Source: an uncultured virus (IMG/VR IMGVR_UViG_3300001041_000010) (Duplodnaviria > Heunggongvirae > Uroviricota > Caudoviricetes). Taken from it: a DNA stretch of 64,000 nucleotides. Shown here one piece after another: positions 1 through 64,000 of the stretch. The DNA is taken from IMG/VR virus record IMGVR_UViG_3300001041_000010; one strand, written 5' to 3'. The notes beneath the pieces were generated by a model that was not told the DNA's origin, made no database searches, and saw nothing but the letters and a program-made list of their open reading frames with translations. The translations under genes were made by a program, and so were the position numbers. Positions within the stretch are counted from its first letter, which is position 1. The number at the start of each line of letters is the position of its first letter.

Positions 1-231
1 CTTGATTATAATAATGCTGGTAGAGTCATTGGCGTTAGAGGGCCCGAGGAAGATATCTATTTAGTTTACGATATCGCTGGCAATCTAGATCAAGCCGTTA
101 CGATTAAACTAGGGATCGCTTCGATTGAAACCTTAATCAGAACAGAAGGCAGATTGACCGGCATTGATAAGAGAATTAAAGATGCCGTTGAAGCTGAAGT
201 TCAAGAAATTATATCAAGATCAAGGAGCTGA
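1..231 (+). CDS. 3' end of a CDS entering the window (probable virion protein)
   Basis: Frame 1 open from base 1 (LDYNNAGRVIGVRG...IISRSRS) to TGA at 229-231. Confidence 0.7.
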   Translation, partial: LDYNNAGRVIGVRGPEEDIYLVYDIAGNLDQAVTIKLGIASIETLIRTEGRLTGIDKRIKDAVEAEVQEIISRSRS

Positions 232-236
232 TCATA

Positions 237-893
237 ATGAGTGTCGTTTCACAAAAGGAAGATGGAACCTTTGTTAAGGAACCTTCCCCACTAGAGAAGA
301 GTCTTTATCAACAGCTCATGAGTAATCAAAACGCTGTTAAGTTTGCCGAACTTGATGAACAAATTGCTAATTTAGTTATCGGTATTCGAGAGGTCATGTT
401 TGCCGTTGATAACTTAGTTAAGCCGTTTGATCTAGGTAATATTGATGCCATTCGATTAAACGGTCACCCATCAAGTGACTACGTCCTTGTTGAAGATCTT
501 GGTAGTTTATCAAATAAGGCTGTATCGCTAATGCCTATTAACGATGGAGATTATAGCGGTGAATTATCTAAGGAATATGTTTCAATCGATACCGATATAG
601 GAAGCTTACTTTATTTAACCATTGAGGGATACGCCTTATCTAAGGCCTCAGATATTACGTATCTACCTTGTGTAGCTATAGCTACAGAAACCGCCGCTGC
701 AGGTGACAGGGTTATCTTGAAGAAAGGATATCTTAAAAACATTGCTTGGAATTTTACTAAGGGCGCATTACTCTACGTAAGTCCTACTGTCGCAGGGTCT
801 ATAACGTCTATAAAACCGACCACAGGGCCCGTACAAATCATTGGCTATGCCGTTGATTCTAAGATCATCTACTTTAACCCACAATACAACTAG
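237..893 (+). CDS. Virion structural protein, C-terminal capsid-cement/head-fibre-like beta domain
   Basis: C-terminal AIATETAAAGD..GYL..W.FTKG.LLYVS...G.IT...P..G.VQIIGYA pattern; structural context. Confidence 0.5.
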   Translation: MSVVSQKEDGTFVKEPSPLEKSLYQQLMSNQNAVKFAELDEQIANLVIGIREVMFAVDNLVKPFDLGNIDAIRLNGHPSSDYVLVEDLGSLSNKAVSLMPINDGDYSGELSKEYVSIDTDIGSLLYLTIEGYALSKASDITYLPCVAIATETAAAGDRVILKKGYLKNIAWNFTKGALLYVSPTVAGSITSIKPTTGPVQIIGYAVDSKIIYFNPQYN

Positions 894-932
894 TAAATCT
901 AGTTAAAGCATATAACTTTAGGAGGTTTTCTA

Positions 933-3900
933 ATGAGTTCAACTATGTATGAAACCGCCATGACAACGAACGGGAATTCTTCGAGTGGTAATAACGTGCC
1001 ATTCGGAATCATTCAACCCGTTACGGTAACATGGACTCGCACAAATCAATATAAAATCTATGGATTAAGAATCATGCGTCAGAATAGCGGAACCGGCGAG
1101 ACAACGGTAGCAAGCTATGGATTAGTTACCGGTACAGCATCAAGTCATACGTTTCCATATATCTCTTCAATGAGTCTTGAAGCCTATAAGGGCTATACGT
1201 ATTACTGGCAAGTTCGAGTTGGAGAGAGTATGAGTAGTTTTGGAGATTGGAGCGTACCAGTTTATTTTACAGTTCCCACGGCTCCACCTAAGCCCGATCT
1301 ACTTAATTACAATGGACTGACTAGTGCAACGCCTGAAATAGGCTACACTCAAGGTCTCACATTTTCTTGGAACTATAATGAATACGACGGTTATGAACAG
1401 GCGGCCTTTAGACTCTTAGTTGCCGGACAATGGACTCCATGGATTCTTAGTTCAAATACTAGCTATACACATAGTGGTGTTGGTATATCGACGAATACTG
1501 TTCATTCATGGCAGGTTATGGTGCGGGATACTATTGGTCTAGAAAGTCTAATCTCTAAACAAGGTTATTTTAAGGTCATTACGTCTGTCATCAGTAATCC
1601 TACAAGCTATAATGGAACATCATTAATTCCAGACCCCTGTGATACATTGACTCCAACGTTAACTTGGGACTGTATTGATCCGTCAGATACCGGTAAGACA
1701 CAAGGCTTTTTCAAGGTTGAGATGTTCTCTGGTAGCTATGGAAGTATAATTTATACTCAGACCTCTGGCTGGATTAATAGTTCTATCAATAGCTATATGA
1801 TTGATGAGACGTTCCCTATTAAACTACTTGGAGGCGTTAAATACACTTGGCGTATTACATTGAAGACTCCAGGCGGCAGTCAAGGTCCTACGAGCCCATG
1901 GGTTAGCTTTAAAACGAGCGATGCCTTAGTTAATCATCCGCCGAGTGCCACGTTAGTAAATTACAATGGATCTTCTCCTTCTAGTCCTGTACTTGCTCAA
2001 GATACAACGCCGATTCTAACCTGGGATTATACTGATCCAGATAATGATCCACAAGGTTCTTATTCTGTCCGTGTCTACAATGCTTCAGGCGTATTAATTT
2101 CCTCACAGGGATGGACAGGAAGTTCTAATGATTACTTTAAGGTTCCTGATTCTCTATTAAATACAGGGACTATATATCATTGGAATGTCCAAGTTAAAGA
2201 TAGTCGTGGCCTTACGAGTCAAGTATCTCCTATGGGATATTTTAAAACACCGGGCGTTCCTGTTACCTTTGTTGTAACGCCGAATAACTTAAATGGATCT
2301 GTCGGTAGTCCTGCAGCCTGTAATACCTTATTGGCTCCAATATTCAAATGGACTTTTACTGGAGCAACATCTCAAACAGCCTTTAGAGTAATAATCTATA
2401 ATGATCAGGGAGCTGTAGTTAGAGATACTAAGTTAATAAGTTCTTCAGCGGCGACCTATACGGCTACGAATTTAAAACTTGATCCACTAACAGTCTATTC
2501 CTGGACAGTACAGCTTAAGGATCCAAAATCAAATATGAGCTTAACAAGTTTCCCAGTTTACTTTAAGACCATTGATCGACCCCATACTAAACCAACTGTA
2601 AGTCCTACGAGCTTCTTGGGAACCTTAGCATCACCTAAGGATTGCACGACGTTAAATCCTACGTTTACTTGGACTTACAAAGATACTGACAATGATCCAC
2701 AGTCTGGTTTTAAGGTCTTAATTTATAAGGTTGGTAATACAACGCCTGTTAGTGCGTCGACTGATGCTATAGATTATGAACCAAGTACTCTTAAATACTA
2801 CACACCTAAGGCCTCTTCTTTAGAGTACAACACATTGTACTACTGGACGGTTCAAGTTAAAGATAATCAAGATGATGAGAGTCTCGTAAGTTCTCAAAAC
2901 TATTTCAAGACTCTACCTTCAATCGTTAACCATGTGCCGGTAATTATCTTGTCAAATTATAATGGTGATGAGTCTGAAGTATCAAGTTGTGACAATACGA
3001 TTCCCAGCTTAGCTTGGGAATATGAAGATCCCGACAATGATGTACAGTACAACTATAAAGTAGATATCTTCAGTAGTAGTAATACCCTTGTTCATACGAG
3101 CGGCACAGTTACTAGTTCGGCTCTTCGTTATGTTGTTCCTTTCGGTAAACTAGCACCAAGCACTACGTATCATTGGACTGTAACAGTAAGTGATAAGCGC
3201 GGCGCTAAAGGCTCACCGGTTCGCAGTGGCTATTTCAAAACCGGAACACCTCCTCCTAACGCAGCTCCTGTCGTTGTTCCTACGAGTTACAAAGGAACGA
3301 AGCTTGAGCCGGCAACTAGTACAACCCTGAAGCCGGTCTTAACTTGGGAATATACTGACGCAGACAATGATGTACAGGGTGCTTATCATGTTCAAGTCTT
3401 TACAGCTTCAGGGACACGAATTAAAGATTCTGGATGGATTACTAGTTCTGCTAAAACCTATACGGTGCCCAATGGAATTGTTGCTGGAACCGTCTATTAC
3501 TGGATCCTTCAAGTTAAGGATAAAAACAGTAGTGGAGAAGTCAGTATCATGACAGATCCTTGTTATTTTAAGTATAGTAATGAAGCTGCTAATACTCCTC
3601 CTGTCGTAACGCCAACAAGCTATACTGGTACCTCGGCAGCTCCTTCTGTGTCTAGTACTCTATTACCAACCTTGACATGGAGTTATAGCGATAAGGAAAA
3701 GAATCCACAGAAAACCTATACGGTTGTTATTAGGAATTCAGATGGTGTTGAGGTAATCAATACGGGAGCTATCACAAGTCAGAATCGTTACTATTCTGTT
3801 CCAAGTGCTAGTCGTCTACTTGAAGGTACGAATTATAACTGGAAAGTATCTGTAACGGATTCCACCGGGGCGGCGGCTGATGGTAGAGTATGTTATTTCA

Positions 3901-6900
3901 AAACCACGGGTACTAGTACAGTAGCTTCTCCTGATAAACCTGGACTAACTAGTTGTTATGGTACACTTTCTAATCCTACAGAAACAACTACGAAACCCAC
4001 GTTAACATGGACATATCATCATTCAAAGAATGTTCCACAAGGCTCTTACAAGCTGACGGTTTGCGCTGCTACGACAAATGCTACGGTCATTGATATTCCG
4101 TGGACATCCGGTGCCGCAACATCATATGATGTTACCTCTACAGTATTGAGTGAAGATGTAATGTACTACTGGAAGATTCAAGTCAAAGATACAAGTGGGC
4201 GTATGAGTCCTATAAGTTCTAATGGATATTTTAAGCCTACCTCAACTGAGATAAACAACCCTCCGACTGTTGTACTTTCAAGTTTCTGCGGAGAAACCAA
4301 AGAAGATCCTGATGCCTGTACGACTTTAACACCTGTACTATCCTGGGCCTATACGGATGCCGATAACGATATACAAAAATCCTTTAACGTAGGCATCATT
4401 GATGTTGAGACAGATGCCGTAGTGTATGATACTGGCATTGCGAATAGCCTATCTAAGAATACGGTCGTACCGGCAAACAAACTCACCAGTGGAAGAGTAT
4501 ACTCCTGGTATGTTACGGTATTTGATTCTAAGGGTAATAGCGGAGTAAGTTCAAAAGGATACTTTAAACCTATTTTTAATAGAGTACCTGTTGTCGTTAC
4601 GGCAAATTACAATGGACCTATTAACGCTCCTGTTATTTCTCCATCATATACTCCACTCTTCATTTGGAAGTACTCTGATCTTGATCGAGATATTCAAGTG
4701 TCGTACGTCGTTGATGTCTATAGTACGGCTGGAGTCTTGGTTTCGACGAGTGGCGCAATAGAGGATGAGCGGTATTATCATCTATTGACAACACCCTTGG
4801 CTGGAAATACAAGTTACTACTGGAAAGTTACCGTAACGGATTCTCAAGGAGGAGAAAGTGTTACGACTGCTCCTAGCTACTTTAAGACAACCGGTACTAA
4901 CAATAGTTTCCCAGTGGCTATTCCTAATAACTACAATGGCGATGTCACAAGTCCTAAGGAATGTCTCACCTTAACTCCTGCATTGACCTGGGATTATATC
5001 GATGCCGGTAAGAATCCACAAACATCGTATCTGGCTCAGATCTATGATTCTACCGGAACCATTGTATATAGTTCAAATTGGAAAACCAGTTCAGAGCAAT
5101 TCTGTATCACGAACGTTCCATTAACTGTAGGTACGCTTTACTATTGGGATATCTCAGTTAAGAATAGCAACAACATTCAGAGCCCTGTAGGTATCAAGGC
5201 TTACTTTAAACCAGTAGCTAGTACAAACAAAGCTCCTGATAAGCCAATCTTAACAAGCTATAATGGAACCGTGTCAACAGCCGTAATTTGCAACACATTG
5301 ATTCCTAAATTAAACTGGAGCTATTATGATCAAAACAATGATCCCGAGGGAGACTCCTTAGTTACGGTTTATGATTCAATCACGGGAGACTTAGTTTACT
5401 CTTCGAACTGGGTAAGTGGCGGTATCAAGGAGATCACGGTGCCCTCTGGAAAGATCCCTAATGCTAACAATACCTATAAATGGTGCGTTATCGTTAAGGA
5501 TAATAAAGGCCTAATAAGCCCTATGAGTAATTACGGTTACTTCTTCACAAGGGCAGCAACCAATACCTTACCTATTGTTACTCCGGCTAGTTATGCTGGC
5601 ACATTTGCTTCACCCTATTCTGCATCAACTCTAACACCGTCGTTGACCTGGACTTACTATCAAGCACAAAATAGTGATCAAGCGATGTTTAACATCATCG
5701 TATCAGACAATAGTAACACCATAGTCTGGGATTCGAATTGGGTTGTTGGTAGCGATGTAATGATTCAAGTGCCAGAGTCTAAGTTACTCGTGTCAGTCGT
5801 CTATCACTGGGTGATTCAGGTTAAAGATACGAACGGTAATCTAAGCAAAGTATCTGACCCGGTCTATTTCAAAACGGTTCTTGGTACGTCTCCCGTGGCA
5901 AGCCCAACTAATTTCAATGGAATTATCACAAACCCTGCTGCTTGCGATACCACATCTCCAAATTTGACATGGTCTTATTATCAAGCTCAGTCGAATCTAC
6001 AGGCGTCCTACTGCGTTTCCGTATACAATAGCAGTTTAGGGGTCGAGTATACTTCCGGCTGGACTGACGGCACTGCAACAACCGTTGTCGCTGGACCACT
6101 GGATTCGAATGAAACCTATCATTGGACCATCCAAGTCAAGGATACCACGGGTAACATGAGCGTTATTGATAAGCATGGTTATTTCAAGACACCCGAGAAC
6201 ACCAATAATCCTATCGTAACTTTAGAAAGCGATAATGGATCATTAGCTACTCCGTTTATTGATCAAAAATCCATTCCTAATTTCATGTTCCGTTATGTTC
6301 ATCCCTTAGCAAAGGATGCTAAGAAAAGCGTAATAACAATTTATGACGCTAGTAATACGGTTGTCTTCACTCGGACCGATACGGATACAATATATAGTCC
6401 ATGTGGAATCAGCTCCGGAATTGCCTTTACGCTAACTAAAGACGTCGTCTATCATTGGACAGTTGAAGTAACGGATGTAGACGATAACGTTGGAACCAGT
6501 AAGGCGGGCTACTTTAAACTAGCTCAAGGCAATCCAATTAGGGTTGCTGCTAAGTCTTACAATGGAACACAAGCTGCTCCTGCAGGATGTACGGGTTGTG
6601 TTTTATTTCCACCTGCTCTAACCTGGAGTTATATTGATCCCGTTAATAAGCCACAAGCTGCTTATAACGTCACGCTTTATAACGATCTTGGTGTTGTTAT
6701 CTATAATTCTGATTGGGTAACAAGCGCTTCTAAGTCTCGTACTATACCAAGTGGTAAACTAGTAGCCGGAACTACCTATCATTGGACGGTTCAAGTTAAG
6801 AACACTCTAGGTACGCTAAGTCCAAATAGTGATTTTGCTTACTTCCGAACAGAAGGTGGCACGGTTGTCTCGAATGCTTCGGTAACACTCATGACTTGTA

Positions 6901-7322
6901 ATGGAACTCTAACTACCCCAATTGTTACTATTCCAGACGATACGGACGTTACTATTGGCTGGAAGTATAATTGCAATACAGCCGTCAATGTCGCTAGTAC
7001 GACTTTAATAATCTATGATCCTAGTGACACGGTTGTTTGGACTAAAGATGTTGTGGCCTCAATGATTCCCGGTGATAGCGCAGTAGAACCTGCTGCAGTA
7101 TCTTTCTTTACTGAAGATGTTGTCTATCATCTTACGGCCGAAGTAACGGACGTCAATGGTAAGAAGACTATCTCTACTCCGGGTTATTTTACGGTTGAAC
7201 CCGCTGTTGTTGTTGAACCGACGATCACCTTATTAAGTCCTCTCGGAACCTTGTCTAGTCCATTATCAGTTGCCAATCCTGTAGATCATGTAGTTCATTT
7301 CACCTATCGTTATAATGATTAA
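933..7322 (+). CDS. Giant (2129 aa) Ig/FN3-like repeat virion protein (fibre/adhesin): 19 repeats of about 110 aa plus a truncated 20th
   Basis: Repeat YNG..P..C.TL.P.L.W.Y.D...Q..Y.V.IY...SGW..S...Y.W.VQVKD..G..S....YFK, resembling GH78 N-terminal Ig/FN3 modules; RBS aggagg. Confidence 0.8.
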   Translation: MSSTMYETAMTTNGNSSSGNNVPFGIIQPVTVTWTRTNQYKIYGLRIMRQNSGTGETTVASYGLVTGTASSHTFPYISSMSLEAYKGYTYYWQVRVGESMSSFGDWSVPVYFTVPTAPPKPDLLNYNGLTSATPEIGYTQGLTFSWNYNEYDGYEQAAFRLLVAGQWTPWILSSNTSYTHSGVGISTNTVHSWQVMVRDTIGLESLISKQGYFKVITSVISNPTSYNGTSLIPDPCDTLTPTLTWDCIDPSDTGKTQGFFKVEMFSGSYGSIIYTQTSGWINSSINSYMIDETFPIKLLGGVKYTWRITLKTPGGSQGPTSPWVSFKTSDALVNHPPSATLVNYNGSSPSSPVLAQDTTPILTWDYTDPDNDPQGSYSVRVYNASGVLISSQGWTGSSNDYFKVPDSLLNTGTIYHWNVQVKDSRGLTSQVSPMGYFKTPGVPVTFVVTPNNLNGSVGSPAACNTLLAPIFKWTFTGATSQTAFRVIIYNDQGAVVRDTKLISSSAATYTATNLKLDPLTVYSWTVQLKDPKSNMSLTSFPVYFKTIDRPHTKPTVSPTSFLGTLASPKDCTTLNPTFTWTYKDTDNDPQSGFKVLIYKVGNTTPVSASTDAIDYEPSTLKYYTPKASSLEYNTLYYWTVQVKDNQDDESLVSSQNYFKTLPSIVNHVPVIILSNYNGDESEVSSCDNTIPSLAWEYEDPDNDVQYNYKVDIFSSSNTLVHTSGTVTSSALRYVVPFGKLAPSTTYHWTVTVSDKRGAKGSPVRSGYFKTGTPPPNAAPVVVPTSYKGTKLEPATSTTLKPVLTWEYTDADNDVQGAYHVQVFTASGTRIKDSGWITSSAKTYTVPNGIVAGTVYYWILQVKDKNSSGEVSIMTDPCYFKYSNEAANTPPVVTPTSYTGTSAAPSVSSTLLPTLTWSYSDKEKNPQKTYTVVIRNSDGVEVINTGAITSQNRYYSVPSASRLLEGTNYNWKVSVTDSTGAAADGRVCYFKTTGTSTVASPDKPGLTSCYGTLSNPTETTTKPTLTWTYHHSKNVPQGSYKLTVCAATTNATVIDIPWTSGAATSYDVTSTVLSEDVMYYWKIQVKDTSGRMSPISSNGYFKPTSTEINNPPTVVLSSFCGETKEDPDACTTLTPVLSWAYTDADNDIQKSFNVGIIDVETDAVVYDTGIANSLSKNTVVPANKLTSGRVYSWYVTVFDSKGNSGVSSKGYFKPIFNRVPVVVTANYNGPINAPVISPSYTPLFIWKYSDLDRDIQVSYVVDVYSTAGVLVSTSGAIEDERYYHLLTTPLAGNTSYYWKVTVTDSQGGESVTTAPSYFKTTGTNNSFPVAIPNNYNGDVTSPKECLTLTPALTWDYIDAGKNPQTSYLAQIYDSTGTIVYSSNWKTSSEQFCITNVPLTVGTLYYWDISVKNSNNIQSPVGIKAYFKPVASTNKAPDKPILTSYNGTVSTAVICNTLIPKLNWSYYDQNNDPEGDSLVTVYDSITGDLVYSSNWVSGGIKEITVPSGKIPNANNTYKWCVIVKDNKGLISPMSNYGYFFTRAATNTLPIVTPASYAGTFASPYSASTLTPSLTWTYYQAQNSDQAMFNIIVSDNSNTIVWDSNWVVGSDVMIQVPESKLLVSVVYHWVIQVKDTNGNLSKVSDPVYFKTVLGTSPVASPTNFNGIITNPAACDTTSPNLTWSYYQAQSNLQASYCVSVYNSSLGVEYTSGWTDGTATTVVAGPLDSNETYHWTIQVKDTTGNMSVIDKHGYFKTPENTNNPIVTLESDNGSLATPFIDQKSIPNFMFRYVHPLAKDAKKSVITIYDASNTVVFTRTDTDTIYSPCGISSGIAFTLTKDVVYHWTVEVTDVDDNVGTSKAGYFKLAQGNPIRVAAKSYNGTQAAPAGCTGCVLFPPALTWSYIDPVNKPQAAYNVTLYNDLGVVIYNSDWVTSASKSRTIPSGKLVAGTTYHWTVQVKNTLGTLSPNSDFAYFRTEGGTVVSNASVTLMTCNGTLTTPIVTIPDDTDVTIGWKYNCNTAVNVASTTLIIYDPSDTVVWTKDVVASMIPGDSAVEPAAVSFFTEDVVYHLTAEVTDVNGKKTISTPGYFTVEPAVVVEPTITLLSPLGTLSSPLSVANPVDHVVHFTYRYND

Positions 7323-7337
7323 GGATCATTAATATTA

Positions 7338-7375
7338 TAGGACTAACTCGTGGGATATCCCACGAGTTAGTCCTA
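7338..7375. repeat. Perfect 38-bp palindrome with no loop, between the giant gene and the next gene
   Basis: taggactaactcgtgggat|atcccacgagttagtccta. Confidence 0.95.
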
Positions 7376-7392
7376 ATACTGGAGGTTATTAA

Positions 7393-7902
7393 ATGCCAAC
7401 AATGTTAAGTTCATTTATCAATATTTACGATAGTAATGATAGCCTAATTAAAACTATGGACTCAGTTGCCGGTACCTCTCGTGATTTTGATTTACTTGTT
7501 GACTGTAGCTTATTAATACTTGATGATACTTATTATTGGATTGCTACTGTTAATGATGGTAGTATCACAACTATCTCTGATAAGAGTTATTTTAAGATTG
7601 CTTCAAATTCACCACCGACTTGTACATTAACGTCTTACAATGGAACCATAGATAATCCAGCACCTATGACAACCTTAGATCCTATATTTACATTAGGCTA
7701 TAATGACCCTGATGGAGATACCGTGGATTCATGGGAAGCTTTTATTTATTCTATTGACGGAACACTTATTGAACACGTAACAGGTGGAACAATCGCGGGT
7801 CATTATCCAAATGGAGATTATTACTGGAATGGAAAAGTTAAAGACAGTCGAGGATTATGGGGTCCTTTGAGTGATAATGGTTACTTTAGAGTAACTGTAT
7901 AG
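7393..7902 (+). CDS. Ig/FN3-repeat protein: C-terminal half-repeat plus 1 full repeat
   Basis: Starts mid-repeat (SSFINIYDS...YYWIATVND...SYFK), then SYNGT...GYFRV; RBS ggagg at 7381. Confidence 0.8.
   Translation: MPTMLSSFINIYDSNDSLIKTMDSVAGTSRDFDLLVDCSLLILDDTYYWIATVNDGSITTISDKSYFKIASNSPPTCTLTSYNGTIDNPAPMTTLDPIFTLGYNDPDGDTVDSWEAFIYSIDGTLIEHVTGGTIAGHYPNGDYYWNGKVKDSRGLWGPLSDNGYFRVTV
7570..7602 (+). repeat. 33-bp direct repeat, copy 1 (copy 2 at 8100-8132, 1 mismatch)
   Basis: actatctc[t/a]gataagagttattttaagattgct, encoding TISDKSYFKIA in both genes. Confidence 0.9.
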
Positions 7903-7913
7903 GAGGCTATTGA

Positions 7914-9119
7914 ATGGCAACAACGATAAGTACCGGGATCAGTATCTTTAAAGTTTCGGACGATAGTGAAGTTTACACTACGATTCCTCTCGTAAATACT
8001 AATCGAGACTTTGACATTACTGTTTCGACTGATCAATTAATCGTAAGTACGGATTATTACTGGACAGCTTCTGTAACGGACACTGTAACTGGAGCTACGA
8101 CTATCTCAGATAAGAGTTATTTTAAGATTGCTCCTATCCCAGGAATCGTTCACTTAACAAACTTTATCGGCACCCAAGAATCGCCCGTCGTTAGTACGAC
8201 ATTAACTCCAACATTAACTTGGAGTTGTAATTACTCACCGATTGATTTAGAGGTTCAGATACGCTTTATAGACGGTGCCGATACCTTCGTCGTCTTCTAC
8301 AATTCACTTGATAAGGACTTAAGATCACTATCAATTGATACGGCTATACCAACAAATATAACGAATGAGACTTCAGGAACACATACAATACCCACGGGTC
8401 CTTTAGTTTTAAAGAATGGTCTGGACTATCGATGGATGGTATGGGGCCATTTCGATCCATCCGTTGCAAGCGTTGAGACGGGATACATCCATATCACCTT
8501 GCCAAATCTTAATCCAAATGTTAGTCTATTAACATTTAACGGAACACAAGGTACTCCGAACGAGTGTAAATATATTAGACCAGTACTATCTTGGCATTAT
8601 ACTGATCCGGAAAACAATCCACAATCCAGCTATATTGTTAATGTCTATGACTCAGATGGCGTTAATGTCTTCCAGACAAACTGGATTAATAGTAGTGCTA
8701 CAAGTGTAACTCTACCAGCCACCACGTTAAATGCTGATAGCCTTTACTATTGGAACGTTCAAGTTATGGACAGTTATAACAATACGAGTGACATTAGTTC
8801 GGATGGTTACTTTATGACCGGTTTACCTCCCACATTGACAAGCTGTAATGGCCTTACGAGCGACGATCCTAATATCGTCAATACGATCCATCCGGTATGG
8901 AGCTGGAGTTATGATGAAGTGTGTTCAGTATTCGATGTAGTCTTTAATGATCCAACAGGCGCTACCGGTAAAATTGAGCAACCGAATATCGATAACACGT
9001 ATACATGCAATGAAGACGGAATAGTATTTGGCACAGTTTATTACTGGTGGGTCTATCTTACTAACGATAGCGGCATGACAAGTTTTCCAAGTGTAAGAGG
9101 TTACTGGAAAGCAGTCTAA
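7914..9119 (+). CDS. Ig/FN3-repeat protein: C-terminal half-repeat plus 3 full repeats
   Basis: Starts mid-repeat (TGISIFKVS...YYWTASVTD...SYFK); RBS aggagg. Confidence 0.8.
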   Translation: MATTISTGISIFKVSDDSEVYTTIPLVNTNRDFDITVSTDQLIVSTDYYWTASVTDTVTGATTISDKSYFKIAPIPGIVHLTNFIGTQESPVVSTTLTPTLTWSCNYSPIDLEVQIRFIDGADTFVVFYNSLDKDLRSLSIDTAIPTNITNETSGTHTIPTGPLVLKNGLDYRWMVWGHFDPSVASVETGYIHITLPNLNPNVSLLTFNGTQGTPNECKYIRPVLSWHYTDPENNPQSSYIVNVYDSDGVNVFQTNWINSSATSVTLPATTLNADSLYYWNVQVMDSYNNTSDISSDGYFMTGLPPTLTSCNGLTSDDPNIVNTIHPVWSWSYDEVCSVFDVVFNDPTGATGKIEQPNIDNTYTCNEDGIVFGTVYYWWVYLTNDSGMTSFPSVRGYWKAV

Positions 9120-9157
9120 TTATCTATGAATAAGATTATTAGGAAAGAAGGATTACG

Positions 9158-11467
9158 ATGAACTCTATACAGCAAGCAAGTGTTGATTTGGAGGAGACTC
9201 AACGTAGGATTATTCTAGAGATTCTAAATCAACAATATACCGATGGAATTATTACAACCGAAGAAGATTATCAAAGTCAACTTCAAGAGATGCTTTCTAA
9301 GGTGAGTTCTAATGAGCCCATCATGCAAGTTAGGGAACAAAGTAATCAGTCGAATCCTAATAACTTCAACCTTAACTTTCAGGAGCTAAGTATTGATATG
9401 GCTACAATCTTTAATCAGATCAACCTAGTGGATAATACCGTGACAAAGCATCAGCAATTAAATCAGGGTGTTATTAACGATATCAAACTTAGAATCCATA
9501 AACTCAACGACGAGCTGGATCGGTTAGAACTTCTAAGTCTATACGGAGATAATTCTGGGATTATCTTAGAAGCCTTTAGGGATGCTAATAACTTTGAGAC
9601 GGATCTTCGCTATTACACGTCGGTACCAACCGGAGGGACTGATCCCGTACCATTAGCTTCGGGCTATATCTCAACACTTGATGTTAATAAAGAAGCAATT
9701 AAGTTACCACTGCTTTATTCAGAGAGCGCCCTGATCGGACCGAGTGGTATTAACCTGGGTAAGATTACTATTACTAAGCAATTGGGTTCTGGGTTTATCC
9801 GTGTTACGAATCCTGAGCATAACATTAATAAGGCCATTGACACGAGTTTTGAAACTTTCTGGTCTGAAACAATATTAACAGAGGCACCTCTAGAGGTGCC
9901 TCTGGACTCCAGCTACTTCGGCATTCAATATGGAGCCCTCTGTGAATTCGAAGTTAACTTTGATGCTCTAATGGTAATCAATGAAATTAGTCTAATGCCC
10001 TTTAGTGAATACCCTATGGATATTGTGGCGATTCGGTTTGATACGACCGACAGCAAGGATACTCCAAACTCCATTATTATTAAGCCGACTCATACTGATG
10101 GTACCGTCTATAATACCTCAACAACTGATCCGGTTATCTTTCAGTTTCCGGATACCTTAGTTAAGCGAGTACGCATTCAACTCAACCAACGTCACTATGT
10201 TCGTACAAATTATATTTCAAATAAGCAAGTGGCCGATGAGCTCGACCGGTGGTTTAATCGCAATACTGCCGTCGATCTAAAGACTGATGGTATCTTTAAT
10301 CCCATTTATACGAATCGAATAACAGTCAATCCATCATGGGTTTACTTTGCTGAAGCTATGAAAAATCTAGATATTAAGGGACTTGATAAGTTATTTAATT
10401 CCGTTCAAGTATCTAAATCACTGACCAAATATCAATATTCATATGGTTTATATAATATAGGAATGAATCGCAATGAGTATGTAAATTGCGGATACTATAT
10501 CTCCAAGCCTATGGATGTCCCAGGTAATATTAAGTCCGTAACATTACTCTCTAATGAAGAACACCCGCTGCCTAGCTCATATGATACAGCGATCACTCAT
10601 GTTGAATATTCTGTAAGTCCTGACGATGGTCTTAATTGGTACAATATTGTACCAATGAATCAATCCACGGTTATAGGAGAGCTCTTAGAGGCTGCTATTC
10701 CTAAGGGAGGTAGTCGACGTAAGGCAATGTTGAGGTTTCCAGTTGATGGAGACATTGATATCTATTGTAATGCCGCATCGACAAGACTTCCTAGTTCTGA
10801 CTATAACTTTGATCCGACTACTCGGACAATAACCTTTGTTAAATATGATGTTTCTAAAACCTATACGGTAAACTATAAACCTAAAGACTCACACGAAGTG
10901 GACTTTATTAAACTACATACTGTAATCAATAAAGTAACTAATCTTCCTGAGGTCTATCCTAATACCGTTACGGAGCGCTTTTTAGGTACTGATCGTAATG
11001 GCTTGATTAACCTAAGTTACTATCCCTTTATTGATAAGGTTAAGTTAAACTCTCAAAGTAAAGACTACGACCCAACGTACCTCAGTTACTCCTACGTTCC
11101 ACTGAAGATCAAATTAATTACGGCCGAAGGTAAACATATCGAACAAAAGACTGATCCGTCAGATACTGGTTTAATCTTTATTACGAATAAAACGGATTAC
11201 ATTAATCCTAACACTAGCTTTCTAGATCCTTTAACTGAAGTCGTAGACTCCAACGGTGTTATCACACTGGAGTATCAGTATCAAGTTATTGGCAATACAA
11301 TACAATTCAATACGTCACTTCCTGCTAACACACAAATTATTATAGAGTATCCTTATATTCTCAAAAACTTAAGAACTCGTGCTATACTTAGACGTACCAT
11401 CAATAACTTTCTTGGGCTTACTCCTATTGTCAATTCTATCACTGTCAATTTCAAATCCTTACTTTAG
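9158..11467 (+). CDS. Virion structural (baseplate/tail-like) protein, coiled coil plus discoidin-like beta domain
   Basis: N-terminal coiled coil; KAIDTSFETFW motif; similar to the next three large ORFs. Confidence 0.55.
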   Translation: MNSIQQASVDLEETQRRIILEILNQQYTDGIITTEEDYQSQLQEMLSKVSSNEPIMQVREQSNQSNPNNFNLNFQELSIDMATIFNQINLVDNTVTKHQQLNQGVINDIKLRIHKLNDELDRLELLSLYGDNSGIILEAFRDANNFETDLRYYTSVPTGGTDPVPLASGYISTLDVNKEAIKLPLLYSESALIGPSGINLGKITITKQLGSGFIRVTNPEHNINKAIDTSFETFWSETILTEAPLEVPLDSSYFGIQYGALCEFEVNFDALMVINEISLMPFSEYPMDIVAIRFDTTDSKDTPNSIIIKPTHTDGTVYNTSTTDPVIFQFPDTLVKRVRIQLNQRHYVRTNYISNKQVADELDRWFNRNTAVDLKTDGIFNPIYTNRITVNPSWVYFAEAMKNLDIKGLDKLFNSVQVSKSLTKYQYSYGLYNIGMNRNEYVNCGYYISKPMDVPGNIKSVTLLSNEEHPLPSSYDTAITHVEYSVSPDDGLNWYNIVPMNQSTVIGELLEAAIPKGGSRRKAMLRFPVDGDIDIYCNAASTRLPSSDYNFDPTTRTITFVKYDVSKTYTVNYKPKDSHEVDFIKLHTVINKVTNLPEVYPNTVTERFLGTDRNGLINLSYYPFIDKVKLNSQSKDYDPTYLSYSYVPLKIKLITAEGKHIEQKTDPSDTGLIFITNKTDYINPNTSFLDPLTEVVDSNGVITLEYQYQVIGNTIQFNTSLPANTQIIIEYPYILKNLRTRAILRRTINNFLGLTPIVNSITVNFKSLL

Positions 11468-11478
11468 GAGGAACTAAC

Positions 11479-13221
11479 GTGAACTTAATGCTAATTAAGA
11501 ACAAAACAAGTCTTCTTGAGAATAAGGCAAAGGAGATCTTAAAGAATTTAAAGAATAAGAACTTCTCAACAGAGACCGAGATGTTTAGTTACTTCTTTGC
11601 ATCCCTACAAAACTTCTATGCTAATCTCGGGAAACCCACAATGCAACTTAGGCCGGCAAACGGAGCACCTATGAGCGCAGATTACAATCAATGCTTGCAT
11701 GAGATTTCTGCTGACACTAGTAGTATGCTTACCGAGAGTAATGCCTTAGTTAAAGCGCTGAGCGATCTCTATGAACAGGTTACACTGGATCGGTCGTCTC
11801 TTAACAATCAGCTTAAATCCCTAGAAGATAAATTAAGTATTATTAATCTAAAGCTAAATCAAAAGATCCATGAAGTAAACTTCCGTGATAGTTTTATTAA
11901 TCAGAAGACGTACGATACCGACATGGTGACCGCAACGCCTGCTAAGCTACATATTGGTGTGGGTATCCTAACTCTCAATACGATCGAAGCTAGTGAGATT
12001 ACAAATGCTACGATTCGTATCTTAGATAAATCTAATGGGTATCCAGGAGATACTCATCAAGTGCGGAATTTATCTGGTAAGACGAAGTTCTATGGTGAGG
12101 ATAACTTACACATTAACTTAGCTGAGATACTCGATGGTAACTCTGACACCTGGTTTGAATATGAACTGTTTAATATATCTGATACGGTTAGATCAAGCAT
12201 CTCAAGCTATGGTTTAACTTATAATGAAGGCCAAAGCTGGGCTAAGAATGACTCAACACCTATGACGCTTGCCTTAGAGATAGAACTTCCCATAGCAAAG
12301 ACATTAAACTTCCTAAGTCTTTCGCCTTATCTACCAAGTCAAAAAGGGGTTATTCCTTCTTATATAAAGAGTATTGTCGTCAGTGACGGTAAGGGAATCA
12401 CAAAGGAGCTTGTGAATAACGATCGCTTCAATGAAGATAAGGTTTATATGTTTGGTCAAATGAAGACCAAGAAGATCTTAATTACATTGGAACAATCGAT
12501 TAGCTATTTAACTCAAGTGGGACATTTCTTCTTTAAGGAACTACCGATCGCCTCAATGAATTACCTAGAGAAAGATAAACCTCAAGATGGTAAACGGGTG
12601 GATGGACCAAAGCCTAGTATTACAAATCTAGGTTTCATGTATGATCCATCCACCCGTAACTTAATTCAACCGGAAGTGACAAATGACTATACCGTAGGAA
12701 ATACAAATCAGATCATTAACAATCTATTCACACTCCCTGAAGTTCAAGACATCCAAGTCGGACTTGAGACAGTAGATGCTTGGCGCTATCAAATCGGACT
12801 ACGTGAAACACTAGGTGCTAACTATCGCTTTAATCAAGAGAGTGATTACGTCTCAACAAGTTTTACCTATACGAATCCCATCACAAGTATTCAGCTATTA
12901 GTTAAGGATGAAGTTCCTAAAGAGTTCCCTACAGGGAACTGGATCAATTACTTTATCAGTGTCGATGAGGGTAATAACTGGCATGCCATAGCGCCTAGTA
13001 ATCGTTCAAGTAGTGACGTAACAACATACATTTTAAATGCTAATATGCCAGAGGACGGTCGCATGGATTATAGTGGCTATATCGATACAAAAGATCCAGT
13101 GACAAGTGTTCGTTTAAAGATTAGTCTATCAAGGCCTACAGACATTATTGATGCAGATTATTACAGTCCAATTGTCTATAATTATGAGCTTAAATGTACA
13201 GTTGAAAGCGGTGTTAACTAA
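11479..13221 (+). CDS. Virion structural (baseplate/tail-like) protein
   Basis: SADYN coiled coil; ILDGNSDTWF motif; SP.V..Y.L C-terminus. Confidence 0.55.
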   Translation: MNLMLIKNKTSLLENKAKEILKNLKNKNFSTETEMFSYFFASLQNFYANLGKPTMQLRPANGAPMSADYNQCLHEISADTSSMLTESNALVKALSDLYEQVTLDRSSLNNQLKSLEDKLSIINLKLNQKIHEVNFRDSFINQKTYDTDMVTATPAKLHIGVGILTLNTIEASEITNATIRILDKSNGYPGDTHQVRNLSGKTKFYGEDNLHINLAEILDGNSDTWFEYELFNISDTVRSSISSYGLTYNEGQSWAKNDSTPMTLALEIELPIAKTLNFLSLSPYLPSQKGVIPSYIKSIVVSDGKGITKELVNNDRFNEDKVYMFGQMKTKKILITLEQSISYLTQVGHFFFKELPIASMNYLEKDKPQDGKRVDGPKPSITNLGFMYDPSTRNLIQPEVTNDYTVGNTNQIINNLFTLPEVQDIQVGLETVDAWRYQIGLRETLGANYRFNQESDYVSTSFTYTNPITSIQLLVKDEVPKEFPTGNWINYFISVDEGNNWHAIAPSNRSSSDVTTYILNANMPEDGRMDYSGYIDTKDPVTSVRLKISLSRPTDIIDADYYSPIVYNYELKCTVESGVN

Positions 13222-15212
13222 TGAGTATACGTGATCGACAACTAATCCGTGCTAGTAATAGGGCCTTAAGCTCTGAGTTATTAGCCGGTCGGTTCCCGGA
13301 TCTTACAACGATTCAAGACAGTGTTTTCAATGAGATCCGTAATCGTCCTATAGGGTTACCTAGATTTGAATTACAGGCTGTTGCCGAAGGAGACATCAGC
13401 TCATCACTAAGTTATAACACGATGATGAATCAGATCTTTGAAGACCTAAATACTATGTTTGATGAGTCCGGTTATCAAACGGATCGTCTCATGGCGGTGG
13501 TTAATTACTATGAGACAGAGAAAGCTCTGATTCAAATGCAGTTGAAGCGCTTAAATAATCGTATGGATGGACTTATTGATAAGCTTAGTCATAATGTACG
13601 GTCTAATGTTATCTTCGATACCTTCCAGGATTTCCAGAACGTTGAGTTTATTGGCAGAGCTCAAGTCAACCGACCCAATACTGATGCCTTTATTGATTTA
13701 CTTAAAGGAGAAGCTGTCTTAAATAAGATTAGTAATGGAGACCGGATTGATTTAAGTAAGGCAGAGATCAGTGTAACTCCAATAACATCCTACGTAACAA
13801 ATACTGAGTTAAGTAAACCTAATCTCATGTTAACAGATATTATTAATGAGACGTGGCGTCAGCTTATAGTAACTGACAATGACTTACCGGTAACGCTGCA
13901 AATTGATATAGCTTTAGATAGTGAAGTATCCATCACGAGTTTTAGCTTTGAAAGCAACAGCCCCAAATCAACGGACATCACCTTGTCTATTTCTTCGGAT
14001 GGTATAATCTATCAACCATATAATAAACAGTCCGGAGGATTCGTGCAGTGGAGTTTTAACACAGTGAGCGCTAAGGCCTTAAGACTCACTCTGACTAAAT
14101 ATGAAGCAGATGAAACGACAGGCACTAATAACAACTATCTATTCGGATGCAAATCTTTAGCGATCTATAAGGAAGCTTATAAGGAACGTGGCATTGTAGT
14201 TAGTCGTCAATACTACATAGGCAACGAGGCTATTGATCGTATTACATTACAAGTCGATTCTAGTTTACCATCCAATACCGACATTCGTTATTATATTGCC
14301 ATCGACAATGATGACCTCTTTGAATGGCAGGAGATTCAACCTAATGTACCTCATGATATGGGCGGGATGAAATCAACTACCTTTGGTATTGATAGCTTCT
14401 ATAAAGGCTATGGATCAAAGGTAAATAGTCAGTATGGTAATGACTATTATAATATTGCCGATATTCCTTATGCTATTATGCCTGGATCCGCCCTTCTTTA
14501 CATGGGCGAAAACATGTGGCAGCACGATCTTTACAATTCACCCATCAGTGTGCTGGATAATCCAAGTTTAAAGGACTGGATTAAGATGAGCGGATATACT
14601 ACGAATTATATTCCTCTTAATGCACCTATGAAGATCTTAAAGAACTGTAAGCAGCGCTTTACGGTAAACCTCTATTGCGAAACGGCAAACATTATTGATC
14701 ATAATGTGATTCAAGTAACCGAAGGATTATCTAGTAACGTGAAGTTTAATGTCTATTTAAATAACAATCTTATTAAAGCCGTGGGAGATTACTATACGTA
14801 TTACTTGAGGGCGGGCTGGAATAAGATTCAGATTATTACAAGTGCCATTGACGATACTACAATCGATAAGGGATTTAATCTAACGTATGTATCGAATAAG
14901 GTCTATGCTAGTAATGACCCATTACGTGAGACTAGTCTTTATAACCTACTAAATAATACAAGCAAACGAGATCATACGAACTTTGCCATTGATACTGCCG
15001 AGGTAGCTGGTAAGACTATAAGCAGTATCATTGTTAATTACGACCCTAGAGCAATCGACTCTACCGGTGCAGGAGTCATGTATAACTTAACCTATAAACG
15101 CCCTGTATTACAGGATCAAAATGCTTTGCGATTTATGGCAATTTTAAGTCGAGACCCTAGCTTTAAAGACATATCTCCAAGTCTACGTAGTTATCAAATC
15201 ATTGTAGAGTAA
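13221..15212 (+). CDS. Virion structural (baseplate/tail-like) protein
   Basis: SSLSYN coiled coil; LTDIINETW motif; SPSLRSYQI C-terminus; TAATG coupling. Confidence 0.55.
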   Translation: MSIRDRQLIRASNRALSSELLAGRFPDLTTIQDSVFNEIRNRPIGLPRFELQAVAEGDISSSLSYNTMMNQIFEDLNTMFDESGYQTDRLMAVVNYYETEKALIQMQLKRLNNRMDGLIDKLSHNVRSNVIFDTFQDFQNVEFIGRAQVNRPNTDAFIDLLKGEAVLNKISNGDRIDLSKAEISVTPITSYVTNTELSKPNLMLTDIINETWRQLIVTDNDLPVTLQIDIALDSEVSITSFSFESNSPKSTDITLSISSDGIIYQPYNKQSGGFVQWSFNTVSAKALRLTLTKYEADETTGTNNNYLFGCKSLAIYKEAYKERGIVVSRQYYIGNEAIDRITLQVDSSLPSNTDIRYYIAIDNDDLFEWQEIQPNVPHDMGGMKSTTFGIDSFYKGYGSKVNSQYGNDYYNIADIPYAIMPGSALLYMGENMWQHDLYNSPISVLDNPSLKDWIKMSGYTTNYIPLNAPMKILKNCKQRFTVNLYCETANIIDHNVIQVTEGLSSNVKFNVYLNNNLIKAVGDYYTYYLRAGWNKIQIITSAIDDTTIDKGFNLTYVSNKVYASNDPLRETSLYNLLNNTSKRDHTNFAIDTAEVAGKTISSIIVNYDPRAIDSTGAGVMYNLTYKRPVLQDQNALRFMAILSRDPSFKDISPSLRSYQIIVE

Positions 15213-15215
15213 GGA

Positions 15216-15464
15216 GTGATTATCATAAATATCTATCCATCCATGGTAAGAACCAATATGCGTCGTCGCGGACCTATAGAGTCTCAGAAACTAAATCGCA
15301 ATAACCAGGATTTAGTTTACAACATAACCTATCTATGTGAACAGTTAAATTTACTAAAGGCGAATCTTAACAGTTTAGAAGCTTCAATTTATGATCGTAG
15401 TAACCTTATAAGTTCTAAACTTAAGATAATTAAGACGATAGGAGGTGAATTAATGAATGTCTAA
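15216..15464 (+). CDS. Small coiled-coil structural protein
   Basis: RGPIESQKLN resembles the RSPTSSEAYN N-terminus of the next ORF. Confidence 0.5.
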   Translation: MIIINIYPSMVRTNMRRRGPIESQKLNRNNQDLVYNITYLCEQLNLLKANLNSLEASIYDRSNLISSKLKIIKTIGGELMNV

Positions 15465-16638
15465 TATACCTGCTTTAACAAAACAGCAAGTTGCCTTTAG
15501 GAGTCCAACAAGCAGCGAAGCTTATAATAAGCAGCTCGATGATTCCTTCTTTGATGTTGTTAATCTCTATAACAATCTAAATACCTATACGAATCAATTA
15601 AATACCCTAAGGGATATCTACACGATCCAAAGTCAGTTTCAAGATATGCGTATTAAAGATCTCGAAGACAAGACAAGGATCCTGCAAGATAAGATCGATC
15701 TATTAAATGGACTTAATAGCTCCATTACAAGTCGTGCCTTTGTGGAAGACTTAACTGTTGATTCCATTGCGGAAGCCTCCGAGCGAGCTGAGATCGATAT
15801 GTTTCATAGGGTTGTTACACTACCAATCGTTCGTAGAACATCAAAGGTTTACCTATACGATGAAGACTATGATCAGATTATTATCCCTTCAACGTTAGGT
15901 GTTACACTGAATCCGGCCGCCAGTGACGGCTTTATTGTTGATACGGATCTGTTAAATGCCTTTGATGGTATTAACTCAAATTATTGGATGCGTAAGGTCT
16001 TAATCTCTCCAAACGATACAACCTCGAAGGCTACTGTCCAAGTAGAGATTACCTTACCAGACAATATCATTTCTAATCGTGACGTAAATACGATTATCAT
16101 TCATCCATTTCCACTAAACTCACTTGATATCACGGAAGTTAAATACAAACTTGACGGTGGATGGATAACAGTCCCTGGATTTGAACCTATTATTAAGGCA
16201 GGTAATATTGAACTATGCTTTGCTTCTTTAAAGATTGCGAAGGTTCGAGTAACAATGGTTCAAAATACCGCTCATAGTGAAAACGGTAAAAAGGTATTCT
16301 ATCTAGGTGCCGAAGAGATTGGGATCTATCATACAGAGTATGGTGTCAAGGGAAGCTTTAGGGCATCGTTTAATTTAGATGGCAAGGAAGGATTAAAGAC
16401 CATCACGGAGATCAAACCTATCTTCTCTAATACGAAGGCTTTAAATGCCAACCTTGATATGCGTAACTTGTTTACCTACAACCTCTATACCGTAAGTAAT
16501 GGAGAGTTTCAATATACTAAGGACTCACTACCTATTCCAACGACTGAAACTAAAGTCGTTCTTGATGGTATGATCTTACTTGATCCAAATAATCAAGCAA
16601 CGCCTGCACTAGAAAGTGTAGAACTGGTCTATAAGTAG
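15457..16638 (+). CDS. Virion structural (baseplate/tail-like) protein
   Basis: SSEAYN coiled coil; NAFDGINSNYW motif; TPALESVEL end. Confidence 0.55.
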   Translation: MSNIPALTKQQVAFRSPTSSEAYNKQLDDSFFDVVNLYNNLNTYTNQLNTLRDIYTIQSQFQDMRIKDLEDKTRILQDKIDLLNGLNSSITSRAFVEDLTVDSIAEASERAEIDMFHRVVTLPIVRRTSKVYLYDEDYDQIIIPSTLGVTLNPAASDGFIVDTDLLNAFDGINSNYWMRKVLISPNDTTSKATVQVEITLPDNIISNRDVNTIIIHPFPLNSLDITEVKYKLDGGWITVPGFEPIIKAGNIELCFASLKIAKVRVTMVQNTAHSENGKKVFYLGAEEIGIYHTEYGVKGSFRASFNLDGKEGLKTITEIKPIFSNTKALNANLDMRNLFTYNLYTVSNGEFQYTKDSLPIPTTETKVVLDGMILLDPNNQATPALESVELVYK

Positions 16639-16680
16639 ACCACTCTATCCGGTTCTCTCCGGATTAGGGAGGGAAGGCTT

Positions 16681-17181
16681 GTGCAAATACTAACCTTTAT
16701 TCAAACGTATATCGTTGGAACATTCAATGCGATCATGTGTCCACTTATCATTATTTTCTCTATTAACATGATTGTTAATGTCATCGAATCCGTTGATAAA
16801 CTTAAGGCCTTACAAACGGATCTTAAGAAACTACTTGCGTATATTATCTTTATCGTCTTGGCAAATCAATTAGATAGTCTTATGATTAACCATCTCCTTG
16901 GCTGGAAGGGTTCGACTCAATTCTCGATCTCAATTATTCTCTTTGGTCGTGAATTTGGATCGATACTTAAAGCGGTTAACTATCTAGGTGTTGAAGTTCC
17001 ATACATCTTAACGAAGCGCTCTGGCGACATGATGGATTTCAACGGTAGTACTAGTAATAAGTCTGACGATATTGACGATCAAATCGTCCAGCTTAGAAGT
17101 AAGATTAGCAAGCTGAAGAAGCTTCAAAAGCTGCAAGAAGAACTTACTGCAGTAGAAACCTCAGAGGGGGTTGTCGAATGA
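16681..17181 (+). CDS. Phage holin (holin_4-like) with coiled-coil tail
   Basis: TM segments; KKLLAYIIFIVLANQLD...E.GSIL....LGV.VP motif. Confidence 0.7.
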   Translation: MQILTFIQTYIVGTFNAIMCPLIIIFSINMIVNVIESVDKLKALQTDLKKLLAYIIFIVLANQLDSLMINHLLGWKGSTQFSISIILFGREFGSILKAVNYLGVEVPYILTKRSGDMMDFNGSTSNKSDDIDDQIVQLRSKISKLKKLQKLQEELTAVETSEGVVE

Positions 17182-17861
17182 TTCTAATATTAATGCCTAT
17201 TGAATTTGTTGTTGGTGCGATTATAGGGTTCTTCCTTTGTGACAAACAGGAAGGACTCTCAATCGATGAAATTAAACTCGGAAGCATTGTTTTTCTTATT
17301 GCCAATGCCTTTGTCTATTATCAAAACCCCGAGATGCCGGGGCTCACAATCGTTCATTTAATTGTGAGTTGGATTATGCTGAGTATTGGATTAATTGTTG
17401 GCGAAGGTTTCCGGCTTAAGATTATCCGTAATGTTATTCAAACCATTCATAAGAAGGATGTTCAATTATCGATCGCTAATTTCATTCAAGCTATAACACG
17501 GGTTACTTACTGTAATATAAACAGGGACAATAGGGATCTCGCAGATGCTAGTGCTAAACTTGATATCGTTTATACTCAACTTGATAAGCTTATCGATAAA
17601 GCTAGGAAGCTTAATGATCAAGGACTCACGGATAAGTTTAGTTCTATTAAAAGCCTCTGCTCCTATTATGCTGATTACTCAAAGTATGTTTGTTCTGAAC
17701 CAGATAGTCTTAAACGTAGCGAGATGATGCATAACTGGGTTTCTATCGGAGAAGAGTTATCAAACTTAAGTTGGGATACATTAAATCATGCAGAGGAAAA
17801 CATAAAGATACACCTTCAACGTAGCTTTAGTTCTAACATACTAGCGGTTAAGGTTAAGTAA
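17178..17861 (+). CDS. Membrane protein (3 N-terminal TM helices)
   Basis: Hydrophobic N-terminal ~80 aa; overlaps holin stop. Confidence 0.55.
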   Translation: MILILMPIEFVVGAIIGFFLCDKQEGLSIDEIKLGSIVFLIANAFVYYQNPEMPGLTIVHLIVSWIMLSIGLIVGEGFRLKIIRNVIQTIHKKDVQLSIANFIQAITRVTYCNINRDNRDLADASAKLDIVYTQLDKLIDKARKLNDQGLTDKFSSIKSLCSYYADYSKYVCSEPDSLKRSEMMHNWVSIGEELSNLSWDTLNHAEENIKIHLQRSFSSNILAVKVK

Positions 17862-17865
17862 TCCA

Positions 17866-17900
17866 TAGCAGGCCAACACTGGCCTGCTAACTTTATTTTT
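17866..17900 (+). terminator. Intrinsic terminator ending the structural/holin block
   Basis: tagcaggcca-acac-tggcctgcta followed by ctttattttt. Confidence 0.8.
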
Positions 17901-17919
17901 CATAGGTGTTACAAATTGG

Positions 17920-17948
17920 TTGACTTAGTGTAACACAAAGTGTATAAT
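17920..17948 (+). promoter_or_regulatory. sigA-type promoter overlapped by an inverted repeat
   Basis: TTGACT-N17-TATAAT; gtgttaca (17906-13) / tgtaacac (17929-36). Confidence 0.8.
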
Positions 17949-17982
17949 AAGGTATAGTCAATCAATCGAGAGGGGAACACAC

Positions 17983-18642
17983 ATGAGCGAAGTCGTTAAT
18001 ATCATGAACATGCCACTGGAACCAAACGCTATTAAGAACCTTGAGGCTAAGATTAATGATGATCTTATCAAAAACAACAAGTACGGCAAAGGTAAAAAAG
18101 ACTACTTGGATATTGGAGTCTTTAAGCGGTTAATGAATACGATCTTCGGTTACAAATGGTCTTGGGAAGTTATTAAACATGAGATCGTTGATGCGAAGTT
18201 TGTCTATGTTATGGGTCGCCTTAGCGTACCGGGCATCGGTATCAAAGAAGCCTTTGGAGCTGCTAAGCTTGATCAAACAGATAACTCCCAGCAAATTAGT
18301 GTTGCTAATTCAAATGCCTTTAAGGCAGCCTGTAAACTACTTGGTGTTGGACAGTCCCTACTTGACGATGGTTTCGAAGATGAGCTCTTTGAAGAAGATG
18401 ATACGCCTCCACCGGCTAAGGCCAAGACTAAAACCAAAGCTACGTTTACTGAAAAACAAATCAAAGCTATGATTACGCTGAAGGAAGCTTACAGCATCAC
18501 AGATAATTCAGAACTTCTCAAGTTCTTAAAGGTCTGGAATAAATCCTTCACGAGCATGAACCAACTCAATGGAGATAATGTCGATGCATTCCTTGAATAC
18601 GTCGAAGAAAACCCAGAGGATTTTGAGGACTTGAAGGGATAG
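17983..18642 (+). CDS. Rad52/Rad22 (Sak-like) single-strand annealing protein
   Basis: DYLD..VF.RLMNTIFG.KWSWEV...EAFG...A.SNAFKAAC.LLGVG. Confidence 0.7.
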   Translation: MSEVVNIMNMPLEPNAIKNLEAKINDDLIKNNKYGKGKKDYLDIGVFKRLMNTIFGYKWSWEVIKHEIVDAKFVYVMGRLSVPGIGIKEAFGAAKLDQTDNSQQISVANSNAFKAACKLLGVGQSLLDDGFEDELFEEDDTPPPAKAKTKTKATFTEKQIKAMITLKEAYSITDNSELLKFLKVWNKSFTSMNQLNGDNVDAFLEYVEENPEDFEDLKG

Positions 18643-18649
18643 AAGTGAG

Positions 18650-19336
18650 ATGGCAAAAAGCATCTACGATCTGGCAGTTGATTATATCGAACTTTATATC
18701 ATGCCTAAAGAAATCAACAATCGGATTAAGAATCAAATCCTAAGGGACTTAAAAGAAACATTGGCTCGTGGTTATACGGATACAGAAATCTTAGATATTC
18801 TAAATGATTACGTTGAAGATAACCCGAGCCATATTCCGTTGATACCGAACTTATTTAACGGTAAGCCAAAGCAACGAAATCTATTAAGCCCTGATAAGTT
18901 CTACTATCATCCACAGCTTAGAGTGATGCCCGGAGTTCCAAAGAAGCATTGGGATCAAGACACTGGAGAGATCACGACGATCGAGGAGTACTACTTCTTA
19001 GAACTTAGAGCGAGCTACACCTTATTGGATCTTTACAAATACTATCTCAGACAAATGGGATTAACGGATTCAGAGTATGCCAGAGCAAGAATGCTTGGTG
19101 GTCTTAAGTGGCTCCTTAAGCAGCACAGTGTCGATTTAGTTCTCTTCATGATCGATATCGGTGGCAACCTCAAGGACGAGGAAACGGATAAGGGATACTT
19201 TGAACCGGTCGAGCTTAACAACTATGATCGTGAAGCGTTAGAGAATATGGGAGCTAAGATTACTGAAGAGCGAGGAGCTGGTAATGATCATGTCGTGCCT
19301 CGAAAGCGAGTGTTATCTAATCGAAGCAGGAGTTAA
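18650..19336 (+). CDS. Hypothetical protein in replication cluster
   Basis: 228-aa ORF directly upstream of and overlapping the primase gene. Confidence 0.55.
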   Translation: MAKSIYDLAVDYIELYIMPKEINNRIKNQILRDLKETLARGYTDTEILDILNDYVEDNPSHIPLIPNLFNGKPKQRNLLSPDKFYYHPQLRVMPGVPKKHWDQDTGEITTIEEYYFLELRASYTLLDLYKYYLRQMGLTDSEYARARMLGGLKWLLKQHSVDLVLFMIDIGGNLKDEETDKGYFEPVELNNYDREALENMGAKITEERGAGNDHVVPRKRVLSNRSRS

Positions 19337-20324
19337 CTTAGGGCCAAAGAAGTTTCGACGCAACATGATCATTCCTGCTACGGGTATTAAAGAATTTAGG
19401 AACAAGCATAACAATACGGGCGTCTACATAACGGCTTACTGCTACAACGACGCCAACCAAGATGAAGCTTACTTATACGGAAATCTCTACTTAGATTTTG
19501 ATTTAGCTGACCTTGTCAATTCTGACAACCCTGAAATGGATTTTGATATTGTTAGGGAAGATGCCCTACATGCCTTAGTCGTACTAAGTGCCATTTATAA
19601 CATACCAGAAGAACAGGTACGAATCTTCTTCTCGGGTAAGAAAGGTTTACACCTTATTGTACCTGCTAAGACATTAGGCCTTAGACCGGATAAGGAACTC
19701 AACGAGATCTTTCGACTTATGGCACTTGATATTAAGAAATCCAGCAAACATAAGACACTTGATACATGCATCTATGATCGCAAGCGACTCTTCAGAGTCC
19801 CAGGATCGATTCATCAAGACACGGGATTATACAAAGTACCACTTACATATCATGAGCTTACAAATCTAAGCTTTGCTTCAATTAGATCCATCGCTAAAGA
19901 AGCGCGAGTTATAGATTTTGCAAAACCTATGTATAATCCAAAGGCTTATCGAATCGTTCAGGACTTTTACAGACAATGGGAAGAAGAGAAGAAGACTAAC
20001 AAGATGTCCAAGTCTAAAGGCAATGGTACTCTTAACTACACGCCTCCCTGTATTAAATACTTACTTAACAATCCAACGAATGAAGGACAGCGTAATAACG
20101 CGACGGCTTACATTGTCTCTCACTTCAAACAACGAGGATATAGTGAAGATAAAGCCTACGAATTAATTGACCAATGGAATGAAGCATATTGTAGTCCTAT
20201 GCTTAAACGACAAGAGGTCGTTAGTACCGTTCATAGTATCTATCGTGGAGAGTATTCCTATGGATGCAGAACACTCAAGGACTTAGGAAACTGCAATGAA
20301 CATGAGTGTAAACTAAAGAAGTAG
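19284..20324 (+). CDS. Archaeo-eukaryotic primase (AEP) with PriCT-like C-terminal domain
   Basis: YLDFD, FSGKKGLH, D..IYDRKRLFRVPGS, PPCI, EGQRNN, C-terminal Cys cluster. Confidence 0.8.
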   Translation: MIMSCLESECYLIEAGVNLGPKKFRRNMIIPATGIKEFRNKHNNTGVYITAYCYNDANQDEAYLYGNLYLDFDLADLVNSDNPEMDFDIVREDALHALVVLSAIYNIPEEQVRIFFSGKKGLHLIVPAKTLGLRPDKELNEIFRLMALDIKKSSKHKTLDTCIYDRKRLFRVPGSIHQDTGLYKVPLTYHELTNLSFASIRSIAKEARVIDFAKPMYNPKAYRIVQDFYRQWEEEKKTNKMSKSKGNGTLNYTPPCIKYLLNNPTNEGQRNNATAYIVSHFKQRGYSEDKAYELIDQWNEAYCSPMLKRQEVVSTVHSIYRGEYSYGCRTLKDLGNCNEHECKLKK

Positions 20325-20325
20325 G

Positions 20326-21309
20326 GTGGAATATATGGCAAAGACCCCAGGGTATGCTCAGGAAATGCTCGATGTGATTGATGCGTTTGAATTAAGAGCT
20401 TGGAGTGCTGACAATAAAGGCTTCAAAACGGGTTGGGATCAATTTGATGATGCCCTAGAAGGAATCCAAACCGGATGGCATTTAATTGCCGGAGATTCTA
20501 ATATTGGTAAAACTAGTTTCTTATCTCAACTCGCATGGCAAGTCGCCAATCATCCCGACAACGATGCATATGTTATCGATTTTAGCTTAGATGATCCAAT
20601 GCACGAAAAGTTACCAAGGGTTGTCGCGGCGGCAAACAAAGTTCTAATCAATTCCGTCCGCACACCTAATAACTACATGCATTTACCAAATATGATTGCT
20701 CGGCGTAATGCCGGTATCGACTTACTTAAGAAAACCATTCACTGTTATAAAGCCTACGATGCGAATCACTCGACCGACATAGATAAAATCGAGGAGACGA
20801 TTAAACGTCACATCATCGAAATAAAGGCTATCGGATCTAAGCGCCGAGTGGTTGTGTTCATTGATAACTTTCATGATTTAACCACCAGTTCCAAGGAGGC
20901 CTCTCAAGGTGACAAAAACAAATACGACTATCTCGCCCAGCGAATATCTGATATGGCTACCCTCTATGACATACCGATCATCACAACGGCTGAGTTTAAA
21001 AAGCTTAATGGGAACCGTAGACCTCACGTTGATGACATACGAGAGTCAGTTAAGATTAAGTATGAAGCCAAGTCCATTATGTTGTGTTACAACGAAGTTG
21101 GCGTTAAAGGAGAGAGTGCCGGAGTTTACTTCGAGATACAAGGTAATGCTTCTAAGCAGCCCGTATTTGAAGTTAAGTTTGGCAAGAATAAATACACTCG
21201 GTTCAAAGGCCGACTCTTCTTTGAATTCTATCCTGAGATGGCTCGATTCGAACAGGCCTTAGTTGGAGACGTCAAACGCTACAACAACTTAATCTATGCG
21301 AATGACTAA
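20326..21309 (+). CDS. DnaB-like helicase (C-terminal ATPase domain only)
   Basis: TGWDQFD..L.G, Walker A AGDSNIGKT, VFIDNFH, RP..DDIRES, KNK. Confidence 0.8.
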   Translation: MEYMAKTPGYAQEMLDVIDAFELRAWSADNKGFKTGWDQFDDALEGIQTGWHLIAGDSNIGKTSFLSQLAWQVANHPDNDAYVIDFSLDDPMHEKLPRVVAAANKVLINSVRTPNNYMHLPNMIARRNAGIDLLKKTIHCYKAYDANHSTDIDKIEETIKRHIIEIKAIGSKRRVVVFIDNFHDLTTSSKEASQGDKNKYDYLAQRISDMATLYDIPIITTAEFKKLNGNRRPHVDDIRESVKIKYEAKSIMLCYNEVGVKGESAGVYFEIQGNASKQPVFEVKFGKNKYTRFKGRLFFEFYPEMARFEQALVGDVKRYNNLIYAND

Positions 21310-21321
21310 GGAGGGTGAACT

Positions 21322-21543
21322 ATGAAGATGAGACTTCTAGAAGTACTTAAAGATGATCACTGGATTAAACTATCTAGCATGAGTAAACTTAAAATCGGTG
21401 ATGAATTCAGGATGTTTGAGCCAACGGGCGAACCAGTAAAGGACAAGCATGGTAAAACAAACTGGATTGTTGCCAGTGATCCTAAGAGAATACTCAATGA
21501 AAATAAAGTCTATACTTACGCAGTTGAAATTGAAGGAGACTAA
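21322..21543 (+). CDS. Hypothetical protein
   Basis: RBS aggagg; 73 aa. Confidence 0.6.
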   Translation: MKMRLLEVLKDDHWIKLSSMSKLKIGDEFRMFEPTGEPVKDKHGKTNWIVASDPKRILNENKVYTYAVEIEGD

Positions 21544-21545
21544 TC

Positions 21546-22109
21546 ATGTCTCTAAAGATCAAATGGCTCTTAATTCTATCAACGTCGTTCTTCAGTTTCG
21601 TTATGGCCTTGACGTCTCCAACCGTTCACCTCTATTACATGAAGATTGTAAGCCCTCAGATCTATTCAACGGCTCAAGTGATCTCAACTATGTCAGCCGC
21701 AATTATGACAATGTTTCTAAGCAAACAAGCCAACCGAACTAAACTTAGAAAATACTTTGCACCCATTCTTGTAATAGATTCTATCGGTTATTTCGCTCTA
21801 TCATATTTCGGAACACTCAATCCTAACATTCGCTTTATCGGCTTTGCGATACTTTTCTCAACAACTATGACAGTCTGGTCAACGATTATGATGTCAGCCA
21901 TTAACGATACTCTATCATCAGACAAGCTCACAGATTTTCAAACACTGTCTAATTCAGTAGCCCTTTGGGCGACGGTCGCCGGTGGTGGAATCGCCGTATT
22001 ACTTGTTAATATACTACCGCTTAACATGGCTTTATTTCTACAATGTGCTAGTAATGTAATCCTAGCCGTGTGTGATTATAAAGGATTCAAATACTTAACA
22101 AAATCTTAG
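21546..22109 (+). CDS. Polytopic membrane protein (half-MFS-like, about 6 TM)
   Basis: Six hydrophobic stretches. Confidence 0.55.
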   Translation: MSLKIKWLLILSTSFFSFVMALTSPTVHLYYMKIVSPQIYSTAQVISTMSAAIMTMFLSKQANRTKLRKYFAPILVIDSIGYFALSYFGTLNPNIRFIGFAILFSTTMTVWSTIMMSAINDTLSSDKLTDFQTLSNSVALWATVAGGGIAVLLVNILPLNMALFLQCASNVILAVCDYKGFKYLTKS

Positions 22110-22121
22110 GAGGAATTATTA

Positions 22122-22316
22122 ATGGAAGAATTGTTTTACTCAACCGAACCAGATGGCTCAATTTTAATTGACGGAACGCTGCTTTTCGAACGGATGGCTA
22201 AGGAACTTAACTTAGATATCGAAGTCATCAAAATGGTTATTGATAAGCACGATGAACTCCTCGAAGAAGCCGGCATTATCGTCTTCGACGAAGCCTATGA
22301 TGAGGAGACAGAGTAA
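22122..22316 (+). CDS. Small acidic hypothetical protein
   Basis: RBS aggagg; coupled to next gene. Confidence 0.55.
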   Translation: MEELFYSTEPDGSILIDGTLLFERMAKELNLDIEVIKMVIDKHDELLEEAGIIVFDEAYDEETE

Positions 22317-23101
22317 TGGCTAAACATCCTTATAATTTACTACCGGATACCATCGATAATCGAGATCATATCTTTTCTAGGATGGCCTTACCAACTAAAG
22401 CTCCATCCAGCGTAGACCTACGACCTAAGATGCCTCGGGTTGTTAACCAATTAGAGCTGGGCTCCTGCACGAGTAACGCTATTGGCTCAGGCCTTATGGA
22501 ATATGTACAGCTCAAGAATGGACAAGCTCTAGTCCCACTAAGTCGGCTCTATCATTATTATAAAGAGCGTGAAGTTATTGGAACAATCAATGAAGATTCT
22601 GGAGCTATGATTCGTGATGGAATGAAGCTGGCTGTTTCCATGGGAATATGCCCAGAACCTATATGGCCTTATATCATTTCGCAATTTACGATTAAGCCTC
22701 CTGCTGAAGCGGATACGGCAGCTCCTAGTCATAAGCTAACATCGTATCAACGGATTACGACCCTTACGGATATTAAGCGATCCTTAATCGAAGGGTATCC
22801 GGTTGTTATGGGTATGCCAATCTTTGAATCCTTTGAATCAACTCTAGTAGCAAGCACTGGTAATGTTCCTATGCCAAAACGCGGTGAACAAAACCTTGGT
22901 GGCCACGCGGTTCTAATCGTAGGCTATAAAGATACGACGACCGGCATGTTAAACAAACTCACAAATTATATCACTGGCGTAACCAATGGAATTGTTATCG
23001 TACGAAACTCCTGGGGTACCGGCTGGGGCGACAAGGGTTACTTCTATCTACCGTATCAATACATCGCTAAATATGTTACCGATTTGTGGACGGGGAGGTA
23101 A
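22316..23101 (+). CDS. Papain-family (C1) cysteine protease
   Basis: SVDLR, NQLELGSCT, GGHAVLIVGY, VRNSWG..WGDKGYF. Confidence 0.9.
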   Translation: MAKHPYNLLPDTIDNRDHIFSRMALPTKAPSSVDLRPKMPRVVNQLELGSCTSNAIGSGLMEYVQLKNGQALVPLSRLYHYYKEREVIGTINEDSGAMIRDGMKLAVSMGICPEPIWPYIISQFTIKPPAEADTAAPSHKLTSYQRITTLTDIKRSLIEGYPVVMGMPIFESFESTLVASTGNVPMPKRGEQNLGGHAVLIVGYKDTTTGMLNKLTNYITGVTNGIVIVRNSWGTGWGDKGYFYLPYQYIAKYVTDLWTGR

Positions 23102-23103
23102 TT

Positions 23104-23412
23104 ATGATTAATAAGTTAGTTGAACATATGTCTAGCGCGGCCGGTATTAAAGCTCAATCATCAATTCTTCAAGATGAATGCGACACTATGAGTGGAGAAC
23201 TTTATTCTCTAGAGAAACTTGTTGGACAAATTCATGCTCAAGTCTTCGGACCAAAGATTAGTGAATGTTGTGACTCTATTGCTCCTATGGAACCAACACT
23301 CTTAGCTATGTTACAAGATAAGCGTTTCAGGGTTAGTGAATGCATTAAGTTTCTCGACGAAGTAGCCTGCGTCTTAAAAGAACAATTAGGCGACATCCGT
23401 CTATATCAATAA
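23104..23412 (+). CDS. Hypothetical protein
   Basis: ATG at 23104 after ggaggt. Confidence 0.55.
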   Translation: MINKLVEHMSSAAGIKAQSSILQDECDTMSGELYSLEKLVGQIHAQVFGPKISECCDSIAPMEPTLLAMLQDKRFRVSECIKFLDEVACVLKEQLGDIRLYQ

Positions 23413-23430
23413 TGCTTGGACTAATCTCGG

Positions 23431-23478
23431 TGAAAAAGAAAGCTGGAACTGCCGCCGAGTGAACTTGTTCCAGCCCTG
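23431..23478 (-). ncRNA. Candidate antisense small RNA (hairpin plus U-tract) behind a sigE-type promoter
   Basis: Minus strand GCTGGAAC-aagttcactcggcggca-GTTCCAGC-tttcttttt; GTATAAA-N14-CATATACT at 23512-23484. Confidence 0.4.
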
Positions 23479-23546
23479 ATTTAAGTATATGTACAAAGTC
23501 TACTCTTTATACCAAAGTTTATTACAAAATGTTAGGAGAAGATAAA

Positions 23547-23831
23547 ATGAAGGAAATCAATAAGTTTGAAGACCTTATTAATGCTATCGGTAAAAACGGT
23601 ATGACAGCGGAGGAATTCATTGAAGATAACATGGTCTTAGCGGGAGTTCTCTTGAAGAAGGGTCTTATTACGAATAAGGAACTTATTGACATGAAGGCGG
23701 AAATGGTTAAAGACTTCAACTTTATGGCCGAGGCTATCAGGGAGGTTCCTGTTGAAGTCTTAGATGAAGTGGCAAATTTCGTCGGAGGAATCGTTGATAA
23801 AATAGTTCCCAAGATAAAGGAGCTTACGTAA
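23547..23831 (+). CDS. Hypothetical protein
   Basis: RBS aggag; in + strand operon. Confidence 0.55.
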   Translation: MKEINKFEDLINAIGKNGMTAEEFIEDNMVLAGVLLKKGLITNKELIDMKAEMVKDFNFMAEAIREVPVEVLDEVANFVGGIVDKIVPKIKELT

Positions 23832-24106
23832 TGCTTGAAATTAATCAACTCGGATCGAAACGCAAAGAAGAGTTTGAAGCCGTCGCCTGCTCAAGATACA
23901 ATCCCTGCCCTGTCTGTTACCGATGCATGAGTAAGGCCAGCCATCTATTTGAACTCTGCGCCGAGTGTCCAATTCCCTTCTGTGTTCATGACGATCGTAC
24001 TCGTAATATGGTCATCAAGCGAGAGAACTTCGCGATTAATGTATCACCTGAAGTCGGCGAGCTTTTTAAAAAGCTAGGTGATACTCATGGAGAAGGTAAC
24101 AACTGA
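23831..24106 (+). CDS. Cys-rich zinc-binding protein
   Basis: CPVCYRC...CAECP..C.H. Confidence 0.55.
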   Translation: MLEINQLGSKRKEEFEAVACSRYNPCPVCYRCMSKASHLFELCAECPIPFCVHDDRTRNMVIKRENFAINVSPEVGELFKKLGDTHGEGNN

Positions 24107-24350
24107 GGCTGGTAAAAACTTAGTCTTAGTTATCGAGGGAGACGGCGTTATAAAACTCTTTATGGCCTTCATGCATTATAATCACACCAAGGTAGCGTAT
24201 CCATTTGAATTTATGTTCATGGCTGAAAACTGGTTTAAAGCCATTGGTATCAATGTTAAGGTCATACCTAATCCTAACTTAAGTTCTATTGATAAATTCA
24301 TAGTACAAGGTCTCATTCACTTTCATCACATGCTTAAGATATTTAATTAG
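24087..24350 (+). CDS. Hypothetical protein
   Basis: RBS aggtga; tight packing. Confidence 0.5.
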   Translation: MEKVTTEAGKNLVLVIEGDGVIKLFMAFMHYNHTKVAYPFEFMFMAENWFKAIGINVKVIPNPNLSSIDKFIVQGLIHFHHMLKIFN

Positions 24351-24360
24351 GAGGAAGTAA

Positions 24361-24585
24361 ATGGCTATACAACGTAATGCATCAAGACGCCTCTCTATGG
24401 CAAGAGAAACAAGTCTCAAGAGCCTAATAGAGTGTCTTAAGTTTGGATACGATCCTACTCGCTTAACTGTTACGACCATCAGCGGACATTATACCCTGGA
24501 TAAAGTTGATTTCTTTAACTACTTAATTACAAGCGGATCAAAATTTGATATAGAGGTGACAAACATTGCGACAACCACGAGTTAA
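24361..24585 (+). CDS. Hypothetical protein
   Basis: RBS aggagg. Confidence 0.55.
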   Translation: MAIQRNASRRLSMARETSLKSLIECLKFGYDPTRLTVTTISGHYTLDKVDFFNYLITSGSKFDIEVTNIATTTS

Positions 24586-24793
24586 ACATCCTGTTAAGGT
24601 TCTTCGGAATGATGCCGGTCAACAAATCTGTATGCAATGCGGTATGCCAATCGAAACGTATGATGAAAACCCAAGATGGGCTCAGTACGAAGAGAAATGG
24701 TCGATCCATTATGACTGTTATCTTCAAACCCTGAATCTTCTGGATCGTGAATCTCATATTACGAGTGAACGTCAATCAATGCATCGGAGGTAA
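24566..24793 (+). CDS. Small zinc-finger protein
   Basis: CMQC...HYDC; RBS gaggtg, TTG start. Confidence 0.5.
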   Translation: MRQPRVKHPVKVLRNDAGQQICMQCGMPIETYDENPRWAQYEEKWSIHYDCYLQTLNLLDRESHITSERQSMHRR

Positions 24794-24798
24794 TAATA

Positions 24799-25356
24799 TT
24801 GGATATTCAACTCAACGATTATCAGCTTGATATCATTCAAGATAATTCACCGCGCATCCTAGCTGTCATGGCTAGGATGACCGGCAAGGATACTATTATT
24901 AAAGAGCGCATAGCACGATGGTCCGGTGTAAGTATTGTCATTGCTCCTATATTATATGGAATCGAACGATATCAATCCACCGCTAGTCTCTTTAACTATC
25001 AACAGATTCTTGAAGGAACCGGCCGAGGTATAGATGCAGATCTAACAAAGACACAAGTTATTCTTACGGCACCTTATTTAGTAAGAGATGAGCACATCGT
25101 AGCAACGCTTGAATGGGCAGAGAAAGCCAAGGCCAGTCGAATCTTAATTATCGGAAACAGCGGAGATCGTGGATTTGATGATCAAGGTAAGCCAAGGCCT
25201 GACGTTATCAAGGACATATGGTTTAACCGCAGTAACTGGATGAAACATCATGTCACAATGTTTCAAGCCCACTTCCTAGATGAAGTTGCACAAAATAGGC
25301 TCATGACAGGAAGTTCAATGGTATATAAATACGAAGTGGAGGCCTCTATGGCATGA
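24799..25356 (+). CDS. Degenerate terminase-ATPase-like domain protein
   Basis: LNDYQ..I....RILAVMARMTGKD resembles the terminase Q-motif/Walker A; ends YKYEVEA. Confidence 0.4.
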   Translation: MDIQLNDYQLDIIQDNSPRILAVMARMTGKDTIIKERIARWSGVSIVIAPILYGIERYQSTASLFNYQQILEGTGRGIDADLTKTQVILTAPYLVRDEHIVATLEWAEKAKASRILIIGNSGDRGFDDQGKPRPDVIKDIWFNRSNWMKHHVTMFQAHFLDEVAQNRLMTGSSMVYKYEVEASMA

Positions 25357-25949
25357 ATATAGGGTTCGACATCGACGGGGTTTTAAATAATCTTCCCGAG
25401 ATTATAGGAGAGTACGGATGCAGACACTGCAGGGAAACTAGAACTAGGGACTGCACGGGATGTAACGCCTTAAACTTAACCTTGGGAACCACTAAGGATC
25501 GCTTTGACTTTACTGACGAAGAGGATCTAAGCTTCTGGAGTAAGAATCACTTAGAGATGATTACGAAAGTAAGCACTAGTGCCTTTAATCCAGAAGCTTG
25601 TGTAACAGCTATGCAAATGCGTGGTCATAGTATCTTTTATATTACGAACAGACAAAGCGATGTCATTCAGGAAACCGTCGATTGGTTAGATGCCAATAAT
25701 TTCCCTCATGCTCCGGTCTATTATACTAAAGACAAAGTCGATACCTGCAAACAACTCAAGATCAATGTTATGATCGAAGACAATCCACATAATATCATGG
25801 CACTGGCCGAAGCTGGCATCAAGGTTGTTGTGATTGAATGGCCTTATAATCAGAGCCTTAAACATAAGAATCTACTTAAGCGGACGACGAGTGTTTGGGA
25901 AGCCATACGATTTATACAAACGATCGAGCCAACAACTCTTGACCGCTAA
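25353..25949 (+). CDS. HAD-family 5'(3')-deoxyribonucleotidase (NT5C-like)
   Basis: IGFDIDGVL, ITNR, K..C, MIEDNP, WPYN. Confidence 0.8.
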   Translation: MNIGFDIDGVLNNLPEIIGEYGCRHCRETRTRDCTGCNALNLTLGTTKDRFDFTDEEDLSFWSKNHLEMITKVSTSAFNPEACVTAMQMRGHSIFYITNRQSDVIQETVDWLDANNFPHAPVYYTKDKVDTCKQLKINVMIEDNPHNIMALAEAGIKVVVIEWPYNQSLKHKNLLKRTTSVWEAIRFIQTIEPTTLDR

Positions 25950-26862
25950 GAAATTCATTACAGTCGAACAGCTTTTAGACTATACATTTTGTCCGCTTAT
26001 GTATAAGTTTAAGCATATCGACAAAAACAAGGTCTTTTTAAAAGACGACGGAACACTTAATTTTAAAATCCTCGGGCCTAAATTTGTTAGAGATCTACAT
26101 GTTATGGCGTACTATCTATTTAACTACATTCAAGATGGTACGTTCCCTTCTCCCGCTAGAATGAAACAGCGTTGGAGTGTTGTATGGGGACAGAGCCGTA
26201 CAAAAGAAGAGATCATCTTCTTTACTGGTCCATGGGCCGATCAACGCAGGCAACTTGAACGCAAGGGAACCCAAGCGATCCTCGATATGCTCGATATGTT
26301 TCAAGATAATCCTGGTAAGGTTTTAATGGTTGGATCAAACTATACAGTAGACATTGAGGGGTTTAAATTATCTGGCACCTTTGAGTTAGTTCGACTCCTA
26401 AGGGAAAACAATAAAACTATCACAGAGATTGTTGACTTCAAAGTTGAAGAGCGTTTAATGAGCAATCACATACGTCATGATCTTGAAATTACAGCAGCCA
26501 GTTATGCATACCGTAAACTCTTTAATAAGAAAGAGGACAGAGTCGCCTATCATGACTTAGTTACGGGAACCATATACTATACTAAACGCGATAAAGAAGA
26601 CTATATACGACTACTTCGCGTCATAGAAAATGTGTATAAGGCTATTGAGACTAATATCTATTACCCGGTCATGGATGAACGCTGTTATAAGTGTTCGTAC
26701 CAGGAGCCGTGTATAAGAAAGGACTGGTACACCAATGTTAACATTGAAAAACAGCCAAGGCGAAGTTATTTTAAAAGAAGACGATCAAGGAAAGGTCGAA
26801 GTCCTAAACGAAGCTTGGAAGACAAAACTGAAGGAGACGGGAAACATACCGGCGGAACTTAA
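25939..26862 (+). CDS. PD-(D/E)XK Cas4/AddB-like nuclease
   Basis: YTFCP, IVDFK, C..C.Y...C C-terminal cluster; probable TTG start at 25939. Confidence 0.7.
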   Translation: MTAKKFITVEQLLDYTFCPLMYKFKHIDKNKVFLKDDGTLNFKILGPKFVRDLHVMAYYLFNYIQDGTFPSPARMKQRWSVVWGQSRTKEEIIFFTGPWADQRRQLERKGTQAILDMLDMFQDNPGKVLMVGSNYTVDIEGFKLSGTFELVRLLRENNKTITEIVDFKVEERLMSNHIRHDLEITAASYAYRKLFNKKEDRVAYHDLVTGTIYYTKRDKEDYIRLLRVIENVYKAIETNIYYPVMDERCYKCSYQEPCIRKDWYTNVNIEKQPRRSYFKRRRSRKGRSPKRSLEDKTEGDGKHTGGT

Positions 26863-26884
26863 GGATGCTGTAGAACGTGGCTAA
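26735..26884 (+). CDS. Small 49-aa ORF overlapping the nuclease C-terminal tail (not in ORF track)
   Basis: MLTLKNSQGEVILKEDDQGKVEVLNEAWKTKLKETGNIPAELKDAVERG; RBS aaagga; overlaps ruvC start. Confidence 0.5.
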   Translation: MLTLKNSQGEVILKEDDQGKVEVLNEAWKTKLKETGNIPAELKDAVERG

Positions 26885-27386
26885 GCTTGCAATTGATCCC
26901 AGCCTTGCAGCATCTGGTTATGTCATTTTTGATAATGACGATCATGTCCTTGATTTAAATGTCATCAAGACAATACCTAAATACCTACAAAGTAAACGGC
27001 TCAGTCAGATCTACACAGCCTTTGCAAGCATCGTTTCTCGGTACGAGATCACGGAGGTAGTATCAGAAGATCAATTTGTTAATACAGGTTTAGCTGGCAA
27101 TAAACAGGTAGCCTTGATCTTATCTAGAGCTCGTGGTGTCATTATGCTTGCCACCAGTTTACTTGATATACCCTTCGTTGTTTATACTCCTGCTGAGATT
27201 AAGAAGACGGTGACCGGAAAAGGCAATGCCAGTAAAGATAAAGTTCGGGAATCTGTTTTAGATCTTTATGGAAATCAAGAGATTGTTTTGAGTCAACTCA
27301 CTAGTAAAGGTAAGGTGGATGATATGGCAGATGCCTTGGCAATTTATCATACTCACAAATTGCTAAAGGCAGGTAGAGCTTCTTAA
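26877..27386 (+). CDS. ruvC: Holliday junction resolvase RuvC
   Basis: LAIDPS...GY, VSEDQF, ARGVI, YTPAEIKKTVTGKGNASK, DDMADALAI. Confidence 0.9.
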   Translation: MAKLAIDPSLAASGYVIFDNDDHVLDLNVIKTIPKYLQSKRLSQIYTAFASIVSRYEITEVVSEDQFVNTGLAGNKQVALILSRARGVIMLATSLLDIPFVVYTPAEIKKTVTGKGNASKDKVRESVLDLYGNQEIVLSQLTSKGKVDDMADALAIYHTHKLLKAGRAS

Positions 27387-27420
27387 AGAGAGGTCAGTAA
27401 CACGTTCGGAGGAAGACATC

Positions 27421-28230
27421 ATGACAGACACTAAACGGTTTACGTATGAAGAAACTGAAGCCTTAGTCCTTGCTTATCAAGAAAACAAATCAGGCGCGGC
27501 CGAACAATTATTGATAGCATTCAAAGAATACATGGCTCAGTTTGTTAACTTGATTAAAAAGGGAACCATCAGTGCTTCCCGCAGGGGACAACGGCAATTC
27601 ATCAGTCTTTATATTTCAAATCCTCTGACACGAGCTAACCTTCATAGGTTTAGACGATCTCGATTTGCTCACAATGAAATCTATAAGATCACTAATTCAA
27701 TTAAGGGATTCTTCAGCAAGTACTCTTATGAAGAAATCATACAAGAGACAGCGCTTGCCTTACTAACGCTTGCTAAGCGTTATAAATCACCCGATGGTAA
27801 ACCACGATTTCATTACTACGTAGATAAAACATTTGCTTATCAACTTCACCGACAGCTACGGACTCTTATCTCAGACCCCGTTGTCTTTCAAGCAAAGAAT
27901 AATCAAAGCTTTGATTCTGATGAAGACGCGGATTATTTATCACAGTATATTGAATCTGATATGGACCATTCAGATGAGTGGATTGCTTCTATGGAGGCCT
28001 CAAGCATTGAAGACGACATGGATGAGATCAACGATAACTGGGTTAACGGGCTTACCTGTTCGGATTCGTTTCATACATTAAGTATCTTTGATCGAAAGAT
28101 CATTAAGCTTTATTATATTGATGAACTCACAGATCAGCAGATAGCAAACATCCTAGGAACCTGTAGGGCAACTATTAACAGAAGGCGTTTGGCAACTATT
28201 GCTAAACTAAGGGGTGGTACGTATGTATAA
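27421..28230 (+). CDS. Phage sigma-70-family sigma factor
   Basis: Region 2-like EIIQE..LALL.LAKRY...F..Y; region 4 LS..DRKII.LYY.DELTDQQIANILGTCRATINRRR. Confidence 0.75.
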   Translation: MTDTKRFTYEETEALVLAYQENKSGAAEQLLIAFKEYMAQFVNLIKKGTISASRRGQRQFISLYISNPLTRANLHRFRRSRFAHNEIYKITNSIKGFFSKYSYEEIIQETALALLTLAKRYKSPDGKPRFHYYVDKTFAYQLHRQLRTLISDPVVFQAKNNQSFDSDEDADYLSQYIESDMDHSDEWIASMEASSIEDDMDEINDNWVNGLTCSDSFHTLSIFDRKIIKLYYIDELTDQQIANILGTCRATINRRRLATIAKLRGGTYV

Positions 28231-28756
28231 GACAGCAAGTTGTACGAAATGCGGTGCCAAGTTAAATTACAAAACCAAGAAGCCAAAGTTTTGTAAGAAA
28301 TGTAATCCCTATAAGGGAGTTTACAAACAACCTAAGGCTAATTTACCTCAGCAAAGTAAGAGTGAACGTGAGATGCATAAGGTCATGGCTATGATACTTC
28401 CTAACGATGAATACATTATTGGTGGTTATTATAATTGGCTCATGTCGCCAAAGAATCAACCCATGCAACTTGATATGTTCTTCCCTAAACTCAACCTAGC
28501 CTTTGAATTTAATGGCAGGCAACATTACACGTATAATTCATATATGCACAAGACAAAAGAAGCCTTTGAATACTTGCGGGCCTGTGATAAACTTAAAGCT
28601 CGTCTCTGCGTTGAACAAGGGATCAACTTACTAACGATTAAGTATGATAAAGATATCACCAAGGGCTATCTCATTAGACGCCTCCAGGAAGAGGGTCTCT
28701 TAGATAAACTAAAGGCTATCACCATCGTGGACGACACTTACGAGGAGGATATGTAA
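28223..28756 (+). CDS. Zn-ribbon plus Vsr/DUF559-like endonuclease-domain protein
   Basis: CTKC..CKKC; SKSE; QLDMFFP.LNLAFEFNGRQHY; D.LK..LC. Confidence 0.65.
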   Translation: MYKTASCTKCGAKLNYKTKKPKFCKKCNPYKGVYKQPKANLPQQSKSEREMHKVMAMILPNDEYIIGGYYNWLMSPKNQPMQLDMFFPKLNLAFEFNGRQHYTYNSYMHKTKEAFEYLRACDKLKARLCVEQGINLLTIKYDKDITKGYLIRRLQEEGLLDKLKAITIVDDTYEEDM

Positions 28757-29082
28757 TGATTTATCGAAACAATTCAGGAACACTGATTCAACCTGGAGTA
28801 GAGCAATCCATTATTGAATGGGAATCTGACGGAGTTACTAAGGTTATGGGATTCATGGGAACGGGCACCTATTCCGCAGAATTTTCTCTCTATGTTGAAG
28901 ACGATGATGAAATCGGTGCATTAGGCGATGGAGCTTATTATTCGTATCAGACCAGTCCTAGTTTACGTACCGCCTACGTCGCAGATCGTGCCTTTATCGT
29001 ACCGGCTGGTAAACGTGTCATCCTTAAGATCTATCACGAGTCGACTCAATCAGAAACATTTAAGGCAACGCTTCTCGGATAG
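28756..29082 (+). CDS. Hypothetical beta-rich (probable virion) protein
   Basis: TAATG-coupled; beta-strand-rich. Confidence 0.5.
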   Translation: MIYRNNSGTLIQPGVEQSIIEWESDGVTKVMGFMGTGTYSAEFSLYVEDDDEIGALGDGAYYSYQTSPSLRTAYVADRAFIVPAGKRVILKIYHESTQSETFKATLLG

Positions 29083-29093
29083 GAGGAATTAAC

Positions 29094-29333
29094 ATGGCTT
29101 GGAACGAACCCTATAATGATGAAGAAATACATACCGTCATTGAACCGACTCAGATTTTTAATCTTAAACAGGGCTATCATCCAGGACTTGGTGATCTTAC
29201 GGTTTTCTTTAACGGCGTTGTCGCGGTTCGTAACCAAGATTACTTAGAGCTCAATGCCTTGACTGTTCAGTTTACATTTGATGTCATTCCTGAGGATGTT
29301 ATAATCTTTAGGTTTCAAAATCTAGGCTGGTAA
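29094..29333 (+). CDS. Small virion-type beta-sandwich protein
   Basis: F.L...Y..G...L.VF.NG......DY.E....V.F......D.I.F pattern seen in phage structural proteins. Confidence 0.55.
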   Translation: MAWNEPYNDEEIHTVIEPTQIFNLKQGYHPGLGDLTVFFNGVVAVRNQDYLELNALTVQFTFDVIPEDVIIFRFQNLGW

Positions 29334-29346
29334 ATAGGAGGAAACT

Positions 29347-30216
29347 ATGTATACGCCACAGATTCTATTAATTGAACAACACCGCGGTATCCAGTTATCA
29401 ATGGATTTTAGCCAATGTGACTCCGGCTATACGGAGTCAACACAAATTCAACGGACACTCCATCCTGGTGTCTGGAATCTCAAGATGAAGTCTCGTGATA
29501 ATTCGGGGAAACTAAGTAATACAATTCTTCATCAGATTATTATCCCAGATACCTATGCGGCGACGATACCTAACATCACATTGCCAACCAATGATTTTGA
29601 TACATCAAACCTTCAACTGCAGTCGACGTATGATCATGAGTCTGTCACGATTACATGGAATGTTAATCCACTCTGTTATTATAAGGTTTATCGTGATGGA
29701 GTCTTTATGGATGAAAGTATTAATCTAGGTTATTTTACTGACCCCTTTACTGATTCCTGTCCTCCGGAGCCTCCGGCATTTATCTATCATGGAACAGATC
29801 CTAGTAATAATTTAACTACGGTTGGCTGGCATGAGGCCTATGCCTATATGCAGCATCGTAGTTATCGCGTCGAAGAGTACTGGATTGGTACGGATGACTT
29901 TCATATCACCTCAGACAATGTGACGACGTACTATCAACCCGGTATTAAAGACTACTGGTACGCGCTCTCTGATACTTTAGTTTTTGATGATAGTACGGAT
30001 GTAGCGGGTTATATATTAAGCTATTCTTATAGTTCTTATGGGCCATGGACTAAACTCCATGAAGGACTAGTTCAAAATCAGGAATTCATTACGATGGAGT
30101 TTCCTCCAGGTGATACCCTTTATATTAGCATCTCTGCTGTTGATGCTAACGAGAACTACGGTACCGTTAAGGTTGTTCAAATTACCATGCCGGACGATGG
30201 TCAGATTTATAGATAA
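29347..30216 (+). CDS. FN3-like domain protein (probable virion)
   Basis: VTITWN..YYKVYRDG; VAGY.LSYS; YISISAVD. Confidence 0.55.
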   Translation: MYTPQILLIEQHRGIQLSMDFSQCDSGYTESTQIQRTLHPGVWNLKMKSRDNSGKLSNTILHQIIIPDTYAATIPNITLPTNDFDTSNLQLQSTYDHESVTITWNVNPLCYYKVYRDGVFMDESINLGYFTDPFTDSCPPEPPAFIYHGTDPSNNLTTVGWHEAYAYMQHRSYRVEEYWIGTDDFHITSDNVTTYYQPGIKDYWYALSDTLVFDDSTDVAGYILSYSYSSYGPWTKLHEGLVQNQEFITMEFPPGDTLYISISAVDANENYGTVKVVQITMPDDGQIYR

Positions 30217-30229
30217 AGGAGGGATAACT

Positions 30230-30589
30230 ATGGTATTTGTCTTAATCGCAGTCACAATTATGGTCATCTTAGGTACTCTATGTTTTATGTATCTCATGAA
30301 GCCCGCCAAACCTTATGAGGCTAAGACGGAACCCGAATTTTATCAAGCCAATACAAGACCTAGTTCAGTACAACCCAAAACGACGGTAACTAAGTCTATA
30401 CACTCTGTTAAAATATCGACACCTGCACCAAAGTCTAGTTCTTATAGAAATAACGATGACTATGTACTTCCGTATATGGGTGTGTTTAGTGCTTATGATG
30501 GTGGACATCACCATCATGATCACGGTAATAGCTGTGACTTTGGCGGTTTTGATTCTGGAAGCTGTGATTGTGGAGGGGGATGCGATTAA
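30230..30589 (+). CDS. Membrane-anchored protein with His/Cys/Gly-rich tail
   Basis: ATG after aggagg; N-terminal TM; HHHHDH..SCD...CDCGGGCD. Confidence 0.65.
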   Translation: MVFVLIAVTIMVILGTLCFMYLMKPAKPYEAKTEPEFYQANTRPSSVQPKTTVTKSIHSVKISTPAPKSSSYRNNDDYVLPYMGVFSAYDGGHHHHDHGNSCDFGGFDSGSCDCGGGCD

Positions 30590-31152
30590 TGTTAGTTATC
30601 TTTCAGGGCCCGTCGTGTGCTGGCAAAACAACGTTGACTAAAGCCTGTGGTCTTCCGATTCTTATAACGTATACAACGCGTGAGAAGCGCGTTGATGAGA
30701 CCAATGGTGTTGACTATCATTTTATATCACTCGAAGAATTTAAAGCCTTAGACGCCGAACAGGGCTGGGCTACGTATGAAATTATTCAAGGTGACTACTA
30801 TGGAATGACAAAAGTTCAACTTGAATTGCTGAACTCTAGTAATGTCGATTGTTGTATTGCTTTAAACCGTAAAGGATCGGATGCTTATACGCGGCACGTT
30901 GATAATGTCATTATCATTGGGGTCAAATGTAATGAAGAAGAGATTAAGCGTCGTCTTAAAGAACGCTATGGTTCAGATGAGTTTAACTATTACAAACATT
31001 TCAGAACCTATAATAAAGACGTGGCTAATCTCACCAATTGTGATTTACTGATTAACAATGATCTAGAGTTAGGTGTGGTTGTTGATTTTGTTAAGGCTTT
31101 TATAGCTGAAGCACTACAGGCCGGTGGCCTTCTAATGCCAGACTTTACCTGA
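30589..31152 (+). CDS. gmk: Guanylate kinase-like protein
   Basis: GPSCAGKTT, TYTTR..R.DE.NGVDYHF, GDYYG; TAATG-coupled start at 30589. Confidence 0.8.
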   Translation: MLVIFQGPSCAGKTTLTKACGLPILITYTTREKRVDETNGVDYHFISLEEFKALDAEQGWATYEIIQGDYYGMTKVQLELLNSSNVDCCIALNRKGSDAYTRHVDNVIIIGVKCNEEEIKRRLKERYGSDEFNYYKHFRTYNKDVANLTNCDLLINNDLELGVVVDFVKAFIAEALQAGGLLMPDFT

Positions 31153-31180
31153 TTATTATCGTCGTCTTCGAGCAATAATA
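31151..31180 (+). promoter_or_regulatory. Candidate forespore (sigF/sigG-type) promoter for the SASP gene
   Basis: GATTA-N15-AGCAATAATA versus sigF consensus GYWTA-N15-GGnrAnAnTw. Confidence 0.4.
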
Positions 31181-31208
31181 CTATCATAAATAAAAGGAGG
31201 CGATACAC

Positions 31209-31358
31209 ATGGCGAAGTATAATATGCCCGTTAATAAAGAGGAAACAGCTCGTGAATTAGGAATTCAACTTGGTGCAGATCGCACAAGTCGTGAGAACGG
31301 ATCGGTTGGCGGAAGAATGGTTCGAAAGATCTTTGAACAATTTGGGCCTAGTCGATAA
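31209..31358 (+). CDS. Alpha/beta-type small acid-soluble spore protein (49 aa, not in ORF track)
   Basis: MAKYNMPVNKEETARELGIQLGADRTSRENGSVGGRMVRKIFEQFGPSR matches the SASP signature; RBS aaaggagg. Confidence 0.88.
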   Translation: MAKYNMPVNKEETARELGIQLGADRTSRENGSVGGRMVRKIFEQFGPSR

Positions 31359-31367
31359 ATAACACAG

Positions 31368-31416
31368 ACAAATAGCTCACTAGAAGGGAAATACTTCTAG
31401 TGAGCTATTTGTTTTC
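31368..31416 (+). terminator. Terminator at the +/- convergence
   Basis: acaaatagctcactagaag-N7-cttctagtgagctatttgt followed by T-run. Confidence 0.8.
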
Positions 31417-31547
31417 TGTAATAGATAAGGATTCTTAGAATCTAAATACTTCTTAAGCTGCTCCCAATTTGCTTTATAGATTCTATGAATAAAGGCCTTA
31501 GGATACAATACATTACCTTCTCTATGGTTGATTAGAGATTTATGCAC
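31380..31547 (-). CDS. Small 55-aa hypothetical protein (not in ORF track)
   Basis: RBS aaggag, GTG start, MHKSLINHREGNVLYPKAFIHRIYKANWEQLKKYLDSKNP... Confidence 0.4.
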   Translation of the reverse strand: MHKSLINHREGNVLYPKAFIHRIYKANWEQLKKYLDSKNPYLLQKTNSSLEVFPF

Positions 31548-31665
31548 TGATTGTCAGCTCCTTAATTATAGTACGGTGGTTGGTTCGTTTACTGGTACGT
31601 CGCATCATACGCTAGAATGTATGAAAGACGAGTAGTTTTACTAGGGAGAGTAGGGTCGCACGTTT

Positions 31666-31860
31666 TTAAGAAGGGTGACCAGAGGGAAACCCTGGCGATT
31701 TCGGCTTCGAAACTTTGGACGAACCGGCATTAAGCTTCCGGTAAATATCCACTGAGATAAAACTTACGAGAACCTCTGCAGGAAGATTCCCTGTGAGTTC
31801 ATATTCCTTTATAGCATCTGTTAAGATCTTCTGAACCGCTACAATATCCACGATAATCAC
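31666..31860 (-). CDS. Small hypothetical protein
   Basis: Preceded by aaggag and a sigE-type promoter. Confidence 0.5.
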   Translation of the reverse strand: MIIVDIVAVQKILTDAIKEYELTGNLPAEVLVSFISVDIYRKLNAGSSKVSKPKSPGFPSGHPS

Positions 31861-31884
31861 TCCTTATATCAATCTCTATTACAA

Positions 31885-31913
31885 ATTGTATGAACAATTA
31901 TCCAAAATCATTC
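31885..31913 (-). promoter_or_regulatory. sigE-type promoter
   Basis: GAATGAT-N14-CATACAAT; -10 equals consensus CATACAHT. Confidence 0.6.
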
Positions 31914-31922
31914 CAGTAAGCT

Positions 31923-31960
31923 CATAAACTTTAATAAGGATTTTCTTATTAAAGTTTATG
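31923..31960. terminator. 16-bp hairpin/terminator
   Basis: cataaactttaataag-N6-cttattaaagtttatg. Confidence 0.65.
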
Positions 31961-31981
31961 GCCTATTTCTTTAATAAGACA

Positions 31982-32245
31982 TCAGTTTGCAAGACCATGG
32001 ATCACATAGAGAACGAATAAAACCGCCAGAACTTTACTCACTGTCTCCCATGTAGTGTTAATCTTCGAGCTAAAGTGTTTTAGATTAGGCCTTGTTAAAA
32101 CCCTGCGCTGAACGGCTGGCGGTGTCTGATTCAACACGATAATAATAGGCTGCTTTTCTTTAAGTAGATCCGGAAACAGATCGAGTACTGATTTAACGTC
32201 TGGCTCCTGATTGGGTCTTAGTTTAATAACGTGTGCTTTTGCCAT
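31982..32245 (-). CDS. Small protein with C-terminal TM helix
   Basis: RBS aggagg; VLAVLFVLYVIHGL. Confidence 0.6.
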   Translation of the reverse strand: MAKAHVIKLRPNQEPDVKSVLDLFPDLLKEKQPIIIVLNQTPPAVQRRVLTRPNLKHFSSKINTTWETVSKVLAVLFVLYVIHGLAN

Positions 32246-32257
32246 AATTAATTCCTC

Positions 32258-32332
32258 CTAATGAATTAATTTGTAAATCAATAAACCAATAAACGGTGTT
32301 GCTATAACAAGAATTCCTAGTAATTTTCTCAC
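32258..32332 (-). CDS. 24-aa single-TM peptide (not in ORF track)
   Basis: GTG start after aggtggtgagg; MRKLLGILVIATPFIGLLIYKLIH; stop overlaps next RBS. Confidence 0.5.
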   Translation of the reverse strand: MRKLLGILVIATPFIGLLIYKLIH

Positions 32333-32353
32333 CGCCTCACCACCTTATGATAG

Positions 32354-32434
32354 TAGTATGTCCATGTACCAAAATGTTATACATAAATATATTACAAAAT
32401 ATAATGCATAAATGTAATAGAATTGGTGATACTA
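32354..32434. promoter_or_regulatory. Divergent pair of sigF/sigG-type promoters
   Basis: Minus: GTATA-N14-GGACATACTA (32382-32354); plus: GCATA-N14-GGTGATACTA (32406-32434). Confidence 0.55.
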
Positions 32435-32473
32435 GTATTAAGGTAATGACATAGAATTAAGGGAGGAACTTAT

Positions 32474-32788
32474 ATGATTAAAGCATGGTTTAAAGAGGGT
32501 AGTCGAATGTTAGAAGAATTCAATTACATTAGACAGCAGGCCATCATCGGATTTGCTATCACGAAAGACAAGTGGCTCTACATTGAGTACACGGATTCTG
32601 ATCACCAGTTCACTGCAAGACTGGTAAAGCCTATTAAGTTCTTGCAGTCGAACCAAAAGGGTCATGGATTCTTAGCAAAATGTGAGCTACGAGATTCAAA
32701 CTACAGACACTTTAAACTCCATGGAATTCATAAGATGGTCGTGGTCGACAACATCCTTACCTGGAATGAGAATATGTATCTAGACTAA
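32474..32788 (+). CDS. Stand-alone WYL-domain protein
   Basis: AI.....L.IEY.D.....T.R.V.P.......G.LA.C.LR...R.F.L..I. Confidence 0.75.
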   Translation: MIKAWFKEGSRMLEEFNYIRQQAIIGFAITKDKWLYIEYTDSDHQFTARLVKPIKFLQSNQKGHGFLAKCELRDSNYRHFKLHGIHKMVVVDNILTWNENMYLD

Positions 32789-32790
32789 AG

Positions 32791-32821
32791 AAAGTAGCTA
32801 GGGATTATCCCTAGCTACTTT
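32791..32821. terminator. Bidirectional terminator (15-1-15 palindrome)
   Basis: aaagtagctagggat-t-atccctagctacttt between convergent genes. Confidence 0.8.
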
Positions 32822-33401
32822 ACAAATACCCCATAGGATCAACAGCCAGACCGTTACGTCTTAATTCAAAATGTAAATGAGGCCCAGTGGAATGCCCCGT
32901 AGTTCCACAACTACCAATAGTCTGGCCAGCGACTACGGGATATCCTACTTTAATATCGATACCGGATAAATGACCGTAGATTGATTGCATTCCCTGGTCA
33001 TGGTCGATCACAATCATATTGCCGTAGATATCATCCCATCCTACTTTCGATACGTCACCTTCTCGTGTGGCTTTGACTTTAGTTCCAGCGGGAGCCGCAA
33101 AGTCAAGGCCATGATGATCCTTCCCAGCATACTCTTGTGTGATCTTACCTTTAATCGGTGAATTCCATTTGCCTTGACCGAAGTTTGCAACGCGATCTAA
33201 TGAGTTTTGTATTGAATTTGTCTTAGTTTGAGCGGCCTTAATATAAGGAGTTAGAGTTACGACTGTACTCTTAACAATAATTAGTATTGTTAGAATTATA
33301 ACTCCCTTAGAAAGATCATTAAAACCAAAAGCCTTAAGTATAACGTAAGCGCCGTACGTAAAAACCATCATGAATAAGACTAAACCAATCCACTGGGTCA
33401 T
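32820..33401 (-). CDS. M23/LytM peptidase with N-terminal two-helix membrane anchor (SpoIIIAC-like)
   Basis: Intact HHGLD, YGHL, TGPHLHFE; 2 TM helices at N-terminus. Confidence 0.85.
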   Translation of the reverse strand: MTQWIGLVLFMMVFTYGAYVILKAFGFNDLSKGVIILTILIIVKSTVVTLTPYIKAAQTKTNSIQNSLDRVANFGQGKWNSPIKGKITQEYAGKDHHGLDFAAPAGTKVKATREGDVSKVGWDDIYGNMIVIDHDQGMQSIYGHLSGIDIKVGYPVVAGQTIGSCGTTGHSTGPHLHFELRRNGLAVDPMGYL

Positions 33402-33641
33402 TTATTTATACCCAGCCGTTGCAAAGAAAGCATCGAGTAAAACCTTAGCAGCTCTTAAAACCACACCGACTCCTATGATTGTCACAAGGGTCTGAACAAA
33501 GAGTGCAGACTTACCACTCTCAGTAAAACCAGCAATCTGTTTACCAAGCCATCCTACAAAGGCAAGCATTACAATAACGATAATTGGAAATCCTTCACCA
33601 CCTGGCTTAAAGATGACGTAGGCTGCTTCTCCCATAGCCAC
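33402..33641 (-). CDS. Small two-TM protein, SpoIIIAC/AD-like
   Basis: Size, hairpin topology and I....G..A..V.....I pattern resemble SpoIIIAC (by eye). Confidence 0.45.
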   Translation of the reverse strand: MAMGEAAYVIFKPGGEGFPIIVIVMLAFVGWLGKQIAGFTESGKSALFVQTLVTIIGVGVVLRAAKVLLDAFFATAGYK

Positions 33642-34425
33642 ATTCCTCCTTAAGTTGATCGAGTGTCACCACAGTAAAGTCAAGACCTTCTGAATTATCA
33701 CGCTCTATGGCATCTCTAATCTTTCTGGGATTACCGGTCGTTACGATTAAGATTCTAGGAAACGACTTTGTTTTAGATACCCACCATGATTTCATATAGG
33801 CTTTAGAGAGTTTAAGATTACAATACTTTGGAACCTTCAAGAATTTATTACCGGACTCCTCGATATCAAATTCTATGAATGTAAAATCAATCGTCCTTTC
33901 CATGAGGTTCTCAATCCCAATGAGACCATCCGGTCTTAGTCTAACTTGTGATTCATACTCTTTAACCTCACGATCAAAGCTATAGAATTTCTCACAGCCA
34001 CTGAGCTTATGAATCATCCAAGTAACAATCCAGGTAACTCCTAAGATATGTTCTATTTGATCTAATTTCTTACTCGACGCATTGTAATAATAATAGGGTT
34101 CATTGATTGTATACCGGTCTCTCCTAAGCGGAGGATTTGGATGACGTTTCGTTGACTTACTTAGGATCTGCAATCGTCTTTGACACATCCTCATAGAACT
34201 TGATTTAAAATTCACTAAGTTAATTTGTTCAGTATTAGCGTATTTGACTTGATTAATAAACTTCATGATTTCACGATCCCTATTTACACATCGAATATGA
34301 TTATTTCTTTTTACGGACTGGGAGTTCTGCGGTGCGGGTTGATTTAAAACTGGTATAGAAGGGTATGTTTTGGACGATGGGCGGGCTAATGGCATCAAGC
34401 AACTCCTCCATTCTATCAGGATCAT
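33607..34425 (-). CDS. Replication-relaxation (Replic_Relax) family protein, wHTH plus PD-(D/E)XK
   Basis: RDREI..F......T.QI....F......QRRL..L; EH.L; LRPDG; FIEFD; FP.ILIVT; true start may lie downstream. Confidence 0.75.
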   Translation of the reverse strand: MILIEWRSCLMPLARPSSKTYPSIPVLNQPAPQNSQSVKRNNHIRCVNRDREIMKFINQVKYANTEQINLVNFKSSSMRMCQRRLQILSKSTKRHPNPPLRRDRYTINEPYYYYNASSKKLDQIEHILGVTWIVTWMIHKLSGCEKFYSFDREVKEYESQVRLRPDGLIGIENLMERTIDFTFIEFDIEESGNKFLKVPKYCNLKLSKAYMKSWWVSKTKSFPRILIVTTGNPRKIRDAIERDNSEGLDFTVVTLDQLKEECGYGRSSLRHL

Positions 34426-35497
34426 CAGTTGGCAGACACATGGTCTGAGTTTCTAGCTGATCATCATATTGAAATATTGCACGACCTGGCTTATTAGGAA
34501 TCTGACTTGCTAGTTCATTACCTAAAACGATCATAGAATTCATAGCATCTCGTACATGAAAACACATACTAGCTTGAAACTGAGCACGAGTCTCTGTGAA
34601 GTTAGCAAACGTTTGAGCCGAGGGACGCTGAGTAGAGAATACCAACAGGCAGCCAGCCGCACGGCCAAGGCGAGCAATACGATTTAATAAGATCTGAGCT
34701 TCTTCATTATCAGAGATTTCTGTTAGCTCATCGACAATGACTACAGTAAAGGGCATCGAATTTCCCTTTTTAATATAGTCTTGAATCCTAACACAACGGG
34801 CCTTAGAAAGTATAGCTAATTTACGATCCATCTCACGATTACACGATTGAAGTAAATTCGTGATGTCTTCTTTTTGCGTTACGATCAAAGCATGTTTCTC
34901 TAAATATTTAAACTCCATAAGTTTTAAATCAATGACGACTAAATTCACAAGACCCTTAGGATTCACCATGTTGTTGTGAATTAAATTCATAGCAATCGAA
35001 TGAATCCAGGTTGATTTGCCGGAACCCGGATGACCGGCACACAAGACATTGACCATTGAACTTAAGTCCTTAACAATTTCACCAATCGCTGTATACCCAC
35101 AGTGAATTGGTAGATACATCTTAGGATAAAGAGTTGGATCAAACTTATATGGATAGTAATCTTTAAGTCTCTCAGTTGAAACACACATTTTAATCACCTT
35201 ACCATGACGGCTAATCTGAACGGCACCATCCCCTACGGCATCTGAGAATAATGTTTCCATGGCTTTAAAATCTTTGTAAGCGTAGCCTGCTGGTAGTTTA
35301 ATTAAGAATTCCCAAGCAGTTTTAGTTAACTTAAACTTCTTAAAGATTCGCGGTATCGGTGTCTTGTTGTACTTAAATTTAATTACGTCTTCAATAATTA
35401 ATGCTATATCATGACCTCTCCAGAGTAAAACCAAACGACGTAGGGATTGACTTAATTCTTGACTTGTGCCGTTGTCAACGAATTGATTTTGTTGCAT
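34301..35497 (-). CDS. FtsK/SpoIIIE-family ATPase (no gamma domain)
   Basis: Walker A AGHPGSGKS, VIDLK..EF, VIVDE, RLGRAAG, STQRP, PGRAI; ATG at 35497 after aggaggtg. Confidence 0.9.
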   Translation of the reverse strand: MQQNQFVDNGTSQELSQSLRRLVLLWRGHDIALIIEDVIKFKYNKTPIPRIFKKFKLTKTAWEFLIKLPAGYAYKDFKAMETLFSDAVGDGAVQISRHGKVIKMCVSTERLKDYYPYKFDPTLYPKMYLPIHCGYTAIGEIVKDLSSMVNVLCAGHPGSGKSTWIHSIAMNLIHNNMVNPKGLVNLVVIDLKLMEFKYLEKHALIVTQKEDITNLLQSCNREMDRKLAILSKARCVRIQDYIKKGNSMPFTVVIVDELTEISDNEEAQILLNRIARLGRAAGCLLVFSTQRPSAQTFANFTETRAQFQASMCFHVRDAMNSMIVLGNELASQIPNKPGRAIFQYDDQLETQTMCLPTDDPDRMEELLDAISPPIVQNIPFYTSFKSTRTAELPVRKKK

Positions 35498-35509
35498 AAT
35501 TTCACCTCC

Positions 35510-35574
35510 TAGGACATAATATGCTGTCACATTGTGTCCTATGTTAGTGTATGAGCTCTTTCCGTAACAGATAA
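35510..35574 (-). promoter_or_regulatory. Tandem sigE-type promoters with TAGGACA inverted repeat
   Basis: ACATAGG-N14-CATATTAT (35544-35516) and TTATCTG-N14-CATACACT (35574-35546); TAGGACA-N18-TGTCCTA. Confidence 0.55.
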
Positions 35575-35600
35575 GTTGCCGAAGGCGCTACGCGTACATT

Positions 35601-35635
35601 AAAAAAGCCCCGATGACTTTAATCATCGGGGCTTT
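35601..35635 (-). terminator. Intrinsic terminator insulating the FtsK operon from upstream transcription
   Basis: aaagccccgatga-N6-tcatcggggcttt with T6 on the minus strand. Confidence 0.85.
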
Positions 35636-35649
35636 GGTCGATTGCCGAC

Positions 35650-35775
35650 CTACCGTTTGGAAACATTGAATTTCTCCTGGCAGTCCTTACAAACACATTT
35701 CTCCAGGAATCGTTGTTTGTCTACGACATCAACGTTCGTAGAATTACATTTGGGGCAGGTGATAGTTGGCGTCAT
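35650..35775 (-). CDS. 41-aa zinc-ribbon protein (not in ORF track)
   Basis: MTPTITCPKCNSTNV...CVCKDCQEKF; RBS aaggaggag. Confidence 0.65.
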   Translation of the reverse strand: MTPTITCPKCNSTNVDVVDKQRFLEKCVCKDCQEKFNVSKR

Positions 35776-35844
35776 AAAAACTCCTCCTTCATCGCACCGT
35801 GGACTCTAGGGTGTTCCCTAGTATGATCTTGGCTTTCGCCAGGA

Positions 35845-36237
35845 TTACCTGTTGTAAACATCTTTAATGATCGTGTTTAGAACACCGAGACTTGCTTCAA
35901 ACATTGGTAGATATTCTAATTTACGTTTCTCAAGTTCTTCACGGCCTTCCTTAGAAATACTATAGAAGCGACGAGTCTTCTTATCGGACTCTTGATTATC
36001 CCAAAATCCGTGAACCCATCCAGATTTTTCGAGATCTCTAAGGATTGGATAGACAAGACCATGAGAAGGTTTCCAATTTGATTCTAGCTTAGTGGTTATA
36101 TCATCAACGATCTGCTTACCATAAAGGTTCTCTCGACCGGATAACATCCACAAGATATAGACCATGAGAAACGATGTGGTACCCATCTTCATTGGAAATA
36201 ATCGATTATAACTTCCCTGGTAATCTAACTCTGCCAT
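35845..36237 (-). CDS. PadR-family transcriptional regulator
   Basis: LYG..I.......W.PS.G.VYP.L..LE..G.V...W.....RR.Y.I...G. Confidence 0.88.
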   Translation of the reverse strand: MAELDYQGSYNRLFPMKMGTTSFLMVYILWMLSGRENLYGKQIVDDITTKLESNWKPSHGLVYPILRDLEKSGWVHGFWDNQESDKKTRRFYSISKEGREELEKRKLEYLPMFEASLGVLNTIIKDVYNR

Positions 36238-36263
36238 TGTTGTAACCTCCTAATGTTAATTCT

Positions 36264-36318
36264 GACATAGTATATTACTAATATGTCTGGATTATACATT
36301 AGACTGTCCATAATAACA
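36264..36318 (-). promoter_or_regulatory. sigA-type promoter and GACATA-N12-TATGTC inverted repeat (candidate PadR operator)
   Basis: TTGTTA-N17-TATAAT; inverted repeat just downstream of -10. Confidence 0.5.
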
Positions 36319-36333
36319 AGACAAATTACGACA

Positions 36334-36564
36334 TCATTCGATTAATACATCGTTTACGCTTACCGTTTCTTCACATTCAGGGCAGAGGTATATAAGCGTG
36401 ATCGTCGTACTGCTTGGGATAGGAGTGAGTCCGATGGATCCATCATCGTTGAAGACAGCCTTACCTGAAACAGTAGACACAGGTCTGCCATCGAAGCTAA
36501 GCTCTTGAAAGTTAACGACGTTACCCTTATAGCCACAGTGAAAACATTGGGCCACATTAAACAC
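36334..36564 (-). CDS. Zinc-ribbon protein
   Basis: CFHC...CPEC. Confidence 0.55.
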   Translation of the reverse strand: MFNVAQCFHCGYKGNVVNFQELSFDGRPVSTVSGKAVFNDDGSIGLTPIPSSTTITLIYLCPECEETVSVNDVLIE

Positions 36565-37177
36565 TCTCCTTCTTGGATAACTTACTGATGTTTCCTGGAT
36601 ACCAGAGATTTGCTTGATGCCAATTCTCTGAGTTTAAATCAATATTGCTCACAAGGCTATCGGCCCTAAGTAAGAAAGCCGGTATCTTATACAAGGCCAT
36701 ATTAATTAAGGCAATACGATAGCTATGTAAATCAAGATCGACACCAAAGTAAATAGCTTCATCGCCTAGGATTTTATGAGCTGATAAAATCATGCGACCA
36801 GAGCCTACACAGGGATCAAGCATAGTAATTGGTAACTTATCGGTACGAGGCTTACAATCAAATAATGTCATCTGTGCCATCGCTTCAGTGACGGCCCGCG
36901 GCGTGAAGAACTGACTCAAGGCTAAGTTACAAAGACCTAATTGACTATACGTTTCGCCGAGCCAATCCCATGGATCAGACCGTAATAAGTCCCAGTCCAA
37001 GAGGCCTCCGTCTAATGTATCAGCGACGACTTGCGGTAATGTATAGATGGCTTCGTTATCAAGACTTAGTTTAACAGCCATATAATCCATAAGCTTTTCA
37101 AAAGATTCATAATTTGTTAGTTTACCGTTCTGGCTGATCAATGTTATACATTTGTTTAGCATATCTATCTGTTTCAT
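36557..37177 (-). CDS. N6-DNA-methylase-like protein lacking the NPPY/F catalytic motif
   Basis: D.LGE.Y, QFFTP, LDPCVGSGRM, GVDLD; no NPP motif. Confidence 0.7.
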   Translation of the reverse strand: MKQIDMLNKCITLISQNGKLTNYESFEKLMDYMAVKLSLDNEAIYTLPQVVADTLDGGLLDWDLLRSDPWDWLGETYSQLGLCNLALSQFFTPRAVTEAMAQMTLFDCKPRTDKLPITMLDPCVGSGRMILSAHKILGDEAIYFGVDLDLHSYRIALINMALYKIPAFLLRADSLVSNIDLNSENWHQANLWYPGNISKLSKKESV

Positions 37178-37637
37178 AGGGCATCTCTCCTCTCTCTATA
37201 CATTCGGTTTGAATACCGGCTACTTTAAACAGTGCTAAACTATTAGTACCTGGATAATGACCTATATAAACTACGCGACTAACGCCTAATCTAATAATCG
37301 TTCTTGCGCATCGCTCACAAGGAAGGGTCGTACAATAAAGTGTTGTACCTATAGTAGGAAGACCACGTCTTAACGCCTGGTCTAAGGCATTGATCTCTGC
37401 ATGAACCGCAATACAGAGATCTAATCTTTCTCCGGATGGTATTCCTTTGGTTACTCGAATACATTCCATTTGATCAACACAATTTGGATAACCCGATGGA
37501 GATCCATTATAACCTGTAGAAATAATCTGATTGTCCTTAACTAATACAGCTCCTACGCTGCGTCGCATACAGGTTCGACGCAGCGTAGCTGTGATAGCCA
37601 TTTCAATAAAGTACTGATCCCATGTTAGTCGACTCAT
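37122..37637 (-). CDS. dCMP deaminase (ComEB-like)
   Basis: WDQYF, VGAVLV, STGYNG, HAE.NA, PC..C; probable start at 37637. Confidence 0.9.
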   Translation of the reverse strand: MSRLTWDQYFIEMAITATLRRTCMRRSVGAVLVKDNQIISTGYNGSPSGYPNCVDQMECIRVTKGIPSGERLDLCIAVHAEINALDQALRRGLPTIGTTLYCTTLPCERCARTIIRLGVSRVVYIGHYPGTNSLALFKVAGIQTECIERGEMPYETDRYAKQMYNIDQPER

Positions 37638-37638
37638 A

Positions 37639-37914
37639 CTACTTTGCTGCCTGCGTAGTGCCAAGAATATTGCGAAGGTTAGTAGTAACGTTGTCAATCA
37701 TTACGAGATCTTGCTCGACTGCAGCAATCGTCTCTTGAGATTCTGCAATCAAAGCTTGGTGAGTATCCACAACAGCAAGCATTTCAACGCGACTTTCAAC
37801 TAATTGATTTAGAGTCTTTGTAAATACTGATAAAGTTGAATCAAGTTTCTTTTTCTGCTTTGCTTGTTTAGCCTTGACCTCTTCCATTTTACCGGACTTG
37901 TTTCTAAATAACAT
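37639..37914 (-). CDS. Coiled-coil hypothetical protein
   Basis: RBS aggag; heptad pattern. Confidence 0.55.
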   Translation of the reverse strand: MLFRNKSGKMEEVKAKQAKQKKKLDSTLSVFTKTLNQLVESRVEMLAVVDTHQALIAESQETIAAVEQDLVMIDNVTTNLRNILGTTQAAK

Positions 37915-37927
37915 AGTAACACTCTCC

Positions 37928-38302
37928 TTAAGTTAAATTGTTCGTAACATTAACGGTATCGAGAACGACATTTTGATTAATCTGAACCCTGTCTAAGTTT
38001 GAGAAGATAACATCACAAAGCTTATCTAAAGACTTCTCAAACTTTTCTTGTCGACTAATGAGAACTCGTAAGATTTCGTCGTGGCGAGCAACGTTTATGC
38101 CAATTGATAGATCCTGACTTGGTGAAGCCTGATTAACTATAGTTCTGAGATGACTAAGATCGACATTAAGATTATTAATCTCAACTTCAATGGCATTAAG
38201 TGATGAAATAACCGTACTAAAAAGCTCTATATCATGATGATCTAAAATAGTTGTATCTAGATGAGTTTGAAGCTTTCTTATGGTAGGATGTAAATTAATC
38301 AT
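37928..38302 (-). CDS. Hypothetical protein
   Basis: RBS ggagg. Confidence 0.5.
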   Translation of the reverse strand: MINLHPTIRKLQTHLDTTILDHHDIELFSTVISSLNAIEVEINNLNVDLSHLRTIVNQASPSQDLSIGINVARHDEILRVLISRQEKFEKSLDKLCDVIFSNLDRVQINQNVVLDTVNVTNNLT

Positions 38303-38327
38303 ATGGATTTAACCTCCGGTTATTTGT

Positions 38328-38359
38328 AAGGTGTATCACTTTAATCGGTGATACACCTT
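38328..38359. terminator. Intergenic hairpin/terminator
   Basis: aaggtgtatcac-N8-gtgatacacctt. Confidence 0.6.
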
Positions 38360-38365
38360 TATACT

Positions 38366-38608
38366 TTAACTAAAGGGACAATTCGTTAACGTATCCTTAG
38401 AAGCTTCGATCAATACGACACTTGGTTCAAGTTCAGCACGGATCCTATAGAGATCACATAGCTCATAACGACCCTTAACAAAAACATTCGGTATGCATCG
38501 TTTACAATTCTTACAGGCAAAACTATAAACTCCCGCAAGTTGTGCTTCGGTAATCGTAGTCAACATAGTTGGCTCTTCATCATTTTCGATAATATCGTCT
38601 ACTAACAT
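38366..38608 (-). CDS. Small Cys-containing protein
   Basis: CKNCKRC; RBS aggag. Confidence 0.5.
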   Translation of the reverse strand: MLVDDIIENDEEPTMLTTITEAQLAGVYSFACKNCKRCIPNVFVKGRYELCDLYRIRAELEPSVVLIEASKDTLTNCPFS

Positions 38609-38620
38609 AGATTCATCTCC

Positions 38621-40861
38621 TTAACCACACTTTGAATATCCACAATGAGTACAAGTGACACATCCACTCTCATGGTTGATACTCTGACCACACTCTGGAC
38701 ATATATTAATACTTGGTATAATGACTTCAGTTAGCTCTACTTGACTAACTGAAATACTCTTAGAGTATTGCTTTAATGTTCGAGCAATAGCGTCCGGACA
38801 CGACGTTACACCAACACCTTCACGTCGTACGCAAGCCTGACAACGAATACCTTTAAGTTGTTCTACAACCGTATCAATTGATATGCCACATCGAAGGGCT
38901 ATTGATATAAGTCTCGAGGTTGCCTCGGACTGAGCAGAGCATCCTCCGGCCTTGCCGGTGTTTGTAAATACTTCGGTAATACCATAGTCATCGGAATTAA
39001 CGTTGACATATAAATTTCCACAGCCGATCTTAACCTTCTTAGTAATACCTGTTAAGGTTTCAGGTCTTGGTCTTGGTGTAACTTCTGGTTTGACGTTGTC
39101 AGAATCGACAATGGTTTCCGTTGCTTGAACGGATCCTATGGTCAAGACCTGCTCATCACGAGATCCGTCACGATAGACAGTAAGGCCTTTACAGTTCAAG
39201 CTATGGGCCAGCTTATAGCTTTCAGCAACCTCTTCTTTAGTAGCGGAATTCGGAAAGTTAATCGTCTTACTCACAGCATTGTCAGTAAACTCCTGGAAGG
39301 CTGCTTGAATATAAACATGCCATTCAGGTAACATATCCTGCGCTGTAACATAGATCTTCTTAACAGCATCTGGTACTGGAATGTCAATACCGTTAAGTGA
39401 TCCCGTCTTAGCAACCCAAGCCATTAAATCTTCACTGTAAAAGTTACCTGCTTTAGCTTCTGTTTCAAAGAGTGGATTGACTTCAACTAGAGCATCCTTA
39501 TCCATGACAGTCTTAGTATAGGCTAATGCAAACAATGGTTCTACTCCGCTACTAGCGCTTGCTATGATTGATAAAGTACCGGTTGGAGCGATCGTTGTGA
39601 TTGTAGCGTTTCTCATAGGATGATGCGGATAATAAATACTCTCTTCCCAATTAGGAAAGGTTCCACGTTCCTTAGCGATGGCTTCAGATTCTTCATGGCC
39701 TACTCGATTAATACATTCCATAATAGATCGAGCAGTTTTTACAGCTTCCGGTGAGTTATAAGCAATTCCTAATTGGATTAGCATGTCGGCAAAACCCATG
39801 ACTCCGAGACCAATCTTACGATTCGATTTCGTCGTCTCATCAATAATCGGTAAGGGATACTGGTTAGCATCGATTACATTGTCCAAGAATCGTACACCTA
39901 AACGAGTTAGCTTATGAACCTTGATCCAATTGATCTTACCATCCACTACGCAATGAGCTAAATTAAGTGATCCTAGGTTACATGCTTCATTGGAAAATAA
40001 TGGTTGTTCACCACAAGGATTGGTCGATTCAATTTCCCCTAAACTCGGCGTTGGATTGGCAGCGTTAATCTTATCTAAAAAGATAATACCGGGTTCTCCA
40101 TTAAGCCATGCGTGATCAACAATTAAGTTAAAAATCTCGTTGGCATTCTTAGTACCAGCAATATTACCCTTGTTGTCATACATGTTATAGTCTGAGTTAT
40201 TAAATACGGCTTGCATGAATTCTTCTGTGATACCTACGCTGATGTTAAAGTTATTAAGTTGAGTCTTATCATGTTTACAGGTTATAAACTCAACGATGTC
40301 TTGATGATGCACAGAGAGTATACCCATATTAGCTCCACGACGAGTACCGCCTTGCTTTACTGCTTCGGTGGCCGCATTGAATACTTTCATGAAACTTACA
40401 GGACCCGACGCTACACCTCCGGTTGATTTGACAGCAGAATTCTTAGCTCGTAACCGTGTAAAACTAAAACCGGTTCCTCCGCCAGACTTATGAATGATCG
40501 CAGCGTTCTTGATACCATCGAAGATTTCTTCCATGCTATCACCAACGGGTACTACATAACATCCACTAAGCTGACCGAGTTCGCGTCCTGCATTCATCAT
40601 AGTAGGAGAATTTGGTAAGAAATCCATATTAGCCATGGCAGTATAGAATTCATAAGTACGATCATCTACTTGAGTAGATGTAGCTCCATAAGTTGTGTCG
40701 ATTTCAGCCACGACCCTAGCCACTCTATAAAACATATCCTCAGGTGTTTCAGTACTATTCCCGGCATTATCTTTTTTAAGATAGCGTCGTTTAAGTACTG
40801 TTAAAGCATTTTCAGATATCCTTACCTCAGGATAGTTTTGCGGTAGTATATAGTCTTTCAT
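38621..40861 (-). CDS. nrdJ: Class II (adenosylcobalamin-dependent) ribonucleotide reductase with TSCPD domain
   Basis: FLPNSPT, GQLSGC, RRGANMG, TNPCGEQPL..EACNLGS, TIAPTGT, TSCPD, terminal CPECG...C..CGYSKC. Confidence 0.93.
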   Translation of the reverse strand: MKDYILPQNYPEVRISENALTVLKRRYLKKDNAGNSTETPEDMFYRVARVVAEIDTTYGATSTQVDDRTYEFYTAMANMDFLPNSPTMMNAGRELGQLSGCYVVPVGDSMEEIFDGIKNAAIIHKSGGGTGFSFTRLRAKNSAVKSTGGVASGPVSFMKVFNAATEAVKQGGTRRGANMGILSVHHQDIVEFITCKHDKTQLNNFNISVGITEEFMQAVFNNSDYNMYDNKGNIAGTKNANEIFNLIVDHAWLNGEPGIIFLDKINAANPTPSLGEIESTNPCGEQPLFSNEACNLGSLNLAHCVVDGKINWIKVHKLTRLGVRFLDNVIDANQYPLPIIDETTKSNRKIGLGVMGFADMLIQLGIAYNSPEAVKTARSIMECINRVGHEESEAIAKERGTFPNWEESIYYPHHPMRNATITTIAPTGTLSIIASASSGVEPLFALAYTKTVMDKDALVEVNPLFETEAKAGNFYSEDLMAWVAKTGSLNGIDIPVPDAVKKIYVTAQDMLPEWHVYIQAAFQEFTDNAVSKTINFPNSATKEEVAESYKLAHSLNCKGLTVYRDGSRDEQVLTIGSVQATETIVDSDNVKPEVTPRPRPETLTGITKKVKIGCGNLYVNVNSDDYGITEVFTNTGKAGGCSAQSEATSRLISIALRCGISIDTVVEQLKGIRCQACVRREGVGVTSCPDAIARTLKQYSKSISVSQVELTEVIIPSINICPECGQSINHESGCVTCTHCGYSKCG

Positions 40862-40911
40862 TTCGTTTCCTCCAAGTTACAGTTGCAGTTATTTTGTATT
40901 GGTTAATACAA

Positions 40912-41097
40912 TTACTTTGGAAGTTCGTTACCACATTTGATACATTTATAAACGTAAACTTTTTCAAGAGCTGGTAGTTCAATATGAGGATCATCCCGTT
41001 CTCTAATGGTTTTATGGAAGATCAATCGTTCTTCCTGTTTAAAGTAAGGATTCTCACATTCACTGCATCGAATAAATTCCTCATCAATAACTGGCAT
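40912..41097 (-). CDS. Small zinc-ribbon protein
   Basis: CSEC...CIKCG. Confidence 0.55.
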   Translation of the reverse strand: MPVIDEEFIRCSECENPYFKQEERLIFHKTIRERDDPHIELPALEKVYVYKCIKCGNELPK

Positions 41098-41737
41098 TAG
41101 ACTTAAGCCTCCTTATTTCTTCTTCGAGTAGTCGAACCTTTTCTTCTAGTCGAAGACGCTCACGTCTTAGGACTTTGATTTCATGAACCATCTCAACTAA
41201 GACTTCGAACTTCTGAGTAAAGTAAATATCTTCAGATTTACTATAACGAAAGATATAAACAGGATACCCAAAGCCCTTAGACTCTTCCATGATCTTATCT
41301 AAATGCTGCTTTGGAATTGAGATAGTCTTTTCTCCCCTGGCGGTAACGGTACCGCGTTCTTTGCACTCTGCAAGCACAACATCATCAACAACATCGCCCG
41401 GAGCAAACCAGAGGTTACCAGAACCAGGCGTGCGATGAGTGTTGTCATACTCTTTAAGCGTAGGTACGGCCTTAAATTCTGCCACGACTTGTTTTTCAAG
41501 CTGCTTCCAAGACTCCTCAGGAGGCAAGTTTGGATTGATTCTAGCCTGTTGAACTTTGTTCTGAGCCTTTTTACGAGCCTTGTCTTCGGGTAGTGAAAGC
41601 ATCCGCTGCGTCGGTCCACACGTTAAACACTTTGAACTATTGATACAACGTCCAAAGTGTTCACAATCCCATGTGTTTTGGATCATAGTGTCACTCATAT
41701 AATCATCGTTAATATTAAAACTCATGGTATTACCCAC
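41084..41737 (-). CDS. PD-(D/E)XK Hjc-like resolvase/nuclease with N-terminal Cys cluster
   Basis: W..LE..V, RTPGSG....GDV, AECK. Confidence 0.6.
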   Translation of the reverse strand: MGNTMSFNINDDYMSDTMIQNTWDCEHFGRCINSSKCLTCGPTQRMLSLPEDKARKKAQNKVQQARINPNLPPEESWKQLEKQVVAEFKAVPTLKEYDNTHRTPGSGNLWFAPGDVVDDVVLAECKERGTVTARGEKTISIPKQHLDKIMEESKGFGYPVYIFRYSKSEDIYFTQKFEVLVEMVHEIKVLRRERLRLEEKVRLLEEEIRRLKSNASY

Positions 41738-41887
41738 CCTGGTTTATGATCTGGTCGATTTGCATCGAGACAGTCGATTGGAGACATTGCAACGTAACAG
41801 CATTCACCGTCAAAATTAACATGACACTGAACGGTTGAGCACTTCCGGTGAGAAGTTAAGGCATCGACGATCCAATCAAGGAACTTA

Positions 41888-42409
41888 TTAAGCACCTTGA
41901 CCGCCTAAGCTTACATCAATCTTGAGTAAGCCATTTTCGATGATGCACTTATTTGATTTATCATTTAAGACATCAACGACAGCTTGCATGAATAGATATC
42001 GTTCTTCGGCAATATCTAACATGTCAGTGACTGGCATAGGGTCGGCGTCAAGTTTCGTTGAGCGGATGTAAGCAACGGCTAAGGCCTCTTTATCCTTCTC
42101 AGTTTTTCCCGCGTCTTTAACGGCTAAGTAAGCTTCTTTAGAGGCTAACTTATACTTACGCTCAATACGGTCATGACCGCGACGAGCCTTCGCAAGATCA
42201 AGTCGAGCTTCGGCGTAGACAGAATCAATCGCAGAGACGACATACTTAATGTCATTGGGTTCGGGATCTTCCGGAATCGTGATCTGAGTTACGAGCTCCG
42301 TATAATACTGTTCAAGTTGTTGCCATGCTGTGGCGTTCAATGGCCTACTGGTATCGGGTTTGTTAACTGATGTTTTTAATTTGGCACCCTGTCGACTCAA
42401 AGTTAGCAC
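41888..42409 (-). CDS. Helical protein, possibly UvsY-like recombination mediator
   Basis: All-helical; TEKDKEA motif; recombination context. Confidence 0.35.
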   Translation of the reverse strand: MLTLSRQGAKLKTSVNKPDTSRPLNATAWQQLEQYYTELVTQITIPEDPEPNDIKYVVSAIDSVYAEARLDLAKARRGHDRIERKYKLASKEAYLAVKDAGKTEKDKEALAVAYIRSTKLDADPMPVTDMLDIAEERYLFMQAVVDVLNDKSNKCIIENGLLKIDVSLGGQGA

Positions 42410-42671
42410 CTCTTTCGTTTCTTATACGATAATCAAGTTCCAGTGTACAGTATCCAATGATATCCCTCAGTGTATCCTCTGTTGATTCATCATGGACACG
42501 AGCAGGGTTTTGATCAAGTTGTTCTAGCCGATTAAGTTTATCCATGATACGAAGATAAAAACTTACAGGGCCATACTTATCCCTAAGTTGATAAAAGGAA
42601 CTACCATAGTCTTGGTTCTTTCGTTCAAGAAGATCAGCAATAGGGTTTAAGATTGCTAAGAATTTACTCAT
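42363..42671 (-). CDS. DUF1599 / nucleotide-modification-associated domain protein
   Basis: RKNQDYGSSF, RI.DKLNRL, ES.EDTL.DI.GY. Confidence 0.75.
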   Translation of the reverse strand: MSKFLAILNPIADLLERKNQDYGSSFYQLRDKYGPVSFYLRIMDKLNRLEQLDQNPARVHDESTEDTLRDIIGYCTLELDYRIRNERGANFESTGCQIKNIS

Positions 42672-42918
42672 TTAACTCCCCCTTTAATTGATCAAGTTCT
42701 TTGTCATACTCTTGAGCTAGCTTAACACTTGCAGCTAATTCTCTAAGTAGTTTAATCTCCTTTTCATAAGAAGCTATAGCTTCTAAACTAATAACTTCAT
42801 ATTTATTTAAGAGATCAGGATTATTCTTAAAGTCTTCTCTTGCTTTATCGAGTAAAGCTTGAGCGACGTCTAAGCCAAGTAAGGCTTCTTCTAAAGGGTC
42901 CAAATTAATAAATCCCAT
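42664..42918 (-). CDS. Hypothetical protein
   Basis: RBS ggagg. Confidence 0.5.
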   Translation of the reverse strand: MGFINLDPLEEALLGLDVAQALLDKAREDFKNNPDLLNKYEVISLEAIASYEKEIKLLRELAASVKLAQEYDKELDQLKGELNE

Positions 42919-42965
42919 AGTCTTACCTCCGTAGATAAAAAGTAGGCCTACACGTTAATGTAAAC

Positions 42966-43436
42966 CTACTCTAGTACCTTATCTGATTTCATAAGAATCA
43001 TTACTTGATACTTATCGTCCGGTAAATTTACAACATCTACTAATCGACTTTGTAATTCGTAATACGTTTGAAGATCAGTTTCATATTGTTTCATTCTCTT
43101 AGATAAGTTTTCGAAGTACCCAAACATTTCCTGTGATAATTCCTGAAGCTCTCGAACAAGTTTTGTTCCTTGCGTTGTAGCCTCACTTGGTTTAGTTGTA
43201 GCAGGGCCTAGATAAACAATTGTGTTTGGCTCTGTTGGCTTGTCACTTGGTATGATCTTAATCATACCAATAGCTTCAAGCTTTTTCATAGCTCTATGAA
43301 CCGTTGCATTACTATACCCTATTTGTTGAGCAATTGTCATTAGAGACCTTGTTAATTTTCCATCGGAACTATGTCTCTGAATGTACTCAATGATTTGTTC
43401 TTGGGTCTGCTGTCTTACGGATATACTTTCTGTCAT
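42966..43436 (-). CDS. Winged-HTH transcriptional regulator (GntR/CodY-like HTH) with coiled coil
   Basis: SLMTIAQQIGYSNATVHRAMKKLEAIGMIKI. Confidence 0.75.
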   Translation of the reverse strand: MTESISVRQQTQEQIIEYIQRHSSDGKLTRSLMTIAQQIGYSNATVHRAMKKLEAIGMIKIIPSDKPTEPNTIVYLGPATTKPSEATTQGTKLVRELQELSQEMFGYFENLSKRMKQYETDLQTYYELQSRLVDVVNLPDDKYQVMILMKSDKVLE

Positions 43437-43493
43437 AGCCGCATCCTCCTATAATATAGTTAGATTCTCGGCGGCATTCTTAAATGTAATGTA

Positions 43494-43522
43494 AGTGTAT
43501 CATACAATAAACAGGGAGTCAA
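43494..43522 (-). promoter_or_regulatory. sigA-type promoter of the HTH gene
   Basis: TTGACT-N17-TACACT with extended TG. Confidence 0.7.
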
Positions 43523-44101
43523 TTAAGCATTAACATATTGCATTACTCTTTGTAATGCTTTCCAAAGAGATGTTTTGTGCTTTTTCTGTAACACTGAGTC
43601 ACTTGTTAAACAATCAGCCAGCGACGCTGCAGACCAAGCAATAGGCAATCGATCTTCCCATAGATAGCTTGTTTCACCAATTATTAAGATTGCCTTAGGA
43701 TTAATAATTGTAATCTCTGCGGCGACGATTTCATTATAGATAGCGGCCTTAACATGATTTGTTACCTCGGTTGATTCTTCTTCGGTCTTGACAACCGTCG
43801 TGCAATAAATATCTTGAACCGATAAATTAGCAGCCTTTAATGCATCGAGTAATAAAGCAGACTCTTCTATGGTCATAGTATTTTGAGTCACGACAACAAC
43901 CGGTACATTATAATCACCCTGACCTAGCTTAATAATATAGCCAGGAAGTTTAGTAATAGCATAGGTTCGAAGATCTTCCATTTGAATGTGCTTCTTCATA
44001 TGTTGCCATACATATTCCTTACCGGGCTTATCGATCTCTTTAGCCTTATAGATTGATTTCTTTAATCGATCCATAAACTCTTGATCTTTACTTTTATACA
44101 T
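43523..44101 (-). CDS. Uracil-DNA-glycosylase-fold protein, catalytically degenerate
   Basis: G.G.....V; LL..AL....L....IY.T.VVK; EI..INPK.I..IG; GEAPG and HP motifs absent. Confidence 0.55.
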   Translation of the reverse strand: MYKSKDQEFMDRLKKSIYKAKEIDKPGKEYVWQHMKKHIQMEDLRTYAITKLPGYIIKLGQGDYNVPVVVVTQNTMTIEESALLLDALKAANLSVQDIYCTTVVKTEEESTEVTNHVKAAIYNEIVAAEITIINPKAILIIGETSYLWEDRLPIAWSAASLADCLTSDSVLQKKHKTSLWKALQRVMQYVNA

Positions 44102-44104
44102 GAC

Positions 44105-44509
44105 TCACCTCCAAAGTATTGGTAATAATGAGATTATGAGAAAGACTGTCCATTCTCCCATAGAACCCGTAGGGATATAAGCCAGGTGTAACCGATGTTT
44201 ATTCCATAGTGGAATTCCCATAGGTGTCAAACTATCAAGGAACAAATGAGATAGAGCTCCAAAAAAGAAAGGCGTCTCTAAGTGATATTTAGAAAGTAAT
44301 ACACTTATGACTAAGATTATTAAGGGATGATGAGTAATTCCTCGATGCTTTATATACTTAGCCAGTGGATTAAAGCGCCCGAGAATACTACACTTCTTAT
44401 CGATGTCTGGAAGTAAAGTAGCAAACATACACAGTATAGTATCCTGAGCATTAAGTTTTAAGCCATCGCTCATCACAATGCCGGTCATCAAATGTGTATA
44501 GCCTGTCAT
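44105..44509 (-). CDS. YdjM-like membrane metal-dependent hydrolase
   Basis: MTG.TH, LLPDID, HRGITH, SHL.LD.LT..G.PL. Confidence 0.85.
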   Translation of the reverse strand: MTGYTHLMTGIVMSDGLKLNAQDTILCMFATLLPDIDKKCSILGRFNPLAKYIKHRGITHHPLIILVISVLLSKYHLETPFFFGALSHLFLDSLTPMGIPLWNKHRLHLAYIPTGSMGEWTVFLIISLLPILWR

Positions 44510-44521
44510 GCTGTCCCTCCT

Positions 44522-44851
44522 TTACCATTTGTCATCGATTACATTGTCTCTCATCATACGTCCTCTAACTTGTGGTTGCGATTTAACTTCTGACTTAGCG
44601 GCTATATAGGTTCCTGGAGTCTGCTTAATTACCGGTCTATAAAAGACTCCACAGCTACGACATGTTACCTGAAAACTTGCAAAGGTTCTGCCGTCATAAC
44701 TATAAACAACATTAGGGTAAGAACAAACAGGACACGGAGCATCGTAATAATAAACATTGCTCTTATTCTTTGGATCAAGATCCGGTATAAGTCTTGAGAC
44801 GGTCTTAGTATAGATAGCTTCCTTACCATTATTAAGGGGAATATTGTTCAT
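44522..44851 (-). CDS. Zinc-ribbon protein
   Basis: CPVC...CRSCG; probable start at 44851 after aggag. Confidence 0.55.
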   Translation of the reverse strand: MNNIPLNNGKEAIYTKTVSRLIPDLDPKNKSNVYYYDAPCPVCSYPNVVYSYDGRTFASFQVTCRSCGVFYRPVIKQTPGTYIAAKSEVKSQPQVRGRMMRDNVIDDKW

Positions 44852-44852
44852 A

Positions 44853-45074
44853 TTAATTCTCCTTAATTTTAAATGGATATTTCTGACCAGCAAATAATCC
44901 AGGATAATTAAAATCTCCAGCACAACATGCGGCCGCTTCGGCATCACGAGCTTCTTTATAACGAGAATGACTTTGTTCATCGCACTTACAATCCATACAA
45001 AGAGAATCTGTATTCATCATAGATACCATGGTTACGATGGTATGTCTACCGCAGCGATCGCATGTGTCTTTCAT
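44853..45074 (-). CDS. Small zinc-finger protein
   Basis: CDRCG...S..NTD.LC.DC. Confidence 0.6.
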   Translation of the reverse strand: MKDTCDRCGRHTIVTMVSMMNTDSLCMDCKCDEQSHSRYKEARDAEAAACCAGDFNYPGLFAGQKYPFKIKEN

Positions 45075-45295
45075 ACTTGAATCCTCCTAATCTTTTCTGT
45101 TTCGCTCATAGGATGAAATCGTACGGGTGCGGATTCTGTGCTATGAGGAGTTACAACAATTTCCCCAGTAACACCATCAGCATAAAGAATATCTTTAAGA
45201 GTACCCACAACTTCAGTATCATTTTTACAGAGTTTCCATTTCTCTTCAATCTTACCAGTCGAGTCAACAGCCCAACTTATAGTCCATGCTGGCAT
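45071..45295 (-). CDS. Hypothetical protein
   Basis: RBS aggag; ATGA coupling. Confidence 0.5.
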   Translation of the reverse strand: MPAWTISWAVDSTGKIEEKWKLCKNDTEVVGTLKDILYADGVTGEIVVTPHSTESAPVRFHPMSETEKIRRIQV

Positions 45296-45297
45296 AA

Positions 45298-45606
45298 TTA
45301 TCTCCTTTCTAAGTCTTGTTGATATCGATCCATTTGAACTTCAACATAATTATGCCAAAGCTCAGGAGATATATCATCCATAATGCGGGCTTCTTGTTGT
45401 TCTAGATTTGATAAAGTCTTAAGCTCTTGAATGTAATCACAGAGAGTTAAGTGATTACATTCTAAGAACTTTAGGACAGCATCGCTAAACAATAAACCAT
45501 CATTAATTACGACCTTATCATTTTTATAAGTCACGACATAATGGAGAGGATCAGCATCATAACATTGATCAATTAAATTAGTCATTGCTAATACCAGATT
45601 AAGCAT
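45298..45606 (-). CDS. Hypothetical protein
   Basis: RBS ggagg. Confidence 0.5.
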   Translation of the reverse strand: MLNLVLAMTNLIDQCYDADPLHYVVTYKNDKVVINDGLLFSDAVLKFLECNHLTLCDYIQELKTLSNLEQQEARIMDDISPELWHNYVEVQMDRYQQDLERR

Positions 45607-45650
45607 TGGATCCCTCCATGTTACAATTAGTATTCCCGATTTGTAATGCT

Positions 45651-46388
45651 TTATGCAGTTTCTTCGTCATTCCAGAAGCCGTCAAATTCAAAATCATCTT
45701 CTTCGTCTTGTTCGTCTTCTGGAATATCAATGGGCTCTATAAATTTACAAAGCCAATTGATATCAAAGATAGAATTATTTCCAGCAAGGGTAACTTTTGC
45801 TCCCTCAATCTTAGAAACAACAACTGGAGCATTGTTATTAAGCCAGGTCATCGCATTGTATTCGAGTCGAGCATTAATGTTTGTACTGTGATCACCAGAC
45901 TTAACAGATGGATTAAGAGAAATTTTATCCGATTCATTAATAAGTTCACTGTCGAGAAGACCTTCACAATAAAGTATATCCCAACAAGGCGTATTTCCGT
46001 TTTTAACCCAGTGATTACTTACAATGTTAGAGTCTGTTAAGACTTTCACAATTCGAACGGTATGAGGTAATTGATTAGCTAATGTAAATTCTTTAGCTTG
46101 CTTAACGGCGTCAAGTTTAGCTTCAGAACTACCGGCTAAACGCATACCAATATAAATATTCTCTCCAGTAATTGGATCCTTCTTAATCTCATTACATTGA
46201 TAGATATAATATTGACTAATCCAGGTTCTCGCTCCCTTAACTTTACGATCATCATTGAGGCATTGCGTGGGATTTACGCCCGGATACCGTTGACTGACAT
46301 TGATAATCTTTGCGTCTCCATGATCTCTTCTAAAGAAACCAATAGCATCTTCTTCAAGCCAACAGTAATAAGCTTGCATAGTATACAT
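45651..46388 (-). CDS. Hypothetical protein, paralogue of 46388-47083
   Basis: Shared W...Y.IYQC.EIK...K..AVK.AK..TL....PH.VRIVK.L. Confidence 0.65.
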   Translation of the reverse strand: MYTMQAYYCWLEEDAIGFFRRDHGDAKIINVSQRYPGVNPTQCLNDDRKVKGARTWISQYYIYQCNEIKKDPITGENIYIGMRLAGSSEAKLDAVKQAKEFTLANQLPHTVRIVKVLTDSNIVSNHWVKNGNTPCWDILYCEGLLDSELINESDKISLNPSVKSGDHSTNINARLEYNAMTWLNNNAPVVVSKIEGAKVTLAGNNSIFDINWLCKFIEPIDIPEDEQDEEDDFEFDGFWNDEETA

Positions 46389-47083
46389 TAGATCACCTCC
46401 TCTTCGAACTCTAGATTACAAAGCATCGAAGGGCCATAAGTATAACAAGTATGTTCTCCATCAACTTCAACAATATAAGATCCATCAGGATTTATACCTA
46501 TGACAGTCCCTTCTTTGCCGGATAGCCAATCGGCTTTAAACTCTGATAAGATATGCCCAAGTTCATCTTCGAAACCAATTGATATAGCACTTGCTAACGT
46601 TACTTTATTCGTAAGCTTGATCGCATATCTAGGATCTAACTGAGTATAAACGATCGTGTAAGTACCGGCTTCTCCACCTTTAGGTAATACATCACAAACA
46701 ACATTTGAGGCATTACCATCTAGTATCTTAACAATACGAACCGAATGAGGACGATATGTTGACAGTGTTAATTTCTTGGCTTCTTTGACGGCTTCCGTTT
46801 TAGATTCTATATCACGATTGACAAGTTTGAGTCCTTCATAAGACTCTTCAAGTTCTCCATTGAGATTTTTATTGATTTTGATTTCTTTGCATTGATAAAT
46901 ATAATGTCTTAAAATCCAATGACGAGAACCCTTTACGGGATGATCTTCTACGGTTACTCCATCAGCAGTTATAGGGGTAATTTTCTCCGATACACCTGCT
47001 ACTGTCAAGTCTGGATATAGGTTACTAAACTTACATTCCGCTTCATGTTCATTCCAAGCCTTGATATCCATAATATTATACAT
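46388..47083 (-). CDS. Hypothetical protein, paralogue of 45651-46388
   Basis: Same motif; SH3/KOW-like C-terminus. Confidence 0.65.
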   Translation of the reverse strand: MYNIMDIKAWNEHEAECKFSNLYPDLTVAGVSEKITPITADGVTVEDHPVKGSRHWILRHYIYQCKEIKINKNLNGELEESYEGLKLVNRDIESKTEAVKEAKKLTLSTYRPHSVRIVKILDGNASNVVCDVLPKGGEAGTYTIVYTQLDPRYAIKLTNKVTLASAISIGFEDELGHILSEFKADWLSGKEGTVIGINPDGSYIVEVDGEHTCYTYGPSMLCNLEFEEEVI

Positions 47084-47095
47084 AGATTTTCTCCT

Positions 47096-48322
47096 TTAAA
47101 TTGCAATACTTATTGCTGTGTTAAGCTTGTGGTTAATAAGATCTGCATAAGCGATTCGCTCTGCTTGATCTTGAACACAGCTTAATAAATCAAGCAAGGA
47201 TCGTAGAGCTCTGATTTTCTCTTGAAGTACAATGTTGTCTGGCGCTCCCCTTTCTATTGCGTCATAAAGCTGAACACAATAATTATTGATAGCAAACTGC
47301 ATCGCCGGTAATGAACTTTCTATCATATAATCCTTAGCTTCTGCTAAGTTCATACCGATGAGAAGTTCTCCTGGATCTTTAACACCAATTGTCCGAACGA
47401 CATCTACTTTAAATCCCAATTTAAATAAAGATGGTAGATGTTTAAGTGTTGCTTCTATTCCAGGTTTATCTGAGTCATACCATAAGTAGATAGAGTTCGT
47501 ATACTTTCTAAGCATTGCCATTTGTTCGTCTGTAAAACTTGTTCCACAGGTTCCGACCGTCATATCGAGTCCTACTTGATGAGAAAGTATGACATCAAAG
47601 TATCCCTCCATGACAATAGCAAACTTGTTTTTCCTTATGGATTGTCTTGCAAAGTTCAATCCAAATAGATACCATGTCTTATTATAAATAAGACTTGTTG
47701 GATCATTAAGATATTTTGGACTGTCGTCACTTAATGTACGATAGGCCATAGCAATCGTTGATGTCTGCTTTAACATCAAATCATGAAGACCAATCGCTAA
47801 CCTACCACGGATTTCCTCCCACTTAACATTGTCAGGAACGAGACCAAATCGCCACTTAGAAATACTAGCCGGTGTTAAACCACGATTTTGTAAGTACCGA
47901 ATAATCTTAGGATTCTTACGTAACTCTTCGTAATAGTCACGATTTCTATCGGTCTTATATTTCTTTAGAGATTCAATCTTAGGGTTAACTTTGTCTTCTG
48001 GAATAGGTATGTCAGCACGATTCATTAAGTATTCACAGGCTTCTTGAAATGAAAGATCCTTATGATACATAATAAACGCAATAACATCTGACCCAACGCC
48101 GCCATGTTTCTTATCAGCAATACTGCATCCGAAACAACTAAAGGTTTGTGTATCCTTATATACGACCATACTGGGTTCGCTGTCACGATGCTCTTTATTA
48201 AAGCACTTCATGCGATAGATATTTCCACCGGCATCTTCTAACTCAAAGCGCTCTTCTGCAAAGACATCAACTAGAGGATTTAATTCGCAGATTTCATTAC
48301 GTAATTCTGTACTGACGTGCAA
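47096..48322 (-). CDS. dnaG: DnaG-type DNA primase
   Basis: CHC2-type Zn finger (CF..H....PS...F.CFGC), PKYLN, TOPRIM EGYFD and YDSD..G. Confidence 0.9.
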   Translation of the reverse strand: MHVSTELRNEICELNPLVDVFAEERFELEDAGGNIYRMKCFNKEHRDSEPSMVVYKDTQTFSCFGCSIADKKHGGVGSDVIAFIMYHKDLSFQEACEYLMNRADIPIPEDKVNPKIESLKKYKTDRNRDYYEELRKNPKIIRYLQNRGLTPASISKWRFGLVPDNVKWEEIRGRLAIGLHDLMLKQTSTIAMAYRTLSDDSPKYLNDPTSLIYNKTWYLFGLNFARQSIRKNKFAIVMEGYFDVILSHQVGLDMTVGTCGTSFTDEQMAMLRKYTNSIYLWYDSDKPGIEATLKHLPSLFKLGFKVDVVRTIGVKDPGELLIGMNLAEAKDYMIESSLPAMQFAINNYCVQLYDAIERGAPDNIVLQEKIRALRSLLDLLSCVQDQAERIAYADLINHKLNTAISIAI

Positions 48323-48346
48323 CTTTCTAACCTCCTTTTAAAGTGA

Positions 48347-48382
48347 TATTCTCCTGCTCCCGAAGGGGAGAGCAGGAGAATA
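48347..48382. repeat. GC-rich hairpin, near-copy of 61226-61257
   Basis: tattctcctgctc...gagcaggagaata. Confidence 0.75.
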
Positions 48383-48389
48383 GAACGGA

Positions 48390-48602
48390 TTACTTAATGT
48401 CTTCGAATCTTATAAGATCAATAAGGTCATCTTCACTTATAATAGTCCAGACATCCGAGATGCCAAGACTTAAGTTTAGAACCTTATAAGACTCTCCAAT
48501 CTTTTCAATGATCTGAATTTGATCTCCGACACGTATATCAATCTTTTCAGGACAATTAGAATATTCTTTTTCAACGATATATATTTCATCAGGTGTAAAC
48601 AT
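48390..48602 (-). CDS. Small SH3-like protein
   Basis: IDIRVGDQIQIIEK...YKVLN. Confidence 0.45.
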   Translation of the reverse strand: MFTPDEIYIVEKEYSNCPEKIDIRVGDQIQIIEKIGESYKVLNLSLGISDVWTIISEDDLIDLIRFEDIK

Positions 48603-48618
48603 CTACTTATCTCCTTTA

Positions 48619-48999
48619 CTAACTGGCTCCACTTACAGCGGATTTTGGTTTAACCCAGCCACATTTTTCACAGATAAAAGCATATTGTGGCGTACCTTCA
48701 ACTTGATCCATCCACAGTTCGCCACCGCAATGACATAGATTATCCGCTTCAAAATACTTCATAGGATTATCCCAGGCTTCTTTCCAGCTAACTGAAATAT
48801 TTGGTTGATCACATACTGGACATACGACTACGTCACAAACATTTAGTTCAGTCACAATAACTGGAGGTAAATTCTTGATTAGTGAGAAAGTTATATCCAT
48901 TGTCATTGGTTGATAGTACTCGCCATTTCTTGAAGGCATACGCCTTGCTTGACCACAGCTAGGACATCTAAACATTCGAATCATCCTCCAGTGTTCCAT
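48619..48999 (-). CDS. Multi-zinc-ribbon protein
   Basis: CPSC, CPVC, CHCGG, CEKCG. Confidence 0.6.
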   Translation of the reverse strand: MEHWRMIRMFRCPSCGQARRMPSRNGEYYQPMTMDITFSLIKNLPPVIVTELNVCDVVVCPVCDQPNISVSWKEAWDNPMKYFEADNLCHCGGELWMDQVEGTPQYAFICEKCGWVKPKSAVSGAS

Positions 49000-49252
49000 A
49001 GATCATAGGCTCTAAGATCATAGGCTTATCTTTTTGTCTCCACCAAGAAATAATTTGAGCCATACTAAGGTCAACTAAAACTACAAGATAGTTTGCCGTA
49101 CGTATCTCTATATCTAATTGACTCTTAGTTGTCTTCCAGAATTTCTTGATGTACAAGTTATGGATAGCCGATGTCTTATAAATACTATCTGGTTTCTCAA
49201 CAGTTTCTTGAAGCTCAAGGAGTTCCTGCTCCTGAACTGACTCCTGAAACAA
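48968..49252 (-). CDS. Hypothetical protein
   Basis: TTG start after ggaggt. Confidence 0.45.
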   Translation of the reverse strand: MFQESVQEQELLELQETVEKPDSIYKTSAIHNLYIKKFWKTTKSQLDIEIRTANYLVVLVDLSMAQIISWWRQKDKPMILEPMIYGTLEDDSNV

Positions 49253-49898
49253 TCGATTTACCTCCTTTGAGTTCTACTTCAAAGAGATTATCCGCAGCGA
49301 CAGCCAAGTGGGGTTGATGTGTTACCATAACGATCTGACGTTTAAAATGCTGACTCATCTGTTTCAAGAAGACTGCAAGCTTAATCGCATAGTCTTCAGA
49401 AACGTGCTTTCCTGGCTCATCAAGCATCATAGGCCCATTCATCTTAGGGTCTGCATGAATTTGAAGGACAGCCCATCTGAGGGCGAGAGAAATGATATCA
49501 ACCACGCCACCACCACGACTGTCCTCAGGACGATTGCGAACCTCGATACCATCTTGAAGACTAACGACAAAGAAGTCGGCTTGTGGCTTACCACCGGACT
49601 CTCCAAGTTCAATCTCAAATCTGAAGTCCGAGGTAAAAATATACTGCAAGGCATTTGTAACGATCTCTTCGAGCTTAGTTTTGGCATAGTCACGAGCCGT
49701 AACACTGGTTTGTTGAAGTAAGATCCGTGCTTCTTCAAGACCTTTAAGTTCATATTGCTTTGAAGCAATCTCAAACGTTAACTCGGCCTTCTGTTGGATT
49801 AACTGATCACGCTGACCTTTACGAGAATCAAAGTGACTTTGTAGAGCGGTAAGGCGCTGCTTATACTCAGAAGCTGAGGGCATTGTTGTCATCTTCAA
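49215..49898 (-). CDS. Rad50/SbcC C-terminal half (signature, Walker B, H-loop)
   Basis: SRGGG, MLDEP, VTH; N-terminal coiled coil. Confidence 0.85.
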   Translation of the reverse strand: MKMTTMPSASEYKQRLTALQSHFDSRKGQRDQLIQQKAELTFEIASKQYELKGLEEARILLQQTSVTARDYAKTKLEEIVTNALQYIFTSDFRFEIELGESGGKPQADFFVVSLQDGIEVRNRPEDSRGGGVVDIISLALRWAVLQIHADPKMNGPMMLDEPGKHVSEDYAIKLAVFLKQMSQHFKRQIVMVTHQPHLAVAADNLFEVELKGGKSIVSGVSSGAGTP

Positions 49899-50139
49899 TC
49901 AGCTCCTCGTCCGGCAAGAAGCCGTCGATCTGTTGAATCAATTCATCAAGCTTTGCTTTATCAGCAGCAATCGCTTCATCAATCTGATCGGGATCAACAC
50001 CTTTTTTATCGCACTCTGCTAAGAGTTCCGTACGACGTTGGTTTAATGATTCTAACTTAGTCTCACAACGAATCATAGAGTTTTGAGCATCCTGGGATCG
50101 CTTGCTGATTTCTTTTAACTTAATTTCATAGTTTTCCAC
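49867..50139 (-). CDS. Coiled-coil protein of the split SbcCD cluster
   Basis: Heptads; GVDP..I. Confidence 0.6.
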   Translation of the reverse strand: MENYEIKLKEISKRSQDAQNSMIRCETKLESLNQRRTELLAECDKKGVDPDQIDEAIAADKAKLDELIQQIDGFLPDEELIEDDNNALSF

Positions 50140-50422
50140 GGCGTTTCATCTCCTCAAATCCTATTTTAAGTGCTTCTTTAACAATCTTAAGAGCATAGTC
50201 TTGCTCTACTTTGTCAAAAATCTTGTGTATTTGCGTACGTTGATGCGTGAGCTTATAGATGTTTCGTCTCTTGTCTTCGTCTTCGAGAACAACATACTCG
50301 TGTCCATCATCATCCGGTATACAAGCTAAAACCTTAAAGCGATAAGGATTACCATCTTCGCCAATCGTATTTAAATACCAAGGATTATCGCCATCTCCTA
50401 GATGAATTTCATCGTATTTCAC
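50126..50422 (-). CDS. DUF1292-like hypothetical protein
   Basis: EDG....F.V.......EYVVL. Confidence 0.4.
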   Translation of the reverse strand: MKYDEIHLGDGDNPWYLNTIGEDGNPYRFKVLACIPDDDGHEYVVLEDEDKRRNIYKLTHQRTQIHKIFDKVEQDYALKIVKEALKIGFEEMKRRGKL

Positions 50423-50424
50423 AA

Positions 50425-52743
50425 TTAAGATCTCCTTCCTGAGATGCCAGCCAAGACCCGATCCGTGATTATACTATGGCACGTAGGACATTCACCAGCT
50501 TCAAGTAGCATTGCCTTATAATCTGTTAAGCTTTGATCATAAAGCTCAGTTTGTTGATCAAGTTTAGATTCCTCGGACTTAATCATTTGCTTATTCACAT
50601 GAACGGCATCATTAAGACTTTCAAGATCTTTCAAGCGATCAATTAACTGTTTGATCTCTGGTATTCTTGAGCTTAACATAGCGTCTTCGGACTTAGCAAG
50701 TTTTAAATCATTAGCTAAAGTAAAGATTCCAAACTGAACTGTACCTAAATTACGTTGAATTAACTCTAGTTCATTTAAGTGCTTAAGAACTTCGATACCT
50801 TCTTGGATCTTGGCGGCATCATACTTAGGAATCATCTTCATCTCGGATTCAATCGAGATATGTTCCTCTGTATTTTTACTAAGCTTTGATTTAAGATCTT
50901 GCATCGTTTCAAGATGAATTAGAGTAGTCTCGGCTTCCCTAATAAGCACAGGGGTTTTCTTAACATGAGCATAATGACTGTAAATTGTCGCAAGTTCCAA
51001 GGTCTTTGTGCGAACAGTTGATATGTCCTTTTGTAAGAGTTCAAAATCTTGTACACGTTTTTCAAGCATATCAAGACCTGTTAAGATTAAATTAGACATG
51101 TTAATCCGTGATTCAAGCTCTGTTAAATCTTCAAATCCCTTGAGCTTTTCCTCAACAGATTCTAATTGCTTCTCTTGACTCTTAACATAACTGTTACCAT
51201 TGATAATCTCACGTCCAATGTCACGAATCGCTGCATCAACTATATGAACACCTGTAAGCCGTCCAATGGCTGTCGCCCGTACTCCTGCTGTTTCTGATAA
51301 CAGGAAAGGGCCTTCGAGTTGGGTTGCGAGATTGAGACTGATCTCAAGGTCTTTGGTAAGTCGGGTCTTAGGCATTTGATGAGCATTGAAAACTTCGACA
51401 GGTACGTTGTTTGCAAATCCTTTGTAGTCTGTAACGGCTCCTTGGACGGGATCATAAATTGAATAGCTCCCTGCTCCTGATGAAGTTCTTTCTCTCGTGA
51501 TCTTAGTTCCATCTGAAAACTCCAGGGTAACTGAGCATTTCTTTGTTCCTGTCCTAATGAAGTCGGATCCTTTCGGGTCGTTATAAAGTACCCATCGAAT
51601 TGCTCTGAAGATGGCTGTCTTTCCACAGTCGCTCGATCCAGTGAAGGCATTGAGGCCACTTCCTAGATCAACCTCAGTATGAGCATGAGATTGAAAGTTA
51701 TTTAAGATCACTCTTGTGATCGATAATGTCCCAGTCTTTTCAACATATCCCGATACAGAACTAACAGAGACTTCTGCTGATTCGGCTTGAGCCATAGCAT
51801 CTAATGCCTTAAGTTGAATTAGCGAATCAATACCGGCTTGTGTTGCAATGTTTCGTAGAATACCTTGAATGTCACAAGCTACAGTCGTTGTCGTATCAAT
51901 GCTAGTTTTAAAGTTTGTGAGTGATGCATCCTTAGCTTTCTTATCAAGCAATGCCTGTCGATTAATAACCTCGGTTCCAGGCTTAGCCGTTACGAATTCA
52001 CGTATGTCAAGGCTGAACTTATGTTGGGAAGGATCAACATCTAGTACTAGATATCTAGGAGCATCTAGGTGATAGTTTCCATCACTGGCCTCATCTCGTG
52101 CCATTGCTTTAGGATTCGCAACCATAGTATCGCCGTGCTGTATAGTCGCAAACCCTGGATGATAGTGAGCGCCTAAGATAAGATCCGGCCCGCCATGCAG
52201 CGGTAAGTCTCCGATCAATGTAAAGGCTCCAAAGAACGGTTTTGGTATTAACATCCCGTGAGGTATTAAAACACGTACTTGAGCTTTAGACGTAACGTAA
52301 TAATCATCTTCCGGTTTTCCCTGATCAATGTCTTTATGAAACTCTTGACCTTCAAAGGATACTTCACAGCCGTTCTTATCCATAAAGAACTCAGGGCCAC
52401 TGGCCCTGGTTAATAGCTTAATAACACCATGTTTAGCCAGCACGCCCAGTGAAGTCTGGTCAACGGTACTTAAACTATATCCAAAGAGATCATGATTACC
52501 CGGTACAACATAGACTGGACAATGATATTTCTTAAAGATCTCGCCGATCTCACCTAAGAATTTATTACTGGTCTTAGGTCCATCGAATAAGTCTCCACCA
52601 ATAAAGATAGCCTCAGCATTTTCAGCACGGGCAACTTCACCAAGTTCAAAGAACTTTGCTTTCATAGCAGTAGGGAAGTTATCAAGTCGACAACCAGGAT
52701 TTGATGCTTTTAACTGAGCGTCTGTTGCATAGATAAATTTCAT
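50425..52743 (-). CDS. Mre11/SbcD nuclease fused to Rad50/SbcC N-terminal half with zinc hook
   Basis: GGDLFD, GNHD, GAHYH; then NNFQSH, Walker A GSSDCGKT, coiled coil, CPTC. Confidence 0.88.
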   Translation of the reverse strand: MKFIYATDAQLKASNPGCRLDNFPTAMKAKFFELGEVARAENAEAIFIGGDLFDGPKTSNKFLGEIGEIFKKYHCPVYVVPGNHDLFGYSLSTVDQTSLGVLAKHGVIKLLTRASGPEFFMDKNGCEVSFEGQEFHKDIDQGKPEDDYYVTSKAQVRVLIPHGMLIPKPFFGAFTLIGDLPLHGGPDLILGAHYHPGFATIQHGDTMVANPKAMARDEASDGNYHLDAPRYLVLDVDPSQHKFSLDIREFVTAKPGTEVINRQALLDKKAKDASLTNFKTSIDTTTTVACDIQGILRNIATQAGIDSLIQLKALDAMAQAESAEVSVSSVSGYVEKTGTLSITRVILNNFQSHAHTEVDLGSGLNAFTGSSDCGKTAIFRAIRWVLYNDPKGSDFIRTGTKKCSVTLEFSDGTKITRERTSSGAGSYSIYDPVQGAVTDYKGFANNVPVEVFNAHQMPKTRLTKDLEISLNLATQLEGPFLLSETAGVRATAIGRLTGVHIVDAAIRDIGREIINGNSYVKSQEKQLESVEEKLKGFEDLTELESRINMSNLILTGLDMLEKRVQDFELLQKDISTVRTKTLELATIYSHYAHVKKTPVLIREAETTLIHLETMQDLKSKLSKNTEEHISIESEMKMIPKYDAAKIQEGIEVLKHLNELELIQRNLGTVQFGIFTLANDLKLAKSEDAMLSSRIPEIKQLIDRLKDLESLNDAVHVNKQMIKSEESKLDQQTELYDQSLTDYKAMLLEAGECPTCHSIITDRVLAGISGRRS

Positions 52744-52891
52744 AGTTCATCTCCTTTCTTCTTATTAAAGAGTCTGCTTAATGGGTTAGAATGAACCTCC
52801 ATGATATTTCCCACTTTAATCGTAATACCATGCCACATGATACATCCAAGGATCGCTATCCATATGGCATATATTAACCATTCAAGCCATT

Positions 52892-53182
52892 TCATGTCTT
52901 AAACCTCTCTTTTAAATACTCTTTAGCAGCTTCGAGGCCACGTTTATCTGCGGGCCGCTCCCACCACTCGTGGAAAACAGTGTGAGTTTTAATATCGTAA
53001 CCTAAAACATAATGAGTATAATGATAAACTAATAGCAAGTGATCCAAAACAATCATAGCTTTCCACTTGCTATTAGGTAGTGGTTTAAGTTCCAGAAAAA
53101 CTCGATCTAAACACACGTCCATCTGCTTCACAGGAATAATCCACCACCCGTACTTGTTTTTCTTTATTTGATTGATAGGCAA
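52892..53182 (-). CDS. Hypothetical protein
   Basis: Overlaps phosphatase end; start uncertain. Confidence 0.4.
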   Translation of the reverse strand: MPINQIKKNKYGWWIIPVKQMDVCLDRVFLELKPLPNSKWKAMIVLDHLLLVYHYTHYVLGYDIKTHTVFHEWWERPADKRGLEAAKEYLKERFKT

Positions 53183-53825
53183 TATTATTTGTTACATCAT
53201 AAAGTGTTTGCCAACCGTCGCGAGCACAACAACCGGTATCAATCATGATTAACTTGTCACCGATATAAACTTCACCCTTTTTCTTACCAACATAATTTGT
53301 TGGTGTATGGCCAACGATAATCGTTTGATCAAAACCATGAGATACTTCCCACCAGCCCATCGTTTGAGCAGGATTAATATAGCGAGTCCATAAGAGATCA
53401 TCATTCTTTTGCTCGTTAATTAAAACATCCGGAATAACACCAGCATGAACAAAGATATGATTATCAGTTCGAGCATAAGGACTAAGTCTACCTAAGAATT
53501 CAAGATGTTCTTCTGGAAATTCAGCACTCCAACGAGCATAGGATTCTAGCGTTGTATTACCGCCGTTATAACAATAAGAAGCATAATCATATTGACCAGC
53601 TAAATAGCCAATTAACATAGCCTCATGGTTACCCATTAGGGCAATTGCTCCTTCGGAACAAAGTTTCATAACATAATCTACAGTTTTAGCAGAGTTGGGT
53701 CCACGATCGATGTAATCACCGAGTAAGATAAGTTGATCTACCTTAGGGTCATAATTAGCCTTAGCTAAGGCTCGTTCTAGCGGTTTAAAGTATCCATGTA
53801 AATCACTTGCTGTTAATACTCGCAC
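53085..53825 (-). CDS. Ser/Thr protein phosphatase (PPP-like metallophosphoesterase)
   Basis: DLHG, GDYIDRG, GNHE, VHAG, VGHT, IDTG. Confidence 0.88.
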   Translation of the reverse strand: MRVLTASDLHGYFKPLERALAKANYDPKVDQLILLGDYIDRGPNSAKTVDYVMKLCSEGAIALMGNHEAMLIGYLAGQYDYASYCYNGGNTTLESYARWSAEFPEEHLEFLGRLSPYARTDNHIFVHAGVIPDVLINEQKNDDLLWTRYINPAQTMGWWEVSHGFDQTIIVGHTPTNYVGKKKGEVYIGDKLIMIDTGCCARDGWQTLYDVTNNIAYQSNKEKQVRVVDYSCEADGRVFRSSFSGT

Positions 53826-53845
53826 GGTATCACCTCCATTACCTA

Positions 53846-53874
53846 TAGTATACCATATTGTAACGCAATTATAC
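53846..53874 (-). promoter_or_regulatory. Promoter (sigF/G-type or extended -10)
   Basis: GTATA-N14-TGGTATACTA. Confidence 0.5.
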
Positions 53875-53912
53875 AGATAACCCGTGCTTAATTAAGCACG
53901 GGTTATCTGTAT
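53871..53912. repeat. Perfect 42-bp palindrome
   Basis: atacagataacccgtgcttaa|ttaagcacgggttatctgtat. Confidence 0.95.
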
Positions 53913-54364
53913 TAAGTAAGTCCTGTTGACATGAAGCCATGAGAACCACGGTCAGTTTCTTCGTGACGATTAACCAATCGAAAATCCAAAGAGGCACAAG
54001 GCATGACAATCATTTGCGCTATACGATCGCCTCGACGAATTTTCTTAGGCCAGAAACTAAGGTTCATCGTAATGGCATGGATCACTCCAATATAACCCGA
54101 GTCTACGGTTCCTGGAATCGTTAAGATTCCATTAACACTTAATCCACTACGTCCCGTAATACGTGCAAAGAATCCTTGAGGTATACTAATCTGAGCGTTG
54201 ACGGGTATCTTTACAACCTTAAAGGGCCATAGGATTATATCCTTAGTTGAGCACAAATCATAACCGGCATCATGTCCAGGATGTTTACAGCGTGGCTCAC
54301 TGATTGTTGTATCAGGAAGCACTATAGGTACTGTTAGTTTATGCATTTGAACCAACCCTATCAA
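53912..54364 (-). CDS. dut: Trimeric dUTPase
   Basis: AGYDL, GRSGL, GTVDSGY.G, RIAQ, RG..GF.STG. Confidence 0.9.
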   Translation of the reverse strand: MIGLVQMHKLTVPIVLPDTTISEPRCKHPGHDAGYDLCSTKDIILWPFKVVKIPVNAQISIPQGFFARITGRSGLSVNGILTIPGTVDSGYIGVIHAITMNLSFWPKKIRRGDRIAQMIVMPCASLDFRLVNRHEETDRGSHGFMSTGLT

Positions 54365-54674
54365 TTAAGATTTTCCAATCAGTGGTTAATGATTTAGTGA
54401 TCTCAATGGTATTAAATTTATCGCCCGCCTCGATGCCGTCAGCAATTTCTTCAAGGGTCTCAGAAGTACTTAAGCGAACTTCTCTACTGTCTTCGGTTAA
54501 TTGACTTTCAGAAAACGTAGTGTATTCGGCATAGAGTTTAGTTTTCTTATTACCCTTGCGTAATTCTAAATGAAAGGTTTTAATACGTCCTTCTAGAATG
54601 GTCTGAGCAAGTTCTCTTAAGTCTCCGACATTAACATTGTTCTTAACTATTTTAAACACCTCCTTAAAGTACAA
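54339..54674 (-). CDS. Hypothetical protein
   Basis: Tight packing; internal aggaggtg suggests a later start. Confidence 0.45.
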   Translation of the reverse strand: MYFKEVFKIVKNNVNVGDLRELAQTILEGRIKTFHLELRKGNKKTKLYAEYTTFSESQLTEDSREVRLSTSETLEEIADGIEAGDKFNTIEITKSLTTDWKILIDRVGSNA

Positions 54675-54699
54675 ACTTGGGAAGCTTACGTGACATAAC

Positions 54700-55272
54700 T
54701 TATTCCTTATCGAAGACCGTTACAGTTAGTTTCTTGCGACCCCATCGAACACTATCATCGTAACTTCCCATAAACAAATCAATAATGTGACCATGAATTG
54801 CACCTCCGGTATCTTCTGCAATTCCATAACCATAGCCTGGAACATAAATCTTAGATCCTAAAGGTATTATCTTAGGATCTACAGCAATTGTTCCAACCTT
54901 AGGCCACACTCCGGTACATGTTCTACCGCCAGTCCAAGAATAGGCTACGGTATCTAATGTTATCTTATACTGACGTCCTTTGGGTTCACTGCGAGATGGT
55001 GTCGCTTGATGCTTTTTTAGCTCTGCGATGTCCGATCGCTGCTCAGCTATAATCTTTTCTTGCTTGGTCATTTCAGTCGTAACCAAATCTAATGTGTCCG
55101 TAGAATCCTTAAGACTCTTATTTAATGATTGGATCGTAGTTTGTTGTTCACTTATAAGTTTATTTGTATTTCCGACATAGTCATAGGCCGGAATAGCGAT
55201 GGACGCTAGGATCATAAATCCTCCCAGCGCCACTGCTATTGGTTTTCTGCTAGATCGTTTAATAATGTTCAC
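54700..55272 (-). CDS. Secreted/anchored 3D-domain cell-wall protein
   Basis: Signal/TM, coiled coil, T.AY, IAVDP.IIPLGS, AEDTGGAI.G..IDLF. Confidence 0.88.
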   Translation of the reverse strand: MNIIKRSSRKPIAVALGGFMILASIAIPAYDYVGNTNKLISEQQTTIQSLNKSLKDSTDTLDLVTTEMTKQEKIIAEQRSDIAELKKHQATPSRSEPKGRQYKITLDTVAYSWTGGRTCTGVWPKVGTIAVDPKIIPLGSKIYVPGYGYGIAEDTGGAIHGHIIDLFMGSYDDSVRWGRKKLTVTVFDKE

Positions 55273-55857
55273 CTACTCGTTATCTTCTGTGTAAGCATCC
55301 AATGTCTTGATCATGAGACTTGCTTCTGACTTTGTTAACTCGGCACTCTTAACTTTGCCGGTTAGCGCAGTCATCTGTTCTCTCATCCAATCTTTAGATA
55401 CTTTCTTTTGCTTCATTAAGACAGCAATCTTATTGACTTGTGCATCCGTAATTAAGTCTTCATTTTTAGCATACGGATCTTCGACCTCGTCAATCAGGAG
55501 CATATCAATACCTAACATGTCACGTAAGGCTCTCCCCTTAGCTCGTGTCTCTGCTACTCGACACTTATGCTTAGCTACTTTAGCGCCGACATTAACGCTA
55601 TCAGCATCTCCTAGAGCTGACCATTCATTGCCGTTTTTATCAACGGCTGTAGCAACAACAATAATTAGCCCGCCGTTATCTTTGCCTGGAGTCTCTACGA
55701 CTAGAGGTTGTTTAAAGCCTTTAAAGCCTTCTGCATGAGCTAATGTGATAAGTCCTCCATAGATGATATAGTCTTTACCTTGGATGTTCTTGACAAATTC
55801 CGCTTTGAATTCATCGGATAACTCGCGCTTCTTAGCTGGAGCCTGAACGTCACTCAT
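55273..55857 (-). CDS. Second Rad52-like/annealing-type protein
   Basis: IQGKDY..Y.GL..LAH, GDA...NV, RVAETRAKGRALRD.LGI. Confidence 0.5.
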   Translation of the reverse strand: MSDVQAPAKKRELSDEFKAEFVKNIQGKDYIIYGGLITLAHAEGFKGFKQPLVVETPGKDNGGLIIVVATAVDKNGNEWSALGDADSVNVGAKVAKHKCRVAETRAKGRALRDMLGIDMLLIDEVEDPYAKNEDLITDAQVNKIAVLMKQKKVSKDWMREQMTALTGKVKSAELTKSEASLMIKTLDAYTEDNE

Positions 55858-55882
55858 ATTAATTCCTCCTTGCATTACCTAT

Positions 55883-55911
55883 ATTATAACATAATGTAAC
55901 ACACTTGTCTA
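55883..55911 (-). promoter_or_regulatory. sigA-type promoter
   Basis: TAGACA-N17-TATAAT with extended TG. Confidence 0.7.
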
Positions 55912-55914
55912 AAC

Positions 55915-57840
55915 CTAGAGCTTTAGTAGAACTTTACTAGGTATCTCCCCGATAAATCGGCTTGGTGAATTGTTTTCAATCCCCTTAAATCCACGGCGAG
56001 CGTTAGCATATGTGATATAAAGTTCATCCTTAGCACGAGTCACCCCGACATAGCAAAGACGTCGTTCTTCCTCCAAGGCTTCCGGTGTATTGATTGAATT
56101 GGCATGTGGAAATAGGTTCTCTTCCATACCTACGAGAAAGACAATAGGGCTTTCCATTCCCTTGCTGGCATGAACACTCATCATCTTAATAGACTTCGGT
56201 TTGTTTTCGCTATCCTTCGTAGAAGCTAGGGCAATATTCTCTAAAAACTCTGTTAGGTCGGGAGCATCTGATAACAACTCATAGCTCTTAGCAATACTGA
56301 TTAACTCATCTAGATTAGCCTTACGGTCTAATGACTCTGGTGTATTTTCATTAACCAAATTATCATAGTAACTCGTATTTTTCCAGATGAGATCCAGCAT
56401 ATCTGTTACGGGTGTGTTGCTATAGCTACTCCCTACAGAATAAGCACTGCTTAATTTACTGAGTGTACTCATTGCTGACTCTAACGAGGCTTGAGATTTA
56501 GATTGCTTACACGTAAAGGTATTAGCCGAGTCATAAGCGCTAAGATTAAAATTCTCTGCTTGAGATAGGATGTTCTTAATTGATGTAGATCCTAGGGCGT
56601 CAAGCGTATTGAGTATTCGCTCCATAGCTAGATCATCGTCATTGTTAGAAACGATTTTGAGCCAAGCTAAGATATCTTTGACTTCTTTACGCCCATAAAA
56701 ACTGAAGACACCCGTCATATCATAAGGAATTTGAAAGTTCATAAACTTATCTTCGAAGGCTCGTGATTGATAGTTCGTACGATACAAGACCATGATATCA
56801 TCATAGTTATAGCCGCCATGGCGTACTAAGTTTTGAATTTCATCCGCTACAAAACGTGCTTCGTCGTCGCCCGTAGGTGCCTCATAAAGCTTAATCTGAT
56901 TACCAACCTTACGCTTTGAAAAGATGGTCTTGTCTAATTGCTTAAGATTGTTTTTGATAATAGCATTACCGGCATAAACTACGGTTTGAGTTGATCGATA
57001 GTTTTGTTCAAGCTTAATGATTTTCGGGTTATACTCTTCAATAAAGTTGTGCAGATTTTGAATGTCTGCCCCTCTCCAGGAATAAATAGCCTGGGCATCA
57101 TCAGTTACAGCAAAGATGTTATTTGTATTGCCCGCTAATAACTTAACGAGTTGATACTGAGCATAGTTACTGTCCTGTGTTTCATCAAGGAGTATATACT
57201 TGAATTTATTTTGGTAGTATTCACGAGCTATACTAGATTGTTTAAGTAATTGACACGTCTTCATGATCAAGTCATCGAAATCTAGGCATTTAATCTTAGT
57301 AAGTCTTTTCTGATAGTCAAGATAACAATCGCCCACCAAAGCTCGGTCATAATCTTTACTCGTATTCAAATAATCACTAGGTGTTAGAAGTTTATTCTTC
57401 TGAGTGCTAATGCGACTAAGAATCCTGCCCTCATTAACATAATTATTGTTTGGAGCGACCTTCTTAAGAACTTCTTTGATGATCTTCTTTTGTTCATCGG
57501 CATCAATGATTGTAAACTTAGGACTAAGACCAATTTCATTTGCATACCTGCGTAATATCTTAACGCAAATACTATGATAGGTTCCCATCCATATATCCGA
57601 TGCTAAAACATCACCAATGTATCCCTTGATACGTTCTTTCATCTCAGTAGCTGCTTTGTTCGTAAAGGTTACAGTCAAAATGTTACGAGCCTTAATACCT
57701 TCTTCGATCATATAAGCGATGCGGCGGGTAAGAACTGCCGTTTTACCCGCGCCAGGCCCCGCAATAACAAGACAGGACTCATCAAATGTCTCGGTAATTG
57801 CTTCGAGTTGAGCATCATTAAGTCCATCAAGTAACATCAC
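55915..57840 (-). CDS. pcrA: UvrD/PcrA superfamily-1 helicase
   Basis: LN..Q, AGPGAGKT, TFTNKAA, LDE.QD, QAIYSWRGA, NYRST, H.SKG.E, EERRL.YV.VTRA. Confidence 0.92.
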   Translation of the reverse strand: MMLLDGLNDAQLEAITETFDESCLVIAGPGAGKTAVLTRRIAYMIEEGIKARNILTVTFTNKAATEMKERIKGYIGDVLASDIWMGTYHSICVKILRRYANEIGLSPKFTIIDADEQKKIIKEVLKKVAPNNNYVNEGRILSRISTQKNKLLTPSDYLNTSKDYDRALVGDCYLDYQKRLTKIKCLDFDDLIMKTCQLLKQSSIAREYYQNKFKYILLDETQDSNYAQYQLVKLLAGNTNNIFAVTDDAQAIYSWRGADIQNLHNFIEEYNPKIIKLEQNYRSTQTVVYAGNAIIKNNLKQLDKTIFSKRKVGNQIKLYEAPTGDDEARFVADEIQNLVRHGGYNYDDIMVLYRTNYQSRAFEDKFMNFQIPYDMTGVFSFYGRKEVKDILAWLKIVSNNDDDLAMERILNTLDALGSTSIKNILSQAENFNLSAYDSANTFTCKQSKSQASLESAMSTLSKLSSAYSVGSSYSNTPVTDMLDLIWKNTSYYDNLVNENTPESLDRKANLDELISIAKSYELLSDAPDLTEFLENIALASTKDSENKPKSIKMMSVHASKGMESPIVFLVGMEENLFPHANSINTPEALEEERRLCYVGVTRAKDELYITYANARRGFKGIENNSPSRFIGEIPSKVLLKL

Positions 57841-58174
57841 TGTTCTCCTTCTTGAGCCAGGTATTTATATCACCACCGCATTTAACACAGAGATTTAGCT
57901 TATTAGCACATGTCGTACAAATTTTAGGTGTATTTGTATTGTGATAGCCAAAGACATTATCACATACTCGACATGTATAATCCGTGAATGCTTGACCAGC
58001 AATCATACCACTACGTAAATAATGACATGTCCGGCAGAGTTGAACCTTATGACGTCTATGACTATCACGATCAGTGTTATAGTCTTGAAGCATCTTTAAA
58101 GTATGCTCTGCTAAGGACTTGCCGTAGTGAGTTGCCATATGAATATCTTGTTTAGTCCATGGCATAAATCTCAC
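57827..58174 (-). CDS. Cys-rich zinc-binding protein
   Basis: Four CxxC pairs; AGQAFT. Confidence 0.6.
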   Translation of the reverse strand: MRFMPWTKQDIHMATHYGKSLAEHTLKMLQDYNTDRDSHRRHKVQLCRTCHYLRSGMIAGQAFTDYTCRVCDNVFGYHNTNTPKICTTCANKLNLCVKCGGDINTWLKKENSDVT

Positions 58175-58177
58175 TCC

Positions 58178-58633
58178 TTAAAATGGTAGATATTCTCCAG
58201 GAACCTTATTAATTGGAATAGGTTCTTCACCTTTGACACTTACAAGAGGTTCGCCTAGATCAGTATATTCTCCTGTAAAGATAACATCTGTTGATGGACA
58301 TGTTGCTGCCATAAGTTCCTCGTCATTAATAAAGTCTTCACTGTCTTGTTGTTCAAGATACTCTTCATCATTTCCAGCTTCTCCCGGAAATCCACGAAGA
58401 ACTTCTTCTTCATTAGTTAACCAAGCTTGGAATTCATCATTATTTATTGGAGAAACTTCTTCGTCATTCACTTGAACAACATCAAGTAATGCTTCAATAG
58501 TGGCTAAGTTAGTTAATAACTTAGCCCTATAGATAGTATTATCCAAGTGAATACCCGAGTCGACTAGCTGTTTACTTGAATTTGTTAGTAAACGCAAGGT
58601 ATTTAACAAGCGTTGTTCGCTTAAAACAATCAT
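58178..58633 (-). CDS. Acidic hypothetical protein
   Basis: ATGA coupling to recA. Confidence 0.5.
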   Translation of the reverse strand: MIVLSEQRLLNTLRLLTNSSKQLVDSGIHLDNTIYRAKLLTNLATIEALLDVVQVNDEEVSPINNDEFQAWLTNEEEVLRGFPGEAGNDEEYLEQQDSEDFINDEELMAATCPSTDVIFTGEYTDLGEPLVSVKGEEPIPINKVPGEYLPF

Positions 58634-59853
58634 ACGGGTTCACCTTCCTCTTCATCGGAACCTACTGTAGTTTCATCAGCAATGACTTCGATAAAGACTT
58701 CAGCAAGTTCTGCATCTTCGGCAACGATTTGATCAACTTCTTCGACATCTAGGCCCATAGTCTTTACTTCTCCAGCAAGTAACCGAGCCATCATTAATGT
58801 ACGAATCTCCGTATAGAAATCAGGATTGTTCTGGAAGAACGCTAATAGTTTGGCAGCGCCATTCCATTTCATAAGAACACCATCTTGCTGAATGACGGAT
58901 TCATCCTTTTGAACAACCATAACACCATCACGGACGACACAATCTCCATCATCCTTTTCGTAAAAGATCCACGCTCCAGACTTACGAAGGATTCCCTGCT
59001 CACAGGCTGCGTTTGTGATCTCTCCGATTAAATCAATACCTTCGCCATACTTAACGATGTACTGGCATTTCTTATAAGGATTAGTATACGTACATCGGTT
59101 TTTACGAACACGACATTGAACTTTCATGGCTTCTTCTTCGTCATAACCATCCTTGGCCTCTAGTTTGATCTTATTAAAATCAACTCGCTGACTAGCAAAG
59201 AATCCAAGCGCCTTACCACCGGTAGTTACCGTGGGTTTATACTTATCCATGGTGGCGCGAAACTGATTGATAAAGATGCACGTTGTTTTAGTCTTGTTGG
59301 CGATCGCTACGATCTTACGCATTAACTTGCTCATCATACGTGCGGTCTCGGCCACACCTACCTCGGCCATTTGCGAGTTCATCTCTCGGATGGTTGATAG
59401 GCCTGCTACTGAGTTAACTACAACACCTCGAAGATCATTCGATCGAATTAAGGCCTCAAGAACATCTAATCCGTTTTCAGCACCCAAGTCATCCATGTCC
59501 CAATAGATAATACGGTTAAGATCAACCCCATGGACGTCTTTAGCATAGTCTGGATCATAACTGGCCTCTGTTTCAAACCAACCCCAGACTCCTTCTGGGT
59601 GTACTTTCTGATCATCAGAGATAATCTCTAGAGCCATGCTCGTCTTACCTGAACTTTGTTCTCCTGCAAACTCAATGACACGACCGACAGCACAACCGCC
59701 GCCCATCGCCATATTGAGTTCTAAGCTCGGTGTAGGAATGAATTCAATCTTTAGCTGTTCCATCATGTTAACCGCTCGATCAACAACAACCTTGCCAGCT
59801 TTCTTATTGATCCCGTCAATGATTTTATCAAGAACTCCTTTGGCTACTGCCAT
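58630..59853 (-). CDS. recA: RecA recombinase
   Basis: IPT.S..L..A.GGG..GR..E..G.QSSGKT, ARMMS..MRK, IFINQ.R, TTGGKAL.F.AS, KSGAW; probable start at 59853. Confidence 0.92.
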   Translation of the reverse strand: MAVAKGVLDKIIDGINKKAGKVVVDRAVNMMEQLKIEFIPTPSLELNMAMGGGCAVGRVIEFAGEQSSGKTSMALEIISDDQKVHPEGVWGWFETEASYDPDYAKDVHGVDLNRIIYWDMDDLGAENGLDVLEALIRSNDLRGVVVNSVAGLSTIREMNSQMAEVGVAETARMMSKLMRKIVAIANKTKTTCIFINQFRATMDKYKPTVTTGGKALGFFASQRVDFNKIKLEAKDGYDEEEAMKVQCRVRKNRCTYTNPYKKCQYIVKYGEGIDLIGEITNAACEQGILRKSGAWIFYEKDDGDCVVRDGVMVVQKDESVIQQDGVLMKWNGAAKLLAFFQNNPDFYTEIRTLMMARLLAGEVKTMGLDVEEVDQIVAEDAELAEVFIEVIADETTVGSDEEEGEPV

Positions 59854-59854
59854 G

Positions 59855-60151
59855 TTAATCCTCCTTCTTGTGTTCACAACACTTACATAGCTTGGGTGAA
59901 TGTATAATTAAAGGATCATTATCGCATTCAGAATCCCAAATACGTACGGTAAGTTTACCATCGTCATCAACATCAACTAGGACTACAGTATCATCATTCA
60001 ATGACACCCATATACCAAGATTTCCACCATCAGTAGTAGGCATTGCGGTTAATTCGCCAACAGAAGTTTGAACTTTAAGTCTTGGTGCATCAGAGTATTC
60101 CTTAATTTGATCTAGAATGCGCTTAGCCTCTTCGGGAGTTGGTCGATTCAA
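59855..60151 (-). CDS. Hypothetical protein
   Basis: TTG after aggagg. Confidence 0.5.
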   Translation of the reverse strand: MNRPTPEEAKRILDQIKEYSDAPRLKVQTSVGELTAMPTTDGGNLGIWVSLNDDTVVLVDVDDDGKLTVRIWDSECDNDPLIIHSPKLCKCCEHKKED

Positions 60152-60164
60152 CTTAATTACCTCC

Positions 60165-60347
60165 TTATTTTGCAGACTTATAGATATTCAATCCCATCTT
60201 GACTTCTTCACGGCCAGGGATTGCTATATTTCCTTCACTCGAAGCAATGATTATGCTTTTACCAGAGCTACTTAGCCCATAGGACTGAGCAAGATCTACT
60301 TCGATCAAGAGTTTGTCACCTTGAACTTCAACTTTGATGTTTTTCAA
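60165..60347 (-). CDS. Small conserved-looking beta protein
   Basis: L.IEVDL....G.SSSGKS..IAS..GN...GLN.Y. Confidence 0.6.
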   Translation of the reverse strand: MKNIKVEVQGDKLLIEVDLAQSYGLSSSGKSIIIASSEGNIAIPGREEVKMGLNIYKSAK

Positions 60348-60348
60348 A

Positions 60349-60663
60349 TCACTTATCTCCTTTCTTCTTTAACATACTACGCAAGGTAATTAAATTACTT
60401 AGAGGATAAGAAAGAGCCGGGTTTTTCCTACGCTCTGTTCGAATCATCATGATAGAATCATCGAGAAGCGTAGCGGGATTAGCATAACCTTTAAATTCTA
60501 ATCCTGCTTCACTGGCGTACCGCATTCCAAGATCATTAATGATCTTTAATGTATTATCCTTAGCGCTATCAATAGATTGACCTTCTTCGAGATGTGATTG
60601 ATAGATATACATCACCATGTTAATCAATCCTTCGATAGCGCCCTCTTTAGTTGCTTGATCCAT
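60349..60663 (-). CDS. Hypothetical protein
   Basis: TAATG-coupled to ssb. Confidence 0.55.
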   Translation of the reverse strand: MDQATKEGAIEGLINMVMYIYQSHLEEGQSIDSAKDNTLKIINDLGMRYASEAGLEFKGYANPATLLDDSIMMIRTERRKNPALSYPLSNLITLRSMLKKKGDK

Positions 60664-61139
60664 TAGAATGGCAGACTTCCGTCGTCGTCTAGATCTTCAC
60701 CATCGTCTTCTGCTTCGGCGGCAGCTTTAGCGGCAGCCTTAGCTTTCTTAGCTTTAGCTTTAGCCTTAGCATCATCGTCATCGGACTTAGAGGATTTACT
60801 ACCGGAATCGTCGCCATCATCTTTGCCACCGACAAAATTGGCTTTGATAATATTAAAGTTATGGTTATATGTGGTATCGCCGTCATCATCTTTACCTTCC
60901 CATGTCTCATAAGAGCAGGTTACGCCGATGTGTTTGCCGTCTTCGAAGTATTGTTCGATAAACTCAGCGGTCTTGCCGAAGGCTTTCATGAATAAGAAGT
61001 TGTTGATTTTGTTAGCTTCCTTATCTTTCTCACTGATATAGTCTTTACGAACGGAGAGTGTAAAGGTTAAATACTTCTTATCCCCCTTGCCATTCATTTT
61101 CAGCTTGCCAATACGTCCCTCAAAGATACAAATATTCAT
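60663..61139 (-). CDS. ssb: Single-stranded DNA-binding protein
   Basis: MN...F.GR, F.L.V, AFGKTAEFI..YF.DG, acidic tail ending LPF. Confidence 0.9.
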   Translation of the reverse strand: MNICIFEGRIGKLKMNGKGDKKYLTFTLSVRKDYISEKDKEANKINNFLFMKAFGKTAEFIEQYFEDGKHIGVTCSYETWEGKDDDGDTTYNHNFNIIKANFVGGKDDGDDSGSKSSKSDDDDAKAKAKAKKAKAAAKAAAEAEDDGEDLDDDGSLPF

Positions 61140-61175
61140 TACAAATCGCTCCTTCTCAACTTAATTTAATACTAA

Positions 61176-61205
61176 TAGTATTCCATTTTGTAATGTAAAT
61201 TATAC
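61176..61205 (-). promoter_or_regulatory. sigF/sigG-type promoter upstream of the ssb-recA-pcrA gene run
   Basis: GTATA-N15-TGGAATACTA. Confidence 0.5.
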
Positions 61206-61225
61206 ACTACAATTTATAGGAGGAT

Positions 61226-61257
61226 CCTCCTGCTCCCCAAAGGGGAGGAGCAGGAGG
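61226..61257. repeat. GC-rich hairpin, near-copy of 48347-48382
   Basis: cctcctgctcc...ggagcaggagg. Confidence 0.75.
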
Positions 61258-61268
61258 CCCGACTAAAC

Positions 61269-64000
61269 CTAACAACCAAAGATTGCCATTAACGGATCAT
61301 CAGAATCTAAGATCTCCTGGATCTTATCAACAACAGGCTTAGCGGTTTCCTCTGAAAGAATGGTCTTGATAAATTCTTTCGTAGCCATCACAGTAGCAAT
61401 CGCTTGCTCAGCATCACCATAGGGACTCGGCTTAACGACAGGACTCTCAGCGTATTCATCTACGGGTTTAAGTTTAACATTTGGATCAGTTTTCTTCTTG
61501 CGGGTGATAATTTTCTTAGCCGTTAAGTTATTCCACTTAGCAGACTTCTCCCCCGTAACAATTAAGGTATTGCCTTTAACAAACTTAGCTTTATGATCAA
61601 CGTGAACCTTGCCAAAGGCATTGAACCAGACATCAGAACCCTGAGTTTCAAGACAAACACGAGCGTATTCATTACCATTTTTCGTAGGACCTATCTTAAC
61701 ATCCTTAACGATGCCGCCTATTTCTACAAGCTCACCATCACCAACACTGGCCCAAGCAACGTAGGGTAAACCACCTAATGGGTGGCCTGAAACATAAAGT
61801 CCAATGTGCTCTTTCTCGTAAGCCAATTGAAGTTTCTCTGTAAAATCCTTTGGTTCTAATAATTCACACATAGGATTCTTAACACCCTTAGTTGTCCGGA
61901 TCTTAGGCTTACCATAAGCATCTAGTTCACCACGGAGATCACAGTAGTGATTCCAGACAATATGACGATTCGGTTCAAAGCAATCAAAGGCTCCAACCTT
62001 AATTAAATTCGTCATAACCTTCTTGTTCACCGTTTTCTTATTAACGCGACTAAAGAAGTCCGTGAAGTCCGTGTAAGGTCTCGTGTCTTTAATGACATTA
62101 ACAATGGCTTCTCCAACTCCACCAATTGTCACTAAGCCAAACCGAATGTTGGGCCCTTCGATAGTAAACCCTACGTCCGATAGATTAATATCCGGCGGAA
62201 GCATATCAATACCAATACGTCGACATTCCTGAACATTCGCAACGGTACTATCCTTATTACCAGCCTCCATAGAAAGCTGAGATGTCATAAATTCCGTAGC
62301 GTAATGAGTCTTTAACCATGCCGTCTGGTATGTAATTTCTGCATAACATCCAGCGTGTGGTCTGTTAAAACCATAACCGGCAAAGACCTTAATCTGATCG
62401 AATAAATGATTCAAGAACTCTTCAGTATAGTTTAAGCTTAATCCTCCGACTAGGTTCTTACTGGTATTGCCATGTAAGAATTCAGGTCGTAATGCTTCAA
62501 CTTCATCGACCTTTTTCTTACCCATGACTCGACGAATACTATCGGCACCACCTAATGTATAGCCTGCGAATTGTCGAACTGCTTGAATGATTTGCTCTTG
62601 ATAAATAAACACGCCGCTACCCTGCATTAAAATAGGTTCTAAGTCAGGATGTTCAAAGGTAAGCTTAGCACCATGTCGATTCTCAACATATTGTTCAACC
62701 ATGGTTAGTCCATTATCTAACTTAGCATCAATAGGCCCTGGCCTATATAGAGCTAATAAGTCAATGATAATATCAAAGGTATCAGGTTTAACATCCTTAA
62801 CAAGCCGTGTCATACCGCCGGATTCTAACTGAAAGATTGAGTGAGTATGACCATCTTGAAGAGTCTTATAAGTTGCTGGATCATCAAGTTCAATTTCATC
62901 AATGTCAATATCGACACCATGAATCGCTTTAATACTAATCAATGTTTTATCGATTGTTGTTAGTGTCTTAAGGCCTAACACATCAAGCTTTAGTGCGCCA
63001 ACATAATCCAGAGCGGACATATCCCATGCAGCAACCGGAAGAACTGCAGTGTCTGATGCGCTCATGAGTGGAATGTAATCCGTCACAGGGCCTGGCGTAA
63101 TCACAACTCCGGCAGCATGAATACCACGCTGTCGAATGACACCCTCTAAACGTTTCGCATCATGCATAACTTCGGGATAGTTATTAAGCTTAGTCACAAA
63201 GGCCTTGACATCTTTAACAAAGTTCTCACCATAACGTTCTTTAGACTTATCGGTTGTGTCATCTGCAATACCAAAGAGTTTATCTAATGTAACGTCTGAT
63301 TGGTCTGGCATCTTATCTGGTATAAGCTTTGCTAAAGCATCCGTGTCAGCGAAACCGTAATCACGAACTCGCATAACGTCACGAATGGCTGACTTCACAC
63401 CGATTCTACCGAAGGTTGCAATCTGAGCAACATGATCTCTGCCATATTTTTGCATGAGATAGTCAATCATTTCACCGCGGCGCTCATAATCCCAGTCCAT
63501 ATCAATGTCTGGCATGGATTCACGTTCTGGATTTAAGAACCGTTCAAACATAAAACCATGTCTAATGGGATCCATCTTGGTGATCTTCAAACAGTTCGAT
63601 AGTAAGCTACCTGCAGCCGATCCACGGCCTGGGCCATAGCGAATCTTACGTCGTGTTGCTTCGGCACACATGTCCTCTAAGATTAAAAAGTAACTTGCAT
63701 ACCCCTTAGGATTAATAACACCTAGTTCCATGTCAAGTCTCTTAATATAAGTCTCGGGACTATCATAGCATTTCTCACGTTCCATGATATCTATGAGTCC
63801 TTCATATGATTGACGCTTAAGCCATGTCTCAGGACTATAGCCCTCAGGCACCGGAAACTCTGGCATAAGTCGTTGACCTAACTTAGGTTTAAAATTACAC
63901 TTAGCAGTAATACGTACCGTATTGTCAATAGCATAACTATAATACGATTCATACGTAGAGTCCTGAGCCCACGCGTCCATCTCATCGCCATCGCAAAGGT
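61269..64000 (-). CDS. dnaE: DNA polymerase III alpha subunit (5' end beyond window)
   Basis: GPGRGSAAGSL, FERFLNPER..MPDID.D, KLD.LGL, LALYRPGP, YQEQI, Y.FN..HA; frame open to window edge. Confidence 0.95.
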   Translation of the reverse strand, partial: LCDGDEMDAWAQDSTYESYYSYAIDNTVRITAKCNFKPKLGQRLMPEFPVPEGYSPETWLKRQSYEGLIDIMEREKCYDSPETYIKRLDMELGVINPKGYASYFLILEDMCAEATRRKIRYGPGRGSAAGSLLSNCLKITKMDPIRHGFMFERFLNPERESMPDIDMDWDYERRGEMIDYLMQKYGRDHVAQIATFGRIGVKSAIRDVMRVRDYGFADTDALAKLIPDKMPDQSDVTLDKLFGIADDTTDKSKERYGENFVKDVKAFVTKLNNYPEVMHDAKRLEGVIRQRGIHAAGVVITPGPVTDYIPLMSASDTAVLPVAAWDMSALDYVGALKLDVLGLKTLTTIDKTLISIKAIHGVDIDIDEIELDDPATYKTLQDGHTHSIFQLESGGMTRLVKDVKPDTFDIIIDLLALYRPGPIDAKLDNGLTMVEQYVENRHGAKLTFEHPDLEPILMQGSGVFIYQEQIIQAVRQFAGYTLGGADSIRRVMGKKKVDEVEALRPEFLHGNTSKNLVGGLSLNYTEEFLNHLFDQIKVFAGYGFNRPHAGCYAEITYQTAWLKTHYATEFMTSQLSMEAGNKDSTVANVQECRRIGIDMLPPDINLSDVGFTIEGPNIRFGLVTIGGVGEAIVNVIKDTRPYTDFTDFFSRVNKKTVNKKVMTNLIKVGAFDCFEPNRHIVWNHYCDLRGELDAYGKPKIRTTKGVKNPMCELLEPKDFTEKLQLAYEKEHIGLYVSGHPLGGLPYVAWASVGDGELVEIGGIVKDVKIGPTKNGNEYARVCLETQGSDVWFNAFGKVHVDHKAKFVKGNTLIVTGEKSAKWNNLTAKKIITRKKKTDPNVKLKPVDEYAESPVVKPSPYGDAEQAIATVMATKEFIKTILSEETAKPVVDKIQEILDSDDPLMAIFGC

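Follow-up and report, generated by a model that had tools for sequence, protein, structure and literature searches.

The window studied here, a 64,000-nucleotide stretch of a viral record (IMG/VR IMGVR_UViG_3300001041_000010), comes from an uncultured jumbo phage that is the source of a bead-on-a-string giant fibre protein, P0001. The record itself is 117 kb long and holds only about 52% of a genome of roughly 225-230 kb. Behind the giant gene, on the same strand, lie two smaller genes that we call the short and long tip genes, P0002 and P0003 (Table 1). The giant gene starts from a GGAGG-N7-ATG arrangement, and both tip genes show the same motif at the same distance, in agreement with the earlier remark that each has its own ribosome-binding site (RBS).

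Table 1. Features at the junction between the giant fibre gene and the tip genes (positions within the window).
Feature	Position	Strand	Description
Giant fibre gene P0001, 2129 aa	933..7322	+	19 complete Ig_Rha78A_N/FN3-like repeats, then strands A-B of repeat 20
Repeat 20, N-terminal third (strands A, B)	7194..7319	+	Giant residues 2088-2129; ends ...HFTYRYND
Giant gene stop TAA	7320..7322	+	Within the loop of a small hairpin (8 bp) spanning 7313-7331
Spacer, 70 nt	7323..7392	+	Four further stops in the giant's frame, two in the P0002 frame; third frame open
Perfect 38-nt palindrome	7338..7375		Folds as RNA into a 17-bp hairpin; T-run absent
P0002 RBS GGAGG	7381..7385	+	7 nt upstream of ATG
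Short tip gene P0002, 169 aa	7393..7902	+	Head aa 1-72 (strands C-G), then one complete repeat, aa 71-166
P0003 RBS GGAGG	7902..7906	+	7 nt upstream of ATG
Long tip gene P0003, 401 aa	7914..9119	+	Head aa 1-75; three repeats behind it, the first divergent and the others typical

Repeat boundaries in the giant protein were set at a recurring YFK motif, and cutting there yields 19 complete repeats and a 42-aa remainder. An HMM of 109 positions, made from repeats 2-19, places residues 2090-2129 at its positions 3-39, while Pfam recognises PF25788 (Ig_Rha78A_N) over 13 stretches of the protein with 420.6 bits, against a gathering score of 27.4 bits. In the AF2 model the tail forms two strands after the complete domain 19 (residues 2097-2102 and 2124-2128, which are model residues 125-130 and 152-156; pLDDT 71-84). 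The sequence-only reading had the giant protein stop within repeat 20 after 19 complete repeats, and on this the translations, the YFK cutting and the HMM agree.

Both tip proteins open with the part that this tail lacks. The HMM aligns aa 7-68 of P0002 and aa 7-71 of P0003 with one and the same interval, positions 48-109; set against positions 3-39 in the giant, this makes tail and heads complement each other exactly, with the cut falling in the B-C loop, and the claim that both ORFs begin with the remainder of a repeat is borne out. Between FTY of the tail and IYD of P0002 or IFK of P0003 lie 14 residues (counted by hand), as also between FRY and IYD of the intact repeat 17, so that the spacing quoted for the join is valid for both partners. 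Beyond the heads, P0002 carries one repeat (56.4 bits with the HMM for aa 71-166, and 24.6 bits for the head, aa 7-68) and P0003 three, the first of which is divergent and covers HMM 9-42 only; each protein ends in a complete repeat. The earlier statements that the tips bring 1 or 3 extra domains and that the ORF at 7393 closes with an intact repeat are thus both upheld. P0003 matches PF25788 with 58.4 bits, and P0002 has no Pfam match at E<=0.01. In the AF2 model of P0002 (pLDDT 90.3), aa 1-68 form no strands other than C, C', F and G (6-13, 18-23, 46-54 and 59-68), with the place of A-B left empty; a full domain follows, and the PDB matches of the model are tandem FN3/Ig pairs. A complex prediction of giant residues 2084-2129 with P0002 aa 1-75, on chains folded without alignments or controls, scored 0.18 and 0.16 where the mark was 0.34, values that speak neither for nor against a complex.

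The heads of P0002 and P0003 are 49% identical, and 13 of their 36 identical residues are specified by different codons. Both begin at the same phase with M-x-T-x-x-S, and the stretches from RBS to start agree at 13 of 15 nt. Collinear homology between the two proteins is limited to P0002 aa 1-104 (44%), the distal parts having diverged. The heads are thus paralogues, and their common phase and shared RBS stretch place the split before an old duplication.

The arrangement also persists from strain to strain. The giant protein has four full-length alleles (with 3, 4 and 24 aa differences, and one called at 2125 aa) that, like a 966-aa piece, all end in ...HFTYRYND, and the stop is unchanged in the X1, X4 and X5 contigs that cover it; for P0002 as for P0003 there are records on 18 contigs. 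The X5 strain, which comes from a second study and is 1-2% diverged, retains the stop, the palindrome, the RBS and the ATG. Over 6600-9300 it differs by 15 substitutions, of which 10 are synonymous and five nonsynonymous (V>I three times, A>T and E>K), as called from contigs of depth 3.5-5.5 that leave 7722-8334 and some shorter gaps uncovered. V25I and A26T occur in protein P0039 too. With stop and start kept in the strain alleles and the changes mostly synonymous, the split is an old and maintained gene fission, neither an artefact nor a fresh break.

The spacer is strongly structured, with a folding z of -7.2 for 7300-7410. The palindrome within it was not called as an intrinsic terminator, and counts in a promoter/terminator scan were no higher than in shuffled sequences; lying between the giant and tip genes, it probably serves in mRNA 3'-end formation, stability or processing. 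A hairpin of this strength could lower expression of the tips. The sequencing runs listed for the locus include none of RNA.

Several other explanations have to be weighed against docking of the heads on the giant tail. That the junction is an assembly artefact at the palindrome seems to us very improbable. The Logan contigs of X1, X4 and X5 all end inside 7338-7375, none spanning it with 31 nt on each side, and one X5 contig folds back there. Against this, 18 nt separate the giant stop at 7320 from the start of the palindrome, behind which come the RBS and ATG of P0002, and each of these lies within contigs that are independent of the join, so that both gene ends are real whatever the join; the check for assembly errors at 7322-7393 that had been recommended comes out, at contig level, in favour of stop, RBS and ATG alike. 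Moreover, a 34-nt contig at double depth is what a single-copy palindrome is expected to give at k=31, no difference separates two longer assemblies across 7100-8000, and depths on the two flanks agree (109 versus 110, and 227 versus 241). We regard as equally far-fetched a recoding event, by frameshift or by a hop across the 70-nt spacer, that would yield one fused protein. Programmed bypass of the type found in T4 gene 60 uses a take-off codon before a stop in a hairpin, together with a matching landing codon. A take-off-like context does exist here, in that GAT, the last sense codon, and TAA sit within the small hairpin and are followed by a very stable one, and one frame is open through the spacer. 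That frame, however, is neither the giant's nor that of P0002, so two shifts would be needed; five stops interrupt the giant's frame within 7320-7376, and that of P0002 is closed at 7330 and 7390, on which grounds a -1/+1 programmed frameshift was rejected. By eye, there is no X XXY YYZ site upstream of the stop. Bypass was rejected as well, for there is no GAT/GAC path into P0002 that spares strand C: the codons at 7324, 7341 and 7354 all reach stops, and the next, at 7429, would delete that strand. Nor would recoding explain P0003, which starts 11 nt past the P0002 stop in another frame with the same kind of head.

Decay would mean that an inserted stop and hairpin truncated a longer fibre gene and left the downstream ORFs untranslated or useless. 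The spacer does resemble an inserted unit, consisting of stop, palindrome, RBS and start, and no relative that we found makes the ancestral state visible. This explanation is nevertheless improbable, though less so than the previous two, since both downstream ORFs have strong RBSs with the spacing of the giant gene, a duplication that took in the RBS gave two heads which, at 49% identity and with synonymous differences between them, are both still open, and strain changes in P0002 and P0003 number six synonymous versus two nonsynonymous. The most serious competitor, to which we would assign something over a quarter of the probability, accepts that the fission is real and that all three genes work, and holds that the heads do not dock on the giant tail. 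They would instead be completed by self-association, by strand swapping or by a partner encoded in the half of the genome outside the record, or be placed elsewhere on the virion, and the 42-aa tail would be a tolerated remnant. The incompleteness of the record makes another partner possible, the P0002 head is modelled with high confidence by AF2 without any partner, and docking is something that we infer. On the other side, tail and heads match exactly in phase and loop length. The tail is identical across all giant alleles and pieces that reach the C-terminus; strain changes in the giant's tail are three synonymous and two V>I. Finally, PF25788 has no match outside 1188-8825 within the 117-kb record, and no other gene there carries the repeat, in line with the claim that the giant's C-terminus is the only visible partner.

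Relatives beyond strain level were not found in the collections searched. Blastn of 6000-9500 against phages gave no match, nor did tblastn against phages with P0002 and giant residues 1863-2129, and the sole match to giant repeats 4-9 was in Brevibacillus phage Emery (31%, 59% cover). A word-indexed protein search of P0002 and P0003 at near lengths returned only the queries themselves, and a profile of both heads run against 1.84 billion representatives gave four matches, namely the two heads and two weak internal ones. Searches for related loci in viral contigs produced 13 pattern matches with P0002, none confirmed, and seven, again none confirmed, with only the 769-aa protein encoded downstream at 9158-11467, which is 33% identical to gp171 of Bacillus phage 0305phi8-36. 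The same kind of search with an alignment (A1) recovered 13 viral and 13 metagenome loci. At 16 of these 26 the upstream ORFs were inspected by eye and include no giant Ig_Rha78A_N gene and no P0002/P0003-like starts; the other 10 were left out as duplicates, short fragments or the same phage. Among the papers listed by a literature search, none describes neighbouring phage fibre genes that share one Ig-like domain between them.

We favour a scenario in which, long ago, one repeat of a tandem Ig-like array was cut at the B-C loop to give two genes. The giant's C-terminal two-strand piece (A-B) would then most likely insert into the five-strand head (C-G) of a separate protein, the two parts rebuilding one beta-sandwich, by which a distal module would be held on the fibre with no peptide bond between them. 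Duplication of the distal gene and its RBS followed the split, and the two diverged modules, a short one with one extra domain and a long one with three, may now compete for the single socket at the fibre end. This combination of a cut repeat, non-covalent domain completion and two competing tips is the best explanation that the sequence suggests, and we give it about an even chance, binding, competition and a role in host recognition being what we infer. Somewhat short of even, in our estimate, is the chance that the split Ig-like domain acts as a universal socket, the giant shaft ending in a two-strand plug for which two diverged paralogous tips with conserved heads compete to produce mixed fibres. 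A receptor-binding role of the tips is conjecture, given that Pfam sees only Ig-like repeats in P0002 and P0003. If the scenario is correct, one genome would make both short- and long-tipped fibres, hedging its binding to hosts or surfaces without DNA rearrangement, and its stock of tips could grow simply through duplication or import of genes that have a suitable head. Provided that the halves bind, fibre ends would be swapped at the protein level, by a plug and socket derived from one cut Ig-like domain, and this would explain how long repeat fibres gain exchangeable distal modules. Annotators would have a signature to look for, one gene that breaks off within a domain and another that begins within one, which predicts proteins joined in the virion, and protein engineers a small natural two-piece Ig scaffold.

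Exchangeable fibre ends are familiar from phages Mu and P1, in which the Gin (G segment) and Cin invertases act at inverted repeats to fuse alternative fibre tips to a constant part in the DNA. Our locus would similarly combine a constant fibre part with one of two alternative distal parts, but here the tip genes have the same orientation, each begins from a start of its own, and the parts would be joined as proteins. An invertible tail-fibre segment was rejected as a candidate, both tips being on the + strand; the inverted-repeat scan covered arms at most 60 nt apart. The proposal as first made had likened the joint to donor-strand exchange in pili. In chaperone-usher pilins (Fim, Pap, Caf1) the C-terminal G strand is missing and an N-terminal extension is donated in its stead, with a periplasmic chaperone and an usher, and the subunits polymerise. 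The likeness is that an Ig-like fold incomplete in one chain would be completed by another in a non-covalent fibre, a step that we predict here. Unlike in pili, it is A-B at the N-terminus that the domain lacks, the putative donor is the tail at the giant's C-terminus, and the joint would serve a single time, with no exchange of strands. Neither a chaperone nor an usher was detected by Pfam among seven neighbouring proteins scanned, and four flanking proteins scanned gave no family at all. With A-B missing rather than G, and with no PapD-like chaperone or usher, complementation of the chaperone-usher kind was rejected. The sequence supports the original proposal in part, namely in the maintained split and the two paralogous heads of equal phase, and the pilus analogy holds only loosely. 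Going by the title of a 2005 study by Dutta and co-workers, engineered FN3 domain fragments reportedly reassemble with high affinity in an artificial system, which would make the proposed joint physically plausible.

The surroundings of the locus recall the baseplate/fibre block of phage 0305phi8-36 (gp163-gp175), since behind the gp171-like gene come counterparts of the gp172-175 PHROG families and genes for a primase and DnaB. An ORF at 237-893 was considered as a counterpart of gp168, the N-termini looking alike by eye, but its BLASTP E value is 1.6 and it was dropped as synteny evidence. Paralogous pairs (gp165/gp166) also occur among the FN3-rich fibre genes of 0305phi8-36, an isolate with virion proteins already identified, and a gp164 tail with gp165/gp166 heads might be a parallel to the present case; the passages of the published account that deal with FN3 domains place them in gps 163, 165, 166 and 167 and describe no split (PMC2147016). 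Homologues of the Ig_Rha78A_N giant and of P0002/P0003 are absent from 0305phi8-36 and from a 39% relative (L029), and the fibre here is lineage-specific. A closer analogue than pilus donor-strand exchange is the BppU-BppA pair of Lactococcus phage Tuc2009, a baseplate joint. In its crystal structure a 25-residue C-terminal beta-hairpin of BppU completes a beta-sheet in domain 2 of BppA, giving a composite similar to an Ig domain of titin (PMC4742702). As in Tuc2009, a C-terminal two-strand piece of one protein is predicted here to complete the Ig-like sandwich of a separately encoded partner, and the giant does have a C-terminal two-strand extension and the partner heads do lack those strands, by both HMM and AF2. 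The incomplete domain lies at the C-terminus of BppA in Tuc2009, whereas it lies at the N-terminus of the partner here. Also unlike Tuc2009, two paralogous partners would share one socket, and the split domain can be recognised as a single member of an array of 20 repeats, which makes its origin by gene fission evident and allows both the ancestral state and the point of the cut to be read from the sequence.

The giant fibre protein P0001 matches the Pfam family PF25788 (Ig_Rha78A_N) with 420.6 bits in 13 stretches; division at every YFK, a motif that recurs along it, yields 19 complete units and leaves a remainder of 42 aa. A repeat HMM of 109 positions, made from units 2-19, recovers these units at full length and unit 1 only partly (HMM 46-109), and places the remainder, or tail (residues 2090-2129), at positions 3-39. 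The N-terminal heads of the two following proteins, the short tip P0002 (residues 7-68) and the long tip P0003 (residues 7-71), both fall at positions 48-109. The cut therefore lies in the strand B-C loop, and the tail exactly complements either head. Counted by hand on the translations, the joined loop measures 14 residues from FTY to IYD (P0002) or IFK (P0003), as does the interval from FRY to IYD in intact unit 17. After the head, P0002 has one full unit and P0003 one divergent and two typical units, the last unit of each being complete by the HMM. AF2 models, which used alignments of the window's own repeats, give only two strands after domain 19 of the giant protein and, in P0002 (pLDDT 90.3), strands at residues 6-13, 18-23, 46-54 and 59-68 followed by a full domain; the P0002 model is similar to tandem FN3/Ig pairs in the PDB. 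The sequence-only reading had described 19 complete repeats and a cut-off twentieth, two tip ORFs that each start with the rest of a repeat, a joined spacing equal to that of repeat 17, and a P0002 ending in a complete repeat, which leaves the giant tail as sole visible partner for both heads. This description of the split is confirmed in every particular.

Matches to PF25788 in the 117 kb of the record (~52% of the genome) occur only from 1188 to 8825, so that the giant tail is the only visible partner there for both heads. Completion of a head by the tail is the most likely function of the split, with binding inferred from sequence: the tail would contribute strands A-B to the five-strand head of either P0002 or P0003, and the fibre would then carry 19 beads, a composite bead and one or three more. 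In Pfam, both tips show the Ig-like repeat alone, and receptor binding by them is a conjectural role.

The two heads share 49% identity, and 13 of their 36 identical residues are encoded by different codons. Both start in the same phase (M-x-T-x-x-S), and their RBS-to-start stretches agree at 13 of 15 positions. Collinear homology is limited to P0002 residues 1-104 (44%) and the proteins differ beyond, the pattern expected if the heads fit a shared partner and the distal parts are free. These comparisons indicate that the split is old; in the simplest history, the cut would have come first; the distal gene and its RBS would later have been duplicated, and the copies, both kept open, would have diverged for a long time. 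Both heads end in the same 12 residues (TTISDKSYFKIA), for which 34 of the 36 nucleotides also agree; nucleotide identity over the whole heads is 59% (130/222). Either gene conversion or strong constraint on the G strand is indicated.

Features at the split and long hairpins in the window
Feature	Coordinates	Setting	Detail
Giant fibre gene, P0001	933-7322 (+)		2129 aa
Short-tip gene, P0002	7393-7902		169 aa
Long-tip gene, P0003	7914-9119		401 aa
Perfect palindrome	7338-7375	between P0001 and P0002	38 nt
Last 12 codons, P0002 head	7570-7605
Last 12 codons, P0003 head	8094-8129
Long perfect hairpin/palindrome	53871-53912	intergenic gap	arms 21 nt
Long perfect hairpin/palindrome	31368-31412	intergenic gap	arms 19 nt
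Long perfect hairpin/palindrome	32791-32821	intergenic gap	arms 15 nt

A break introduced during assembly, a possibility raised by the sequence-only reading for 7322-7393, was considered at the palindrome, which begins 18 nt past the giant stop (7320) and precedes the P0002 RBS and ATG. Logan contigs from three runs all break within the palindrome without any of them spanning it, and one, of low depth, folds back at this point. Each side is covered by separate contigs without indel, so both gene ends are independent of how the palindrome was assembled, and we reject an artefact on that ground. A 34-nt contig at the palindrome has double depth and the flank depths are equal, as expected for a single-copy palindrome at k=31; adjacency of the flanks is based on longer assemblies. 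The window is identical over 7100-8000 to a 229,618-bp metagenome contig, though the two may derive from related samples. P0002 and P0003 are each on record in 18 contigs. Some public ~225 kb assemblies call the giant gene as fragments of 897, 966 and 487 aa (P0034, P0035 and P0037), one with an out-of-frame tail and one with a short N-terminal deletion; such calls are either assembly or frameshift errors caused by the repeat array or genuine broken alleles. The 897- and 487-aa fragments stem from broken assemblies and do not reach the C-terminus. The 966-aa piece and all four full-length alleles in the protein collection (3, 4 and 24 aa differences; a 2125-aa start variant) share the end ...HFTYRYND. 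A strain 1-2% diverged, from a second study (X5), retains stop, palindrome, RBS and ATG; at a depth of only 3.5-5.5, its 15 substitutions over 6600-9300 comprise 10 synonymous and five nonsynonymous changes (V>I three times, A>T, E>K), with three synonymous and two V>I in the giant tail and four synonymous, V25I and A26T in the P0002 head. The latter two recur in P0039, a 178-aa P0002 variant on a 3.6-kb contig that also has D110A and reads the TAG stop (7900-7902) as Q, extending nine residues to overlap the P0003 start in another frame. A fresh break is rejected in turn, since strain alleles retain stop and start and both copies of the head have stayed open at 49% identity.

Recoding would instead join the chains during translation. 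The giant's last codon GAT and its TAA stop lie within a small hairpin, with a second one of 17 bp after it (7300-7410 folds at -40.7 kcal/mol, z -7.2), a context resembling the T4 gene 60 take-off site. However, the GAT/GAC sites before the P0002 ATG all run into stops and the next deletes strand C. The spacer holds five stops in the giant frame (its own included) and two in that of P0002; as the third frame alone is open, two shifts would be required to make a fusion. Nor does any such scheme explain P0003, which starts in a different frame, 11 nt past the P0002 stop, and has a head of the same type. To the extent that sequence can decide, recoding is excluded. The -1 frame relative to the giant is open from 7319 to a stop at ~7403-7405, to which we attach no meaning; no slippery heptamer was seen in this region. 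The palindrome lacks a T-run, and a terminator scan did not report it as an intrinsic terminator. It probably acts at the mRNA level, marking the transcript end or governing stability or processing, and may set the shaft:tip ratio. The three further tabulated hairpins, like this palindrome, have no common sequence except a GGGAT/ATCCC centre in two of them, and may be transcript-end or processing signals of this phage.

The window makes up the initial 64 kb of an IMG/VR virus record that is 117,365 bp long and judged ~52% complete. Along its full length, the product of 9158-11467 shares 33% identity with gp171, a virion protein of Bacillus jumbo phage 0305phi8-36, and the genes 3' of it, in conserved order, match PHROG families of 0305phi8-36 virion proteins and, further on, a primase and a DnaB-like helicase; by this similarity and gene order, the phage is evidently an uncultured, distant member of that lineage. 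Runs carrying it are labelled as groundwater and sediment metagenomes. The ends of the record and of the 229,618-bp contig lie <=26 nt apart just 5' of window base 1, possibly because the genome terminates there or because a repeat halts assemblers. Searches of phages, viral contigs and the protein collection (proteins of similar length), and with a head profile, found no relatives beyond strain level. In the nearest phages reached via the neighbouring gene, one of them at 39% identity, a gene set like that of 0305phi8-36 stands in place of this fibre. Among isolated phages in the collection, Brevibacillus phage Emery alone shows detectable similarity to the repeats (hypothetical protein, 21742-22359; 31% identity over 59% of a 662-aa repeat query). 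In 0305phi8-36 and relatives (L001/L014; L029:1-3554; upstream ORFs of L011-L033), a gp164-like protein has a conserved strand-like tail end (e.g. ...KPTFRLGLEG, ...RPTFSLSVVEG), and the one or two FN3 paralogues encoded next (gp165/gp166-like) begin at an apparent FN3 strand B (M-x-RRVRL..., M-x-x-RIRLTWNRN...). This border may hold a similar split, placed after strand A and with two proteins as alternative partners; no Pfam placement was obtained for the gp165/gp166-like N-terminal domains.

A survey of literature listings found no description of an Ig-like domain split between adjacent phage fibre genes. Pili are a classical case of folds completed between chains; in them, an N-terminal extension supplies one C-terminal strand and both chaperone and usher are required. 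The sequence-only reading had drawn its analogy from there, and completion between chains carries over, but a nearer match is found in phage Tuc2009. In its baseplate (PMC4742702), a beta-hairpin of BppU (residues 296-321) completes one beta-sheet of BppA domain 2; a titin Ig domain can be superposed on the resulting composite. The Tuc2009 joint is closer to the proposed one than pilus donor-strand exchange is, and it is the one structural precedent for the mechanism. Two features are particular to the present case, judging from a single phage population: the domain that was cut can be recognized as a unit of a tandem array, which makes the fission evident, and two paralogous tips would have one common socket.

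Follow-up and report, generated by a model that had tools for sequence, protein, structure and literature searches.

A cassette that begins with a gene for an FtsK/SpoIIIE-like ATPase, followed by a gene for a Replic_Relax protein, occurs widely among Bacillus-like hosts, in their phages as well as in their plasmids. In its Bacillus and Geobacillus representatives (the Andromeda-like phages Bolokhovo and Curly, GBSV1, BtCS33, and plasmid pLW1071) a small membrane protein usually comes next, and annotations such as 'TrbC/VirB2' or RHH are found there. Plasmid replication or segregation is the role given to the pair, without tests, in passages of two Bacillus-phage papers (PMC9658697; PMC11526630).

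Conjugative and mobilizable elements provide a second group of relatives. There (pCW3, Tn916/ICEBs1, streptococcal IMEs) a TcpA-type coupling protein, which has an N-terminal two-helix membrane domain, goes together with a non-canonical relaxase. Replic_Relax proteins are presented, in parts of two sources, as the MOBC class of relaxases (PMC5357655; PMC12857230), MOBC being the name that CONJscan gives to the Pfam family (PMC5357655). TraX of pAD1 and MobC of CloDF13 belong to the same class. In streptococcal IMEs, as a section of the first of these sources has it, tcpA comes before the relaxase gene, and this is the order of the cassette (PMC5357655).

The third group is cellular. The septal pumps SpoIIIE and FtsK combine a P-loop motor with a four-helix membrane anchor, a long linker and a polarity-reading gamma domain. 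SpoIIIAC and SpoIIIAD are two-helix proteins encoded in the spoIIIA operon, while SpoIIQ has an M23/LytM domain. Sporulation matters to phages: their genomes get trapped in spores, and survive there. To our knowledge, no viral gene set for this entrapment has been described in most phages. Judged by their titles, the nine papers that mention both SpoIIIAC and phage in the collection searched treat no such cassette, neither word being present in title or abstract.

Layout of the locus

The DNA considered here is a stretch of 64,000 nucleotides (the window) from a large uncultured phage, whose 117-kb record covers about half of the genome. Four minus-strand genes with tightly packed ends form the cassette: an FtsK-like ATPase, a Replic_Relax protein, a membrane hairpin and an M23 peptidase. 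The initial annotation had described these four genes as tightly coupled, had given their products these identities (a two-TM hairpin and an intact M23 domain included) and had placed a terminator on each side. All of this was recovered: the four open reading frames, their order, the nature of the proteins and both terminators. At the 5' border the intrinsic terminator (35604..35635, read on the minus strand from 35635 to 35604) has a 14-pair stem with seven GC pairs and a T run, and ends an upstream Zn-ribbon/PadR unit; at the 3' border (32791..32821, minus strand, from 32821 to 32791) there is another 14-pair stem, with six GC pairs, in a perfect 15-nt inverted repeat. Terminator-like sites are numerous in this 6.5-kb region, 10 having been found against 3.9 expected.

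The order FtsK, Replic_Relax, hairpin, anchor (with or without M23) is constant, with overlapping ends, across phages and prophages, where at least 12 distinct loci show it. Replic_Relax directly follows FtsK in 47 of 48 close loci, and a hairpin together with a full M23 protein is found in 16 loci (12 distinct sequences), as well as in locus L189. A 64-aa open reading frame (31666..31860, minus strand), preceded by CATACAAT at 31892-31885, is possibly linked to the cassette: its sole homologue in the loci compared immediately precedes FtsK in locus L124 (E 4.7e-16).

The DNA-handling proteins

The first gene (34301..35497, minus strand; open reading frame 34301-35530, likely start ATG 35497 behind AGGAGG) codes for an FtsK/TcpA-like P-loop DNA translocase, matching Pfam PF01580 (FtsK_SpoIIIE) at 64.3 bits for a cutoff of 24, and phrog_1358 with an E-value of 8e-48. 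A Walker A motif, G-x-x-G-x-GKS, and the pair D256/E257 are among the invariant or nearly invariant columns of 33 sequences. What the protein has in common with SpoIIIE and FtsK is the motor of the same Pfam family, whereas anchor, linker and gamma domain are all missing: no gamma domain was matched in Pfam at E<=0.01, and no transmembrane or hydrophobic segment is visible upon reading the sequence. It is also short, 398 aa, where the cellular FtsK genes that we found encode 700-1100 aa. Its first 95 residues or so match no known family, and some 50 residues extend beyond the motor at the C-terminus. In the PDB the family profile finds as its best match not the FtsK motor structures (109 bits) but the entries 6o1w-6o1z, labelled 'DNA translocase coupling protein' (128 bits, E 3e-36). 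These are presumably pCW3 TcpA, as a structure of TcpA(102-530) is mentioned in part of a review (PMC12857230). Unlike TcpA, the window ATPase lacks the two-helix membrane domain, and the ATPases of the Bacillus and Geobacillus cassettes are only 22-31% identical to it. FtsK-like ATPases are also found without the rest of the cassette, in 52 Mycobacterium phage records.

The second gene (33607..34395, minus strand; open reading frame 33607-34425, likely start ATG 34395 behind GGAGGAG) shares 95 nt with the FtsK gene. Its product is predicted to be a Replic_Relax nuclease, of the MOBC class, made of an N-terminal winged helix and a PD-(D/E)XK domain, with its catalytic residues kept. The window protein has no Pfam match even at E<=10, while the eight relatives scanned (41-47% identical) all match PF13814 at 30.3-48.5 bits, above the cutoff of 25.3. 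It does match phrog_9381 (E 1.4e-8), the label of which is 'replication initiation by nicking'. The top Foldseek matches of its AF2 model (pLDDT 85.5) are EndoMS, MunI and FokI-type nucleases, at E-values of 7e-4 to 5e-3, and E153, D166, E185 and K197 are invariant in 29 sequences, D187 being nearly so. No oriT-like repeat stood out between 31000 and 36400. With a motor nearest to a coupling protein and a partner of the MOBC class, the conjugation-like make-up that had been proposed for the cassette finds support.

The membrane hairpin and its peptidase-bearing partner

The third gene (33402..33635, minus strand; open reading frame 33402-33641, likely start ATG 33635) follows Replic_Relax in these cassettes, and specifies a two-helix membrane hairpin of 77 aa, with helices placed by AF2 at residues 18-42 and 45-76 (pLDDT 74.8). 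Relatives are scarce, only two among 1.84 billion representatives, and yet at least 15 positional homologues are present in cassette loci. The protein had been called SpoIIIAC-like, and this description holds in part. With SpoIIIAC and SpoIIIAD it shares its size and its two-helix layout, while being part of a phage cassette rather than of the spoIIIA operon. None of 16 close hairpins (that of the window and 15 relatives) matches the Pfam SpoIIIAC family (PF06686) at E<=10, and the window subfamily alone gives 7-11% with SpoIIIAC in hhalign. The wider positional family, by contrast, yields values of 6-88% that depend on the members included: 58-88% for the full family, over about 55 columns, 9-47% upon omission of four members with sub-threshold Pfam matches, and 6-35% on restriction to members with E<1e-12. 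As a control, SpoIIIAC against SpoIIIAD reaches 81-85%; as for the four decoy families, the wider hairpin sets give at most 2% with AtpE, FliQ and SecG and 1-3% with T4SS pilins, and shuffled controls reach 3.2% at most. Pfam SpoIIIAC scores in the wider family amount to 16 bits (L103), 12.8 bits (L108) and 10.2 bits (L183), for a cutoff of 24, and the cluster ranked second for the hairpin in the ESM Atlas has 14% SpoIIIAC members (score 0.85). The hairpin profile does not retrieve the spoIIIA loci of hosts at E<=10. Two related cassettes, for their part, have a SpoIIIAC protein above the Pfam threshold: in plasmid pMU3262 of Thermoanaerobacterium it comes first (49.8 bits), followed by FtsK, Replic_Relax and a Spo0E-like gene, and in Natroniella (25.7 bits, cutoff 24) it directly precedes FtsK-Replic_Relax. 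The 'TrbC/VirB2' protein of Bolokhovo displays no similarity to the hairpin family (0.1% in hhalign).

The last gene (32820..33401, minus strand), the ATG of which abuts the hairpin stop codon, encodes a 193-aa M23 metallopeptidase (Pfam PF01551, 116.5 bits) with an N-terminal two-helix anchor. Full-length homologues are approximately 51% identical to it, and all 15 full-length relatives compared retain the HxxxD, H and HxH motifs. The remark in the initial annotation that this N-terminus is patterned like the hairpin proved apt: hhalign aligns anchor and hairpin at 51-76%, for at most 1.2% with shuffled targets, and the hairpin profile finds an anchor-only paralogue in locus L012 (E 6.5e-4). 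As far as sequence goes, the anchor is a paralogue of the hairpin. Compared with the Bacillus and Geobacillus cassettes, the window cassette has its small protein doubled, with one copy fused to a peptidase of conserved catalytic motifs. Ten proteins of the wider hairpin family begin with signal-peptide-like leaders (read by eye), which are lacking in the five host SpoIIIAC sequences that we extracted. Given these leaders, the mature N-terminus would sit outside the membrane and, by paralogy, so would the M23 domain. This domain is what the protein has in common with SpoIIQ; at 63.3 bits it remains under the cutoff (250) of the NCBIfam SpoIIQ model, which ranks 11 among M23 models, below general endopeptidase models.

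Hosts and regulation

The cassette turns up repeatedly in endospore-forming Firmicutes, carried by their viruses or their plasmids. The gene spoIIIAC is present in five of five host genomes and in 11 of 11 Replic_Relax-positive genomes, for a background of 81%. The earlier idea of a restriction to spore formers thus agrees with all hosts that could be checked, among which that of the window phage does not figure; the trend falls short of significance (0.81^11 = 0.10), and descent is a confounder.

A sigE-type promoter had also been proposed, which our comparisons do not support. The sole promoter-like element ahead of the operon is CATACACT (35546..35553, minus strand), 49 nt before the FtsK ATG, which we take to match the sigE/sigK-type -10 consensus; from the upstream terminator to FtsK, the minus strand has no sigma-70-like match. 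This motif alone is not beyond chance, because CATACANT occurs eight times in the window where 10.9 are expected. Nor is it conserved: in 41 non-redundant relatives a sigE-like -10 is absent at usable distance, the four matches (2.5 expected) comprising two at -6/-13 and one that is intragenic. An XRE-type regulator gene precedes the cassette in many relatives instead. Neither a sporulation sigma factor nor another sporulation gene was seen in the 117-kb record.

What the cassette may do

On balance we favour the view that the cassette moves DNA across some membrane or wall barrier. More tentatively, we propose a self-contained unit of conjugative ancestry, for DNA handling and membrane transport, that would act at the sporulation septum. 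Replic_Relax would bind a site on phage DNA via its winged helix, and nick or cut it with its PD-(D/E)XK domain. The ATPase, having no membrane segment of its own, would form a ring and pump the DNA, while the membrane part would consist of the SpoIIIAC-like hairpins, both the free one and the one that bears the peptidase. The M23 domain, outside the membrane, would open peptidoglycan cross-links locally. The barrier would most likely be the sporulation septum or the engulfing membrane, so that phage DNA would reach the forespore. A bolder version, which we deem a long shot, would see in the two hairpins SpoIIIAC paralogues that were captured, have diverged, and enter the SpoIIIA-SpoIIQ channel in the engulfing membrane of the host; with the M23 protein, this channel or a copy of it might become a conduit for FtsK-pumped, nuclease-processed phage DNA, from mother cell to forespore.

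Other explanations have to be weighed against DNA transport at the septum. The best of them, improbable without being far-fetched, is replication or segregation of a plasmid type: Replic_Relax would initiate by nicking or origin binding, the FtsK-like ATPase would resolve or partition copies as in episomal prophages, and the membrane proteins would act as mere tethers. The phrog_9381 label says as much, and so does the assignment of the pair in the Bacillus-phage passages cited above; the cassette is near ParM/StbA genes in plasmids pLW1071 and pMU3262, and the early region of temperate relatives has it behind cI/Cro-like and Phage_rep_O-like genes. Yet the window phage encodes its own replisome (PolIII alpha, a DnaB-like helicase, two primases, SSB, RecA and ligase in the 117-kb record), so that a plasmid initiator would be redundant, and an O-like initiator is already present in some relatives, L088 for instance. 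Furthermore, this explanation leaves no role for a peptidase that would be extracytoplasmic and that keeps its motifs throughout.

Mobilization, or transfer from cell to cell, appears somewhat less plausible again. A TcpA-type coupling ATPase and a MOBC relaxase would send DNA through a resident conjugative channel, or across the vegetative septa of chained cells, with help from the hydrolase. This would account for a conjugative coupling protein being the best solved relative of the ATPase, for the MOBC class of its partner and for a gene order shared with streptococcal IMEs (section cited above, PMC5357655); Gram-positive conjugative systems, moreover, need a wall hydrolase, according to a reference to PrgK in the part of the review at hand (PMC12857230). 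Against it, the ATPase lacks the membrane domain of TcpA, and no channel has come to light: in contrast to Firmicute conjugative elements, the cassette sits in phages and has no VirB4-, VirB6- or VirB8-like gene nearby. No VirB4-like family member or other channel gene was detected among the 173 ORFs of the 117-kb record (E<=1e-5), nor among 149 ORFs of eight related loci. The hairpins hardly resemble pilins either. Compared with Gram-positive T4SS pilins (10 PF18895 members) the wide family gives 1-3% in hhalign, though the window subfamily gives 5-11%; none of the 16 close hairpins matches TrbC or T4SS_pilin in Pfam, and a distant relative, L110, reaches 19.5 bits with TrbC, short of the cutoff (27.9). 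Finally, a lytic jumbo phage would gain little from conjugation.

That the last two genes encode a holin and an endolysin tethered to the membrane, which would form an accessory lysis pair placed by chance after FtsK-Replic_Relax, is very improbable, despite the classic layout of a 77-aa two-helix protein followed by a wall hydrolase, the endolysin-labelled families among the PHROG matches of the M23 domain and the fact that a 3D-domain protein is the only other lysin recognised in the 117 kb (the lysis genes of the phage may lie in the other half of its genome), since in four of eight relatives examined there is a separate canonical holin and amidase (L088, L010, L012) or amidase (L102), since the pair stays joined to FtsK-Replic_Relax across loci with ATPases some 35-48% identical to that of the window, and since L008, L009, L102 and L012 retain the anchor but have no peptidase domain on it. 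From these separate genes, the cassette is apparently not the main lysis cassette.

Significance

The sequences suggest a link between the small membrane protein of the cassette and the SpoIIIAC family, and they reveal a variant in which a wall peptidase, predicted to be active, is fused to it. This provides a testable idea, that of a membrane-anchored DNA pump at the sporulation septum. Should the SpoIIIA-SpoIIQ conduit turn out to be true, the cassette would be a virus-encoded machine for intracellular DNA transfer. And if the sporulation idea is wrong, we are still left with an unusual, conjugation-derived unit devoid of a channel, which would need another explanation.

Gene content and conservation of the cassette

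The minus-strand cassette at 32820–35530 consists of four ORFs that the initial annotation rightly took to be real. With start codons chosen from ribosome-binding sites and alignment with relatives, the FtsK-like ATPase likely starts at ATG 35497, the Replic_Relax protein at ATG 34395 (its gene overlapping that of the ATPase by 95 nt), the two-helix membrane hairpin at ATG 33635, and the M23 peptidase at ATG 33401, which abuts the hairpin stop codon. A terminator scan recovered both terminators proposed to bound this operon (35635–35604 and 32821–32791). Just upstream, beyond a terminator, are found a 41-aa CxxC...CxxC zinc-ribbon ORF (35650–35775, minus strand) and the gene of a PadR-family regulator (35845–36237, minus strand) that also passes the cutoff of Pfam RTP, the replication terminator protein family (30.5 bits versus 26.7). 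About 1 kb downstream is a 64-aa ORF (31666–31860, minus strand) that may belong loosely to the cassette as a fifth gene; a single homologue of it was found in the fetched loci, on viral contig L124 (4945–5166, E 4.7e-16), where it immediately precedes the FtsK gene.

The first protein matches Pfam FtsK_SpoIIIE (64 bits) with no match to the gamma domain, as had been stated; no membrane segment was seen in it, and every one of its NCBIfam matches is under the relevant cutoff. The second is indeed a Replic_Relax protein with a PD-(D/E)XK fold: the window protein itself matches no Pfam model at a limit as loose as E ≤ 10, eight of the eight homologues scanned pass the Pfam cutoff, and the AF2 model (pLDDT 85.5) matches EndoMS, MunI, FokI and other PD-(D/E)XK nucleases. 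Residues E153, D166, E185 and K197 are invariant across 29 sequences. Replic_Relax has been placed in the PD-(D/E)XK superfamily (PMC3424549), and it is the Pfam family to which CONJscan gives the label MOBC (PMC5357655; PMC12857230). Its profile has no match among PDB sequences, while PADLOC matches neither Replic_Relax, nor the hairpin, nor M23, and gives generic matches only for the ATPase. Finally, the M23 domain is intact (116 bits), its HxxxD, H and HxH motifs being kept in 15/15 full-length relatives.

Relatives of the cassette could be reached solely via alignment of the ATPase: 33 homologues led to 80 genome loci and another 79 from viruses, where the cassette genes were identified with profiles built for the purpose. 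Scanning viral contigs for patterns of Replic_Relax and of the hairpin gave no confirmed relative, a word-index search with Replic_Relax returned two hits, and tblastn of that protein found two weak Geobacillus phage matches and none in plasmids. A close ATPase is present in 48 loci, with Replic_Relax directly downstream in 47, and the hairpin and a full-length M23 protein complete the window's order in 16 (12 distinct sequences); the viral loci are not independent, because many come from one metagenome series. Three loci (L114–L116) have M23 without a recognised hairpin, and four others (L008, L009, L102, L012) retain the two-helix anchor alone, the peptidase being absent. In many relatives an XRE-type regulator gene stands in front of the cassette, which is there a unit of its own. 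The cassette is real and conserved. Among the close loci, those with a named host belong to Desulfosporosinus (3), Pelosinus, Dethiobacter, Peptococcaceae (2) and Syntrophomonadaceae, besides an unclassified Bacillota bin and an Archaeoglobus bin, the latter of which we suspect of being mis-binned.

The hairpin, the M23 anchor and SpoIIIAC

Taken by itself, the close subfamily (the window hairpin and its near relatives) does not support calling the hairpin ‘SpoIIIAC-like’. At E ≤ 10, Pfam SpoIIIAC and TrbC match none of 16 close hairpins; for the hairpin just two relatives appear among 1.84 billion representatives; in five host genomes the hairpin profile finds cassette copies only and never a spoIIIA locus; Foldseek of the hairpin model against the PDB gives no match; and hhalign of the close subfamily with the five host SpoIIIAC sequences yields 7–11%, the SpoIIIAC–SpoIIIAD control giving 81%.

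The picture broadened with the Thermoanaerobacterium plasmid pMU3262 (NC_017998, 111 kb; locus L195, at 85–90 kb), whose cassette encodes, in order, a SpoIIIAC-family protein (49.8 bits against a Pfam cutoff of 24), a protein of 120 aa, FtsK, Replic_Relax and a Spo0E-like protein, so that SpoIIIAC-family and Spo0E-like genes flank the FtsK–Replic_Relax pair. A dUTPase, HNH, HU, ParM and a tyrosine recombinase are encoded nearby, and the replicon looks like a plasmid-prophage meddling with sporulation. In Natroniella sulfidigena a 69-aa protein scoring 25.7 bits on the SpoIIIAC model comes directly before FtsK–Replic_Relax. Across all loci, the small proteins encoded after Replic_Relax belong to a single broad family, represented by 34 non-redundant sequences once duplicates and fragments shorter than 55 aa had been dropped from this wide set (L121 was left out of the first hairpin set). 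Over some 55 columns, this family aligns with SpoIIIAC at 58–77%, or 81–88% with query and target swapped, against 3.2% or less for column-shuffled targets, 0.1–0.6% for natural two-helix families of the same five genomes (AtpE, FliQ and SecG, a SecG decoy, L216, being retained though apparently a wrong-frame ORF), and 1–3% for ten Gram-positive T4SS pilins. The match is graded, falling to 6–35% when only members at E < 1e-12 are kept and to 9–47% once the four members with Pfam hits below threshold are removed. In the ESM Atlas the second-ranked cluster (score 0.85) comprises 14% SpoIIIAC members, a lead only. The likeness to SpoIIIAC extends from 6 to 88% according to membership of the wide family, with 7–11% for the close subfamily; it is suggestive of a remote relationship, not yet proven. 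The resemblance of the M23 N-terminus to the hairpin is supported, this anchor (L114–L116 left aside) aligning with the hairpin family at 51–76%, and with SpoIIIAC at 14–44%.

Seven unverified faecal contigs, matched when the pMU3262 SpoIIIAC protein was run by tblastn against phages, were considered as further cassettes and rejected: in 5/5 of those fetched SpoIIIAC lies beside SpoIIIAD, so that they look like host spoIIIA operons. In the jumbo phages SP-15 (Bacillus, L002) and LIS04 (Listeria, L003) an 87-aa protein, annotated in SP-15 as a two-helix membrane protein, is encoded immediately before a longer FtsK-like gene, in a locus that lacks Replic_Relax; neither the hairpin nor the SpoIIIAC profile detects it.

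By reading of the sequences, ten members of the wide family begin with a signal-peptide-like leader. The mature N-terminus and the C-terminus would then be outside the membrane, with the short G-K-G-Q loop inside and, by paralogy with these leader-bearing hairpins, the M23 domain would also be outside, where peptidoglycan is.

Possible links with sporulation

The initial annotation had proposed a sigE-driven machine pumping the phage genome into the forespore of spore formers. Between the terminator and FtsK a single promoter-like element is seen, CATACACT (35553–35546), and it does fit a sigE-type −10, whose consensus we take to be CATACA-T. Yet such octamers are not enriched in the window (8 observed, 10.9 expected), and the element is not conserved: CATA[CT]ANT occurs within 400 nt upstream in 4 of 41 non-redundant relatives (2.5 expected), none of the four at a plausible distance. 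It is mildly suggestive that three of the four minus-strand octamers are intergenic, just upstream of minus-strand genes. These CATACANT octamers (31623–31616, 31892–31885 and 35553–35546) precede a 55-aa ORF, the 64-aa ORF and the FtsK operon, and may mark a shared promoter class; 117 kb contain only 16 of them, with non-coding DNA making up 8% of this length.

A restriction to spore formers agrees with the presence of spoIIIAC/AD in 5/5 host genomes tested and of spoIIIAC in 11/11 genomes having a Replic_Relax match, but these eleven come from a sample of 301 genomes from the phylum to which the Pelosinus host belongs, 245 of which carry spoIIIAC, and the chance probability of the overlap is 0.10. 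By itself, the ATPase occurs in 353 phage records (Bacillus 249, Mycobacterium 52, Listeria 6, Staphylococcus 6) and 648 plasmids (Bacillus 288, Sinorhizobium 80, Clostridium 59, Priestia 45); in Mycobacterium phage NihilNomen and Bacillus phage BCP8-2 no Replic_Relax is annotated beside it.

The phage and the possible roles of its cassette

The window covers the initial 64 kb of an IMG/VR virus record of 117,365 bp that is rated 52% complete. Contigs as long as 229,618 bp encode the same proteins, so that we probably have here a jumbo phage with a genome of some 230 kb. The region has no megablast match among isolated phages. The record carries genes for a replisome and for nucleotide metabolism; no sporulation gene and no sigma factor was recognised in it at E ≤ 1e-5. 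Two proteins with Rha78A-like Ig repeats, of 2129 aa (933–7322, plus strand; ten repeats, Pfam E 2e-128) and 401 aa (7914–9119, plus strand; one repeat), are probably surface or fibre proteins. A MoxR-type AAA ATPase (bpMoxR, E 1.5e-46) adjoins a 600-aa vWA-domain protein within the phage genome (record 74258–77411, minus strand; L005:10258–13411). Besides M23, the only wall-related protein recognised in 117 kb is a 190-aa, wall-acting protein with a C-terminal 3D domain (54700–55272, minus strand; 73.6 bits).

The best mechanism that we can offer, tentatively, is a membrane-anchored DNA pump at the sporulation septum. Plasmid-type replication or segregation, in a phage that encodes its own replisome, we consider unlikely. 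Mobilization or cell-to-cell transfer would be in keeping with the kinship of the ATPase. Among solved structures, its family profile scores highest with the entries 6o1w–6o1z, annotated as ‘DNA translocase coupling protein’ (128 bits, E 3e-36); the FtsK motor, at 109 bits, and EssC/EccC come after them. We infer that 6o1w–6o1z are the structure of pCW3 TcpA(102–530), which resembles FtsK according to a review (PMC12857230). Likewise, in streptococcal mobilizable elements tcpA is upstream of the relaxase gene. TcpA, however, has a membrane domain, which the cassette ATPase lacks; no VirB4-like or other channel gene is found in 117 kb or adjoining the cassette in eight relatives, and we regard such transfer as quite improbable. 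A repeat search of 31000–36400 showed no oriT-like repeats. Accessory lysis is very improbable indeed. Of the eight relatives that were given a Pfam annotation, L088, L010 and L012 own separate holin–amidase pairs and L102 a separate amidase, and the cassette, judging from gene content, is probably not the main lysis unit. In L010, a prophage with the full four-gene cassette, the lysis genes adjoin a diversity-generating retroelement (reverse transcriptase and bAvd-like gene, 4680–6502).

The septal DNA pump remains our preferred, if tentative, reading of what is a known but unexplained FtsK–Replic_Relax unit. What is new here is a doubled, putatively SpoIIIAC-like hairpin, one copy of which is fused to a predicted-active M23 peptidase.
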